From Yuukianura sp. NJ FZ-2021 (taxonomy: Eukaryota), in contig CM102289.1 of the NCBI GenBank assembly GCA_046563655.1, forward strand, positions 9,982,001 through 10,046,000: 64,000 nt of DNA, given 5' to 3'. Below are positions 1-64,000 of the stretch, in pieces (position 1 is the stretch's first letter; each line of letters begins with the position of its first letter). Under the pieces are notes generated by a model that saw nothing but the letters and a program-made list of their open reading frames with translations, had not been told where the DNA came from and made no database searches. The translations under genes and the position numbers were made by a program.

Positions 1-3000
1 TTCCGTTTGGTTTTGTGCTTGAGACGTTGATTCCAATTGGAGTATCTCTGGGATCTTTTAATCCGGAGGGTGAAAGCTAAATGGATCTCTAAACTTTAAC
101 TACTCACAACCAAATGAGAAAGTCTGTCTCTACATTGTACCAATATGCAGAGCAAAGGAAGCAAGATAGACATCTTCATGTACTTATGGGGGAGGGGGAG
201 AAAAAAATCCTAAAGATTCAAGATAAGAATTTGAAAAAAAAATTTGAAAGTGAGGAGTGTAAAGGTAATGAAGGTCTATTGGCAAAATTATTCCAACACT
301 CCACTCCTGCTTTCTCCATTTAATTTTTTCAAATATCTTCCTCTGGGGAATGCAATACTTTCTCCCAATGTCTCTAATTTGTTATTCTTCTACAGCTGCT
401 CTCCTCTTTTCTTTTAGTCTTATCTACACTCATTTTTATTAGCTTCATTTCGTTTCTCCCAGACTCACATTCAGAAAATACTAAAAAATACCAATAATCA
501 TATTTTACATAAATACGCAAAGAGAAAGTTTCATCTCAACTCCAACATCTACGATGTTGCGTTTTTTAGAACGAACAAATTGCGATTAAAAAGATTAGAC
601 AAATTGACTTTTTTTTTCTCACAGATACTTTCACAAGTTCTAACTTGGACGATGGAGACTTTTTTTTTAAATCGTTCAAAATACAAATTTTTTTGAATCC
701 GTTTCAGTTTTTTTTCGAATTTTCGAGAACAGAAGTTACCAATTTAGTAGAAAATTTGTGTTTAAAAACTGAGGGAGAGAGTGAAATTGGTTTTCATTTC
801 CTTGATGCCAGGCGAGCTTTTACTTTTTATTATTACGAGCAAAAACGGTAATAAAAATGTTTAATAAAGTTCAGAAAAAAAACATAATTTTTTTAAGAGT
901 TCAAAGCCGTATCTTTTGGAATTGCCTAAATTTTTACCCTCTGTTTTTTTTAGTTAATGCTTGAAATCTAGTGTAATTACAGACTTTTATGGGGAGAATG
1001 AAGTGTCTAAGTAATATTTAATAGAATCCTCTCATTTTCTCCACCATTTCCAATTCTACAAGCATTTTTTTTAGAGTTGAGCGCATGTGTGTTAGGTTGC
1101 GGTGTGAGGGGGGTCATTTGAGGCACAAGACGGCACTTATTCTTCTCTAAATGGATCCCTTGGGCCTCGTAAGTCCCTCTTTTCCCTGAATTTCTTTTTG
1201 AAGGAATGCGGGGGTCAAGCCTACTTTATTATGGAACCTCATTAGAAAAACATTGAAACTGTCACAAAATCCAGGAGATAATAAAAAGAAAGAGGGAGAC
1301 AGTACAAGAGTTATGACTTTGAGTTCTTTTCTATTTACACCAATCGATTACTCTTCCCGCTTCCACAATCCATTCGTCATTTAGCACTGGCACAAGGACA
1401 CATAAATTCTAAACTTAAAAAAAACGAAAATTTCGAAAAAGGAATTTCAAAAATTGGAAAGTGCGTTTCTATTGTTTTAGAAAGAGGGGAGTTGGAATTA
1501 GTAAGTTGAATTGGTTTGAATTGAGTTAAGAGAATTGGATTGGCCTCAGTGGGTGTGAAAGTAGAAGAAAAGAGAGTGAAAATAGCCGTGTCTTTTGACT
1601 AATGGTTCCCACTGAGTCTTTTGGAATTTTTTAATGGAGTTAAAAGAAGTGCTAATTGAGTTATTCAGTGTTAATTAGGAGAGTGGCAGTGAGGAACAAT
1701 GACTTTCTCCAGTGAAATGAACCGCATGCAGCTTTTCAAAAACTAAATCCTGCGGAGGGAAGAGGGGGAACGGTGGTTCATTTCACTTTCACACCCATTA
1801 TTTTTCCTACGACGACATTTAATTCAATTAACTCCAAATTCAAACTTTCCCTACTATGCCCAACCTAAAAAACGCAGAGCTCAATCCAGAATTGTTTCAA
1901 CAAATTACACAATTTTTCAAATTTTTCATTTCCGAGCTCAGAAAAACTTTGCTGAATGTTTTTGGTTTTTGAACAATTTTTTCCTGTTGCGATTGATTGA
2001 AAAGCTGAACAATGTTTGAAAAAAAAATGAACTTTTTTTTTCTTTTGTGTCTGAAGAGTTGAAGAATATGATGCAATGGCTTTTTTCAATAATGGAATCT
2101 AAGCAACGCTTGGGAACAATTTTGAAAGAAAGAGTATACATGAGATACTGTGCATGAAATGTATAAATTGATCTAAAGAAATCACAGCGGGAGGTTGAGG
2201 TTGAGGTTGCACAGAGTCTCACATGCAATTTGTATTTTTTTGAATTTGAAAAAGGAACCTTTTGGTTTTTTATGATTTAAAATTATTGAAGCACACAGTG
2301 GGAGAGGGTGAAATTACAAAAGCTCCACTTTATTATTTATTGATGACAAGGACAGGAGCAGATGGAAAGCAATGAAAAGCGGAAGTGAAACTTTCCATTC
2401 AACTTTCTCCAACATATTTTGTGTGCCAAAGTTCAAAAGAAAGTTTGTGAAAGGAAGGCCAACAAGTAGGGATGAATTGACAAGTTGCATTGTGCCGTCT
2501 GTACTTGTAATGGTCTCCCGTGACATGACCACACCACAATAAAAAACCAATTTCACATCACTTTTCTCCATTTCTGACCATCTTCCAACTTCCTCTTCTT
2601 TTCTTGAGTCTTAAAGTGACTCTTATTCTCACAAATTGCAAATAGAGTTCAGGAAAAGCCAAACTAAACATCCGAAGGTAACACATTAGTTTCCTCTTTA
2701 ACTGATTCTTGCCGAAATGCAATTTGTACTTTATTTCTTTAATGTTCGGATCAAAAAGGAAGTTGGCCACTTCCGCAACTCAAAATGGGAAACTTTGTGC
2801 TCGGTAACTCACATCCGGCAGCCAAAAGTCTTTTCAAAAAAGTTCTAAACGCACAGCATAATCAATAATGTTGATCATAATGCTTTGGGAAGTATAGGTT
2901 AAAGTGAAATTTTGAAAAGTGAAATGATAGAAGTGGATTAGGAAGAATTTGAGTGTTGCTCAAATTCAGTTTGAATTGAAAATTGTGAAGAGATGTACTT

Positions 3001-6000
3001 GGGAAGAGAGGGAGTGAAAGAGCAATTGAATTAAATGTGAGAAACAATGGGTTCATTTAGAAATAGTTGAAATGTGTTGCATTGTCTCCTGGAGACAACT
3101 CCATTGTTCTGATTTCATTCACATGCATTCTGTGTTACCATTTGAAAAGTGAAAGCAAGGTGAAAGTGGTTGTGGCTTTAAACTTCCCTCTTGTGCATTA
3201 ACTTTATTAGGTCTCATTACGTATTCATGGGGGACCAGCAACTACGCTTTCCACTGTGAAACTTCCAGTTTGCAAAAACCAATTTCAAATTGGCAAAAAT
3301 GAGCAGTAAAAGGGCTTTACTTCTTCTTTTTATTTTTTACTTTCTCTTCCAAATCCCTGGAGAATCTGTAATTTTTTATGTTTTTGAGCGGGGGGTGGAG
3401 GGTTGGAAAATATTTGAGGCTGATTTTTCTACTTCTTGAGAAAAAATAAATAAAAGTGGAATATGAAATTTGGTTTCCCCTGCGCACTTATTTTGAGATG
3501 ATCAACTCTTTATGCTTATTGAATTTGGGTTGGATGCAAAAACGGAATGTCTTTGTGGCTTTCCATCCTCTTTTAGTGGCACTCCTAAGTTCATCATTCC
3601 ATTTGGTCAACTGAAGAGGAAGATTTGAATGGGGAAAGAGAAAGTCCTTTTACGCTCTCAATAAAACCAGGAGAGCCCAGAAGACGCTTTCTCCTTCCAA
3701 ATGTAATTTACTACCCTCGCATCTCAATATGGAGCTCAAGTGGACTGTGGACTAAAAGAGAAAGTGCCTGTTGATTACACTCCCTTCACCACCATCATTC
3801 AATTCAACTTCCTCTAAGAACCACAATGGAATGATCTCTATAGTTCATCTTCACACGAACACTCTCATGACATTCCTCTTTCCAATTACAACTACACACA
3901 ATAACCATCTTAGCATTTAGAACTTCAAAGGATCAACATTCTGAGCATTCACACATCTATTTTACACATTTCATTCTGCCAAATTAATCTCCACCTTTAC
4001 AGTCTTGTCATTCACCGCATCACTTCCTAATTTCACAATGGCTGCTCACTTTCCAAATCCAACGCAAGAGAAAGTCGGCTGCTTTTCCCTTGAGAATTCC
4101 TTCAAAAACGAATTCATTTCAGTCTCCAAATTTAATCCTAATTAAAAAAAAAGTTTTTGGGAACTTTTCTGGCTTAAATTTTTGAGTTATTAAAAAGTGA
4201 AAGTTGGGCAGGGAAAAAAGTAGAAAGAGAAAGTCTTTTGAGGGAGTTGATGTGAATTTGTCTGGAGGGAGAAAGGTCCATCAGAGAATAATGAAAACAA
4301 GTAAAAAAAAGTCCTTGTGTCACGTACATATGTATCTCCTCCTTTGTCCACTTTTTAGTCCAAACAAATCAAAACCATCCCTCCAGCCATGGTACCAAAT
4401 CACTCTTGTGTCAATCTTACACAAAAAATGGAGAGGGACGGACAAAAGTTCAAGAGAGCGTTAAGACACGGATTCAAAAAAAGTGAAAGCTAAAAAAATG
4501 AAAAAAGAAAGATGATCCAACTTTGCCTCTCTTTGATAAAAAATAGTGAAAAAAAAGAGAAAAAGAAGATCAAATGCTGTGTGTCTGTCCATCCGCTTCG
4601 TTGCCTGCATAATCACTTACTTTCTCCCTGCTTTCTTTTCGGTTCGTTTCCACTCATTTCTCCCCCTCCAGCAAAATAAGAATTGAGGAGGGGAATTCAA
4701 AATTTAGCCAAAAGAAGGAGATCAGTGACCAACTCAATTTTAGCCCCAAAGTCCAGTGGTCATTGGTAACTCAATCCACCAACTTTCAAATTCAATCTCT
4801 CCATGCGTGACAGGTTGTCAAAGAATTAGTTTTTGAAATCTCGACAAACCTAATTTCACAATTTCTTTTTCAAACACATTCTCTACTGGACAATGGAAAC
4901 TCAACAAATTGAATTGTGTCCGATTAAATTACAGAAAAATCCAGCGGCGTTTTGAAACCAATTTTTTGTAAACTGAAACCAAAAAGTGAAAGTACGTGTG
5001 CTTTGTAGGAATTCCATGTTTTACGCTTTCTTTCTATAAAAAGCGGGCTTTCACTTGTAAAAAGTGGAAATGAAAATGCAGACCACCGCTGAGAATTTCC
5101 TCCCTTCCTCCCTTGTCGCCTTCTTGTATCGATGAAATTGAAAATAAATTCAATTCTTCCAAGAACTTGTAGGGTGGAAACGTAAAAAAGAGAATTGTCA
5201 AGGGAGTTGAGAGTGGTTGGAAATATTGTTGTTGCTGTGTGTTCATAAGTTGGTGCTTAGCGTATTATTGGAAACTCCCTTTGGTCCACAACCTTGTTTG
5301 TGGGAATCCGAAATCGGATCACCCCATCATACACTATTATCCCAAAGTGACGTCGTCACCAACTCACAAAACGAGTAAGGTTTAATACACTTTTTAACAA
5401 AAAGTGATCCCTCTGTATAGGGAGGCTGGTTGGATTTGGTGAAATCCTGAAATCAATATGTTGGATAAAAAACAATATTTGTAAGGATGAGATTGTTGGT
5501 TGCGTGCACACTGAATCTGATTTACTTTTCTCCACGCACTTTCTCTTTCAAAACTCCGAATATTAAAACGAGAGTTGTTGGAGCTTGGCAAATTGGATTT
5601 GGCTTTTGGCCATCCCTTCCTTTATGTCTCTCTTTTAATGTCGCATTTGAGAGTGCAGTTTCTCCTGTCGTTTTAACGCACAACCATTTCTAGTGTTGGA
5701 CTTTAACTGTGCAATTAAGTCCAAGTTGTTGTTTTCCCTTTAAACCCAAAGTCAAATTAATTAATGATGACAAGAAGAGAGTCGTAAAACTGCCTGTAAG
5801 TGGAGGAGGGCAATAAAAGGTGCCGAATTTCACAACGCCCGCCAATTTTAGTAGAAAGTCAAGTGGATTGAGTATTTTTGGCAATAATCTCAAGAGAATC
5901 GCAACTAAATGTTGACCATTTGCAAACTTTTTTCTTACTCCGCTAAAGTTTCAAGTTGCTGAAATGAAAGTTTTGATGATGCGAGTGAAAATTAAAAGTT

Positions 6001-9000
6001 GTGTTGTTTGTGAGTCGGGGCGGTGAAAGTCTTTTATTTCTTTTGTTTTGTGAGTCCCGGGAGACAAATGATTTTTGTTTTTATTGTGTCGTGAATCAGG
6101 GATAAAGAGACATTGGACTATGCATTATTAAGGCACATCACACGTGGATTTAGACAGGAGGGATCTAAATGTACTTATTACATTCACATCTCCATTCTGC
6201 ACACAACACACAGCATTCCAATTGTGGAGGTCACAATGTGACCTCTCTTCATTACTTTCTGGCAGCTTACGGATTTACTCCAACTTTCACTCCACTAAAC
6301 AACTCTTTCAAATGGAAATATCCAAAGACCTTTGTGGAAAAAAATCCAATATCTACAAACACCTTTATTGTGATCCTGTGCAAGATAGACATCCACTTTG
6401 AAATGTGTGAATGGAGATTATTGTGTGATGCTTCAGTTGCTCTTCAGTTAAGCCTTCCATTAATTTCAGTCAACCATCTTTCAACGCAGGAATTAATCGA
6501 CTACGACGAGCTTTGTTCCTCGCTGGATTTGCAAAGTCATAAAATTGCACAGCAGAAATGACAAAAGTCATAGACTTTAGTACAAAAGTCGTAAACAAAG
6601 AAGTATTTCCTGTGCCTCAACGGATATTTCATAATTCATGTTATTTCCTTATTCTTATGTTTTTTTGAAAAGTGAAGTTTGATTTTGTGAGTCAGAGTTT
6701 ATTGCTTGTCCTTTCATAAAGTTGTTTCTGGTGGGGAGTAGACAATGGAGTTGGGATTTGATTGTTGGCGGGGGTGGAGGAGACATGATCAATAATAAAT
6801 TAAGTGTTTGAAGATACTGGACGGGGGATGATGATGATCCATTATGTTGAGTGAGACACTTTCCGTCCTTTGGTCACATGACATTGGACCACTGCCGTCT
6901 TCAATTCATGGACGATGGACGATGGACGATAGACTCTCAGCATCTTCACTTTCAATCAGTCATTTTTGCAACTTGGAAGTCGGAAGAGTCAAGGTCAGTG
7001 ATTGATGACACAACGACTTTCAGGAAATGTGGATTATGTATCATATTTTTTTCTGTCAAAAACGCAATCCACTGCCTTTTTTGTTTTTAGAGAAATCGGA
7101 GAAAGTCGGTGGAGCGATAAGCGTGTCGTTATCGTTCAAGATGAGTTTCAACTGTTTGTGTAATGACAGTAATTTAGAATTTAGAAGTGGAGTTTTAAAA
7201 TATTGAAAAATGGAATTTGTATTGAAATTGAGAAGAGGAAGTGTGTCAGTTGAACAAAAGGAAGTTGAGGATGCGTTGGATTTGTTTTGAGGAGAACAAT
7301 CGGAGATGAGTTTAAAGCGCGGGAAGTGATCCGCCCATGATGCATTTGAAGTAAATGAGAGTCATTAACTGGCAATAAATCCACTTTCTCCATTGTTCCT
7401 CTCAGCGTTTCCTACGAATCTCTCCTAATTCAACCCTTTCATTTCTCATGTCCGGGGGATCCTTGTCCTTTCTTTTGTCAACTTTAAAATCGAGCCACGC
7501 GCCACTCTGCAAGTAGAGGTGAATAGTTTGTTTTGCAAAATGGTGGTGAGGAAGTGCCCTCCCTGCACAATTAGGGGCTCACTCAAAATATATGTAAATG
7601 ATCTCAGGGGACTTAAGGGCCCATTGTACCCCTTCCAGCATCACTGCTCTTCAGTTGTCATCTCCATTGTACTAAATTCATCCAAATGAATTATTACAAC
7701 ATCCCACTATTGATAACTCTAAAATCTTCAAAGTTGCTCAATTTAAAAGTCATACACAAATTGGATTTTTAAAAGATAAATTCTTTGCTTGTAATGGAAG
7801 TTTGAATTCATTTGTACAATGGAATTTTTGGTTGGTTTTTAGAGAAAGCGGGGGTTGAAGGGGGTGAGTTTTGTGTAATTGTGGATTGCTTACCCCTTCA
7901 ATTGGAGTTTCATCAATTTCCAACCTCAGAGACCGGAAGGGTGAGAAAGCGGGTTCTTCGGACTTCCAAGTCCCCCCTGCCTTTTGAAGGGAACAAAAGC
8001 CACCCTGTGTGCTTAATATCCTATCAAAGGGGGAGGTTCCGCAGTTGACAGGACAAAGGAAACCAAAAGCCCCCCAAAACACTAAGGGTCCCCTCTGGTC
8101 CATGACCAAAGTAGTTCACGCTCCCTCTGTCAGATGGCCAAGAGTGTCCCACCAATGTTAAAACGGACAAGAAATCAATGACACGAAAAAAATACAGAAC
8201 AACATAAGATTTTCGAAACTATTGCGATACGATAGGGAAGGTGCGTTGCATCTCGCATTTAGTGGCGGCAAATAACACAAACTTTTGAAAAGTGTCTCAC
8301 TTTCCCACTGTTGCTTTCACTACTACTTCCTGCTCATCTCTTAATGTTGATCTTCCATGTTGATGAAGCATTTATGCTTTGCTGAGCATTATGAGCAATT
8401 GAGTGATTTCAATTGAAACAACAGCAATAATTTTCAGAAATTTATAAAACCATAAACACTTTGAAACTGTTTGGAGTTGAATGTACTGCGGAGGGCAAAG
8501 CTCAGCGCCCTTCGGTAAGCTCCGCTTTTGCATAATTTAGTTTGAGAGGATTTCCTGGTTTTGGCTTTATCTGATTCTGATTAACCTCTTTCTCACCTGT
8601 TTGGACGCACATCAGGAACATCAGACATCAGGAGCATCAGACAGCATATGAATTGCAATGTGGATGATACATCATGGGAACTTCCAGATGTTATGGAAAT
8701 GAAACAATGTTGTAGCATGACATCATCCACAAGTGAAAATGTTGCCACAAGATTAACATCTTGACCAACCCTTCACTGACCAAAATGCTTTGAATTTCAG
8801 TTCCACTTTGGTGTCTTCCTGGAACATTTCCAGTGGCGAAGTAATCAATCTTTTCAAAAACGAATGCAACGGAGGGAAAGGAGTGAAAAGCTACTTTTGG
8901 TTAGGTTTCGTTTTCAAAAAAAGTTGATTTCTTTAGGGAAAACAAAGTCGGTAAAGTAATTTTCAGTTTCACTTTTTTCGCACGACTCTTCTCTCCCTCT

Positions 9001-11917
9001 TTTTTCGGTTTTCAAATTAAAAAAACGGTGGGAAGATGATGGATGACTTCCATTCATCCCTCTTAAAACTCCAACACATTCACTCGCTTTCTCCACTTTT
9101 TTAAAAAAAGTTATTGTGAATGAAGTTATAATCCCAAATGAGCAATGAATTTCATTTGTCTAATCCTAATTAAATTATTACTTTCACCAGTACTTCCGAA
9201 AGGAAAAAATCGAAAAAAAAAAGTTCTTTTTTAACAAAAGTTTTGCTTGTATAAAGTAGTTTTTTCGTGGTAATTTCCTTGTTTTCTCCGCACTTGACTT
9301 TTGTAATTTGGAGTAGTTGGCAGATGTGTATTTTTTATGAATTGAAGTATGATTCATGTGAGCAACTACAATTGAAATCAAAATCCAATGAACCGGAACA
9401 AGTTTTAGTGTTGGATCTAACTATCCCATGTGGTTACACTCAAATTTCCACTTTTTAGACTCAAAATTTGTTCGAGAGGAGTTTGATGATGGATTGTTTA
9501 TTGAGCACTTTGTTATTTTTTAGAAAACCGAATCGGAATTACCGCATCCTCTTATTACAAATGCACGAAATGAAGCCAAACGAAGGGAAATCGCCAATTT
9601 ACTCCAACCGCAACCGCATCTGCTTTCCACTCGATCACTTGATTGATTCCTCAATCATGTTTTTTTACTTAAAATTTATTAGGTTCGTTTTCTAAAAAAA
9701 TATTTTGGAAATTTTAGATAATTGGACCGAATCGTGTCATGTCGAGACTTCCCGTTGCTAAGGCGCATGTTGGACAGTTGACGACATGGATTTGGACTAA
9801 GTGGACCGACCACTGTTTGAACACTGTTCAAAAACTACGCTTTTATTTAACTACACACAATTAGAACAAATCCAGACACAGAAAGAGGTCAAATAGGAGG
9901 CAAATTATTGTTTTTGCTAAATAATCTGGTTTGGCATCATGCCAAAGTCAATGGAGGGCAGAGATCGAACGGCGGCGGGATTCAAAATTCAAAAAGTCCA
10001 AAATCTTCCTAAAGCTTTGACTTTGTCGTGTCCTAGAGATTCACGGCGGGCGGTCTTCCGACAATTTTTGAAAATTGGAAGCGCGGTTCACCGCTGAACA
10101 AAGAATCAACTTGACTTTTTTATTTTACTAATAAATACATTAAGGAATTCTGATTTAACAAAGCCTTTTACAAAAACAGCTCCATTAGTCCATGACCAGC
10201 ACCAACAAAGACGCAAATCTTGAAAAGAGCAAAAGTTTTTGAAAATTGAAGATTCCAATGCCGACGTTTATTGGTTTCCATAAATCCAAAAAGTGACAAG
10301 TGAAAACAGTTTATGACTCACAGCTTGTTTTTCGTTTAACTTTTTTTTCTGGATTAACTTGTTTTGCTAAGTTGGTCATAAATGACCTAATTGGAAACTT
10401 AGCGCTTTTTGAAACAAACTCAACAAAAAAAAGTTGAGCATCGCGGTAGATCAGTTTATAGTTGGACCATAAACGCATAAAATCATCAGCGTTTCTAAAC
10501 AAGATCCACCGATGCTTCGCTCTTCCACGCCCAGTAGCTAAATTTTTGTATTGACAATATTTTACTTTGTTAAGCAGCTTGGTTTCAAAATGCTTCAACG
10601 CTGTTTAGATTTTGAATGTCAAAAAATGAATTGGAAATGAAGTTGTGAAGAGGTTGAGCAGAAGTTCTTGAGTGTTTGATAACTTTTGAATTTGTTGAGC
10701 ATAAGATGATGATTTTGGTGGTGCATGTCTGTTGAATTTCAGAATCCAAATCTTGTTGAACGGAACGCCGCTTACGACCACTCTGGTTTACTCTTTTGCG
10801 CTTCGTCGAACAGCAAGTGACTAATGAGCCCCATTGTACAAAATACTAGAATAGAAATGCTCAAGTGGACCATGGTCACGTGCCAGCACAAGCTCAAATC
10901 TCGTCTTCAAAACATAAAGTGTCTTATAACTACCAAAAACTAAAATTGATTTTTCAACACTCCACACTTCGATTAGTCACAAATTTACAAATGGAACTTT
11001 GAAAAGTACAAAGTTAGGACAAACAAAAATTTTGTCCTAACGCCATGCCACTTTTCAAAACTTTTCCTACATGCATATATTAGGGTTGCTTTTTGATTTT
11101 TCTTCTGTGTAAATTCGTGTGCGTAAGTTTAAAATATTTAAGGAGAGTTGAATTAATGTGGCTCATTAGGAAGTGTGAATGATACAAATCTGTAGAGGAA
11201 ATTAGACTCTTCATCTCCCTAATGTCTGCGTGTTACCACTCAACCTCCCCACTCCAATTGAACAAAACCTTGTTTCCAAAGTTAAGTCACAGTTTGTCAT
11301 TAATCAAACTCAAACTAACTTCCGCCTATTGATTTACTTTACACTTACTCTTTTCCAGGAAAAATGTTTGCGTTTTGCCCAACAATTGATTCTCAAACGC
11401 CCTCTCTACTCTCATTTATTATTGGAAAATCTAACCCTAACGAGTCTAATATTTCATGTCAAGTCACGAAAAAATATCGAGGAAAAAACATATTTTATTC
11501 AGAAGTTACTTTTAGAAAAGTGTGGAGTATCAGTTTAAATTACTTTTTGTCCTTACCATACGTCACTCAAAGAAAAATATTTTCCATAAACTAAAAAGAT
11601 TACGTTTACTTCAAGTTCTTACGAACATCTGAGCGCAAGATTTGTTGGTAGTAAAGTTAAGGTTAAACTGAGACTTAATTGTTCAATTAAAAAAAAACTC
11701 ACTCTTTACCTTCACCCAGTTCTCTCCTTAACTCTAAAGGTCAACACTAAAGGTTGAAACTTAAGCAAGGTCATGGGAGAGCGTCATGGAATTATTCGCA
11801 ACTCTTTACATAAAACTACAGGAAGATCATAAAAACACTTTCAGTCCAAAAACAGAAACAGGAATTTGCTTCTTTAAAAAGAGCGTTCCATTTGTTGAAC
11901 TTCTTTTTTTTGTGATA

Positions 11918-12226
11918 ATGAGTTGGCGTGAGATACTTCGTTTGATCTTGGCTGCAGTGTTAGCCGTATCGTCATTGGCGTCTGCTGAAAATTCGACTGT
12001 TCCAAGTAAGATTCTTTAGTCAAGTAGTTTTGAAATTTGAAATTTTAACATTTTAATAAAAAATGAATTCTTTTTGCCAGAACGAAACTGCAGGTTTACA
12101 GGATGCCAAAAACCTATAGAAAATCCATGCCAGAATTCCACCCAAAGCGAATTGGAAAGTTCGTTTTGGTGTGCCCATCCGCATTCCAATGGAACCCTCA
12201 ACTACTTGTGCTGTACATCACAATAG
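11918..12226 (+). CDS. Small secreted cysteine-rich peptide precursor (77 aa; signal peptide, short pro-piece, KR, 46-aa six-Cys mature domain)
   Basis: Exons 11918-12005 and 12081-12226; the 75-nt intron is GTAAGA...TTTTTGCCAG. Spliced product: MSWREILRLILAAVLAVSSLASA-ENSTVP-KR-NCRFTGCQKPIENPCQNSTQSELESSFWCAHPHSNGTLNYLCCTSQ*. Total 234 nt, frame closes. Cys spacing C-x4-C-x7-C-x13-C-x12-CC. Confidence 0.8.
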
Positions 12227-12358
12227 CAAAATTACTTTTTTTTTATTAAGATGTGTTTTAAAAAGCTAACTAAAATCTGAACCTAGGTATAAAAATAAGT
12301 ATTTAAAATATAATTTTAATGTCATCAAACTTTGCAATCGACTTTTAAATAAAATGTA

Positions 12359-14110
12359 TTAGACTATAGGTAGTTTTCCATTTTCTTTGAAAAGTGGCAA
12401 AATTGCGGAATCTTCAAAAAGTAGTTGAACTTCTTTTTGAAGTTGGTCAGTCAAAAACTGAATTTGGACAGTCGACAAACAAGATTCGTCATAGATGATG
12501 CACAGACGCACTTTGTCTGCGTATGTTACACACAACAGTCCAATCCCTTAAGCAAAACAAAAGTAAAAATAAGACCCTTAGCCTACAAGAGACCCTTTAA
12601 GTATCACTCTTTGTTGTTCTAACCTGCAAAAGTGAGTAGCGGCATCCATCCCGCGATGTCGTTGACCTCGTGACCCCACAGTTTCACTTTCTGCGAAGTC
12701 CAAGGGACGTTGTTGTGGATGATTGGCGTCTTGGCAGCACTTAGCCACAACTGGATCATGAATGCAGGGAACTTCCCGAACACTTGAAACACAAAATAGG
12801 CCACGAGCCCTTGAGGGCTCTGCGTCAACTTGCGCATTTCCTTCTGCGTCGACGCAAGGCGACTGAGTCGATTGTCCTCTGCACGCCCCCTGGCGGTGAA
12901 GTTGACAACAGTGAAGCGATTCTTGGGATGAGTGTCGGGGTAAGGCAAAATTGCTCCCACCAACCCAAAAGACAAATCGCTGATGCTGGATTCCGAGCCA
13001 GCATCAACGTTTGTAGGAAATTGTTGTTGCAGCGTTTTAAGCGCTCCGATTGTAGCGGAGGAGAGGATGGCTGGAATGCTGACATTCGTTTTGTCCTTGA
13101 TGGTTCTGATCATGCTCAGATCAATGGATGGAGCCCAAGTGAACTTTTGTTTTCCCGAGTACTTTGCCATTAAAAATGGACTTTTTATGCGGGATGCTTG
13201 GAAGATGGACTTTGCCAAGGTCGAGATTCCGAAGATGACGCAGGAGAGTTTAAACAGAATTTGTTTCCACTGCGCAACTGCAGAGGGTGACAGAGGATTT
13301 AGAACGTAAGGAAACGGTTGATTGGGGTCACTCATGCAAGTCCCAGACATCAGCAAAGTAGAGCAGCCATCCTAAAATAAAAACTTAATTACCATGCTTC
13401 AAAAATTTTAAATTTTTGAAATGTGTTTTTTTTTAGAAAACCATGTAAGCGTGATGCGATCTGTAGATTCTCGCACTTCTGTCAGGAATTCCTGCGGTAC
13501 CGTTAGCCATCTCCTTATCATAGGCAAATCGAGGCACCAGAATTTCCTCCCACTGTGGACGCTCTTCACTCATGTCTTGTGCAAGAGACGACATGAATTT
13601 CAACACTTCAGATTCAGACATAATTCCATCATTCTGGTCTCCATGGATACTGCGAATATGATCTTCAATTTTAAAATTCTTGCACTCTTCCCAGCAGTAG
13701 TAGCCAAACCTCCTCTTAAAAATGTTTCTCAATTTCTGATAAGGTTGTTGTCCATTTGAATCTGTGTAGTTGATCACTTTGTCATGGTAGTTTTCTCTAA
13801 ACACGTCTAGTGACATGCGTGAATTGTAAATGTAGAGAATGATGATGTTTCTGCTGTTTCCGGGTTTGTGAAACCCCCAGAGGGCGTCTGTCCCGTCAGA
13901 AACAAGAGACAGTTTTGGATTGAGGTCACTCCTGGCCTGGAACTTAAAAATGGCAGTGATCAGAAGCCTTGCAATTGTGTTGCTTAGCCAAAGGACCAAG
14001 ATGAAAGGCCCTATGAGGGTACTTAAAGCCAAGGAAGCTGCAAGTTCAAGGACAGTGGACAGAGTGGTGGTCACCATGGAGAAAAGACGCTTGAACTTTG
14101 AGTTGTCCAT
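12359..14110 (-). CDS. Wax ester synthase/diacylglycerol acyltransferase (WS/DGAT)-family O-acyltransferase, ~534 aa
   Basis: Exons (minus) 14110-13442, 13371-12624, 12546-12359, total 1605 nt in frame. Splicing creates the catalytic HHAYM|DG (HHxxxDG) motif. Also RPQWE (RPLWE-like), NNVPW (SNVPGP-like) and a C-terminal GIGLLCVTYADKVRLCIIYD segment typical of the WS/DGAT C-terminal domain, plus an N-terminal hydrophobic segment. The frame stays open ~34 codons upstream of 14110, so an additional 5' exon is possible. Confidence 0.85.
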
Positions 14111-17100
14111 GACAACGGAAACTGCGGAAGTAGCCTCGACAGGAGTTGTGTTGACACTGAATTGTCCAACGGGTTTTAGGTTAAAATTAGTCTGTTGGAG
14201 GGTTTGTGCGACCTACCGTAACAATTTAGAGGGTGGACATGAATTGAAGTGGTGGAAATGCCTTGGAGCGGAAGCTATTCTTAGCTTTTACTGTTAAGAT
14301 TCTCTCAATAATGAAAACTAATCTTGGCACAAACATCTTCCCAATCTTCCTCCAATCGTAACAAAACAAATCTTCCAATTCTTATTTTTCTCAAATATAA
14401 ATAGAATTTTACAGTATTTTGACGAACCCTACGCACTCCTCAAGGTTTTTCTAAGTTTTCAAGGTTTTCCTAAATTTTCAAGATTTTTTAAATTTTGAAG
14501 GTTTCCGATTAAATTTCCAAATAAAACACGAAAGAGTGGATTGTAGAGTAAAATGATGATGAAATCTAAAATTTGTGAAGTGAAATGCAATGACTAGAGT
14601 GTGTCTAATCGAATGAAGGGCGGATGGCCGGGGGTCATGAGGGGGGCATTCAACTGAGAAATAAAATTGACCATAACTCAAGGTCACCCCGGAAGTGAGC
14701 AGTATCTTCCACACATTAGAGCATGGACTGGACAACTTCCACTAAACACGAAATGCGCTGATCCAAGAGACAAATTGGACACGGCCACAACATAAATAAG
14801 AGGGAACCATCAACTGTCAATTTCAAAAGCAGTTTCTCAATTCCACTTTTTTGGAAATTATGAAAAGTCAAGAGTGGAATGGGGCAGAAGTCGGGAGAAA
14901 GTTTAGAATTGCCACTTTTGTAATATTTCCAAATGGAATTTGCGTGTAAGCGGAAGGGGGAGAGCGGGAGAAAGGTAATTAGAGTGAGGCGAACCGCAGT
15001 GTAATAAAATGAATCTAAATTTATGAATCCTCATAATTGTCTCCTCAAGTGTGGATTAATAACGGAAATGGTCACTCTCCAACCAAAAGTCCCGCTTTCT
15101 CCTCAAAACCATCCTCATAACTCATCCTTAATTTGACAATAATTGACCATTTCAGTCGCTTTCTCTTCACATGTGTGATTTCTCCACTCTTCACAATGCT
15201 TTCTCTAGTCCAAATTTCAATAATGGCATTCTTACTCTCATTTTGCCCAAAGTTCAACTCAAACAACTTCACTCACAGGTCTTTGCTTTCCCAAATCAAA
15301 CCAATCGCTCCCTTCATTTCTCCAACATTTACTCCATTTCACATTTTCTCATTTTTCCATGTAAGAAATTTTTGGAACAAAAAACTTTCACTTTTCCGCT
15401 GCCGGTGAAAGTTAAGTTTGAGATTATTCATAACTTTTTTTTCCAAAAATTGAAAAACCTCGTTTTTTTTATGTTTTGTTCATGATTCATTTGGCATGAG
15501 AAATCGGGAGTTGAATGATTTTGGGCCTAAAAATAGTCCAGTCTTTTGATCTGTCTTGAGGAAATTGGTGTCTGTCAACAGTTTTAGAAGAGAAATGGAT
15601 TGATCCGTGTGCCTAATGCTATGATTATGCCAAATACATTACAGCACAAAACGATCTCTTCCTTCCACCACATTCCACAAACATTCTTTTTAAAAAGTCA
15701 CAAGATAAAGCAGCGGACTTTTGAACAATTTGAGCCAAGTACCAAACTGATGCTCTCCGTCAACCCATTTTTCCAAAGGAGGGAGGAAATGGTTCAATTT
15801 CTCATGTGCTTGCAAGCATCAGCAAATATTCCTCCTCTCAAATTGACCTTCATGGAGGGGGATTTAGAACTCAATGAGGAGGAGGAGGGAGGATTTTTAA
15901 AATTTAACAGAGGCAAACTGGAAATTTAAAAATTGAAAGAGGAAATCATGCCTTTTGGGAGGAAATGTGGATTTCCTGGGTCCTTATTTATTTAGGTCTC
16001 TTAAATTTAATGTTTACTTTTTTAGAGTGAAATCCTCATTATGAAATCCTTAATCCTGCACAATTTCTAAAAAACCGCAGAGGTTGAGTAGGGGTGTGAA
16101 GATGGAATTGTGGCAGATGTGTAGTGGTTGCAAATAGAATTGCTCTTTTTTAATCATTCTCAACCTGTCTGTCAGTCTAAATGGAATTTGGGACCCTTAA
16201 AGTCCCCCTGCCCCTTGGATTTGTTGCAGATCCACTTGGTTCCATTGATGTTGGGTTCAAACTTATTTATTAATACAAATCTTTCAGCAAGTGCACAGAA
16301 AATATAAAAATTGACATTGTTCAAGATGAAATGAGTGGAAAGATAGAATAAAAAATAGTTGGATAAAGTCATCTGAATAGGCACTGGAGCGTAGAAGGAA
16401 GGACAAATCAAAGTCAACGTTTCCTGCTCTTTTTTATTTCGGTTTTTATGAAATCTGAAAAGCTGTTTTCCGGATTTTCAACTTGGATTCACAATAATGG
16501 ATTTCGAAGGGTGACATTTCAACTTCTAAATATTTAAACAGGAATCCAGAACTTGAGTAGGGTGACACTTAATTTCAACCAGCAGCACCAACCCATCTTT
16601 TCCAAAATCAAATTCTTGTTAGAATTTAGAAAACTTTTTTTGTTTAAAATATTTTAGTGACACGAAACCTCTTGACGAAAGAGGCTTTGAAAAAGTAAAA
16701 GTCTTGGGTGCTCCAATTTCTGAAGAATTTGAAACCTTGAAAGTAATCAATCTTCCAGTCTGCGCATGTCTCTTCTAGAATATAATTGCAAATCTTTCAA
16801 TCACTGCTTAAAAGTGTAAGTATGTAAGACAAGAAGCACTTTAAAAAAAGAGGTCAAAGGGTACTTGTAATTTATCATCTCAAACACTGGCACTTCCGTG
16901 AAGTTAAAAATGAAAAAACGCATTTTTTTATGTTTTAAAAAACGGAAGGGTGAAAACTTTTTATTGCTATTTTGGAGACAATTTTCCGGTTGAGGAATTG
17001 AAAAATATAAAATGTGGAAATATATTTTTTGGTGCCTGATGAGATTAGAAATGTGAGACTTTCATTGTTGGTTTGTGGGATTGTTGTGCGTGTGGTTTTT

Positions 17101-20100
17101 TGAATTGAATTGCAGAGTTCCTTACCACTTCAAATGATAATGTATGAGTCTACCCCATTCCTCTCTCAAATGAAATTGGAAGTGATTCGGTGTAATTTGA
17201 GGGGCCATCCCACATATGTGAACAATACAAAGTAAAAAGAGGTCTAAAGTGTAATAAATGTACCACTTTTTCATCCTTACTTTCTACCAAAAAGAAATTG
17301 CAGAGTCTGGAAATAGAAAGCATAATGCGATCCAAAGCCTCATGATTTACTTGACGCTTCCTATCCCTTGAACACACTTTTTTAAATTTGACAAATACAA
17401 AATCCATTCATTTTAAATTTTATTTTATTAAAAACTTGCACAGAGGGTGAAACATTTAATTTATTTCCTCTTTTCATTTCCCTTTGTGAAAGGGCGGGAT
17501 TCCCTAATTTTATTTTGGACCCCAGTGTAAATACTCAAATAAAAAACGTTTATTTGAAAATTTTGAAACTCAAGGAACTCAACCATTGAATTCAAGGTAA
17601 CTAAAATTCAAATTTTGAATCAAAAGTTTGACTAAAATTTTTTCTCTCTACTGACTTTGAATAGATTCGTTAGATTTTAGTTTTTTCTTCATTTTAGAAA
17701 AGAGTATTGGATTCCTGTTTTTGAGGTTGAAATTATTGTGAAAGAAATGCTGTAAGTTGTCGGTACTAAAACGCTTCCTCTGCGTCGTCTTACATCTCAA
17801 TCCGTACTTTTTACGATGCGAGGTTAGGATTTGTCTCACCGAATTCGGAGTAAAAGACGGGTAGTGAAAATGGCGGGTGATTTGAGCGGATGATGAGGCG
17901 GCTTTGTGCCTTCCGCACACAACGTTTCTGCACTGGAAGATTGTGACTTTGATACGCAGAAGAAAGACTTTTCTTCTTTGGGATTACTTTTGTACACATT
18001 TGGGAGAGGAGAAGGTATCGCTTATTACCCGCCACCCCAGCCGCTTTTGTTCACAAACTTTACGACTTTGAATCCAGAATGTCATAAAAGAGGAACCTCT
18101 GAGGCACTTTTCCCCAAGGAACACACTTTCTCCCTGGCTTTCCCTCATTTAACTCCAAAGTGAATCACCAACTACAGGAAATGATAAATTACAAAACTCA
18201 TCTTCAATATTTTACTTCAATTCGGTAGAAAATTAAACATTTTTGGTATTTTCTTCTTTGGAGTCTTAAGAGTCAAACCGGAAATTGAAAAGTGGAGAAA
18301 TTTAAAGGTTTAAGAAATGGAGAAATCTAAGTTCCAAGAAATTTCAGAGAAATCTAAGTTAGGAAAGTCTTCGTTTTTTTTTGAAATTGGAGAAGTTGTG
18401 GGGGTTAGTAGTTGGGAGTTGACTTTTTGTTAGTTGATCTGTGTATTAGAGAGACTTCATTAATTTGAAGTTGGTCCACCCCTTCTCACCCTCAAGAATG
18501 TGATTAATTGTTGGTAACTTTGTCCATGTCAAAAGTAGTTCCAGTGGGAACATCCAAACTCAATCTTCCTGATTATCATATCACTCATAAATCTTGTTCT
18601 CTTTATTCCACTCTTCACATAAATCTCACTCTTCTCTGCTCTACGGGAGAAAGTGGGAGTGGAGAAAGTTGACACCACCAAAACAGAAAGCAGCCACTCG
18701 ACCAAAACATTACAAATGTCAAGTGTAGTACAGGAAATGGAAAATTTTGAATAAAGTTGCATTCAAGCCTGAAATGTCTTATGACTAGAACTCGCTCTTC
18801 CAATTCCACTTTTAAAATATATTTCAAAACTACGAATTCCAGAATGTTGTGGAGAAAGTTTCCTGTTGCTTTCTCTTTTGAAAACTTGGAGGTTTTCACT
18901 GTCTGTTGGAGATTGGATTTATTTCCTCCCTTACCTCCACTTTTTCATTAGTAATCATCATCATCTGAATTCAAAAGTCGGGAGATTCAACTCCTTTCGG
19001 TTTAGATCAGAGCATGGAGGGATGTAGATTGTGCTGAGGAATTTGGGTGGAAAGTTGAGTGGAGCATAATGAAATCATCCAAGTGAATTGTCTTCTTCTT
19101 CAAAGCAGAATCCACTTTTCAGTCCACTGAGATTCATATTCATCACACAAGATTAATGACTGGCATGACAGCACTCCCACCAACTCACTTTTCAAATTAT
19201 TACAAAGTTTTAAACATTGTTATCACAGGTCAACTCCATTCTCCAAATCCAATCCCATGAAATTGGATTTCCAAAACGTAAATAAGCTTTTCTCCCTCTC
19301 AAATGTTTTCTCTTTCTCTCTCTCGGAAACCAAAATTGTTATTACAGGTTAACTTTTGGTTAATTTAAAACACAAAGTGAAAGTGATTAAACTATGGAAA
19401 TGTGGAATAACATCAAAATGAAATTGAAATGTAGAGAAATGAAAGGTAAATTTCATTTGTAGCAAAAGTGAAAGGACTGTGGGATAAATTTTGAGGAAGG
19501 GAGTGAATTATCCTAATTTATCCAAATTTAGCCCCTTCGTATCTCAGTATCTCTCCGTTGTAAATTGAATCATAAAAGGAAGAATAGTAAAAGGAGAAAG
19601 CAATTCAGTGGAATTGTCATCTTCCTTCCTCTCCTCATTCTTACTAAAAGACGCTAACAAATGGCTGTCATTTTGTCATCCCCCGCCGATCCCACCGCCA
19701 AACCACCCGCTTCAAATTGAACATTTTCATTTGGACCAGCCGAAACGCACCATTATGCAAATCATATCAAATGAACACGATTTGCAATACAACTTTAAAA
19801 ATAGACACAACTCCACTGTCAAAATGCAACAAAAACGACTGTCTCCTACATACTCTCCTCCATTGAACAAAATTTTAACATGGTGCACCAACTCAAAAGC
19901 ATATGTTGACCTTTGACCTGCGTTGTTAAATTGTAAAAAATTGTAGAATTGTAGCTAAAAAGCACAGTGCTTCCAGATGATTGTCAGCGTTACAGCCGTT
20001 TTCTTCATTCGAATCCAATTCCAAAGGTAAAACTTATTTTTTATCAGATATTTTTTGGTTGCAGGACTTCGAAGCCATTAATGTCACTTGGAAAAAAAAG

Positions 20101-21247
20101 TAATAAAATTTAGGACTGTTGCTCGTCTTTTTTTTTGTGGCTTTGTTCCGTATGGGAAATGGTTGTGATTGAAGATTCTGGATTTATATTCTAGACCTTT
20201 TCTTCAAAACCTGTTTTAAATTGTTAAAAAAAGCAAATAAGATTTTACGACATGTGGAACACTACTTGATTTTAAGAGACCACCATTAAAAAGTTGTCGT
20301 GCGAGAACTAAAAGCGCAAAAATATTTGGCAAAAATTTTAGTTTCCAATCAACGCAATTGTTGCAACATCGTGAGAAAAGGGGTATTAAACGCAGAGGAC
20401 AACACAGAATTCATTTTTTTTAAAATTTAGTTTTAAAAAAAGTTGCTTCTGGTCTATGTGACAGGAAACAAATGTTGACTACTTTTAAAATTTAAAGGAA
20501 GTTAAGTGTTGAAGTTTGAAAATATCAAAAGAAAAAGTCGTAAAAGTAACTTTCTCTTAACTGTTCTTTTAAAACGCCGTTTATGATTTCATTTTGGAGA
20601 AATGTTCAAGTTTACTGCTAATTATATTGGAAGATTAAGAAAAGTCAGATAAGGAGCAGTGGAAATGGACGTATTTTTCAAATGTCTTTCCAAATGGATT
20701 CCAAAATTGAAATTTTTTAAGTGTCCATATTATAGTTGGAAGCTATCAGATGGAGATTATGCAACTTTCACTTTTATTCCCACTCCACCCGCTCTCTCTC
20801 CATGAAAAAAGACGCTTTTTGAAAAAATAGGAATTTTGAAAAGAGTTTTGAGCTGTTTGTGACTTCCGGAAGGGTAATAAGTTTGGATCTAATTCCGCCA
20901 CACTTTGTTCACGCCCCGACCAAAAGTTGAAGTGTCGTAAATTTTTTCAATTAGGAAGCGTCCTTAACATTTGTTTTCGACACTTTGTAGGAGTACTTAA
21001 GTGACATGGTGGAAACATGCGTTTTAGTCTTGGTGGGACAAGCATTTTGGACATTGGTGGGGCACATAAATCACCCCCAACCCCTTGGAATTCCTCTTTC
21101 CTGGAAAAATGCTCTTGTCCTAACATTTTCTCTCAGAAATCTGTTTGTGACGCTTCGTTTCACCGCTTAAAAGCGGAAACTTGACGACGGAAGCACCACA
21201 ATTCCGTGGCTAACTTTTGGATTTATGTTAAAGTCTTGTGCAGATCT

Positions 21248-21253
21248 TTTATT
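21248..21253 (-). terminator. Putative polyadenylation signal of the Gly-rich peptide gene
   Basis: Minus-strand AATAAA about 155 nt after the stop codon. Confidence 0.45.
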
Positions 21254-21407
21254 TAGCAAAAAATAGTAAATTCTTTTGTGTTTCTGGCCAATAGGACTTT
21301 GATTAGTATTGGGAATAGGAAGCTCTGGATTAAATTTGAACTGGAGTGAGCAGTCGTGATGACTTGGTTCAAGCGATGTCGTGACCCCGGTGACCTTGAA
21401 GGTCATT

Positions 21408-21707
21408 CTAACCGCGCCACCCCCAGCCGTGTCGGATGATCACTCGTGGAGCCCAGCCCCACCCTCGTCCGTAGCCATAACCGAAGCCACGTCCATAGCC
21501 ACCTCCGTAGCCACCATAGCCACCGTACAGGTATCCGGCGGAAGCAACCGCAATCAAAGCAAACAGAAGGACCAGAAGCTGAAATAAACAATTTGTTTAG
21601 TATAAAAAATCATAAAATTTAGTATAAAAAATCATAAAATTTAGAATAAAAAATGAGAAAATTTAAAGAAAAAACAGAAATTTGGGACTGACCAATGCCT
21701 TGTTCAT
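21408..21707 (-). CDS. Small secreted Gly/Tyr/Trp/Arg-rich peptide precursor (61 aa); antimicrobial-peptide-like or cuticular
   Basis: Exons (minus) 21707-21693 (MNKAL) and 21578-21408; intron GTCAGT...TTATTTCAG. Product: MNKALLLVLLFALIAVASA-GYLYGGYGGYGGGYGRGFGYGYGRGWGWAPRVIIRHGWGWRG*. TATA box upstream and AATAAA downstream on the same strand. Confidence 0.88.
21597..21665. repeat. Intronic ~22-bp tandem repeat (TTAGTATAAAAAATCATAAAAT x ~3)
   Basis: Two near-identical copies and one diverged copy lie within the intron of the Gly-rich peptide gene. Confidence 0.75.
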
Positions 21708-21758
21708 GTTGAAGATTGTAAGTTGAGCTGATTTGTTTTGAGTGGAATGTGGAATGTG

Positions 21759-21795
21759 ACTGATGCTGAGAGTGATCTTTGTGCCAATATTTATA
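21759..21795 (-). promoter_or_regulatory. Core promoter (TATA box + initiator) of the Gly-rich peptide gene
   Basis: Minus-strand TATAAA at 21795-21790, followed about 28-34 nt later by TCAGC/TCAGT initiator-like motifs (21769-21759); ATG at 21707. Confidence 0.65.
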
Positions 21796-24540
21796 TGTGC
21801 AAAATGTTGGCTACTGGATCAAAGTGTTTGGTTGGAGGGAGGACATTTGTAAAAAGTGAAAAGTTGGGTTGAATTTGAATGTTATTGCTTATTATTGTTT
21901 GATCTCAAGTTATACATGCAATTATTCCATGTCTAACACCTTTGCGTAATCAATTGTAATGTCTCAGTTGCACCCAGAGGAAGGGGGTGTGTCAGAGTGA
22001 CCACAATTTGGCATGACCCAAACACTAATGTCCATGTCCCGTGTCCATTTGAGGTCATGTCACTTGTGTCGTCACCAAGTGACCACAGTTGTATTTAGTT
22101 CTAGTTTTTAGTGTTAGTTTCCGTCTCAAAGAGCGGAGATCCATTTGAGGGGTTGGTTGGAGAGTAATTGGCACTTTGACTCACAGTTTCCTCCAACACG
22201 AAGGAAAAGAGGAACTCATTTTCCACTTGCAAAACACAAGCCACTTTAATTTGTATTCGCATTACGATTTCAATGTTTGTGCAAAAACATCAACAAATTT
22301 ACAAAATGATATAGAGTTTTTAATATTTTCACAATTTGTGGTTTTCACAATTTGCAACATTAGCGATTTCCTTGATGATAAATTAAGTGTAAAAAGGTGT
22401 CATTTTATGAAATATTCCAAACAGTCTTTTTTTCCAAACATTTTTTTAAAGTGGAAATCTTTATGATTTTGGCACCTTCCAGCGTCCTTGACACCTTTTG
22501 GAAGTGTACCTACATGGAATCGTCATTTGAGTAATCTACTAAATGTACGTGTCTACTCTAAGACATGTCACACCTCCAACTGGTTTGGACAGAGTGACAC
22601 TGGGAGCAAGGTGACCATTAAGTTGTACTACAACTAATCAAAATAAAATCAAAGTCAATACAATCCAATAATTTCCACAAGTATTTTGAAACATGACCTT
22701 CATTTTCCTACCTGAATGTCGCATGATCCCTGCAATTTACTCAAAGATTGTCAATTATAAGTCACTTAAGTATTTGTGTTGATCTCTTGGCCAAATGCTA
22801 AATATGCAAATGATGATCTGCATTTGTGGGTTCCACTTGTGCTATAATTTATAGCTCAAATGCAAAGTGTGGGTAATTAACACCTCTCAAGTGGATCGAG
22901 GAAGGCAGGAGATTTTACTCTCTGGCTGAAACTGACACCTCTTCATTACTTATGCGGGGAAAGTCTTTAAAATTTCGGTTTTCTACAACCAGAAAACTTC
23001 GGAATTTCAAACAACGACTTCCAGACTGTGGAAATTTAAGGAAATGTGTTTTTGAGAGACTTGGTTTTTGAAAAGGAGAAACGTAGAGGAAGAGATGTTT
23101 TCTGGTTTGGGTTTTGATGTTAATGATTGGAGGAAGGAAGAGAGTGAAAGTGTTTGTGTGGAGAAAATAAAGATAAAAGCTTATGACACATGACTCATCC
23201 TCAGATTATCATAAAGTGAAGAAAGAGTAAATATAAAAAAGAGTAGTTTAGCCACATAAATAAGGTGGGTTCCTTCTGTCCTGACTTCAATGACCCACCA
23301 AAACCCACCACATATTCACAGGAAACATCATTCCCAAAACACAGAGGAGAAAGCCACAAGGAGAAAGTAACTCCGAATTCATGGACCAGACACGCTTCCT
23401 TTTTATTCCCACATATTTGGAAGTGCATTTGGAAAGCATGGGATTTTATGGAGAGAAGGAAAGTTCAAGGCCTTTATCATGATAATTCTGTTCCTCAAAT
23501 GAGATCTGTCACTTGGCAGATCCACTGAAAAAGTGAACTTGAACTCCTGACTTTCCGCTGAAAAGTGATCTGTTCACTTGGACTTTTGAAGTCAAAGTGG
23601 GCGTCTTTCTTTTCTGTAAATGAAGTCAAAGGAAGGACATTCTCCGTTTAAACATGGACTTCATTGCTGCAATTTCGGAAGAGAAGTTGAAAAATGGAAT
23701 GGTGTGATTTAGGAATTTGGAGGGAAAGATGGTTTGGTGGACTTTTGTGTTATCTGTTCCTGTTTGTAAGTGATGATGTCATTGGATAGGAACATTAGAA
23801 GTCTCATTTACCTCATGCTCCATCTTCAATAGCCTCATGTTCAAACAGAATCATGGGAAATGACCAACTTGGCATTTGGGATAATGTTTTGACCTTAAAA
23901 AATGGGCTTGGAGAAAGTTCCGTTGAAATCTGTTCTCTTTGTCACTCTAATGTGTCACTTTTAAGGCCACTTTCTTTTTAAAACGCTCCCTTCAAACACA
24001 ACTCAAGTACAAATTGAGTCCAATTGTCATTTACTTTGGAACTGAGCTGGAAAATGGTAGAGCTTTGATGACAGACAAAAACATTAGAAGTGGAGAGAAT
24101 GGACAACATTAGGAATTTCAAAAGACTGCGAAACAACTTTCACCATTACACAACTTTTAATTGACAACTTTATATAAAAAAAAAAGACTTTGTTAACATT
24201 TAATTTTGAGTTATTGGATTATGAAAGTATGTCAAAAGATGGTTATGACAAATTAGGATGATTTTGCAAGTGACCTGTCGACTCAAAACACGATCCTAAA
24301 ATGAGGCCAAACAGGATTTTGTTTGCAGAAGAAAAAAAGAAACCAGTTTATGAATTTCAGCAACACTTTTTCTTCTTTGCTTAATCTTTTCATCCATGAC
24401 TCAGATGCAGTTTAAAGAGCGAACTTTTAACTTTGCGGAATCTGCAGTCCGTGCCCCAAGATTTCAAAATTCAGTTTGTAAGTATTTAATTGTTGGATTA
24501 TTTTTTTAGTGAAACCTTGTGATTGTTTGTTTACAAAGTG

Positions 24541-27500
24541 TCAAGGACGTGTAGCACTGTTTGACTTTAGCGGGTCAAGTGAAGATGCAGAGAAAGGCTT
24601 TGTGTTGCCTACGACAGATTCCGACTGCGGTTTGGATTCTACTGCATTCCACTTTCCAGAAAATTGAGCAGTTGGATTGCTCGAAGGCTTTGCTGGAGTA
24701 TCGGCAACGTCGATTGGATTCTGGATGTCGTTTTGCTGCTCCTGCGCAGTTGCTGGAGCTTCGATGTCGTTTTGCTGCTCCTGCGTAACTACTGGAGTTT
24801 TGTGCCAAGATCCATAAGATGAACGAGCGCCAGTGACAACAGTTCGTTGACTGGAGTTCGGCTGTGCTGGATTTGTGCGACTAGGTTGACCTTTGAGCGT
24901 TTGTTTACTGGGGAAAGCAGAACCCACTTTGTCACTCGTAGGTTTCTGTAAGGGAACAAACTTTATGTTGCAAAATTCAAAGAAAAGTTTGAAATTGGTT
25001 ACTTTGTTTAGTGCTGGAGACTCTGAAGTTTGTTTGGATCGGAAGCACCAGCAGCAGCAGTTGCAGCACAAGAAAACCGGAAGTAGCAGGAAGAAAACAG
25101 CGTTCAGTCCAATTTCTTCATACCTGTAACAATTTGTACAAGTTTTGGCAAATATTGAAAATTGCCAAAGAATCATTGTTTCATAGATGGCGCTCTTTAC
25201 CAACTGAGAGGATTTTGAATGCATCCAAGTCCAAATTTTCCAACTTTTCGGAAAAATCTGCCCAAGATTCCTTTCACCAGGCCTAAAATAACCCAGATTT
25301 GAAGCAATTCAAAATTGGGCGGAAAAGTAAAGTGTGATTCTGATTACCCAAAAGAATTAGGAGAATGGCGACGAGAATGATGAGAGCAAGGAATGTTTTG
25401 GGTGAAAGCAAATCCTGTACTTCGTCCCCCTCCACTTCGAATTCCTCTGGATTTGGAAATCCAGCAGAAATGATTTCATCCGGAGACATTGGAATGCATG
25501 CGTGTTTCACTTGGTCACCACAACCACATTTGCAATTCAAAGCACAGATGCAAGTGTCGCCAGGAGAGAAAACGACAGTGCGAAATGCTACAACTTCGTT
25601 GTACTCATTGATCAATCCCACTTAACAAAAAAAATTATTTAAAAAAAAAGGTTTCAGAGGTTCCATGCCATTGTGTCAATTGAATTGTATCAACTGCCAT
25701 TGCATCAACTGAATTGTGTCAATTTGAATTGTATCAACGCTCAATTGTGTCAACGGCTACTTGTATCAACCAACGTAACCTAACCTAACCTAAGCTAAAT
25801 TAAGCATTACAGTCGTTGATACAATTAGTCGTTGATACAATTGGCCAGTTGATACAATTCAAATTGACACAATTCAGTTGATGCAATGGCAGTTGATACA
25901 ATTCAATTGATACAATGGCGTGCTACCGTTTCAGATTTAGAAAGTTGATTATGTATTGGTGTTGTTCCACCTGAGCAAGTGGCGTGGTGCTTCAATTGAA
26001 CTTTTGGTGGGAAATGGATGTCGAGTTTAAAAGTTTCCATCCGAACTGCATCGATGAGCTTCTGTTCTGACTTTTGGAGTGGCAACTGCTGAGTGCAACT
26101 GAGCACATGCACACTGAACAATGCAGCCACATACTCAGTATTTGCTACCTGCATATTCAAACAGAATTTAACAAAAATGTTCACTTCAAAATTTCAAAAA
26201 GTAGACCAAACCTCAACAATTAGCTTCCCTCCAGTACTCGTGCAGCCAGAAACAACTGAAACTAGCTGAGCGTTATATCTGGGAATCCAAATTTAAAAAA
26301 AATCAAACTTCAGTTTTTTTTTTTAAATTTTCCAATGTTAAACAATTTCTGAATGCTGACCCTGGTCGCATGACCTCCATTTGATCAGCCGATTGCTGAA
26401 TGTCAATGTACGCAGCCGCTTCACCTTCATGTTCCAGAACAAAGTACATTTTGTTTTGAATTCGCTTGAACGGCGCTGGTTCATGAACTTTCCCAAAGTT
26501 TTTGAGGCGATAATGAACAGTTCCACTCTGCAAAACACTAAATTTCTAAAACAGTTTTAATTTTAAGTGTTGAAAAGACAGAATTTTGAAAATACGGCCT
26601 TGTTGTCAATGTCCCAGAGGTCGAATGGTTGGTTTCTGAGACAAGTGCCCTCTGTCTCTCGACATGGCGATGGCTGACTGTTGAAAACTTCGGAGATGAC
26701 CCCTACTTGACTGCACTTTTGACCAACTAACTTCTTCGGAACAACCAACACTGAATTTCCAATGTCATTCCTTAACTGAACAGGAAGTTGATGCTGATTG
26801 GCGAGTGGTTTGGATTGGAGGTGATCCAGCTCGTGATAAATTTCGTGGTGTTTAGTATTTTCTCCTTTGGTTCCCACATTTGAAACTGATCCGTAAAACA
26901 GCGTTGGAATGAGCAGAAAGTTTTGTTTGGAATCCAACTTATCCGCAGTTTGATTCAAATTGGACACTGCTTTTCTGTAGCTGATGCTTAAGTTTTCACC
27001 ATCCTCAAAATTAGTCACAGTCAAAGAATCGATTCTAAAAATCCAACCAAATGTAATCATATTTGAAATTAACTATCTTTGAAATTGAAATTTTGAAAAG
27101 TTTACTTTGCAGTGATGCCTTTTTCTCCAGACGGTTTCCATAAAATGGTTCCGTCTTCCTGTTCCACGCTTTCGTAAACTTCAACGTAAACTTGGTGAAA
27201 TATTTCAGGCGGCCCAATTTGAAACACCGCGTACCTAAATTCAAATTTTTTAAAATAATTTTTAGAAACAGAACGGAAACTTTGATTGGAAATTTTACCA
27301 GTAGTTACTGCGGCGAAAGCAATGCTTAGAATAAAACTGGTCATTTTTTGTCATGTTTTTGCATTCGTGGCCTCCTCTAAGCTGACCTTTGACACTGTCC
27401 TCACAGGAACAGCAGAAACCCTAACAAAAACATCAATTCAGCTAAAATTTAAACCAAAATTGAGCAAACTTACATTGTTGAGTGTTGGATCTTTAAGATT

Positions 27501-28220
27501 AGTGTTGTCGTCGTATCCACAAATGTTGCCACTGCACTTTTCATGACTTTTGGTTCCACTGTACTTGGTAATTTCTTCTTTAGCTTTTGCGTTTACAGTC
27601 TGCAAACAAAATTAATCTTGAGAAGTTGTGCTAACTTGACCTACTAAATATCATGTTTTGTTTCTGTTTGTGACCTGGAGATACTTGAGAGGGTACGTGG
27701 CCAGCACTGGACCTTCTTGGATCTTGACTGCAATTGGATTGCCCAGACGAACTGCCTTACCAGAACGCTCATCCAGCATGTGATCAATCTTAATCAAAGT
27801 CCCAATGTCATCAACGTCCACCTAAACAATTACAACTTTGAGCAAATTTAATTTTTGGAATTATTAAATTCCAAATCCTAGTACATTTCCGTTGTGGATG
27901 AGTTTGATGGTGATGATGGCCTGACTGTGGCATCTTGTCATGCGCGTGATGTTGAGATCCACATCATTTTCTACCTCCATGTCCAGTGCTGAGTTGGGGT
28001 CATGTGGTCCAGGTTTAATCGGAAGGTCAAAGGAGGTCAACGGAGGAGGTTTCCAGTTAACTACGCGAAAATCATCATCTTCTGAGTCAGAAGGATTTTG
28101 ACACCGAATTATGGCAGACTCAACCTCAATTGTTTCTCTTCCGCTTACAGTCGAACCGATTCCCACCAATAATAAAAGTAGAAGAAAGTCCATCATTTTT
28201 CTTGGATTCATCACATTCAT
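24541..28220 (-). CDS. HAP2: HAP2/GCS1 class II gamete fusion protein (fusexin), ~863 aa, 13 coding exons
   Basis: Exons (minus): 28220-27885, 27821-27675, 27599-27474, 27420-27299, 27234-27106, 27034-26596, 26527-26361, 26278-26212, 26148-25971, 25620-25348, 25282-25201, 25123-25003, 24945-24541. All introns are GT-AG; sum 2592 nt with no internal stop. Motifs: signal peptide (MMDFLLLLLLVGIGSTVSG), PVLATYPLKYLQTVNAKAKEE, GFCCSC, LRGGHEC, HCFRRSNYWYAVFQIGPP, the HAP2-GCS1 motif CSQVGVISEVFNSQPSPCRETEGTCLRNQPFDLWDID, a TM helix FLALIILVAILLILLGL, a Cys cluster and a low-complexity tail. Alternative starts at 28211, 28196 and 28193. Confidence 0.93.
24724..24785. repeat. 39-bp-period duplication in the HAP2 last exon (QEQQNDI x2)
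   Basis: GATGTCGTTTTGCTGCTCCTGCG occurs at 24724-24746 and 24763-24785. Confidence 0.85.
25659..25927. mobile_element. Non-autonomous foldback-type MITE (probably Mutator/MULE-related) in HAP2 intron 9
   Basis: ~110-bp imperfect terminal inverted repeats (GG...CC ends), each built from 7 sub-repeats of ATTGTATCAAC-like 11-mers. Central TAACCTAACCTAACCTAA at 25776-25793. Exact 8-bp flanking direct repeat GTTTCAGA at 25651-25658 and 25928-25935. Superfamily assignment is inference. Confidence 0.9.
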
Positions 28221-28346
28221 GTCAATCACGGAGTGAAAATCCGCTTTACTTTTAACGCAATGTAGCAAACACAATCTTCAAATGTTTAGGACAAAAAGTA
28301 CAAAAATGTTGTTTTCTGCGGTTGGGAAAACAATTTTCCGAAAGGG

Positions 28347-28360
28347 GTTCCCAAGGCAAC
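28347..28360. promoter_or_regulatory. Candidate RFX X-box upstream of HAP2
   Basis: GTTCCCAAGGCAAC matches RYYNYYWWRRNRAC and 12/14 positions of GTTGCCATGGCAAC; it lies 127-140 bp upstream of the ATG at 28220. Confidence 0.5.
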
Positions 28361-31300
28361 AAGTTGAAAGTAAAAATTAAGTTTTGTCATTTGATCTCAT
28401 TTTTGTAGTGAAGAGGAAAGAAAGTTGGTATTCCCCAGGGGAAAGCAAACTTTGTAAATTGCTAAGAAGTGAATGTTTGATTTTGATGTCAACGGAGAGC
28501 TTAATTCATGTGGAGTCATGTACTTGTAGGAGAAGTGAGGAATGCGGGAGTGTTTAGCGTAGAATTGCATAATAGCCTAATAAATCACGGTTCCTGGGAA
28601 TTCCTTATGGATTTTAAAAGTGTGAGGGAGCAGAGGTGTCTGGGTAATAAATGACAGACGGAGAGTGATGCATTCGGTGGGTGGGGCAACTAAAGTCCCT
28701 GGGAACTAACCTCCGCAAAATCATTCTTTTCGTGGTGCCAACGGAAATTGACAGGAAAGTGATTTCGGAGACTTCACTTTTCACAGATTAACCATTCTCC
28801 AAAGTTTCAAAGTTGACAAGGAAAAACCGACTATGTCCCATGTACTTCACAACTTCCCTCAAATTCTCAACTTTCACAACACTTTTCCGTGGGAAAGCGT
28901 CTCCACAAAACTCAATTTTGTGCAACAGCCTTAAGATTTTGAAAATTATGTTCTTAACTACGCCACTAGAAAAATTATTATTTATTACATATAATTTAAA
29001 TTATGAAATCATAGGTCATTCTCTAGCTTGAGTTGATTTGTGAACCACTGCGGAGGTGACTAATCCTGTGAGTGTATTGATTAAAGGCCCCTCAAGTAAA
29101 AAGAGACTTCGTGTTGTGTTCCAATTGTTGTGGCTAATGACAACAATGGATTTTAGGAGAAGATTAATTAAGAGAAATCAGTGGGGAGAGTCACCTCCAC
29201 CTGGTTGAGTAGAAATCACGCAGAGAGCCCTTAAGGGCCCCTCCCTTGAGACAGGAAGTGGAGTGGAGGCTAATCCTCGGTTAATGACACACAGGTGCCT
29301 TCAAGTGTCAATGTTTGCCCTCATCTCCAAAAACTAACATTTTCTGAGGTCACACTTTTTTAAAAGTTGCCCCTCTCAAAAACTGGAGCAGCAGGAAAGC
29401 ACAAAAGTTCAAAAAATCAATTCACAGGAAAAGGGGTGAAATGCATCCAAAATTTATTAAAACCTATTAACTTTTGGCTGTGTTTTTCAAGTCAGGTTTT
29501 TTGATTAACTTTTAATTAATTAATTCTTCAGTTTGATAATTTAGTTAGGCTGTAATTATTATGTTTAATCTTCACAAATAATTGCAGTGTAAATTATGAA
29601 CAGGTTATCGTAACCTTGCGTATAAGTAATAATTCTTGGTTCTCATCAAAAAAATTTAAGCAGTAAAAAGAGTTGGAATGACGCAAGGCTTCTTGTGCTT
29701 AATCCTCACTTAAGAAACCGAAATCAATTTGAAAGACGAAAATCTTTAGAGAGAGTGGACAAAAGAAAGTTATGTAAATGAAGTTTGGGTGTACAGGGGA
29801 TTGAGCTTTTTTAAAAAGTTAAATTTAAAAATGTGTTTTCAACAAAAGCGTTTTGTGATTGAGTACACATGAATCCACCCACCAACCTCCAGTTCCTTTC
29901 TTAAGGAACTTCGGTGACCTCTTGAACCCGCCATTTCTTTGGAAGCGTAAAGACTTCTTTTGTGCACAACTGAATAGAGGGACTTTGTATTTCTTATGCT
30001 CCACCGATCACACTCAATACAAATACAATATCTCCACATTCTAATTCTACCCCTTCACAAATCTAAAAAATACAATTCTGTTCAAATCCATTTTTATACT
30101 TTCTTTTTCAATACAACTTCTTTGTGGGAAGAGAGGGAGTTTACAACTGAAATAAAATTGTAGGCAGTTAATGACTTGGAATAAACAAGGTCATTCCAAC
30201 ATCAATTCCAATTTTAAATGCTAAACACTAAAACTTAAAATGTTAAATTTCGACACCTTTCCGTTTTTGCCCAGCTTTTAATTATGGTTATTTAATTTTG
30301 TAATTAAGGAGCATATGTGGTTGAAAGTGTCAAAACAAGAGTCGGGGGATTAACAATTTTAATCTCCAGACTTAAAATAACACAAAAATCATCCCCCAGT
30401 TGAGTTTAAGCTGTGCTCCCCACAATAGAAAAAAGAGAAAGTGAAACTTTTTGTGAGCTCATCTCTATTATTAGAGTAGTTTTGTCATTTTAGCACGCAA
30501 TGGAGTCCAGCAGAGAAGGAATGGCCAGGAAGAGATGATGGAAGTTTTTGCACCTGTAGACACAGACTTAGGATGCCCTGCACAGTGACCTCTGAGGATC
30601 CAAGGGGGGTCATGTCACGCAAAGACTTCTAATGACTTGCACAAATACACGAAGACTTTAGCTTCTTTTCAAAAACATGTTTCTGGAGGGGGCACAGTGT
30701 GCGGATACTAATCCTGTCTGGACACAATCCGTGGACAAAGTTTATTATTTTTATTAGTTGAATTATTTAAGGAGGGGATGACACTTCCCGTGGTCACAGG
30801 TGCCCAGATTCACAGTTCAAACCAAACCTCTTCATTGAATTGAGCCATTAGCTCCAATTCTTCATTCCACCGTCACCGCCGCCGCGGTGCTTCCGTGCAA
30901 AAACTCTTGTTCATAAGTTAGAATTATTTCAAAATAGAAAGATTTGTCAATTTAGTCACAAATTCTGCTGTTTGAGACACAACAGAAATCACTTTGTGAA
31001 ATGAAAGTCCGAGGTCAGCAGTGGAACAACTACTTGGACAAAAAATGACGGCGGCGCTAAAGTTTTTAAAGGAATAGTTTTTTTTTAAATTGAAAAAAAG
31101 TCATTTTTTTTTTCAAAGTCCCATCATCAGGTGAAAATTTTATATAATTTTATTAGAGGTCATGCTGAATTGGGTGTTAATTGACTTTGGTTCTCAGAAT
31201 TTTGTTGTGCGTCACTCTTAGCGGAGTATCTTTTTAATTCAGCTCCACTTCAAATTGAATTCCGTTCCTAGAAAAAGACATTTATTTCCCTAGTAGCCTT

Positions 31301-34266
31301 TTCAACTCCCGTTTTCACTTTTGCTTTCTTTACAAATCAACTGTTTTTTAGCTAGGTGTGAGAGTGACAGGGAGAAATAAGTTCTAGGAATGAGAGAATG
31401 AGCATAACAATGACATGATGCATTGCAATTTTCTCCAGTTGCCCAACACAACTCCACTTCCATTGTTGACTATTTTGGCAATTTATCTTTGGCCAGGGGG
31501 AACCAACCCCTTCAATTCATACAAAATCAAACCAACTTCTTGTGACAACCTCAAGTAGCTCCGATTTGTCTTCTGGAAGCTAAACATTTAAAATAGAAAC
31601 CGATTCGAAATTTTTAGTTTTGAAATTTAAAATGATGAAACATCTTGTATTTTTGATCTGTCATCAGCCACCTAAATCACTCTTTTCCGTTTGTGTTGGA
31701 TAAAGATCCCCTGCCTCTCCATTGTTCAATTTGTTTCACCCAAGGTATGACTTACTCTTGGAAATTGAAATGCGCAGGCCTGTGAACAAGGTTGGACTGA
31801 CTTGGCTTTTATGCTTTGTGCACCGCCACTAGCACAGAGTTTGAACTTAATTTGAAATCCTTGGTTGATCACACACATTAACAGCACTCCAGATCACTCT
31901 GGATTTGTGTGGATGATCTTAGGAGAGTCATTAGAAATGAAAGAGAAAGTTGGGTTTGTGTGTAGAGATCAAAGAATGACAAGCGACATAGTCAAGTTCC
32001 ATTAAAAGCCGAATTAGACAAACCACCAACGACACGCGACCTCAGTCAATCATCGTCTCTTGTACTATTTTTAGAATGGCAAACCATGTCACCCCCAAAT
32101 TCAAAATATCAAAATGGAGCAACCCCCACCCTCTTAACTTAAACCTTGAAACTGATTAGGAGGCTTTTTGAAATTTGATCAGTCCGTATTTTTTAAAACG
32201 AGTGTCGAACAATAGTGTTTGCATAATGCAACAACCAGAACTTCACACTTGTCTCAAATTTCAAACTAGGAGGGGGTGGACACTTTCAGTCTTTGACGTA
32301 CGGCAAATTCTCTCCAGTCACTCAATTCCGTCAAAAAAATCAAAAAAAAAATGTCCTAAGTTGATAAAATATTTCAAAAGTTATAGTAATCGTACGAGAG
32401 GTAAAGTTGGACGAGAATAAATATTCAAAGTTATTTTTGTTGGAATTAAAGTTGGAGAAATTAGAAGCGGCGTCCAACTGAGGCGGAGTATTGGAAAAGG
32501 AAGAGAAAGCGGAAATTGAGAAAGTGGTTTGTTCCAAAAATAATTTGGTACAACAAAAGATCCAAGATTGGACAAAGGTCACGTGCTGCCGCGACCTGTG
32601 TGACTTGTAATTGGTTTGACATGGCCGGACGCTGGTCAGTTGAGAGGTCACGCGACACAGTGAGAGCCACATTGTCCAAATGTGTTAAACTTCCATTAGT
32701 CTGTCCGCTTGAAACCTAAAACCGTGAAAACACGAGGGAAGTAATGACAATTTAGCTTTTCAAATGATGATTGAGCTGTTTGAGCGCAGGCGTGGGAAGT
32801 CAGTCGCTTAATTTCGAAAAGGAAAAACATTTTTTGAGTGGTTTGATTTGCAAACTCGAAGTTATCGAGGTAATCCAGTACTTCTAAATTGATTGGTTTG
32901 CTCCAATTCCAATTGTTATGTTTGTACATAAATATTTCTAAAACTATTAGTGCTAAGGTCTTCAAAGAATCAAAGTTTGCTAAAACATCACGTTTCAATT
33001 CTGCAACTTCTAATGATTCTCACGCAACACTTTCCGTTTCTGTGCAATGGGAGGAAACCGGTTTTCAAAATATTGACGTTGCAATTGTTGCAGAAACGAG
33101 AGGATGCAAAATTTAGCGAAAGAAGAAAATGTGAGCCTTATCGTTCCACATCTCCCTCCCAGGCTCACAACACACCATTGTGAATTTGCAGAATTGTGGA
33201 GATGACCCCTTGAAGGGAAGCGAAGGGACCTTGACCCCTTTAGCCAACCACACACCACACGCAGCCGGTTTTCTTTTAAAGTTGCAAGTTTTTGCGGGCG
33301 TAATTAAATGACGAATGACGACGAAGGGATCATGTACACGCCTTGGAGATTACAAATGGAATTGCATTTAAACTTGACACCGTTTGTCAATAACGTCAAC
33401 TTTTATTTTGGAGGCGGGATCATTAAAAATTCATGGCGGCGCAACATCTTCCTGTTTTTCAACTTTTTGCGTCAACGGCGTTTGAGGTGTGAACTTTATG
33501 TGTCATTTTAGAGGCTAACCATTTGAAACGTGTAAAGATTTAGAAAAATTTAAAAGAGCCAAAGTTTTTAATTATTAGTAAAAAATGAATGAGTGGAAAA
33601 CTTTTTGGGAAAAATATACTTGCCCAACCTTTTTTGTTTCTAAAGCCTTAAGCGGATTGAGGAAGTAAGAATAATGGTTGGCAGAGTTTATCAAATTCCG
33701 CATATTAGCAAATTAGCAAAGTTGTAACAATTTAAATGGTTATGAAGTGACAGGATGGGCCACGTTATTTCGAAAACCAAAAGCCCTTTTTCAAGTAAAC
33801 TCAACTAACTTTGACACTTTTACGTCACTTTTCAAAGCCATAAATCCAAAGACTTGAGGCAACGTCTTCGTATTTTGTTTTTGGGGTCTTGGATTTGACC
33901 CACCTCTAAGCATATTGCATTGCTACAGACAAAGAGGAAATTATGATGCACAAAGTGGGTGAAGATGCTCCTCACCTTCATTAATTTATTCCATTCAAAT
34001 TAACTTTTGCCAAGATTTCTGCACAAAAAGCAACGTTTCCAGCTATTGCAAAATCCTTGACTCTTAAACTGTGCCATAATTAACTCTGTTGCAAAAGTCA
34101 TGCGCAGAGGAAAACTTGAAGTTCCCTTGCCCCCTCCAAAGTTCCCTTCATTTGCCAGTCACTTGTTTTTCTATGAAGTTGATCAGATATTTGTGCACTT
34201 TTTGGATTGTTGTAATTGAGAAGAAGTTGTAATTGCAATTTGAAGTGGATCCCAATTGGCCTTTAG

Positions 34267-34302
34267 TATTTAAGTCAATTCTGCACCACTTGTCAATTCA
34301 GT
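34267..34302 (+). promoter_or_regulatory. Core promoter (TATA-like TATTTAAG + TCAGT initiator) of the Ser/Gly/Trp-rich gene
   Basis: TATTTAAG at 34267-34274, TCAGT at 34298-34302, ATG at 34347. Confidence 0.6.
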
Positions 34303-34346
34303 CGCTTCACACGATCCTAAGTAAAACAAAGTCAAAATCAGAAAAA

Positions 34347-35624
34347 ATGAGAGTCACGGTAAACAACTTTTTACTTTCCTTAGCCCTCGATTTGTAGCTC
34401 AAATGTTTTTGTGTTTTCTGAAATATTTTTGTGTGTTTTCTGAAATGTCTTTGTGTTTTAGTTGGTGTTGTTGGTGACCCTTGGTGTGCTGGGGATGACC
34501 TCTGGTACATTCTTCAGTTTGTTTAGAAGACGCGGACGCGGGGGTGGGTGGGGTGAGTCCAGCGGGTGGAGACAGGGCCCACCTCCAGGCTGGAGACCAC
34601 AGCAGAGTTCTGGATGGAGTTCGTCTGGAAACTCAGGTATGCGTCTTACAAAAATTTAAAATTTAAAATTTAGAAACGGAAAGTGAAAGTTCTTGAGCGT
34701 AGGTGGAGCATGGCCCAGCAGTTCTTCTGGATCAGGATGGCAGTCTGGAAATAGTGGCTCATCAGGTATTCGTAATTGAATAAAGATGAAGTTTAGTTTG
34801 TTGATTTGAAAATTTGCGTAGGATCTGAGTCAAGCGGATGGAGGCCAGGTCCACCACCAGGCTGGAACGGTGGATCCTCATCTTCCGGACGTGGATGGGG
34901 CAGTTCGTCTGGTGGCTCTTCATCTTCTGCCTGGCCATCCAGTTCATCTTCCGGATGGCAAAGTTCTGGCTCATCTTCAGGATCCTCTTATGCCGCTGCT
35001 TGGCCTTCCAGCTCATCTTCTGGATGGCAAAGCACTGGATCTTCCTCCTCAGCAGCATGGCCATCATCCTCATCTTCTGGACGTGGATGGTCCAGTTCGT
35101 CCAGTGGCTCCTCAGCTTCCGCTTGGCCATCATCTGGGTCATCTTCCGGTTGGCAAAATACTGGCTCATCCTCAGGATCATCTTATGCCGCTGCTTGGCC
35201 TTCCAGCTCAGCATCTTCAGGATGGCAAACTAGTGGATCCTCTTCCGGAGCCTCATTAGGTTCAGGCTGGCAATCAGCATCTTCATCATCGTCCTACGCG
35301 CCATCATCTTCTTCTTCAGGATGGGAAAATGCTGGTTACTCACCGTCAGCCTCCAACTCAGCATCTTCTTCATCAGGATGGGAAAACACTGGCTCATCCT
35401 ACGCGGCACCTTCATCTTCATCGTCAGGCTGGCAAAGCGCTGGATCTTCATCTTCATACTCCCCAGCATCTTCTTCCTCAGGATGGGAAAATGCTGGATC
35501 TTCGTCCTACTCCCCAGCAGCATCTTCATCCTCAGGATGGGAAAATGCTGGATCCTCTTCCGGATCTTCCTCTTCCTCTGCGTGGCCAACTACTTCGTCC
35601 AACGGCGGAGGGTGGCAGGCATAA
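34347..35624 (+). CDS. Secreted Ser/Gly-rich repeat protein with periodic Trp (350 aa); probable extracellular structural (cuticle/eggshell/glue-type) protein
   Basis: Exons 34347-34358, 34462-34636, 34703-34765, 34822-35624, total 1053 nt in frame. Signal peptide MRVTLVLLVTLGVLGMTSG, then TFFSLFRRRGRGGGW, two ESSGWRxGPPPGW units, AWPSSSSSGWQ units and SSSSGWENAG units. AATAAA at 35773-35778. Confidence 0.9.
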
Positions 35625-38600
35625 ACCCAATGGTAGATTTTAAATTAACCAATTGGAAAGAAGTCAAATGCAAGTAAAAGATAGACAAAGTAGTTTTAGT
35701 TTCCAAATGCCATTTCGTTTGAATTTGTCATCTCCACAGAATTAATGAAACTTAAAGTGGATTAGAACCTTCAATAAAAACCGATTTATATTTTTTCTAA
35801 ATCCAGGCATCACTGGTTTTAGTCGCAACAAGTTTTGCCCATGTGCAGCATCGTTCCGCCTCACTTGCTCCAGTTTCCAGGGAGAGATGAATTTTTGTTG
35901 TTTTGAATTGAGGATGACCAAGGCGTTACATTTGGTTGGTTGCGTGATGAATGGATCTTTGACAAGATTTTGCAAAGTCACCAAGTTCACTATAAATAAA
36001 AAGATCAACAGATCATTACTTGTGATCAATGATCTCTCATCGCGCATCTGGAGATCACTCTGCGCATGACATTTGGAAGGGGGCCCTTGAGTGTTGGTAG
36101 AATTGGAGTCCTATTAATTAGTCATGCACACACGAGGACTAACCTGGGCATAATTGAGGGGTGCCTTATTGGACAATTGTAGCATGCAACTGGAGCAGAT
36201 GGACTCATAATTGTGACAGTGACCCCGACGCCCTTCTACCTCAGCCAGGCCAGAGGTCAGGGGGCCCTTAAGGCTCTTCTATTACCTCAGCCATGTCAGA
36301 GGGTCCCTTAAGGGTGTCCACCCCCACTCAGACAGGTGTGTAAGGGCACAAGTAGCTAATGGCTTTCTGCACGTGCCATTCGCAATATAAATGTCAGACA
36401 GTTTTAGACGGAGGGGGATGAAATGAAGCTTAATCATTTTCTCCAGAAAAACTCCATTTCAAATGAATAATAAAAACTCTGTGGAGGAAATTTTGCAAAT
36501 TAGTGAAGTACAAATGTGAACTTTCTTGAGTAGTTAAACCGCGGTTTTAGGATTGGCGGTTATTGGATTGGCGGATATGACCTGCTACGGTTAAACCAAT
36601 TACAGCCTTTTCATTTTCAAACAACAAAGTAAAATGAAAAAGACTGAAGTTAAGGTGGAATCCATTCCAATGTTTGCTGCTTGTGCTTTCTCCCGGAAAA
36701 AGCATAATGAGGGGTGAGTTTTGTGCTGATGGAGGAAAGTTTTTATAGATCACTTGAGTTGTTACTACGTAAACAGGACGTGACATGGGTTAGGTGGGAG
36801 TTGCATTAACTAATCTCCAGTTTAGTAATACTCTAACTGTCTTTTAATTTATTGTTTCTTAGACTATTTGAACATAGTTACTCCCTTTGTATGGACATGA
36901 AAGGCTTGGACCATGGTCAAATAATGTGTGATTAGGAGAGGACAGAGGATGGGTCATGTTGTGATCAAAAGAAAGTTGTTCTTTCATCATTTCCTTTGAC
37001 CCACCTAAACTCAAAATTACACTCATCTCCTTCTGGACATGCACAACTCTCAAATTCAGCATCGCAAGAAGGAAAGTTGAAATTGGAGAAAGCGTGCTTT
37101 CCCCTGGACGCCGTTTCCTTTTGCCTTGATCAGACAATAGTGACAGGAGGGAATGGGTGAAAGGAGGATTTGTGTGACAAACGATGGGTCATCTCTTGCA
37201 CAGACTCATGAGAATATTCCTACTCTTCCGCCTTCGTCTGGAGCGATATGCCTCATTAGATGGAAAAAATGAGCTGTCACTTAAAAGTCTGGAAGATCAG
37301 AATTGTTGTAGGCGATGTTCTGGGATTGACCCACGATCAGCCCAATCCTAACCAACCTAATGAGCTCTTTATGCCCACAAAATCTCTCAAACACCAAAAA
37401 AAGAAAGTTTTGGGATTTCAGGGTCCATGGCAGCAGTTCCCCTAGCTTTTGATATGAGTCAATTCTTGTAAAAATGTGACGAGGGACTGGGAACAGGGAA
37501 ACTCATTTATCCGCTGTCTCTGGCGCTTCCGTTTAACGAAGCAGCGGCTATCGCTTCGTTTTTCAGCGATTAATAACTGTAACTGGAGGGCTTCCGAGTT
37601 GTCATTTGCTTCTCATTTTGGATTTTTATAAGTTAAGACTCAAAAAATATTATGGTATTTTGTGTATTTCCACAAAAGTGGGAGTGGACTAACAAATTGG
37701 AGTTGGTTTTACGACTTTTGTTAATGGCTGAAGTGTCTCCTGGAGACAATGGGATAATTAGCACAGGACCAACTTTGCAAATTACTTTTGAAACTCCCCT
37801 TCAAATCTTCATTTCGGATGCAAATCCAGTCCAAATTAAAACTCGCTCTTGGGCACGCACTGCATTTGGTTTTGGTGGTGAGACTTATTAGTTTTTAGCG
37901 TGTGCCGTTCCATCCCTTGCTTTTGCGAAACTCGGAAGATGCAGAGTGAAAGTCATTACGTTTGGATTTTGTAGAGGAATTTGGCAGAGGGGTTGCAATT
38001 TGCAAAAGAGGGAGAATTCAATCTTTGTTTTAATGCGCTCATAAACTCGGATTACAAGTGTGAAACTTTTTAGCCGCCTCCAGTGCGAACAGCACATTTA
38101 ATTACAACGAAACTCGTAAAATCACAATTTCCAAGAGTTTTTTTTAAGAAATCGCGTGCTCCCAATATTGAAATTCTCTGTCGTAATTTTTCTTTTCAAA
38201 TTAACTTTTTACGACGGAAATCTTAAAATTACTACTCCAATGACGTAACCCCTGAATCCAAATGTCCAAAATTTTGAATTTTTTAAATTTTGTGAACGGG
38301 CCTTGAGGTTTATTCAGAGTACAGAAGTAGTCTGTTAACCGCCTCATTAACTTGTGTTTATGTTTCTGTGAAGACTTTGCATAGACTCATCCTTTTGTTT
38401 AGACGACAGACAGGCACTTCAAAAGCTTCCACTTTTTAGAAAAAACAAAATCCAGTCTTTTGAAAAGCCCAAAAACAACAAAGAGAGCAGCCGAAATCCT
38501 GCCAGTGTCAAAAGACGCTGCATTCAAATCCCTATTTTTGTTTTTACAGAGATCATCTTCATCGCGACGCTCAAGTCCACTTTATCTTTTTTAAAAATTC

Positions 38601-41600
38601 AAATAGCCCTCCACTGTTCGATGACTTTTTTAAATTTTGTCATCTCTTGCCTTGAGGTCGTTGGACAAAATATCGGACCGGCACTTTTTATTATGCGGAG
38701 TGAATAGGGCGTAGTTCCTGGGAAAAAAACCGGGCATGAGGAACTTGAATCTTTTGAAAAGTTTTTTAAAAATGCATTTTAAAAATGGTGTTCTGAGCTC
38801 GTAATGTGTGTTTCGACATTTCCAGTTGTCATAATCAGGTTCTGTTTGAACGGAAAGAACATTAGCAACGCTCACCACTACGAAAAACAACAGTCCCCTG
38901 CCCTCCTGTATTATTTTCTGATTTTTAAAATTTGTTTAAAAAAGACGTTTTACTGGGCTTATCCATCATTTCTTTTTGAAAAGGCACAATACAAACATTG
39001 GTTTGAGACAACGCAAAGGCTATTTACTGTGTCGAAATTGAAACGGGATACTTTATTGCCCTTCTCTCAAACTAAGCATCACCTTTTCTAAATGTTTTGT
39101 TTTACTTTCGAACGCAATTTTTATAAATTTATACTTTTTAGAAGCATTTTAAATACACAACGGATCAAAGTTGTTAAGCACTTCTACCAGTGCTTCCTTT
39201 TTCAAACGCCGTTTAGTTTTGACAAAAAATTATTACTTTTGAACAAATGGTTTAGAAAATCTTAGTTTCCGTGACACTTCTCGATATCCTATTTTGCAAC
39301 AAAATGCGAAAAAGCTTAACTGGAAAGCCCGAAAGCCAGAAAATTTTCAGAATGTTGCAAAAAAAATATGATAAGGGTTTTGTTACTACGTTTTACCATC
39401 GCCTCCCTTTACAGAATTTCGCATTAAATTTTAAGTCACCACAAATTCGGAATTTAGTGTAATATTTTTTTCACAGTTGACATAAAAGTCTGTCATGCGG
39501 AAGGTTGGCAGTAACTTCCCTCGACTAATCTGCCTGGTTACAAAGATAAATTGAACTTTGGCGCAATAAACTCTAACTTCATTTTGCAAAATCCATAATT
39601 CAGTATGACCAAAGTCACATTTTGCACACAAACTTTCTCCCCTCCCTTAGAATCCGCAATGTCTTGACCGTTGATCTCAATTTGCGATAGCTTTGCCAAT
39701 TTTTTTTGGCAACTTTCTGTTCCCATGGGGAACATAGAAATAAAAATTTGAATTTGAATCTCCCTCCTAGTCGTTGCCATTTCCCAAATTTTGCACGGAT
39801 CCTAAAAATGTAACTAGTTTTTCCAAAAGTTTTTTTTTCCTTTGTCACTTTCTGCACAACTTTTGATGTGTTCAACAAAACTAAAATGGCAAAATCCAAC
39901 TCATCGCATTTTGGCAACAGTCTGGATCCTCCGATGCCAGAATTTTTTAGCAGTAAAACGTAAAAAATCATGACCGGTTTGCAATAAAGTCGTGAGAAAA
40001 GGTGTTGCAAATTCAAAGTTTAGCTCTGCAACATTTGGCACACAAGCGATCTCGTGAGAATTTAAGCGCAACTAATCTTGCATTGTGCAATACAGAGTTT
40101 CACAATAATTTTTAAAAAGTTTGAAAATGTTCAGAACAGATTGACAGGATTGCCAAATCCATTGTTCAATTAACCACTTTCTAAGAAGTCTCACCTTTCA
40201 CTTCCTATCTCTCCATCAACATCTAAACGGAAGTGTAAAAATGCTAAACTGGAAAAGATGAATAGTTGTTACTTTTTAGTTGAGTGCATTACTATTTAGT
40301 AGTTTTTAAAAGTGTTAATCTCCGTTGCTCAGATTAGATGGGATGATGGTCAATTGTGGTCCACTGGGATTGTTAAGAAGGTGTGAAAAAAAGATTGTTG
40401 CTTCATCAAATTGAATTCGTCTGTCAATCACACTGTGGGTTTAGTTCATTTTGATTTTTAGAAGAGACTCACTTGGAGATGGAGTTGTGAATAAGTGTTG
40501 CATGGATTCGGATCCGAAGACGTGACAGTCTTTGTGTCACTGTCATGACCACTTCAACTGCGCTTTATGAAGTTCAATTTTTAATTTACTTTTGAATTTT
40601 GTGTTATTAGATCCCACACAATTCTTATTACATCACAATTAACCTAATAGACAAGTCCGTTGACAGCCTCGACCAAGAAAAACTTCATGCGATTGCGCAA
40701 CATCAACTACGTTGCACAGATTTTAGCAATTTGTTATCTCAACATATTTAGTTGATGTGATACAAATTGTGTCTAAATTTCTAAAAATTAAGCGTGGGAA
40801 CTTTCTCCTCCGTTTGTGATTTATGATTTTTATGACTTTTTGAATTTTAGATCATATGCTTGTGGCGTTTTCTGCTCCCATTGACCCCGTCTAACTTTGA
40901 AAGTGAGTAATGTTATTAATTGGGTGAATCCGCAAGTAGAGGGCCCTTCAAGTGACCCCGAGATGTCAATTGGCAGACACTGAAACAAAAGAAAGTTTGG
41001 ACTTAAAAGTTTGGTCACGTCCAGTGGAGAGACGGTGGTTGAAGGGCCATTATCCATCCACATGCAGAACACAATTTATTTCTATCAACCAAAAACTAAC
41101 AATTACAAACACCCACTTTCATCTGCATTGTCCAACAAAACTCCCCTCAACAAAAACCCGCTTTTTGTACTTTTTAGTTTGAGACTTTTCGGATGGACTG
41201 AAAAGCAGACAGTCCATTTATCACGCCTGGACTCTTGTGTACGAAATGATTTATTCCTCCACTCCTCGTCAACACTAACAAAGTGGATGTCTTGTTTCAC
41301 TACTTTAACTTCATTTTGATTTCCTGAAATTAGGGGCTATTAAATTCAAATCCTCGTTTGTTAACAGACGTAGTTTTTACTAAAAACTGAACTTGGCAAA
41401 ACTCCATTTTCCAAATCAGGTTTCTTCACTCTCTTAGAATTTAAAGTGATGAAAATTTATTAAAAATGCATAGTACAACAGTACAAGTTGTGTTGAAGTA
41501 TGTAGTACTTGTAATGGAGACATTTTAAATTTTGAATAGAAAAAGAGAAAAGCACTTTCTCTTATCCTTGTCAATCTGTCACTTATCAAATCTATCATCT

Positions 41601-44600
41601 TCACAATCCACAAAAATCATACAGAATCCAGTCAAAATAATATTTACACAAGACAAAGTGGAGGATTGGGCAAGGGGGCTCGTTCAAAATCTAAAGCTGT
41701 TTTAGAATTTAAAAAACTTGTACTTTTAGCAACATTTTCCTCTAAAAGTAAAAATGTGGTGGTCATGAGCTTACAAATTCCAGAAGGGGTAGAGAGTCCT
41801 GCGCATAAACTAACAAATATAGTCATTATTCATCTCTCACGGGAGCCCTTTGTCAAGGGCCCACTGGACGACAAAGGGTCAAATTAAAGGACTTCATTGC
41901 GCCGATGTGGAAATACAAACAGAAGACTGGAAACTAATCCAGCAGGAAATCCAAGAGGCTTATTTACAACTTTCCAATAAAAATCAAAGTCTTTTCAAAC
42001 TATTCAAAATAAAAATTATTTTAAAAAACAAACTTTCAGTTTTTTAGTGTTTTATGAAAAAATGTTGAAAACCGGTAGCCATTAAAGGCTGGAAGCAGCA
42101 GGAGAGGTAAGTTTTGGATTCTATTGTTAGAGTGAAGTTCACAAGTGCAAACTTAAGGCGTTTCCCACACCACACGACGGGGAGTCTAACCAAAAAGTCA
42201 AAGCAAAACCATTTACTACTTTTCATTTTTTAAACTCAGATATAAAAAAGATTCAGTTTTAATGGATTTCTGGATCTCTCTACTTTTTAAGGGCCCACCG
42301 AAGTCCTAATGCAAAGATGCAACATTTGAGGAAGATGATAATCTGCACAGGAGGAGATTCACGCAATGCAGTTACGATCAAAATCAAATCCAATACTGTT
42401 CCATCCCACCCCAAAATCTTCTTTCTCTTTGCAATTTAGTAATAAAATTTGAAGGTTTTTAGTTTAGTAAAAAAGAAGTAAGGGTTCCGTCCCATTCCAT
42501 TAAAAAGCGAAGGGAGGAGGTTCGGAATAAAAGTGGAATGAATTCTAATAAAAAGTTAAGAAAGATGCATTGTCTCATTTTGAAATCTGGGAGACATAAA
42601 TGTCACAATTCGGTTTCCAATCAAAATCGGGTTTTCTCAGGCTTTTTAAAAGAAGATTCGAAATTTAATGTGTTTCAGAGGGTTGATCCAAGGAGAGAAA
42701 GGTGTGTGAAATGAAACATTAAATTTAGCGGCCTACAAAAATGAAAAGTCAACGGAATCCGTTTCCCTTTAAAACAACGGTGAAATTGAACTATAAAATG
42801 CTAACACAGTTAGTTTTAAAATTTAAAATTTGAATTTGTCAGTGACTTGAATCATTAGCAATCTGTGTTTGAGGTGCCGATGAGTCACACAAAACAAACT
42901 CGTGTTTCCATTGGACATCGCTTGGAGTTTTAGTTCAGATGTGTCATCCAGGTGACTCAAAATGTTAAGTACTTTTAGTTCATTTTTTCACTTCCAGTTA
43001 CACTATTCATTTTGAAACTTTCGTTTGGATTTTGGTGTAACCGTTGAGCGTAGCTTGTTCTATTCGCTTCGGTTTTTAATCATTGAGAAATTAAAAATCC
43101 AAAGTAAATGGATACTTGGATTCAAAGGTGAAAACACAAAGGACTTCGAGAGTGACAGAGAAGTGAAAGAATGACAGTACTTAAGGGACCCCTTCAAGTC
43201 TAAATGGTCACTCACACAAAAGTCTCTCACCGTGAAGAAATCAATTTACAACACTACTTTTTGACAACTCCGAGTCACTTCAGATTTCCGAAAACTGGTT
43301 TTTCGGTTTTTGTTTTAAAGGGAGGGGGCCCTTGGCCTCATTTGACTTTTATTTTTTGTTCCTACGGTCATTAACTGTTTTCCATCACTCTATTGTCCCT
43401 TAATAGGCCCACTTTTTAGACTTTCTCAGGAAATGAACTCTTTTGAACAAGAAGAGATTCAGAACGTTAAATAAATTAATTACCCCGTGCTCCACGCCAT
43501 TCACTTTCTTTTTCAAAGTCAAAAGAGGAAAAGTTATGAATAAAACACAAAAATCAAACGAGTCAAAATAAAAATGAAATTCCGAGGCAGCTGAAATTTC
43601 AAACAGTTTTTGAGGCCCTTCGTTGTTGACCACTGGAAGTGACCTGGGCCCTTGGGTACCCTTGGAAGTTGGGACCCTGTTAATGACATAATTTCCCTGC
43701 AAAGGGCTCCTGTAAGGGCTCCTCCGTGTTGTGATGTAGTCACTTTTTGTTCCTTTGAGACTAAAAATACATGAATTTTTAATTCTGCTCAACCCCTCCA
43801 CTCTGCCTTTCATCTTTTGTGCAAAGTGACTTTAGGCGACGATGAGCTCATTAGACCCGCATTTTTCTCACTGAGGAGCCCTTCAAGGGCCTTCGACCTC
43901 CAACATCAACTCACTTTTTGACGGTAGAATCCCATTAGTTTCACAGTGTTCACTTGGAGATTTGTTAAATGGATCCTGCTACCGTTTGTTCCCAAAACAG
44001 GTTTGGATTCACTCAATTTTGGATAATTCAAGTACTGGCCTGGGGAAATCTATCATTAAAACACAATTTTTTCATCTTGAGACGAAGCTTTTCTTCCCTA
44101 ATTCCACTCGTAACTGCTTTCTTCTCAGCCGAAACAGTGGCAGTTCTTGTTAAAATTCAAAAAACGAGATGTCTTTTGTGTTTACTTTTGAGTGTCTTTT
44201 CCCGCGTCCAATTCCTTTTTAGTATTTTTGAATATGAACAGACCACCGTCAGTTACTTTTAATTTATTAGCTCAAGTGGGGCCTTTACAGTTTCAAGGAG
44301 CCCTTACAAGGGGGCCCTTAACAGCCGTAACGCAGTTTGCAAAACTCGTCCAAAGTTTTAAGCAGAGGGAACGCTACAAACATTTTTACAAAACAAATTT
44401 TGAAAGTTGAAGCGGCTTTTGAAAAATTGTGTTTTTGAGAAATGTGGCGATGTGATCTACGACTGGAGATGAATTATCACACTGTTTTACCGCATTTCTG
44501 GAGCATATGGTTCAAATTGATGATGACGAATAAGTTACTAAAAAGTGAAAGCGATGCAACTATGTTTCAAATTTTGAATTTTTTAAAGAGGAACCTTATT

Positions 44601-47600
44601 TTCGTTTCCGGATGCCACGGGAAGCGTATCTCATCGATTGCGATCCAGTGAAGAGTAGAGTTCCATCATTGGCCACTTGGAAGATGAAGATCATCTCATG
44701 ATTCATCTCCGAATTTAAACCACCAAATTCAAAATTGATCTACTTTTGATGTTCGGTGGAGCGTGGTGGGGCACGAGCCACATGTCCTGATCACCTCTGA
44801 TTACAACTATCACTTTATGCTATGAATTTCAAAATGTTAAACAATCTCCCTTCATCACCTTATCTGATCTTAATTTTCCACTACTTTCCACTCCACCTGC
44901 AATAACCAGATCAAATCTACTCTTTTCCGGAAGTCAACATTAAATATGCACTGCTCCAATGACAGCAACACACGCGCCCATTAAACACACAGGTGATTTT
45001 TAAGTGGAAACTCTGCAACTTTTAAATTAAAGTTACACTTTTTAGCAATTTCTGAAACAAAGTGTAACTTGTGTTGCATGGTTGGGTGAAGATGAGTGAA
45101 AGCACTTTCCACTTTACAAATCTAAATTAGAGTCTTGGAGTGATAAGGAAGAGGGTGTTGGCAGTGTCATTTCAAATCTTCCTTCCAAGTCCCCTGGCCC
45201 CTTAAGTCCTTCAACACATGGAGAACCGAGAAAAAGGGAATTAGTCACACTTTGAGCAAAGTTGTAAATCTTTTGGGTTTTTCAAGACCAGTCAAAAGTC
45301 GGATTTCCTCAGAATTCAATTATCTACAAACCTATTTTTCAAAATTTCTATTTTTCAAATCCAAACCATCTGACCTACAAAATGGGGGTGGCAGTGTTTC
45401 TTGTTTTCAAAATTTGAAACCGACTTTGACAAAAACAGTTTTTGAACAATTTCAAAATTTTAGACTCTTCTCCTCCATTTGAAAAAATTGTTCTAAGGGA
45501 CTTGTGAAATTGCTGAAAGTGCCTGAGAAAATGGAGGGTTGTGTTTCCCAGTTAAGCGGAGGTTTTAATCGCTCTGTTTGAAACACAATGGGTTTAGAAT
45601 TTAAATAGAAGTAGAATAATGTTGGTGCATAAAAATGACACTTGTTGAGAGTAGAAAGTGACGAGAGATGTAAAATTTCACCCCTGTCCCACGCTACCAT
45701 CCTCCGAAAACATCAAACAGAATTGGAATCAATTGAAACTGAACTGAAACATTCAAAATTGCATCACTTTTCCATCGCTCAAAATCTGTTTTAATCCTGG
45801 GAAGAGTTGGACACAAAGAGAAATCCAAACTTTTGTTGATGTGAGAAAGTAACCTGCTTTGAAGGGATTGCGATGCAACTCAGAATTGCAAAACACCTGA
45901 ACATTTGAGTTTGATGATTTAGAGATTCAAGGTGGTTTGATTAAAAAGTGGACAATGGATTCAGGTTGGGCGATTAGAAACACTCTTGTGCAACACTGTC
46001 TTTCTCAGGCTCTTTTTAGCAGAATGTGAATAGGGTGAAAGTGTAGGGTGAAATTTAGAAGAGTTGAATGTTTGACAATTCCTGTCGACAAGTTGGGTCG
46101 ATGTGTCCAAATTGTGGGAACTTTTAACATTGCGTCACTTGGGTCAAAGGCTGATGCTAAAGTTTAAGAGTTGAATAGAAAGTGGCTCTTTTGTTTGTTG
46201 TCCGAGGGGAAGCACAATCCAATACACCGTGAAACTTTTTTTCAAAATTCAAAAGTCCGAGAATTGATGCAAGGCCAGGTGGGTTTCAAAAACGAAATTT
46301 CATGGGCTTCTATTCACTTTTGAAAATTTTGAAGGATTTGAATTTTTATTTTGAGATTGAAATGTTGGTGAGAAGCATTGATTTCATTCTTGAGCTGAAC
46401 AGGTTTTGCAACCATGATGGCTGCTGCATGTCTCCTGATTGTCTTTTAATTGGAACCTCCAGAGAAACATGCAAAGGCGACATTTTCTGAATGTCTCTGC
46501 TACGCCTTCCTGCCTGGGCTGTTGGTCACTTAAGTACTTTTTAATGCCAAGTTGCAGTTCAAGACGCACTTCCTTGGAGGCAATCTATTAATACTAATGA
46601 AAACAGAAGTGAAAGGTAATTCCGGAATGGCATAGCTGCAAATTCATTTGTTTACTCTCATGTTCTTTAGCCAAGTGAGATTTTGGTAAAAAAAAACTCT
46701 CTACAGTGAATTTTCCTAATTTATGAGAAATTTAAAAAATTTCATAAAATTGTTTTTTTTTTAAACAGCAACCTTCTACTAACTTTGTAAGGTATTACTC
46801 TTGGAAAAAAGTCGTGGTTAGGCTAACTTGAACGGCGAAGTCCCAGCGAGCATGCGTAAAATCCTGGTTTCAAAATTAAAAAAAAAAAAAAGAAGGGCGT
46901 CGTATCTGTGTTTAAGGGTTATCGTTTCCTGAACTGTACGCGCGCGTGTAGACCTTGATAAAATTATATAGTAAAACACTAAGGAAATTATGACTTTGTC
47001 CAGTCACTTCAACTTGTCATTTCAACTCCAAAATCTCATCTTCGACATTTGACAAAAAAGTACTACTTTTTTGTATTTTGAAAAAAAAAAGTTGTTTCTT
47101 GTGCCCCAGCCTTAAAAAATGGAAGACATATAATACAGTGGATATCTAATTACGAGGGTCCATTATTCTCAAAAGGAGCCTTGAAGGCTCATTTCGGATA
47201 CATTTACAGTTTTCTAAACCCAGCATCTTAATTTCTACCGAAAACTTACTTTTTTGTCTCAACTGTTGTTAAATGTTGTTCGAGGTTAATCTGAGCCCTT
47301 GATCAAGTTTCAACAGAATAATTTTGAGTTTGGAGGGTGAAAGGTTACGGAGGGAGGGGACCCTTGATGTAGCCCTGAAAGATCTGGGCATGATGAATGT
47401 TTGTGTGTTGATGATGAGTGGATCCTTCTTAATTTACTCCAAGTAAGTCTTGTGTTTTGTTAAAAATTAAATCCTATTTTTACACAATTCATCACCCCAA
47501 GGGCGGCTCCCTGGAGTGGTTTTAACTTTTAAATTTTCTGACAACTTCGTGACCATGTTGTGTAAGTCACCCTGTGTTGATGCTGGAGCCCTTAGAGATG

Positions 47601-50136
47601 CTGGACGAGTGACAGGAGTGACTTTTAATCATTTGAGCCTCCAGGGCTCCAACAGTAGCTGACAAGGGAGCCTCGTGGTCACACTTAATTTGAGCAAGAG
47701 GTGTCGATGACCTCAACTGAGATGAGCACAACCAAAAGTGATTTTCATTAAAGTTGCAAGATTTGCAACTTCCAAGATGATCCTGTTAAAAAGCAGAACA
47801 ATGGCAGTTGGACGTGTTGCTTGCGTGTCTGTTAAAAGTTGAGCGTCGGTTGTGCCTGGGGGTGTCGTTTTACAACTTTTTGTTGTGGTGGTTGTAGTAA
47901 AATGGTCGGGTCCAAGAGAAGAGACGTAGTAAGGGGTGTCTGGAGGAGACTTAAGGGTCCCCTCTTGTTTCTTAAGGATGGGGTTGTTCTTGAGTCCATC
48001 GTAAAGTGCGTGGCAACAGCTGAGCCTGGGAGTTTCCTAAAAATAAAAACCTGTTCCTAGGCTGCAATAAATCATCGCAGCCTCTTCGTAAGTCCAAAGT
48101 CTCCTCCAAGAAGTAGCGTTTAAAAAAAAGTGAGTTTTTTTTCTTCTGGGTGGAAGACCCTGAACTTGGAGAGAGCTCAAAGCTGCTCCTTGTAGCAAAA
48201 TAAATAAATCTGGAAAAAAGTGGAGCCAAGGGCCCTTTTTTGTCCCTCTGCTGATCCAAAAGTGATAAGTTCAAGTGCTTTTCAACTTTCCTAAAAGCAC
48301 AAAAACTTGATCATACGAGTAGGGATGAGGACGTGGTGTACTGTGATCCCAGGGTCACGCAGCCTTCCACAAAAGGTCAAACACAGCTTGCTTCCTTAAG
48401 ACTTCTTTTTTTTTCCAGTTTTCAATTTCAACAAAAAATTTCAAGTCCAAAATTGTCCAGCAACTAAAAATTTATAATTTCAAAATTGTAATTTTGCTAC
48501 TTTTTATGAAAACTACGCAAAAACACGAAAGGGCTTCCTGAAAATTAATCCAGTCCTAAAATTGTCCAGTTTTTGTGCCACTTTGTGCATAATGTTTATA
48601 ACTTCCGTCTTAACTTTTAAAAAAAGAACACAAAGGAGAGATTTGTTTTGGTGCATGATTAAATAAGAAGATGGGGGATGGAGAGACACTTTTAAATCCA
48701 AATGTAAACACACTTGCTTCTGCATGTTTGTCCTCAGAGATGACATGGAACACAAAAAAAAGTCGTGAGGATGAGGGGAGATTTGTGTTGTAAAAAGCAA
48801 CCTGTGCTCTCAAATTGAAATTGAAGTTGGGCAGGAGAATAATCAAATTTGGAAAACGTCGCTTCCTTAAACTTTGACTAAAAACAGGGATCCCTTGGCG
48901 TTTCGTATTGAGAAATTGGTCATAATGGGCTGTTGTTCGTGTGGCCATTAAGTCCAAGGTCCCTTGGAAAAATACAGAGGCCCTTAAAGGCCTCTCCCCA
49001 CCTGTTCCTCGTCTTGGATCTTTACGTTTGCAGACAGTGGATTCGTGTTGACGAATCAGCTGGAGGGATTTTCCAACCAGGCTTTCGTTTTTTTGTGGCT
49101 CCAAGATTCAAAAGGAACCAAACAATAGACGCTCTGCAAAGAAGATGAAAAAATCAAAGCTCTAAAGTTCATTATTCCCACTTTTTTTAGTGCAGAAGAG
49201 CTTAAGAGTTGGAGACTTGTTGGCTAGCTCAACGCCCACGCAATCCCTTCAAGGCCTCGCTCCGTCTTGATTTCAGGGTCCCCCATTTTGTTTAAACTGC
49301 ACACTGCTCACACACTTCCCTTCAAGTACCCATCTTCTGGAATAGACATGACAGGTTGCCTGTCAGGATTTAAACCAGAGACCCTTAAAGGGTCTGCCAA
49401 GGGTCTCCCTTCCCTTTTGAGGGTGAGTGAGCATAACCCCATTTTATCACTCATCCTTTGTTTCTAATTTCTAAACCATCTCTGTCACTAATCCCCACAT
49501 CCATACTCTACGGCACTCATGTGCCAAATTTAAAATTTAAAAATCTATTTCACGAAGTTTTGCAAATCTTTTAAAAAAAAAGTTGAAATGCGAGTAGGGG
49601 GTAATGTGTTCCAATGCATAATTTGAAATTTACAACAAATGAGTCATTAGGAATTAGAAAAATAGATTGGCGAGGAGCCAAATGACACAAGATGCTACCA
49701 ACCACCACTCTCAAGATTAATCTTCTTTTGACATTTGACAACACTTCAACTTCCAACTACGCATCTTCCGTTTTTTCTTTGAGGAAGCAATTCCCACATC
49801 TTGTCCAAATTTTTAAACAAGGGGAGCCATGTAGCATCCTATTTTTAACTTCAAGGAACATCTTCTTCGGCTTCTTAATTACTCAATTTTGACTTTCGGA
49901 ATTTTTAAAGTTGAAAATTGTGATGAGAGATCGGAGCTAGGAAAAACAGAATTTATGTCGGAAAGGTTTTTCGGCTTTGAAGTTGATGAACTTCTGAACA
50001 AATTAATTGAATTAATGTAAGCATTTGAACAAAAACAGGGCAACAGTTAATTTGATATTGTGAAGTTAATTGAAAATAAACCGGTTGTAAACCGCCCATA
50101 ATGATAATAGCGAAGCAATAGGCCCCCCGAAGGGGG

Positions 50137-50261
50137 TTTGTTCCCCCCACTTTCCCGCTCCCCCCCCCCGGGGGAGTGGGGATGTGTTTCCCCCACTTTC
50201 CCGCCCCCCCCCCCGGGGAGTAGGAGTGTGTTCCCCCACTCTCCCGCCCCCCCCAGGGGGT
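50137..50261. repeat. Three ~43-bp C-tract-rich tandem units (G-rich on the minus strand)
   Basis: Repeated GTTCCCCCACTTTCCCGC(C)nGGGG(AGT) units. Confidence 0.8.
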
Positions 50262-50263
50262 GT

Positions 50264-50448
50264 TGACAGGTGAGACGTGACAGCTGAGGCGTGACAGGTG
50301 ACAGGTGAGACGTGACAGCTGAGGCGTGACAGGTGACAGGTGAGACGTGACAGCTGAGGCGTGACAGGTGACAGGTGACACCCGGCAACTGAGAGGTGAC
50401 AGGTGACAGGTGACACCCGGCAACTGAGAGGTGACAGGTGACACCCGG
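50264..50448. repeat. 35-bp minisatellite built from 7-bp subunits, inside the HINE-like element
   Basis: 3 x (TGACAGG TGAGACG TGACAGC TGAGGCG TGACAGG), then 2 x (TGACAGG TGACACC CGGCAAC TGAGAGG TGACAGG), then a partial unit. Confidence 0.92.
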
Positions 50449-50868
50449 TGGACACAGTGCATGAGTGTGTGAAGTGTATCTGTCAACTGCGTAATAGATT
50501 TTTTGCTAAGCAGAGAATCAAGTCCCATGCCAATTGCCTTTCCAGTCTCACAAGCAGAGTTTTTTGTACCCACACTTGCATTACAAATGACCTTTGAAAT
50601 CAATTTTGACCCGGAAGGAGGTGACCTAGGGTCACACATTAAACACAAAAGTTGTTCCACTCGATGAGATGAACAACTTTTGTAGAGGTCATTTTCCCGG
50701 TTACCGGGGATAAAACCGGTTGACCTTGACCTTTGACCCGGAAGGAGTTGACACCCGGGGGTCATATTCAATAGTGACCTAGTCCGGGTCATGACATGGT
50801 CACTGGTGAAAACCGGAATCAAATCGGACCAGTAGTTTCTGAGATAATTAATCTGGACAGACAGACAG

Positions 50869-50899
<31 letters not shown>

Positions 50900-50946
50900 A
50901 ACCACTTTTATCATAATAGCTTCGCTATTATAATAACTTTTGAGTT

Positions 50947-52640
50947 TTAGTAGTAGACGTCTGAAGTGGCTCTGGGGATGAAGCCCCCCTCTGCTCTGAC
51001 CACTCTGTTGGGATTCCTGCGTTTAGTTTTGCAGTTCCAGTCTGTTGCCTGGGAACGCAGAGATTCGCAGTGGTAGTCTTTGGAGAAGGCGGATTTGATG
51101 AAATTGGCAAGGAGGTCAGGGATTTCTGGGGAAGTGCAAATGTAGGAGTGACCAAACTCCTTTGGAAAGTGCTTGAAGTAAATCGGAGCAGCAGTCACTG
51201 GACGCCTCCGAACTCCCGCTTTGTACAACTAAAACGAAAGTTGAAATAAAATCCAACTAAATTTAAAAATGTAAATGTTTTTTGAACCTTGACTCCTAGG
51301 AAGTAGGGCACTACAAGGTCATCTGCTGTGTGCATAATGAGGATGGGAATGTCAATGTTGGCGATGTGAAGGTCACTGTCGAAGGCCAAGTCACTTTTGC
51401 GCAGAGGTCGAATGGCCAAGTGCTCCAGACCTTCAGGAATCCAGCGATAGATCTTGGCAATATTTCAATTTTTTAAGTTTTACGTTTTGAATTCCCTATA
51501 CTTTCTTTTTTGGTAATTTTTTTTTGTGAAATCTTACAACTGAGAGCCAGTGGTACTTGAATTGGTCCCTGAGGTTGCTGAAGGGAGACTCAAGAAGAAG
51601 GCCAGTGGGCCCTTCGTTGGCTAAACAAAGCCTTGACACCATGTGACACCCAATACTAACGAGAAAACAGAATTTTTAAAATCCTTAAAATTTTTGCGAA
51701 TTTGTAGCAATGTTTACCCCGTGCCGAGCGAGTGCCCCCAGACGATGAGGGGGGTGGTGGCCCTTGAAGGGCCCAGTTTGTTGTTGATCCAAGTGTAGAG
51801 ACAAGTGGAGTCCGTGACAACGCCTGTTTCGAAGGGGGCTACCCTTGTGGAGTCTGCGTATCCACGGTAATCCAGTGTAAGTACATGGTAGTCCAGACTC
51901 TGCAGAAGTTTGTACAGAGTTTTGCGATGCCAAAGGGCCCTTGAGGCCGAAGTCCCATGAAGGTACAGGATGATGGGCCTGCCAGAAGTGCACAACGAAG
52001 TCTCCCAGTACGAACCATCACGACCAGCGGATCCACCAACTTCAGATTCAGGCAGTACATGCCTGCAATTTAACATTTAGGAACATTTTGAATTTATTTT
52101 CCAAATTTTGAAAAAATTTGAAATTTTGGAAAGTTACCAGACGCCAATTTGAATGCCTGGTTCTGAGGTGAGGTAGAAGTTTCTGGTGCCCTTGAGCCCT
52201 TGGCTCTCGGGATCATCAAAGTTGACCCAGAAGGGACGCAGTACTAAAAACCAGACACAAATTTAGAATTGGCGGGAGAGTTGAAATTCAGTGCTCTAAT
52301 TTAGCACTTAAATTGACTTAATTTTTGTATTGTAAAGCTACTTTGTAACTTTACCAAATGGGAGGAAGATTAGATGTCTGCGAATGTAAGTGTTTGAATA
52401 GAAGAGGATGGGAGGCACAATGTACAGAATGAAGGTTGACCCAATGGCCCAGGTCACAGTGAAGTGAAGCTGCTTACGCAAACTACAAATTCAACTTTCA
52501 ACATTTATCTCTCTTTTGCACACTTTGCACAACAATCCATTCACAAAATTTAATGTCTAGACTTACTATTCATAGTAGGCGAAGAACAGAGTCCCGATTG
52601 CACCAGTCGTGACGCCGATCAGAAAATTTCGGAGGCCCAT
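50947..52640 (-). CDS. ABHD12: ABHD12-like alpha/beta hydrolase (lysophosphatidylserine/monoacylglycerol lipase family), ~405 aa, 7 exons
   Basis: Exons (minus): 52640-52567, 52482-52355, 52243-52138, 52062-51718, 51655-51538, 51452-51288, 51228-50947; sum 1218 nt. Motifs: N-terminal TM, GLKGTRNFYL...IGVWHVLP, PIILYLHG, DYRGYADS, WGHSLGTG (nucleophile Ser), LESPF, ILIMHTADDLVVP (Asp), FGHSYI (His). Confidence 0.92.
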
Positions 52641-52764
52641 TTCCAAAAAATAATGAAAAACCAATTTTGTAAAACTTGTATTCCGTTTTCAATTTTTCAA
52701 GTTTGTAAAATTCAACACTTGTTATCACTTTTGGAACTAAAAAACATTAGTTTTCCCTCTGCTC

Positions 52765-52778
52765 ACCGCCAAGGTAAC
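52765..52778. promoter_or_regulatory. Candidate RFX X-box upstream of the ABHD12-like gene
   Basis: ACCGCCAAGGTAAC matches RYYNYYWWRRNRAC and lies 125-138 bp upstream of the ATG at 52640. Confidence 0.35.
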
Positions 52779-55700
52779 TTTCTAAAATTGAATCCAAATG
52801 TTGACTGTTCATTAAAATTCAGTTTGGTTTGTTTGTGATTTGAGTTGTGTATGAAGTTGAATGACAAGGAGGTTTATGAACAAAGAGGATGCGACCTTAA
52901 CCACACTGCAATCACAAATAGCATGAACTCTTCTAATATCCAGACACAAGCTAAGTTAGTCTAGTTTGAACTTTGACCCCTCCTCCTTCGCTTCTATTTC
53001 AAAACAAAGCAGCTACTTAGGGAAACCAACCCACACAACTTTTTCTTAAACTTGGACTTTGGACTCTGTGCGCTTTAGTTTTAAAAACTGGATGTTTTTG
53101 CAAAAAGTTGACGCTTTAAAGAGTGACGCTGGAGAGGTTATCAGGTTTGACCCGGATTTAATTGACACTCCAGCGTATGTCCAACCAACAAGTGCTAAAA
53201 GTGTGTGTCGTGTAGAGTAAACAATTAGAAAATTAGATTATCCTATCATTTCGCAATTCAAATACGATGGATTTCCCTAAGACACAAATTAGTTCAAATG
53301 GACAAACATTAAACAAAGCAACCAGGAAGCATAGTGGTTTTTTTCAAAATTAAAAAACAAGTCTACGTCTTGCGTGACTAGCTTGTGAACCTTATTATAA
53401 TTTTTTTGGACGAGACAAAAAAGAAGTTTGAAACGAGGAGCAAGAGGCTGTTGCTGCCACGAGGAAGAAATGGCAGGGGAAGCTCCAACCACTTTTTAGT
53501 TTTTGTAAAAGAGACCTGCTGAACTTTAGCGCCATGTCCAGAGGCATCTTGCTTGTTTCACTTCTCACTCCATGCGACTCGCATCCCTCCCTTTTAAGAT
53601 CTCATCATTTGTGTAGTCTCAGAAGAAAGTAAATTGTGGAATATAAATAATAAGTTATGCCTTTACTTCCAAAACCACGAACTGAAAGTTAGTTTTAATA
53701 GGAGCTGGACTTATGCTGCATTAACAGACACTTCAACGCTTCCTATTCCAAGCAGATTAAGGGCTCTCCACGTGGTCTCTCTTCTCAATCTTTGTTTAAA
53801 AGCAGATCTTTGGCATGGTTTTTATTATGCAGAGATAAATAGGAAATTAGGTACCCTTCCACTTCCAGAACACCAACGTTCTGTTTAGACCAAACTAAAA
53901 ACTGTTTCTACTCAAAATCAAACTTCTTCCGATTTACGACTTTGGTCCAACCCACTCTTTACGACACACTCCCACAATGGGTGACGACAAACACAAATCA
54001 ATCAGCAAAGGACCCACGAAGGACCTTGACCAAAGGGCCCCAAGTACCCCCACACTTGATGGCTTTATTGCTTGTGCTTAGACTTAAGAACAGGGCCCTT
54101 TTTCACTAAAACCCAAAGGAAAAGAAGAAAACAAGCCCAAACTTTGTTCCTTTGAACTTCTTTTGGTTCTTTTTTTGAAAATCTAAACAAAATGTTGAAC
54201 TTTTAGTAACTTGAGGAGGCCGTTGCATGTGATGGACTCATCACATCGCAAGTCATGGCGAAATCACTTCACTCTTCTCATTTTCCCTTGTGGTGGATTG
54301 TTGAAATGGAGCAGAAAAGAAAATAGATGGTCTCAAGTATCCAGTTATAAACAATTCTCTCAAATTAGACTGGGAAATTGGAGGGGAGATTCGGGGTTTT
54401 TGAAATGCCGGGATTAAGCAGGAACGAGATGACCATCATTCCAGTCCACTCTGAATTCTTATGGACAGGAAGGGGAAGCGGGTAATTTAAACTCCGTTCT
54501 TCCATTGCTAAATGGCCCATTTGGTTTGGTAATCAAACCAAACTAAAAATGACTTTCACTTCTGTCCACTCCATAGACTCTCCACTTTCCATTTTACGAA
54601 TTTACAATTTAGCATTTCCAAAAGTAGTCTCAGAATCCAGATTTTCAAATGGCTCACCAGCCATTCCTGGAGTTGGATCTTTTGAAAGTGAAATTGTGAT
54701 TTTTTATTTGTGAGTTGCACAATGGAGAAAAGGAATTGATTTGTGTGATTCTGGAGGAAGTGAATCTCTGTGAAGCGTAGCATTTTGTGCTCCTCAACCC
54801 TTCTTCAAATCATTTTATGTGCGAATCTCTTCTTGTGCTTATGCATCACAAACATAAAGTTAGAAAGAGAAAAAATATGACTTCCATCTTCAAAAAGTTT
54901 ACGACTCTTTGATCCCAGTACGAACTTCTGTGGTTTGAAAGCCAACTGCTGCTGACGGCCTTCAATTGACTGACCGGGAACAAGTCACCCGGGTAACTCC
55001 GAAAAACTTTACTTTTTAGTTTCAATTGAAAAAGACGCTTATTTTTTCCTTCTTTGCGGTGGAATCGCGTCATAAAATCCGACTCTTTTCTGCTACTGCT
55101 CCACCGTAAACTCCATCATCATAAAATTCAAAGGGTTGCATAAATTAAGTAAAAGGGAACAATATGCACATAAAAGTAGGGAAATTCAACAGAAGAAAGC
55201 ACAAGTTACAATTCAATTTAAATCTCTCCGAACCAACCTCCATAAAACACAAATCCCGCAAGAGGCTCTCTTCCTGGTTCCAGCTGAAACATTTTTTAAA
55301 TTTTAGATCCTGTCCATAAGTTTCTCGGTTTTAAAAAATGTGATTCCAATAGAAACTTTGTACTAAAAGGTCTAATGAAAAGGAATCCCATTGACTTTGG
55401 AAGTGCGAGAACAATTAATATTTTTTAAGTTGCTGATGAGAATGTCTGATGATGAGATAAGTAAATAGGAGGGCATTTACGGGACTTTTAGTATTTTGTC
55501 TTTTGAAAACCGGTTCGTAACCCGGGAGAAAAGCGGAAGATGAAGAGATAAAATTTTATGAAACCAGGAGGAAGTAGTGCTATTTACTCAAGTGAGTGAC
55601 CATGGGTAGCCAAAATTAACAAAGATGTCTCTCACCAACTAAGATCCTTTGTGAGGAGATTAAAAAGATAATAAATAATTTCTACTTTCTCCCCTAACCT

Positions 55701-58368
55701 AACCAACGTTAAAACCTGAGAGAAAGAGAAGTTGCATCATGAATCAAAGGCTTATCTGAGTATCTTTAAACGTCCCGCTGAACTCATTCCCTCATCTTCA
55801 AAGATGTCCAGCTCACTTAGCATCATAGTTACTCCCTCCAAAAACTTATTTTTTGTTTAAAGTTAAAGCGCGGCTTGATTTGAAAATTCAAAAAAACCGC
55901 CGTGTTCTTTGTGTCCATTGTTTCATAAAACCATCTGCATAATTTGACATTTGAGATTTTTATGGGTTTACAATTAAATCCTCCATGCCACAACCTCCAC
56001 AATTTTTATTTGAACATGACACGCTATGTGACTCCAGTTGCAGCGGGGGTTCTGAAAATGAGATTTGGCTTCCTATTTTTTAAAAACGAAAAACTTCAAT
56101 TTTTTATTCTAAAAAGTGCACTTGACACTTGGGATTCATTGCATGTTTTGAAATGATAAAGCAATTTGCAATTTCCCACTACGTAGGTGGAACGTCGAAA
56201 CATAGGCCTCATTATGTAATTTTTCAACTAAAAAACATGAACCGAAACGTGGAATTACAAGTGATCACCAAGATGGAAGTAATTTTAGTTTTTAAACTTT
56301 GTGTCTGTGGAGGACCCTTGAAGGGCCCTTAATTGAAAACGGAAAAGAGCAGTGTCCGCCCACTCATCGCATGATCTGTCACTTTCCCATTACACTCAAA
56401 ACACAACAAAAACCTAACTTTTGTTAAGTTTAGGATGTGGAAGGTGACAAATAAAAATTCAAAAGTGCTGTGTTTTGTGAGTGTGAAATGTTGGTCATAA
56501 ATAAGGATGGGGTGTTTGAATATGTGAAATATGGACATTAATGTTAGTAATTACCATAATGGACTTTCTCCGTTCCAACCCACTGCACAACAGACTATTT
56601 CCACCGCCTTTCACTTCCGCACTTCTCTTTTTCTCAACATTTAGTTTTGTTTCCTTTGTTCGGTGGGTTGCAGTTCAAGTACTGCGGGGGAGGAATTGTT
56701 GCCGGGTGAGTGATTTGACACTTCAGGTGGCAATTGGAATCTTCCCGGGTTGCCCTGTCACAGGTTACACAAATTACAAAAACATAACCTACGTTTTTAG
56801 AATTTTTTTAAATTTCCCTCTACTTTTTAAAATTTAGAGCTACTGGATGATTGATCAATGGAAATGGAACCATGACGCCAGAGAGAGTGAAATTTGCCTC
56901 CCATGTGGAGAAAGAAGACAAATGAGAAAAGCCTCCTTCCGAGTCACAACTTGACAGATGCACACACTGAAAATCCAACTTTTAAATGAATTAAAAAATC
57001 AAGGTATTGGTGGAGGATGATTAGCAGAAGAGAACAATTGCAACTGTAGCAAATACACTCCACTGACTCTGCAACTACATTTTACACCACACTGGATACA
57101 TTGTAATATCAACACTCTGAAACTAGAAACAGGGAAATTTAAAAAAAGTGAGAGCATACTGACTTTTTAAGCCCCGATTCCTGATTGTCATTCTGTTGAC
57201 AGTGAACACACATTGTGACTTTTTTCTCATTTTGAGGTTGAGCACCCTCAAAGGAAAAAGTTCCTTTTTTGTGGCAATATTTTCCGTTTTAAGACTTTTT
57301 CCAACTTTCCCCCTCTTTTCTTGTGCCGTTTGCACACATGTGCCCCCCATAATTTCCAACTGACCTTCCACTCAAACCAAGATTCTGACAATAACGAGTG
57401 TTTTCATATGCGCTTCTTTTGTTCAAATTCCAACTTCTTTTTAAATTCCTCTCTCTAATTATTCCAACTGTCACTTTTCCCTGTTTTCACATTTTCACTT
57501 TTTAAAATAGGACCCATTTAGGCTCAACTAAAAAATAGACTTTTGAAAGAAGCTTAGGTAAGGAACTCAATTTCGGCACATTTAAACAAAGTAAGTGTTT
57601 TGGTTTTGTTGCGGAGACTTTTCTAAATTTTGAATGTTTTGAAAAGCAGATGCCTGTGCACATGTTTTGGCCCAATTACAAGACTCTGCACAATGATTGT
57701 TGTCCTGTTGAATTGTAAAAGTAGAAGTTTATTTACGCAGTGGAGGTTTGAGGCTGCGATAAATATTGCGGAATGACAAGGGAGGATGAGCACACGAATA
57801 ATTTATACGTCTATAAATCCCTGAGAGAAGGCATTAAAGGACAGACTATGCACAAGGAGTAATTATCATAGAATTGCAATAAAGTGAAAGTGGTTTACTT
57901 GTGTTTCTATTTTGAGTTCAGTGGAGTGGAAACCCCTAATTACGCTGTCATGGGCCAAATATCAATTTTATAGGAATCTCCAGACACTTCTTCCTTCATC
58001 GCGTGTCACCCTCCCCCTGGGGGTAGACTAAAAAGTGGACAATTTACAAAATGACGACCCATCATTAACATTCTAAACCTAACAGCATCTCTCATTTTAT
58101 GTCAATCCACAATTCCAGTCTTTGTCTCCTGACTTTTGTAAAATCAAACTTCAACAACAACAAAAAAAGAAAAGAGAAGAAGTGCGTCTCTTTTGTGCCG
58201 TTCGCTTTGAATTTTTTTTTCTTTAAAATGTCAAGACAACCAGGGTTAGTTTCCGTGTTTGCACATAACAAAAAAAATCACCAACAACAGAAAGAAAAAG
58301 AAAAAAGGAGAAGCAAAATCTTTAGTTTTCGAACCACAAATCTTGATAAAATTTTGTTGGTAAAAACC

Positions 58369-60448
58369 ATGGCTCGCTGTGTGAATCCAGGAGGAACGGT
58401 GGACGTGCTTTCACTTGCCATTTTGGAAGATCTCAAACGCGAAAAAGACACGAAACAGTGGAATGGCGGAAAAAATGTAAAAGTAATTTAAAGTATTAAT
58501 TTAAAGTATTTACAAAACTATGATTAAACGCGTTGTTAAATTGATTTTGGTTTGACAGGGCAAGGTCAACCGGGCCCTTGGATCCAAGTATATTCAAAAT
58601 TTGCCAAAGGACGCAGAAGCGTCTTATAACCCCAGTCAGTACGACAAGGGGAAGCACTGGGTGCACTGCGCATGCGCAACTGCAATTTGTGCACTCATCT
58701 ACGGAATCCTCAACCTCCTACCACTCTTTGTGCCTTACTTGAAACATACGTACGACATTGGACCAGTCAAGGGAATTGTCGTCGCATCAGCAACTTTCGC
58801 AATTGTCTTTTGCGTAAAACTAAAAACTAACAATCTAAAATTTTACTTTTTTTTACTTTACGTTTTTAAACAATTTTTAAATACAGTTCAGTCCTGTGGC
58901 CAATGCAATGGTCAATTGCATGGGTCATCGACTCACATGCATTTTTGGTCATTTGCTGCTCTTTGGTGGACTTTTACTTGACGCCTTGGAACTCCATGTC
59001 ATCGCATTCTACGCAGCTCACTTTCTCTTGATTGGACTCGGAAGCTGCTTTGCACTCACCTCTGCTGCATCCTCTGTTTTGTAATTACAAAACTTTCATC
59101 CATTTTAATTAACTTTTTAAAACAAAAACGGCTAACTGTAATCTTTATTTTGAAATGTGTAGGCGTCACTTTCGCGTGAAACTGAGTTTAGCACTGACGA
59201 TCCTGAATGTGGCTTCCCCAATTGGAACTTTGTTCTTCCACGCTATTTACTATCTTCTATCTGTCAAGGTGAATCTGTTGTTGGCAAATGGCGGGAAACC
59301 AAGACAGAATTGAAATTGACCTTTGACCTTTTAGAGTGACATGACTTACAAGTGGATTGTGGTGACGATGGCCATCATGGTTCTCATCAGCATCGCCCTC
59401 ACTCACCCTCTCCCTAAAATCTCCACCCCTGCAAGACATCCCAATCCATTTGCAAAAAAAGTGAACCAGAACAAAGTTGCTGTTAAAAAGTGCGTGGATT
59501 CAGTGACTTTCGAAAAACATGGTCAAGGAGATACTCCCCACCACCACGACCTTGACTACGAATCAGAAGATGACTCGGAAACAGACGAAGAGGAAGAAAG
59601 TCGCGACTCATGTAACTACTAATCCAACTAAATTGAAAATTTTGCTAAATTTTAAAAATTTGAACTGAAATTTGATTAGGTGTTTGTGTTTGTGAGTTGG
59701 ATCTGTCTGCTTTCACCGACATTCCATTTCTTCTTTGGGTTGTTTTGAGTTCCTGTGCAGCAGTCACAATCTACGTCCCGTGTGCATTCCTAATCTGGAA
59801 CGTCCAAGTCAGTAAGTCCGAAACAAAAGAAAAGATCTTCTAATTTCAAATTTCACCAATTCTAACTAACTTTCTCCAAAACTTCCTGAATCTCTCTACT
59901 TTCTGTGTCATTTTACAGCATACAACTTTGGGCTTGAGTCTTGTCTGTTTTTGGTAATTTGGATGTGTCTTGGATCAGTCCTTGGTCGTGCGATTGTCAT
60001 GATGAGCAAAAATCACACTTACAAATTCAGTCGAACCATTTTTCAAGTGGGGGCAATCGGTAAATCAATGTTTACACTCAAAAATGCAATGTTTTTAAAA
60101 CTGAAAAGTGGAATTTTTGCAGGTTCTGCAGTTGTTTACGGCCTTTTGTACTTTACTTCTGCGTACGGATGGTTCCTTCTGTGGTGCTTCTGCGCAGGAC
60201 TGACTGAGGGACTCATGGTTTCTGCCATTCCAAAAGTGACTTTGCAAACAATTCCTCGTAAGTTCATGTCGTACTGCTGGGGGTACACTGTGTTTTGCAA
60301 TGGAGCTGCCTCCATGGTCGGCCCATATCTCTTCATGTACTCTCGCACTGATGGCAACGGCGACATCGGAGTCGCCTGTGCGGCAGTCGCCATCATGCAG
60401 TTCTGTGCTGCTGCTCTCGCAATCTTCCTACCCAACGAAAACAACTGA
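58369..60448 (+). CDS. MFS transporter, divergent SLC16/monocarboxylate-transporter-like, ~512 aa, 8 exons
   Basis: Exons 58369-58476, 58559-58813, 58887-59080, 59163-59268, 59335-59611, 59680-59811, 59919-60059, 60123-60448; sum 1539 nt. Multiple TM helices, YDKGKHWVH (DGGWGW-like), FSPVANAMVNCMGHR (MFS motif A region), HFRVKLSLAL (YFxKRRxLA-like), an acidic central loop and DLSAFTDIPF...YVP. Confidence 0.85.
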
Positions 60449-61328
60449 ACACAAACTCTACAAAATGTTGAATTTCAAAATTTAAAGTAAAAGTAAAAGA
60501 GAAAATGGAAACTTTGAAATGGAGTTTGTTGTGTTTAAATTGGATCTGTGTGTAATTAGTTTGTTAGATGAGAGAGTGCTTTCTCCATCGTTAGGTGATA
60601 CTGTAGGATGTAATTAATAGTTGGATGTCCAGTGTAATTTAAATCAAAGGCAATTACTCGGAGATGCTTATGGACACGGGACTAATCTCCCCTCTTCATT
60701 CTAAAATAGCCTCCGGTCCACTTTCAAAGTGGAGATGACCAGTAAGTGGAGATGAGCAACATTTTAAATTAATGGGCAGGATTAATGAGAAACTGAGGGA
60801 AAGTCTATTCAATTTCAAACGGAGAGGACACTACATGCCAAACTCAAATTTTAGCGCCGCTCGGCGGATTTATGGGATTAGAGTCTCTGTCCACTTTTTA
60901 ATCAATGCCCACTTTCACTCTATCCCACATAAATCCTTCACACAATTCTGCACAAACCAGCGAAATTAAAACTTTCACCCTCCGGAATTTCTCCCGCCAA
61001 AAAAAGTAAAAAGTAAGGTTGGATTACTTTCACTTCGTCTTTTAATTTCAATTGAAAGGCTTTGTGCGGCCTCCACGTGACCGCTTTTTATGCAAAACGT
61101 TCCAGAGTGACCCGTGTGACCTGTAATGAGATTTTGGAGTTTGATGTGATGCAGATTAGATTGTTGTGCTGCTGGTGATAATACGATGACTTTCCCCCAT
61201 TTGGAGAAATATTCAAAGAGAAATGAGGATAAGGAGATTAAAACACATTGGAATAATCCCACTCTCCCTCGAGACACTTCTCTCTGCGTCATTTGACTTT
61301 CCATCCTCCATTAATCCATTGACCAAAC

Positions 61329-61387
61329 CTCCCCCGGTAGGATTCGAACCCACAACTCTCTTCCAAGGTCCACCGATACCCGGGTAA
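61329..61387 (-). pseudogene. tRNA-derived remnant (B-box/T-arm); not a complete tRNA
   Basis: Minus strand GTGGG-TTCGAAT-CCTAC-CGGGGGA forms a T-arm and an acceptor 3' strand that pairs 6/7 with upstream TTACCCG. Only 27 nt separate them and there is no anticodon stem. Confidence 0.35.
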
Positions 61388-64000
61388 CAATAGATGCAGA
61401 TGAGGCAGATTAATCATGTTATTCCAGTTTCCCATGACCACTAACTGCTCACCCCATTAACATTCAAAGTATTTAAATCATGCTAAATATTCAAGTGGAT
61501 TCAAAACAACAATGAAATGGGGATTATTCAACACTTATTACAACAACGCAGAATCCCAAATCAGCGGGAAGCCACAAATGCTTTCAAACACTCTTCACAA
61601 TTCTTACTAAATGGTGAAATTATTATAAATTATTATAAAGTTACAAGTGGTTCAGTTATTTCAACAACACTTCTCAACTATTCTCAATTTCTCAAGTTTT
61701 AATTGAAAAAGAACAAGTTTAGTTATGAAATTACTTTTATATGATCAATTCAAATTGGTTTCACACCACTTTTGAGTGTGGGGCACTTAAGGGCTCCTCT
61801 GTGTGGGAACTGTGCTGGAAGAGGAGTGATAATGGTAAGAGCTTCCTAAAACTTTTATAGTTTGTGTGCTGGAGTTTAAGAACAATGTTGAGCATTGTTT
61901 CCTGCTGAGATTTAATGGAAATAAGAAAGTTTAGTCAGAGAGGGGATTTATGTATTCTTTAGAATAATTTCCAGAGTGGAGATGATGAACCAAGTAGTTT
62001 GTAAACGCTTAAAATCTGCTCTACACTCCGCTTTTAAATTTCAAGAGAAAGGTGAATGGAGTCTTAGTCTTTTGGAGAAAGAGTGACACTGACTAAAACA
62101 TTGACGTCTTTAACATTTTTACGACACTTCTCCTCATGAAACAAAACACAACCTACTCAAAAAGTTACTAAACTTCTCAAAACACGCCCTCCGCTTTTTC
62201 TAAATTAATCAAAACACTAAAATTCTCCTCTTCCCAAGAGCTTCCTTTTGGAATAAATTCTTGGAGAAAGCGGAACAGTTTTTACTACTTTCCCTTCATT
62301 TTTACGACCAACTCTTCCGTTTTTTCTGAAGATTCGCAAAACCCTTTGGTATGAAGAGGCATTTTTCCGTAAAAACTTGGGTTTTAAGTTGATTACAATG
62401 GATTCTAGCCAACTTTCACCAAATCCTCTGCTTTTTATATTTTCTCCAGATTTTTCCATTTACGCAAGCACTAAAATATTTAACCCTACTAATTTCTTTT
62501 TCCAATACACCATAACCTTAGTCTATTAAAAACTGCAACTCATTTACAACCTTAAATAGCTTGACTTTTTTGAGTAGTTTTGTATTTTGGTGAAAGTTGG
62601 AGGGTTTGCAAACGGTCCCCAGAGAAAGTTAAAGTCTGATGCTGTTGATGATTTTGATTTGTAAGATTAGAATTGGACGTTTTTGTGTTTCCTTTGAAGT
62701 GCTGTTATTTGAGGTCTCTGAGGAGGAAGAGGTCAAAGGGCATTTGGATCCCTTTGAATTCTATTATCCTCCTAATACTTCCTATTATCCTGCCCTTCAA
62801 GGGCCCCAGGCAAAACATACTCAAAGCGGATGGGGGTGACTTTACCAAAAACGTCTCAAAACTTAAGTCATTTGAGTTTTCCAGGAGAAAGCAGTCTTTT
62901 GTTTAATTGAATCATCCGAGGACTTTCTTCCATCAACATTGATGCAAATTGAACTTCTGGATTTTTCCAAAATACGTTTCCTTTTATGTAGTGATTAAAA
63001 AGCATTAATTGGGACAAAGTGACTACTTGAGTGGAAAATTATGTCTCCAGGCAGGTTTTTAACATTATGGACCAACTTTAGAGTTTGGGGGGCAACAGAG
63101 TCAGTTCTTGACTAAAAAGTAGCCACAAAGTACTTGGACACAAATTAGTTTTGGTAGCCCCAGGTACAGAAACTAGTTTCCACTCCTCCTTCCAGGAACA
63201 GCCTCCGTGACTGAGTGTCCGAGGTCAACAAGGTCAACTCCAACTCCCACAACAATCCACATCCACAGTCCAAGGAGCCCTTACTCTCTTTCAACAATGG
63301 AAATCGAATTAGAGAGTACCCTTAAGTCTCCCTCCAGATCACATCACAAGGCCCTGTCATCTTCCAATATTTTATTAAGAACAACCATTGTGCCCTTCAC
63401 TTCTCTACATCCTACCACCAACTGGGAATTAAAGGGGAGCCCTTGAAGTCTTTTCAGTTCAAGTTTCCCCCACTTCATTTCCATAACAAAAGTAGTGATG
63501 TCACCTTCTCAAATCAACGTTCGATCCTACAATATCTTTTGTCTCATTTTAAAAACCATCACTCCGTTTCTTAAAAGTGAGAAAAGAGTGAGCGTCCTTA
63601 AGGGCTCCCTTTCAAACGATTGTCATCATCAGGATTATCATCATCCACCCTCCTTCCAAAACACATCTCAGATCGGAGCCCTCCACGGCGGGGGAGGGTG
63701 GGCCCTTAAGGGCCTGCTCTCGGGAGATCATTTTGTCATTTGAATGTTGTTGCACAATGCCTACCGCAACACCTTATTAAAACCAACAGGAGTCAAACCA
63801 CGCTTTTTAGTTCCACCAAGCTTAACTTTCTCTTTTGCATAACTTTTTTTCATCTTTACTTTTACATTTTGATAGCTGGAAGCACAAGTTATTGTAAAAA
63901 CGTAAGAAATGCCTGGAGTTGTGTATGAAGTTCCTGTTTTTGAAATTTAAAATTCAATTTTGCGTCAAAGAAAGAATAACAGAAGCGGAAACCTGTCGAT

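What the first reader, a model, noticed from the sequence alone, without database searches (positions are those of the whole stretch)
24541..28220. Complete, intact HAP2/GCS1 gamete fusogen gene fragmented across 13 short exons
Seen: the ORF track shows only disconnected pieces, but GT-AG splicing joins them into one stop-free ~863-aa type I membrane protein with the HAP2 cysteine framework (GFCCSC, RGGHEC, HCF..WYAVFQIGPP, C.QVGV...F..Q...C....GTCL.NQ). Established: HAP2/GCS1 is the ancestral class II (virus-like) gamete fusogen of plants and many protists; it is patchily retained in animals, lost in vertebrates, and poorly characterised functionally in arthropods. Inference: this animal retains a candidate HAP2-based sperm-egg fusion system. 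It would be especially informative if the source lineage is parthenogenetic.
Basis: partly seen in the sequence, partly recalled or inferred. Interest (0 to 1): 0.8.

Follow-up and report, generated by a model that had tools for sequence, protein, structure and literature searches.

The report
Intact arthropod HAP2 sperm-egg fusogen gene
This is a complete, well-conserved copy of HAP2, the ancient virus-like protein that fuses gametes, in an unidentified arthropod; such genes are already known in arthropods, so it is a correct but fairly ordinary find.

Summary
On the minus strand, 13 exons (28220 to 24541) joined by 12 GT-AG introns give a stop-free 2,592-nt frame for an 863-aa protein, and all four quoted motifs are present.

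Evidence that it is HAP2:
- Exon 6 alone passes Pfam's HAP2-GCS1 cut-off.
- The spliced protein aligns end to end with springtail HAPLESS 2-B (E 2.5e-86).
- It scores 493 bits against an arthropod HAP2 profile built without it.
- That profile matches solved HAP2 class II structures (E 5e-39 to 1e-27).
- The functionally critical Glu/Arg pair, seven tip cysteines and signature Gln are all present.

A metagenome contig holds an ortholog with the same 13 exons and 57% identity. dN is about 0.27 with saturated dS, so the gene is under purifying selection.

Not established: expression, splice junctions by RNA, and the source species. The parthenogenesis angle therefore cannot be assessed. Sperm-egg fusion is inferred from homology only.

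HAP2 in arthropods has been in print since 2008-2009 (PMC2766252). This is a new member of a known kind and of modest interest.

One small oddity: a conserved second hydrophobic, cysteine-rich segment follows the transmembrane helix.

The parts
27885..28220 (-). Exon 1 (codons 1-112). It includes a signal-peptide-like N-terminus (hydrophobic core at residues 9-27) and the first two ectodomain cysteines (C40, C97).
   Evidence: It is 66% identical to L001 3604-3933.
27675..27821 (-). Exon 2 (codons 113-161).
   Evidence: Weak collinear Pfam HAP2-GCS1 hit at profile positions 26-71. The junctions are conserved in L001.
27474..27599 (-). Exon 3 (codons 162-203). It holds E169, the equivalent of Chlamydomonas E126 in strand b, plus C183 and C188.
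   Evidence: Residue roles are from PMC5332557.
27299..27420 (-). Exon 4 (codons 204-243 plus 2 nt). It encodes the domain II tip / cd-loop region: GFCCSC, R218 (= R185), C223 (= C190) and C237.
27106..27234 (-). Exon 5 (codons 244-286), carrying WYAVFQIGPP.
26596..27034 (-). Exon 6 (codons 287-433). It carries the PF10699 signature (C394...F404..Q407...C411......C418 L.NQP, about 26629-26715) and a lineage-specific insertion of about 29 aa shared only with the L001 protein.
   Evidence: Pfam 46.4 bits against a cut-off of 27.4. Representative search. PDB hits. Alignment.
26361..26527 (-). Exon 7 (codons 434-488 plus 2 nt).
26212..26278 (-). Exon 8 (codons 489-511).
25971..26148 (-). Exon 9 (codons 512-570 plus 1 nt). 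It probably encodes part of domain III.
25621..25970 (-). Intron 9 (350 nt). It is enlarged by a palindromic foldback insertion at 25659-25927 (80-nt arms, 95% complementary). The orthologous intron in L001 is 73 nt.
25348..25620 (-). Exon 10 (codons 571-661 plus 1 nt). It holds the Cys-rich stem (C594, C596, C600, C602, C604, C612) and most of the transmembrane helix (residues 646-664, about 25396-25348, continuing at 25282-25275).
25201..25282 (-). Exon 11 (codons 662-688): the end of the transmembrane helix and a basic juxtamembrane stretch.
25003..25123 (-). Exon 12 (codons 689-729): the second hydrophobic segment with a cysteine cluster (VFFLLLPVFLCCNCCCWCF, residues 698-716, about 25042-25107).
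   Evidence: The segment is present in 7 of 11 arthropod sequences examined.
24541..24945 (-). Exon 13 (codons 730-863 plus TGA): a poorly conserved, low-complexity C-terminal tail.
   Evidence: The tail is 32% identical to L001, against 64% for the ectodomain.
24485..24490 (-). ATTAAA, a possible polyadenylation signal about 50 nt after the stop codon.
   Evidence: Sequence shown. This is an inference only.

Best explanation
This is the intact, selectively maintained HAP2/GCS1 ortholog of an arthropod. By its gene tree the source is nearer to the springtail-type HAP2s than to those of beetles and wasps.

The 863-aa product has a signal peptide and a cysteine-rich, beta-rich ectodomain of the class II fusogen type (domains I-III). 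It also has a transmembrane helix and a cytoplasmic region that starts with a hydrophobic poly-cysteine segment.

The inferred mechanism follows the solved and tested HAP2s. The protein would sit on the male gamete and insert the short loops at the domain II tip into the egg membrane; these loops are held in shape by the E169-R218 salt bridge and the PF10699 'ij' framework. It would then trimerise and fold back into a hairpin that pulls the two membranes together.

Shown here: gene structure, family membership, conservation of the key residues, and purifying selection. Inferred: the fold of this very protein, its expression in sperm, and its fusogenic activity.
For: - Gene model: 13 exons, 12 GT-AG introns, 863 codons, no stop. 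Exon GC is 44.8% and intron GC 29.2%, and 11 of 12 introns are required by the frame.
- Pfam on 11 open pieces: 4 hit HAP2-GCS1 in collinear order (profile 26-71, 115-157, 156-189, 216-307). Exon 6 scores 46.4 bits against the 27.4 cut-off.
- An exhaustive phmmer search with exon 6 found 14 proteins at E <= 1e-3. I scanned 12 of the 14 and all 12 carry PF10699 above the cut-off. The named ones are Orchesella cincta HAPLESS 2-B, Photinus 'hapless 2-like', and Vespa and firefly proteins.
- The spliced protein against P0005 gives E 2.5e-86 over residues 9-708 vs 17-677. Against profile A3 it scores 492.8 bits over residues 28-684, with 0 of 20 shuffles scoring.
- Homolog-guided tblastn finds the same exon blocks and no second copy in the window.
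- The ortholog on contig L001 has 13 exons and 899 aa. All 12 introns lie at homologous sites, 11 of 12 in the same phase. Identity is 481 of 840 aligned residues. All 21 ectodomain cysteines are conserved.
- Ectodomain dN is 0.27 with dS saturated; LWL85 dN/dS is about 0.13.
- There is no consistent rate acceleration in the window's lineage. With 5 outgroups the unique-change counts (window vs L001) are 28 vs 28, 56 vs 67, 50 vs 47, 50 vs 31 and 27 vs 43.
- Profile A3 against the PDB: 5ow4 5e-39, 6dbs 1.1e-33, 5mf1 6.8e-33, 7s0k 8.4e-31, 5ow3 1.1e-27.
- E169, R218, C223 and F404/Q407 align with Chlamydomonas E126, R185, C190 and F376/Q379. Their roles are described in PMC5332557.
- The nine invariant tip residues of PMC6089408 (7 Cys, Glu, Arg) are all present.
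- An AlphaFold2 model of the closest named relative, P0005 (ectodomain pLDDT mostly 65-90), has HAP2 crystal structures as its top 8 PDB matches (E 7e-23 to 4e-19). Next come Fsx1, EFF-1 and viral class II proteins.
Against: - There is no expression evidence of any kind and no RNA support for any junction.
- No arthropod HAP2 has been tested functionally. Steele & Dana (PMC2766252) call the arthropod genes 'divergent' and 'HAP2/GCS1-related' and found no ESTs for them.
- Seven of the 11 open pieces gave no HAP2 hit in Pfam when scanned alone: exons 1, 3, 7, 8, 9 and 10, and the piece holding exons 11-13. One of these gave only a sub-threshold Metallothio_5 hit.
- This protein itself was not folded. 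The fold rests on homology and on a model of a relative that is 30% identical, with mean pLDDT 57 and pTM 0.45 overall.
- The putative fusion loops are short and not very hydrophobic, and one carries an N-glycosylation sequon (N225-M-T).
- A second hydrophobic segment after the transmembrane helix does not fit a simple single-pass topology.
- dS is saturated, so dN/dS is only an approximate long-term average. It says little about current constraint in this species.
Confidence: 0.75

Rival explanations
1. This is a genuine, conserved HAP2 ortholog whose role in this arthropod lineage is not sperm-egg membrane fusion. It could act in somatic or germline-cyst cell fusion, in adhesion only, or on the female side.
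For: - Arthropod HAP2s are divergent and patchily retained, with repeated losses and no functional or expression data (PMC2766252). No functional study turned up.
- The tip loops are short, polar and carry a sequon.
- A conserved extra hydrophobic/Cys segment sets these proteins apart from the tested single-pass HAP2s.
Against: - The residues that are essential for fusion in Chlamydomonas (the R185 equivalent, its Glu partner and the PF10699 framework) are all kept.
- In every organism tested, from algae to Hydra, HAP2 is tied to gametes (PMC2766252 and PMC5332557, passages read).
- T. cruzi HAP2, the best PDB match of the arthropod profile, also has short loops.
Confidence: 0.15
2. The gene is a relic no longer in use, intact by recency, for example in a lineage that has recently given up fertilisation.
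For: The species is unknown and expression is untested, so recent loss of function cannot be excluded. dS saturation means the selection estimate is an average over a long history.
Against: - There are 863 codons without a stop or frameshift, and all 12 splice sites are canonical.
- All 21 ectodomain cysteines and the key residues are kept.
- Relative-rate tests show no consistent excess of changes on the window's branch. In 3 of 5 outgroups the counts are balanced; one leans each way.
Confidence: 0.07
3. The gene is not a host gamete gene. It could be an endogenous viral class II glycoprotein, or DNA from a protist contaminant or parasite.
For: HAP2 shares its fold with viral class II proteins, and protist parasites of arthropods carry HAP2.
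Against: - The closest relatives are arthropod proteins, not protist or viral ones.
- The gene has 12 short spliceosomal introns conserved with an ortholog.
- Base composition matches the surrounding window.
- Viral proteins rank well below HAP2 in the fold search.
Confidence: 0.03

Closest known systems
Arthropod HAP2/GCS1-related genes: Orchesella cincta 'HAPLESS 2-B' (ODN05384.1), Photinus pyralis 'hapless 2-like', and the Apis, Tribolium and Pediculus genes of Liu et al. 2008 and Steele & Dana 2009 (PMC2766252)
   Same: They share the same Pfam family. The match runs end to end from signal peptide to membrane anchor (E 2.5e-86 to Orchesella). The conserved cysteine framework is the same. 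Most also have the second hydrophobic Cys-rich segment after the transmembrane helix.
   Different: Identity to the named proteins is only 25-30%. The window's protein forms its own well-supported clade with two unnamed metagenome proteins (L001 and P0002). It has an insertion of about 29 aa in exon 6 that only the L001 protein shares. The Apis, Tribolium and Pediculus sequences were not compared here.
Structurally and functionally characterised HAP2 of Chlamydomonas (5MF1, 6DBS, 6E18), Arabidopsis (5OW3), Trypanosoma cruzi (5OW4) and Cyanidioschyzon (7S0K)
   Same: The PF10699 signature is shared, as are the Glu-Arg salt-bridge residues, the seven tip cysteines and the overall domain order. 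The arthropod profile matches these chains at E 5e-39 to 1e-27.
   Different: Sequence identity is very low: exon 6 alone reaches only E 0.013-0.095 against them. The cd-loop region is short (8 residues from C209 to R218, 13 from C223 to C237), unlike the roughly 40-residue algal loop. It is more like the short loops of T. cruzi HAP2. The extra hydrophobic segment is not described for these proteins in the passages I read.
Other fusexins and viral class II fusion proteins (C. elegans EFF-1, archaeal Fsx1, bunyavirus Gc, alphavirus E1)
   Same: They have the same three-domain beta-rich fold, as judged from the model of the springtail relative (E 6.5e-12 to 1e-9).
   Different: There is no detectable sequence similarity and they lack the PF10699 signature. 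The window's gene is clearly on the HAP2 branch.

Membership tests
HAP2/GCS1 (Pfam PF10699) | Match to the Pfam HAP2-GCS1 model above its gathering score | tested here: met
   Exon 6 alone scores 46.4 bits against the 27.4 cut-off. Exons 2, 4 and 5 give sub-threshold hits in collinear order. The whole spliced protein could not be handed to the Pfam tool.
HAP2/GCS1 (Pfam PF10699) | Full-length collinear similarity to recognised family members | tested here: met
   blastp to Orchesella HAPLESS 2-B gives E 2.5e-86 over residues 9-708. hmmsearch with an independent arthropod profile gives 492.8 bits over residues 28-684.
HAP2/GCS1 (Pfam PF10699) | PF10699 signature of the 'ij loop' (C..VG...F..Q...C......CL..Q), including the strictly conserved Gln (Chlamydomonas Q379) | tested here: met
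   C394, G398, F404, Q407, C411, C418, L419, N421 and Q422 are present. They are invariant in alignment A1 and aligned to HAP2 chains. The role of the signature is from PMC5332557.
HAP2/GCS1 (Pfam PF10699) | Nine invariant residues of the domain II tip: seven cysteines, Glu in strand b, and Arg in the cd connection (PMC6089408) | tested here: met
   C183, C188, C206, C207, C209, C223, C237, E169 and R218 are present. Their register against Chlamydomonas E126/R185/C190 was checked through the profile alignment.
HAP2/GCS1 (Pfam PF10699) | Sixteen conserved ectodomain cysteines with a signature distribution (PMC5332557) | tested here: inconclusive
   There are 21 ectodomain cysteines, all conserved in the L001 ortholog. 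Ten were mapped to conserved HAP2 positions. I did not map the other six of the sixteen one by one.
HAP2/GCS1 (Pfam PF10699) | Signal peptide plus a C-terminal transmembrane anchor (type I topology) | tested here: met
   Hydropathy shows an N-terminal hydrophobic core at residues 9-27 and a transmembrane helix at 646-664 (Kyte-Doolittle 3.27). An additional hydrophobic segment lies at 698-716. No dedicated signal-peptide or topology predictor was available.
HAP2/GCS1 (Pfam PF10699) | Three-domain class II fusion-protein fold | not testable with these tools
   A spliced protein is not accepted by the folding tool. There is indirect support: the family profile matches solved HAP2 chains, and the AF2 model of the relative P0005 hits HAP2 structures first.
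HAP2/GCS1 (Pfam PF10699) | Expression in (male) gametes | not testable with these tools
   No RNA holder was listed, so nothing can be said either way.
HAP2/GCS1 (Pfam PF10699) | Membrane-fusion activity and requirement for fertilisation | not testable with these tools
   This needs bench work.

The most novel reading that the evidence does not exclude
Many arthropod HAP2s, this one included, may not be simple single-pass type I fusogens. They would be anchored by a conserved two-part membrane module: a transmembrane helix, a short basic linker, and then a second hydrophobic segment studded with cysteines (CCNCCCWC here). The second segment would either re-enter the membrane or be held on it by multiple palmitoylation. 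This module would tune where and when fusion fires. A further open possibility, untestable here because the species is unknown, is that the source is a parthenogenetic lineage that keeps HAP2 under selection, which would point to hidden sex.
Probability: 0.2. Interest if true: 0.5.

Novelty: new member of a known kind. Interest (0 to 1): 0.3.

Why it matters
HAP2 is the only broadly conserved gamete fusogen known, and animals are where its story is least clear. It is lost in vertebrates and in many insects, and it is untested in every arthropod that keeps it. A clean, complete gene model with a conserved ortholog is a usable reagent for a knock-down, an antibody or a fusion assay. It also adds a data point on which arthropod lineages kept the ancestral fusogen. 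By itself it changes no concept: presence in arthropods has been in print since 2008-2009, and nothing here shows function. It would gain value if the source proved to be an asexual or cyclically parthenogenetic species, or a tractable one.

Tried and rejected
- **Word-indexed protein searches.** With exon 6 (longer proteins) nothing was found. Two attempts to place the species through neighbouring genes gave one unnamed 39% hit and nothing. The species stays unidentified.
- **Sequencing runs.** No RNA holder was listed. With that search spent, no reads could be laid on the gene.
- **Whole genome.** None is held for this window.
- **Earlier notes of this scan.** There are none for this genome or for look-alike stretches. 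The 8 shown of 12 notes on HAP2 elsewhere concern bacteria, archaea, a red alga and Naegleria, and did not bear on this gene.
- **Rfam.** No hit in the window.
- **Alignment A2.** It mixed single-exon fragments with full-length proteins, aligned poorly, and was dropped in favour of A3.
- **dS estimators.** NG86 and YN00 failed or returned -1 because synonymous sites are saturated. Only LWL85 gave values, and one YN00 value for exon 1.
- **Naive splice scoring.** My first scoring favoured long introns and was replaced by shortest-compatible-intron listing.
- **Microsynteny with L001.** There is only one weak extra match, 23 aa at E 4e-5. This is too little to claim.
- **Folding this protein.** The spliced sequence is not letter-for-letter in the DNA, so it cannot be given to the folding tool. 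A relative was folded instead.
Full report
**What is there.** I listed, for each pair of neighbouring pieces, all frame-compatible GT..AG pairs and took the shortest introns with plausible signals. This gives 13 exons between 28220 and 24541. Together they make 2,592 nt, encoding 863 codons and a TGA with no internal stop.

All 12 introns begin with GT and end with AG. Eleven are 53-82 nt and one is 350 nt. Exons are 44.8% GC and introns 29.2%. Eleven of the 12 introns would bring an in-frame stop if retained.

Intron 12 (57 nt) is the exception, because its retention would keep the frame open. It rests on its splice signals, its composition and a homologous intron in a relative.

**What it is.** Eleven open pieces were scanned separately against Pfam.
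- Four hit HAP2-GCS1 (PF10699) in collinear order.
- Exon 6 alone scores 46.4 bits against a cut-off of 27.4.
- One of the other seven gave a sub-threshold Metallothio_5 hit, and six gave nothing.

An exhaustive HMMER search of 1.84 billion representatives with exon 6 found 14 proteins at E <= 1e-3. I scanned 12 of them, leaving out two 83-residue fragments. All 12 carry PF10699 above the cut-off. The named ones are Orchesella cincta HAPLESS 2-B, Photinus pyralis 'hapless 2-like', and firefly and hornet proteins.

Inside scripts, the spliced protein aligns with the springtail protein from residue 9 to 708 (E 2.5e-86). It also aligns collinearly with eight further relatives, with no gaps piling up at exon junctions. 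A profile built from ten database relatives without the window's protein scores it at 492.8 bits over residues 28-684, while 0 of 20 shuffles scored. tblastn with five relatives finds the same exon blocks and no second copy in the window.

**Link to the class II fold and to function.** The arthropod profile matches the solved HAP2 ectodomains:
- T. cruzi 5ow4, E 5e-39
- Chlamydomonas 6dbs, 6e18 and 5mf1, E about 1e-33
- Cyanidioschyzon 7s0k, E 8e-31
- Arabidopsis 5ow3, E 1e-27

Exon 6 alone reaches only E 0.013-0.095 against them, though 5 of the 7 chains listed are HAP2.

Reading the alignments in register, the window's E169, R218, C223, F404 and Q407 correspond to Chlamydomonas E126, R185, C190, F376 and Q379. 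Fedry et al. 2017 (PMC5332557, passages read) showed several things about these residues. A positive charge at position 185 is essential for fusion and for membrane insertion. R185 forms a salt bridge to the strictly conserved E126. Q379 and the PF10699 disulfide framework underpin the fusion loops.

Fedry et al. 2018 (PMC6089408, passages read) anchor their alignment of 38 HAP2s on nine invariant tip residues: seven cysteines, the Glu and the Arg. All nine are present here (C183, C188, C206, C207, C209, C223, C237, E169, R218).

The spliced protein itself cannot be given to the folding tool, so I folded the closest named relative with its alignment. Its ectodomain pLDDT is mostly 65-90, the whole-chain mean is 57 and pTM is 0.45. 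Its top eight PDB matches are HAP2 crystal structures (E 7e-23 to 4e-19). These are followed by archaeal Fsx1, EFF-1 and viral class II glycoproteins. The fold of the window's protein is therefore inferred, not shown.

**An ortholog and selection.** One scan of metagenome contigs returned a 10,884-nt contig, L001. Its gene can be modelled with the same 13 exons, giving 899 aa with no stop. Intron 10 there is GC-AG.
- All 12 introns sit at homologous sites, within 0-2 residues in the pairwise alignment.
- Eleven of the 12 are in the same phase.
- Identity is 481 of 840 aligned residues: 64% in the ectodomain and 32% in the tail.
- All 21 ectodomain cysteines are conserved.

Non-synonymous divergence in the ectodomain is 0.27. 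Synonymous sites are saturated: NG86 fails and LWL85 gives dS about 2, so dN/dS is roughly 0.13 as a long-term average.

Tajima-type relative-rate counts with five outgroups show no consistent excess of changes on the window's branch. The counts are 28 vs 28, 56 vs 67 and 50 vs 47 for three outgroups. One is nominally faster (50 vs 31, p 0.035) and one nominally slower (27 vs 43, p 0.056). The gene has been kept by selection. Current use in this species is not proven.

**Whose gene.** No whole genome is held, no sequencing run was listed, and searches with neighbouring genes did not place the species. In a 12-sequence tree with a midpoint root, the window's protein groups with L001 (support 100/99) and an unnamed partial protein (98/98). 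That clade is sister to the one holding the springtail Orchesella, apart from beetles and a hornet. An arthropod outside the holometabolous insects is the most I can say. Whether it is parthenogenetic cannot be judged.

**Known or new.** HAP2-related genes in arthropods were reported for Apis and Tribolium in 2008 and for Pediculus in 2009. The distribution was patchy and no expression data were available (PMC2766252, passages read). Three full-text searches listed no functional study of an arthropod HAP2, judging by titles and abstracts only:
- 3 papers
- 11 papers
- 19 papers, of which 15 were listed, most using 'hap2' for a haplotype

This is therefore a new member of a known kind.

**Details that stand out.**
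- The cd-loop region is short, with 8 residues between C209 and R218 and 13 between C223 and C237. It is only mildly hydrophobic and carries a sequon (N225-M-T). The ortholog has N-G-T at the matching place.
- After the transmembrane helix (646-664) comes a basic linker and a second hydrophobic segment with a cysteine cluster (698-716). A second segment of this kind is seen in 7 of 11 arthropod sequences examined. A review notes potentially palmitoylated cysteines in HAP2 tails of other species (PMC8777248, passages read).
- Intron 9 is enlarged by a 269-nt foldback element that the ortholog lacks.

Noticed in passing
window 25659-25927 (inside intron 9 of the HAP2 gene): A palindromic foldback insertion with 80-nt arms that are 95% complementary, built from short internal repeats. 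Its centre holds three AACCT units (about 25777-25791), the complement of the TTAGG-type telomere unit (the motif name is recalled). The orthologous intron in L001 is only 73 nt, so the insertion is lineage-specific. No other copy was found in the window.
   Followed up: partly
window 25042-25107 (-), residues 698-716; also L001 model residues 686-710: A second hydrophobic segment with a cysteine cluster (CCNCCCWC) lies about 30 residues after the transmembrane helix. A second segment of this kind is present in 7 of 11 arthropod HAP2 sequences examined. It does not fit a plain single-pass topology.
   Followed up: partly
window about 27346-27354 (-), residues 225-227; L001 model 'NGT' in the matching loop: An N-glycosylation sequon sits in the loop between C223 and C237, at the presumed membrane-facing tip. 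A sequon is also present in the L001 ortholog and in the springtail protein (NLS), but not in four other relatives.
   Followed up: no
L001 6259-6325: Intron 10 of the ortholog is a GC-AG intron (GCAAGA...CAG) at exactly the site and phase of the window's GT-AG intron 10.
   Followed up: yes
window 12622-14212 (-): Two long open pieces of a WS/DGAT-type acyltransferase gene (Pfam WS_DGAT_C, 25.7 bits against a cut-off of 20.7). The best database relative is only 39% identical.
   Followed up: partly
window 34797-35621 (+): A 275-codon open frame made almost wholly of Ser/Gly-rich repeats (…SSSSGW(Q/E)(S/N)(A/T)GSS…), in a stretch of raised GC (45%). No Pfam hit.
   Followed up: no
window 49956-50924 (-): A 323-codon open frame in the GC-richest part of the window (48%). 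It has repeated 'VTCHLS/RLSCHVSPVT'-like units and overlapping open frames on the same strand. It looks like a tandem-repeat region rather than a gene.
   Followed up: no
window 51717-52076 (-): An exon-sized open piece with an alpha/beta-hydrolase fold match (Abhydrolase_1, 36.8 bits against a cut-off of 25.8).
   Followed up: no
window 30489-30557 (+) and L001 397-621 (-): A weak 23-residue match (52% identity, E 4e-5) upstream of HAP2 in both sequences, in the same relative orientation. It could be a remnant of shared gene order.
   Followed up: no
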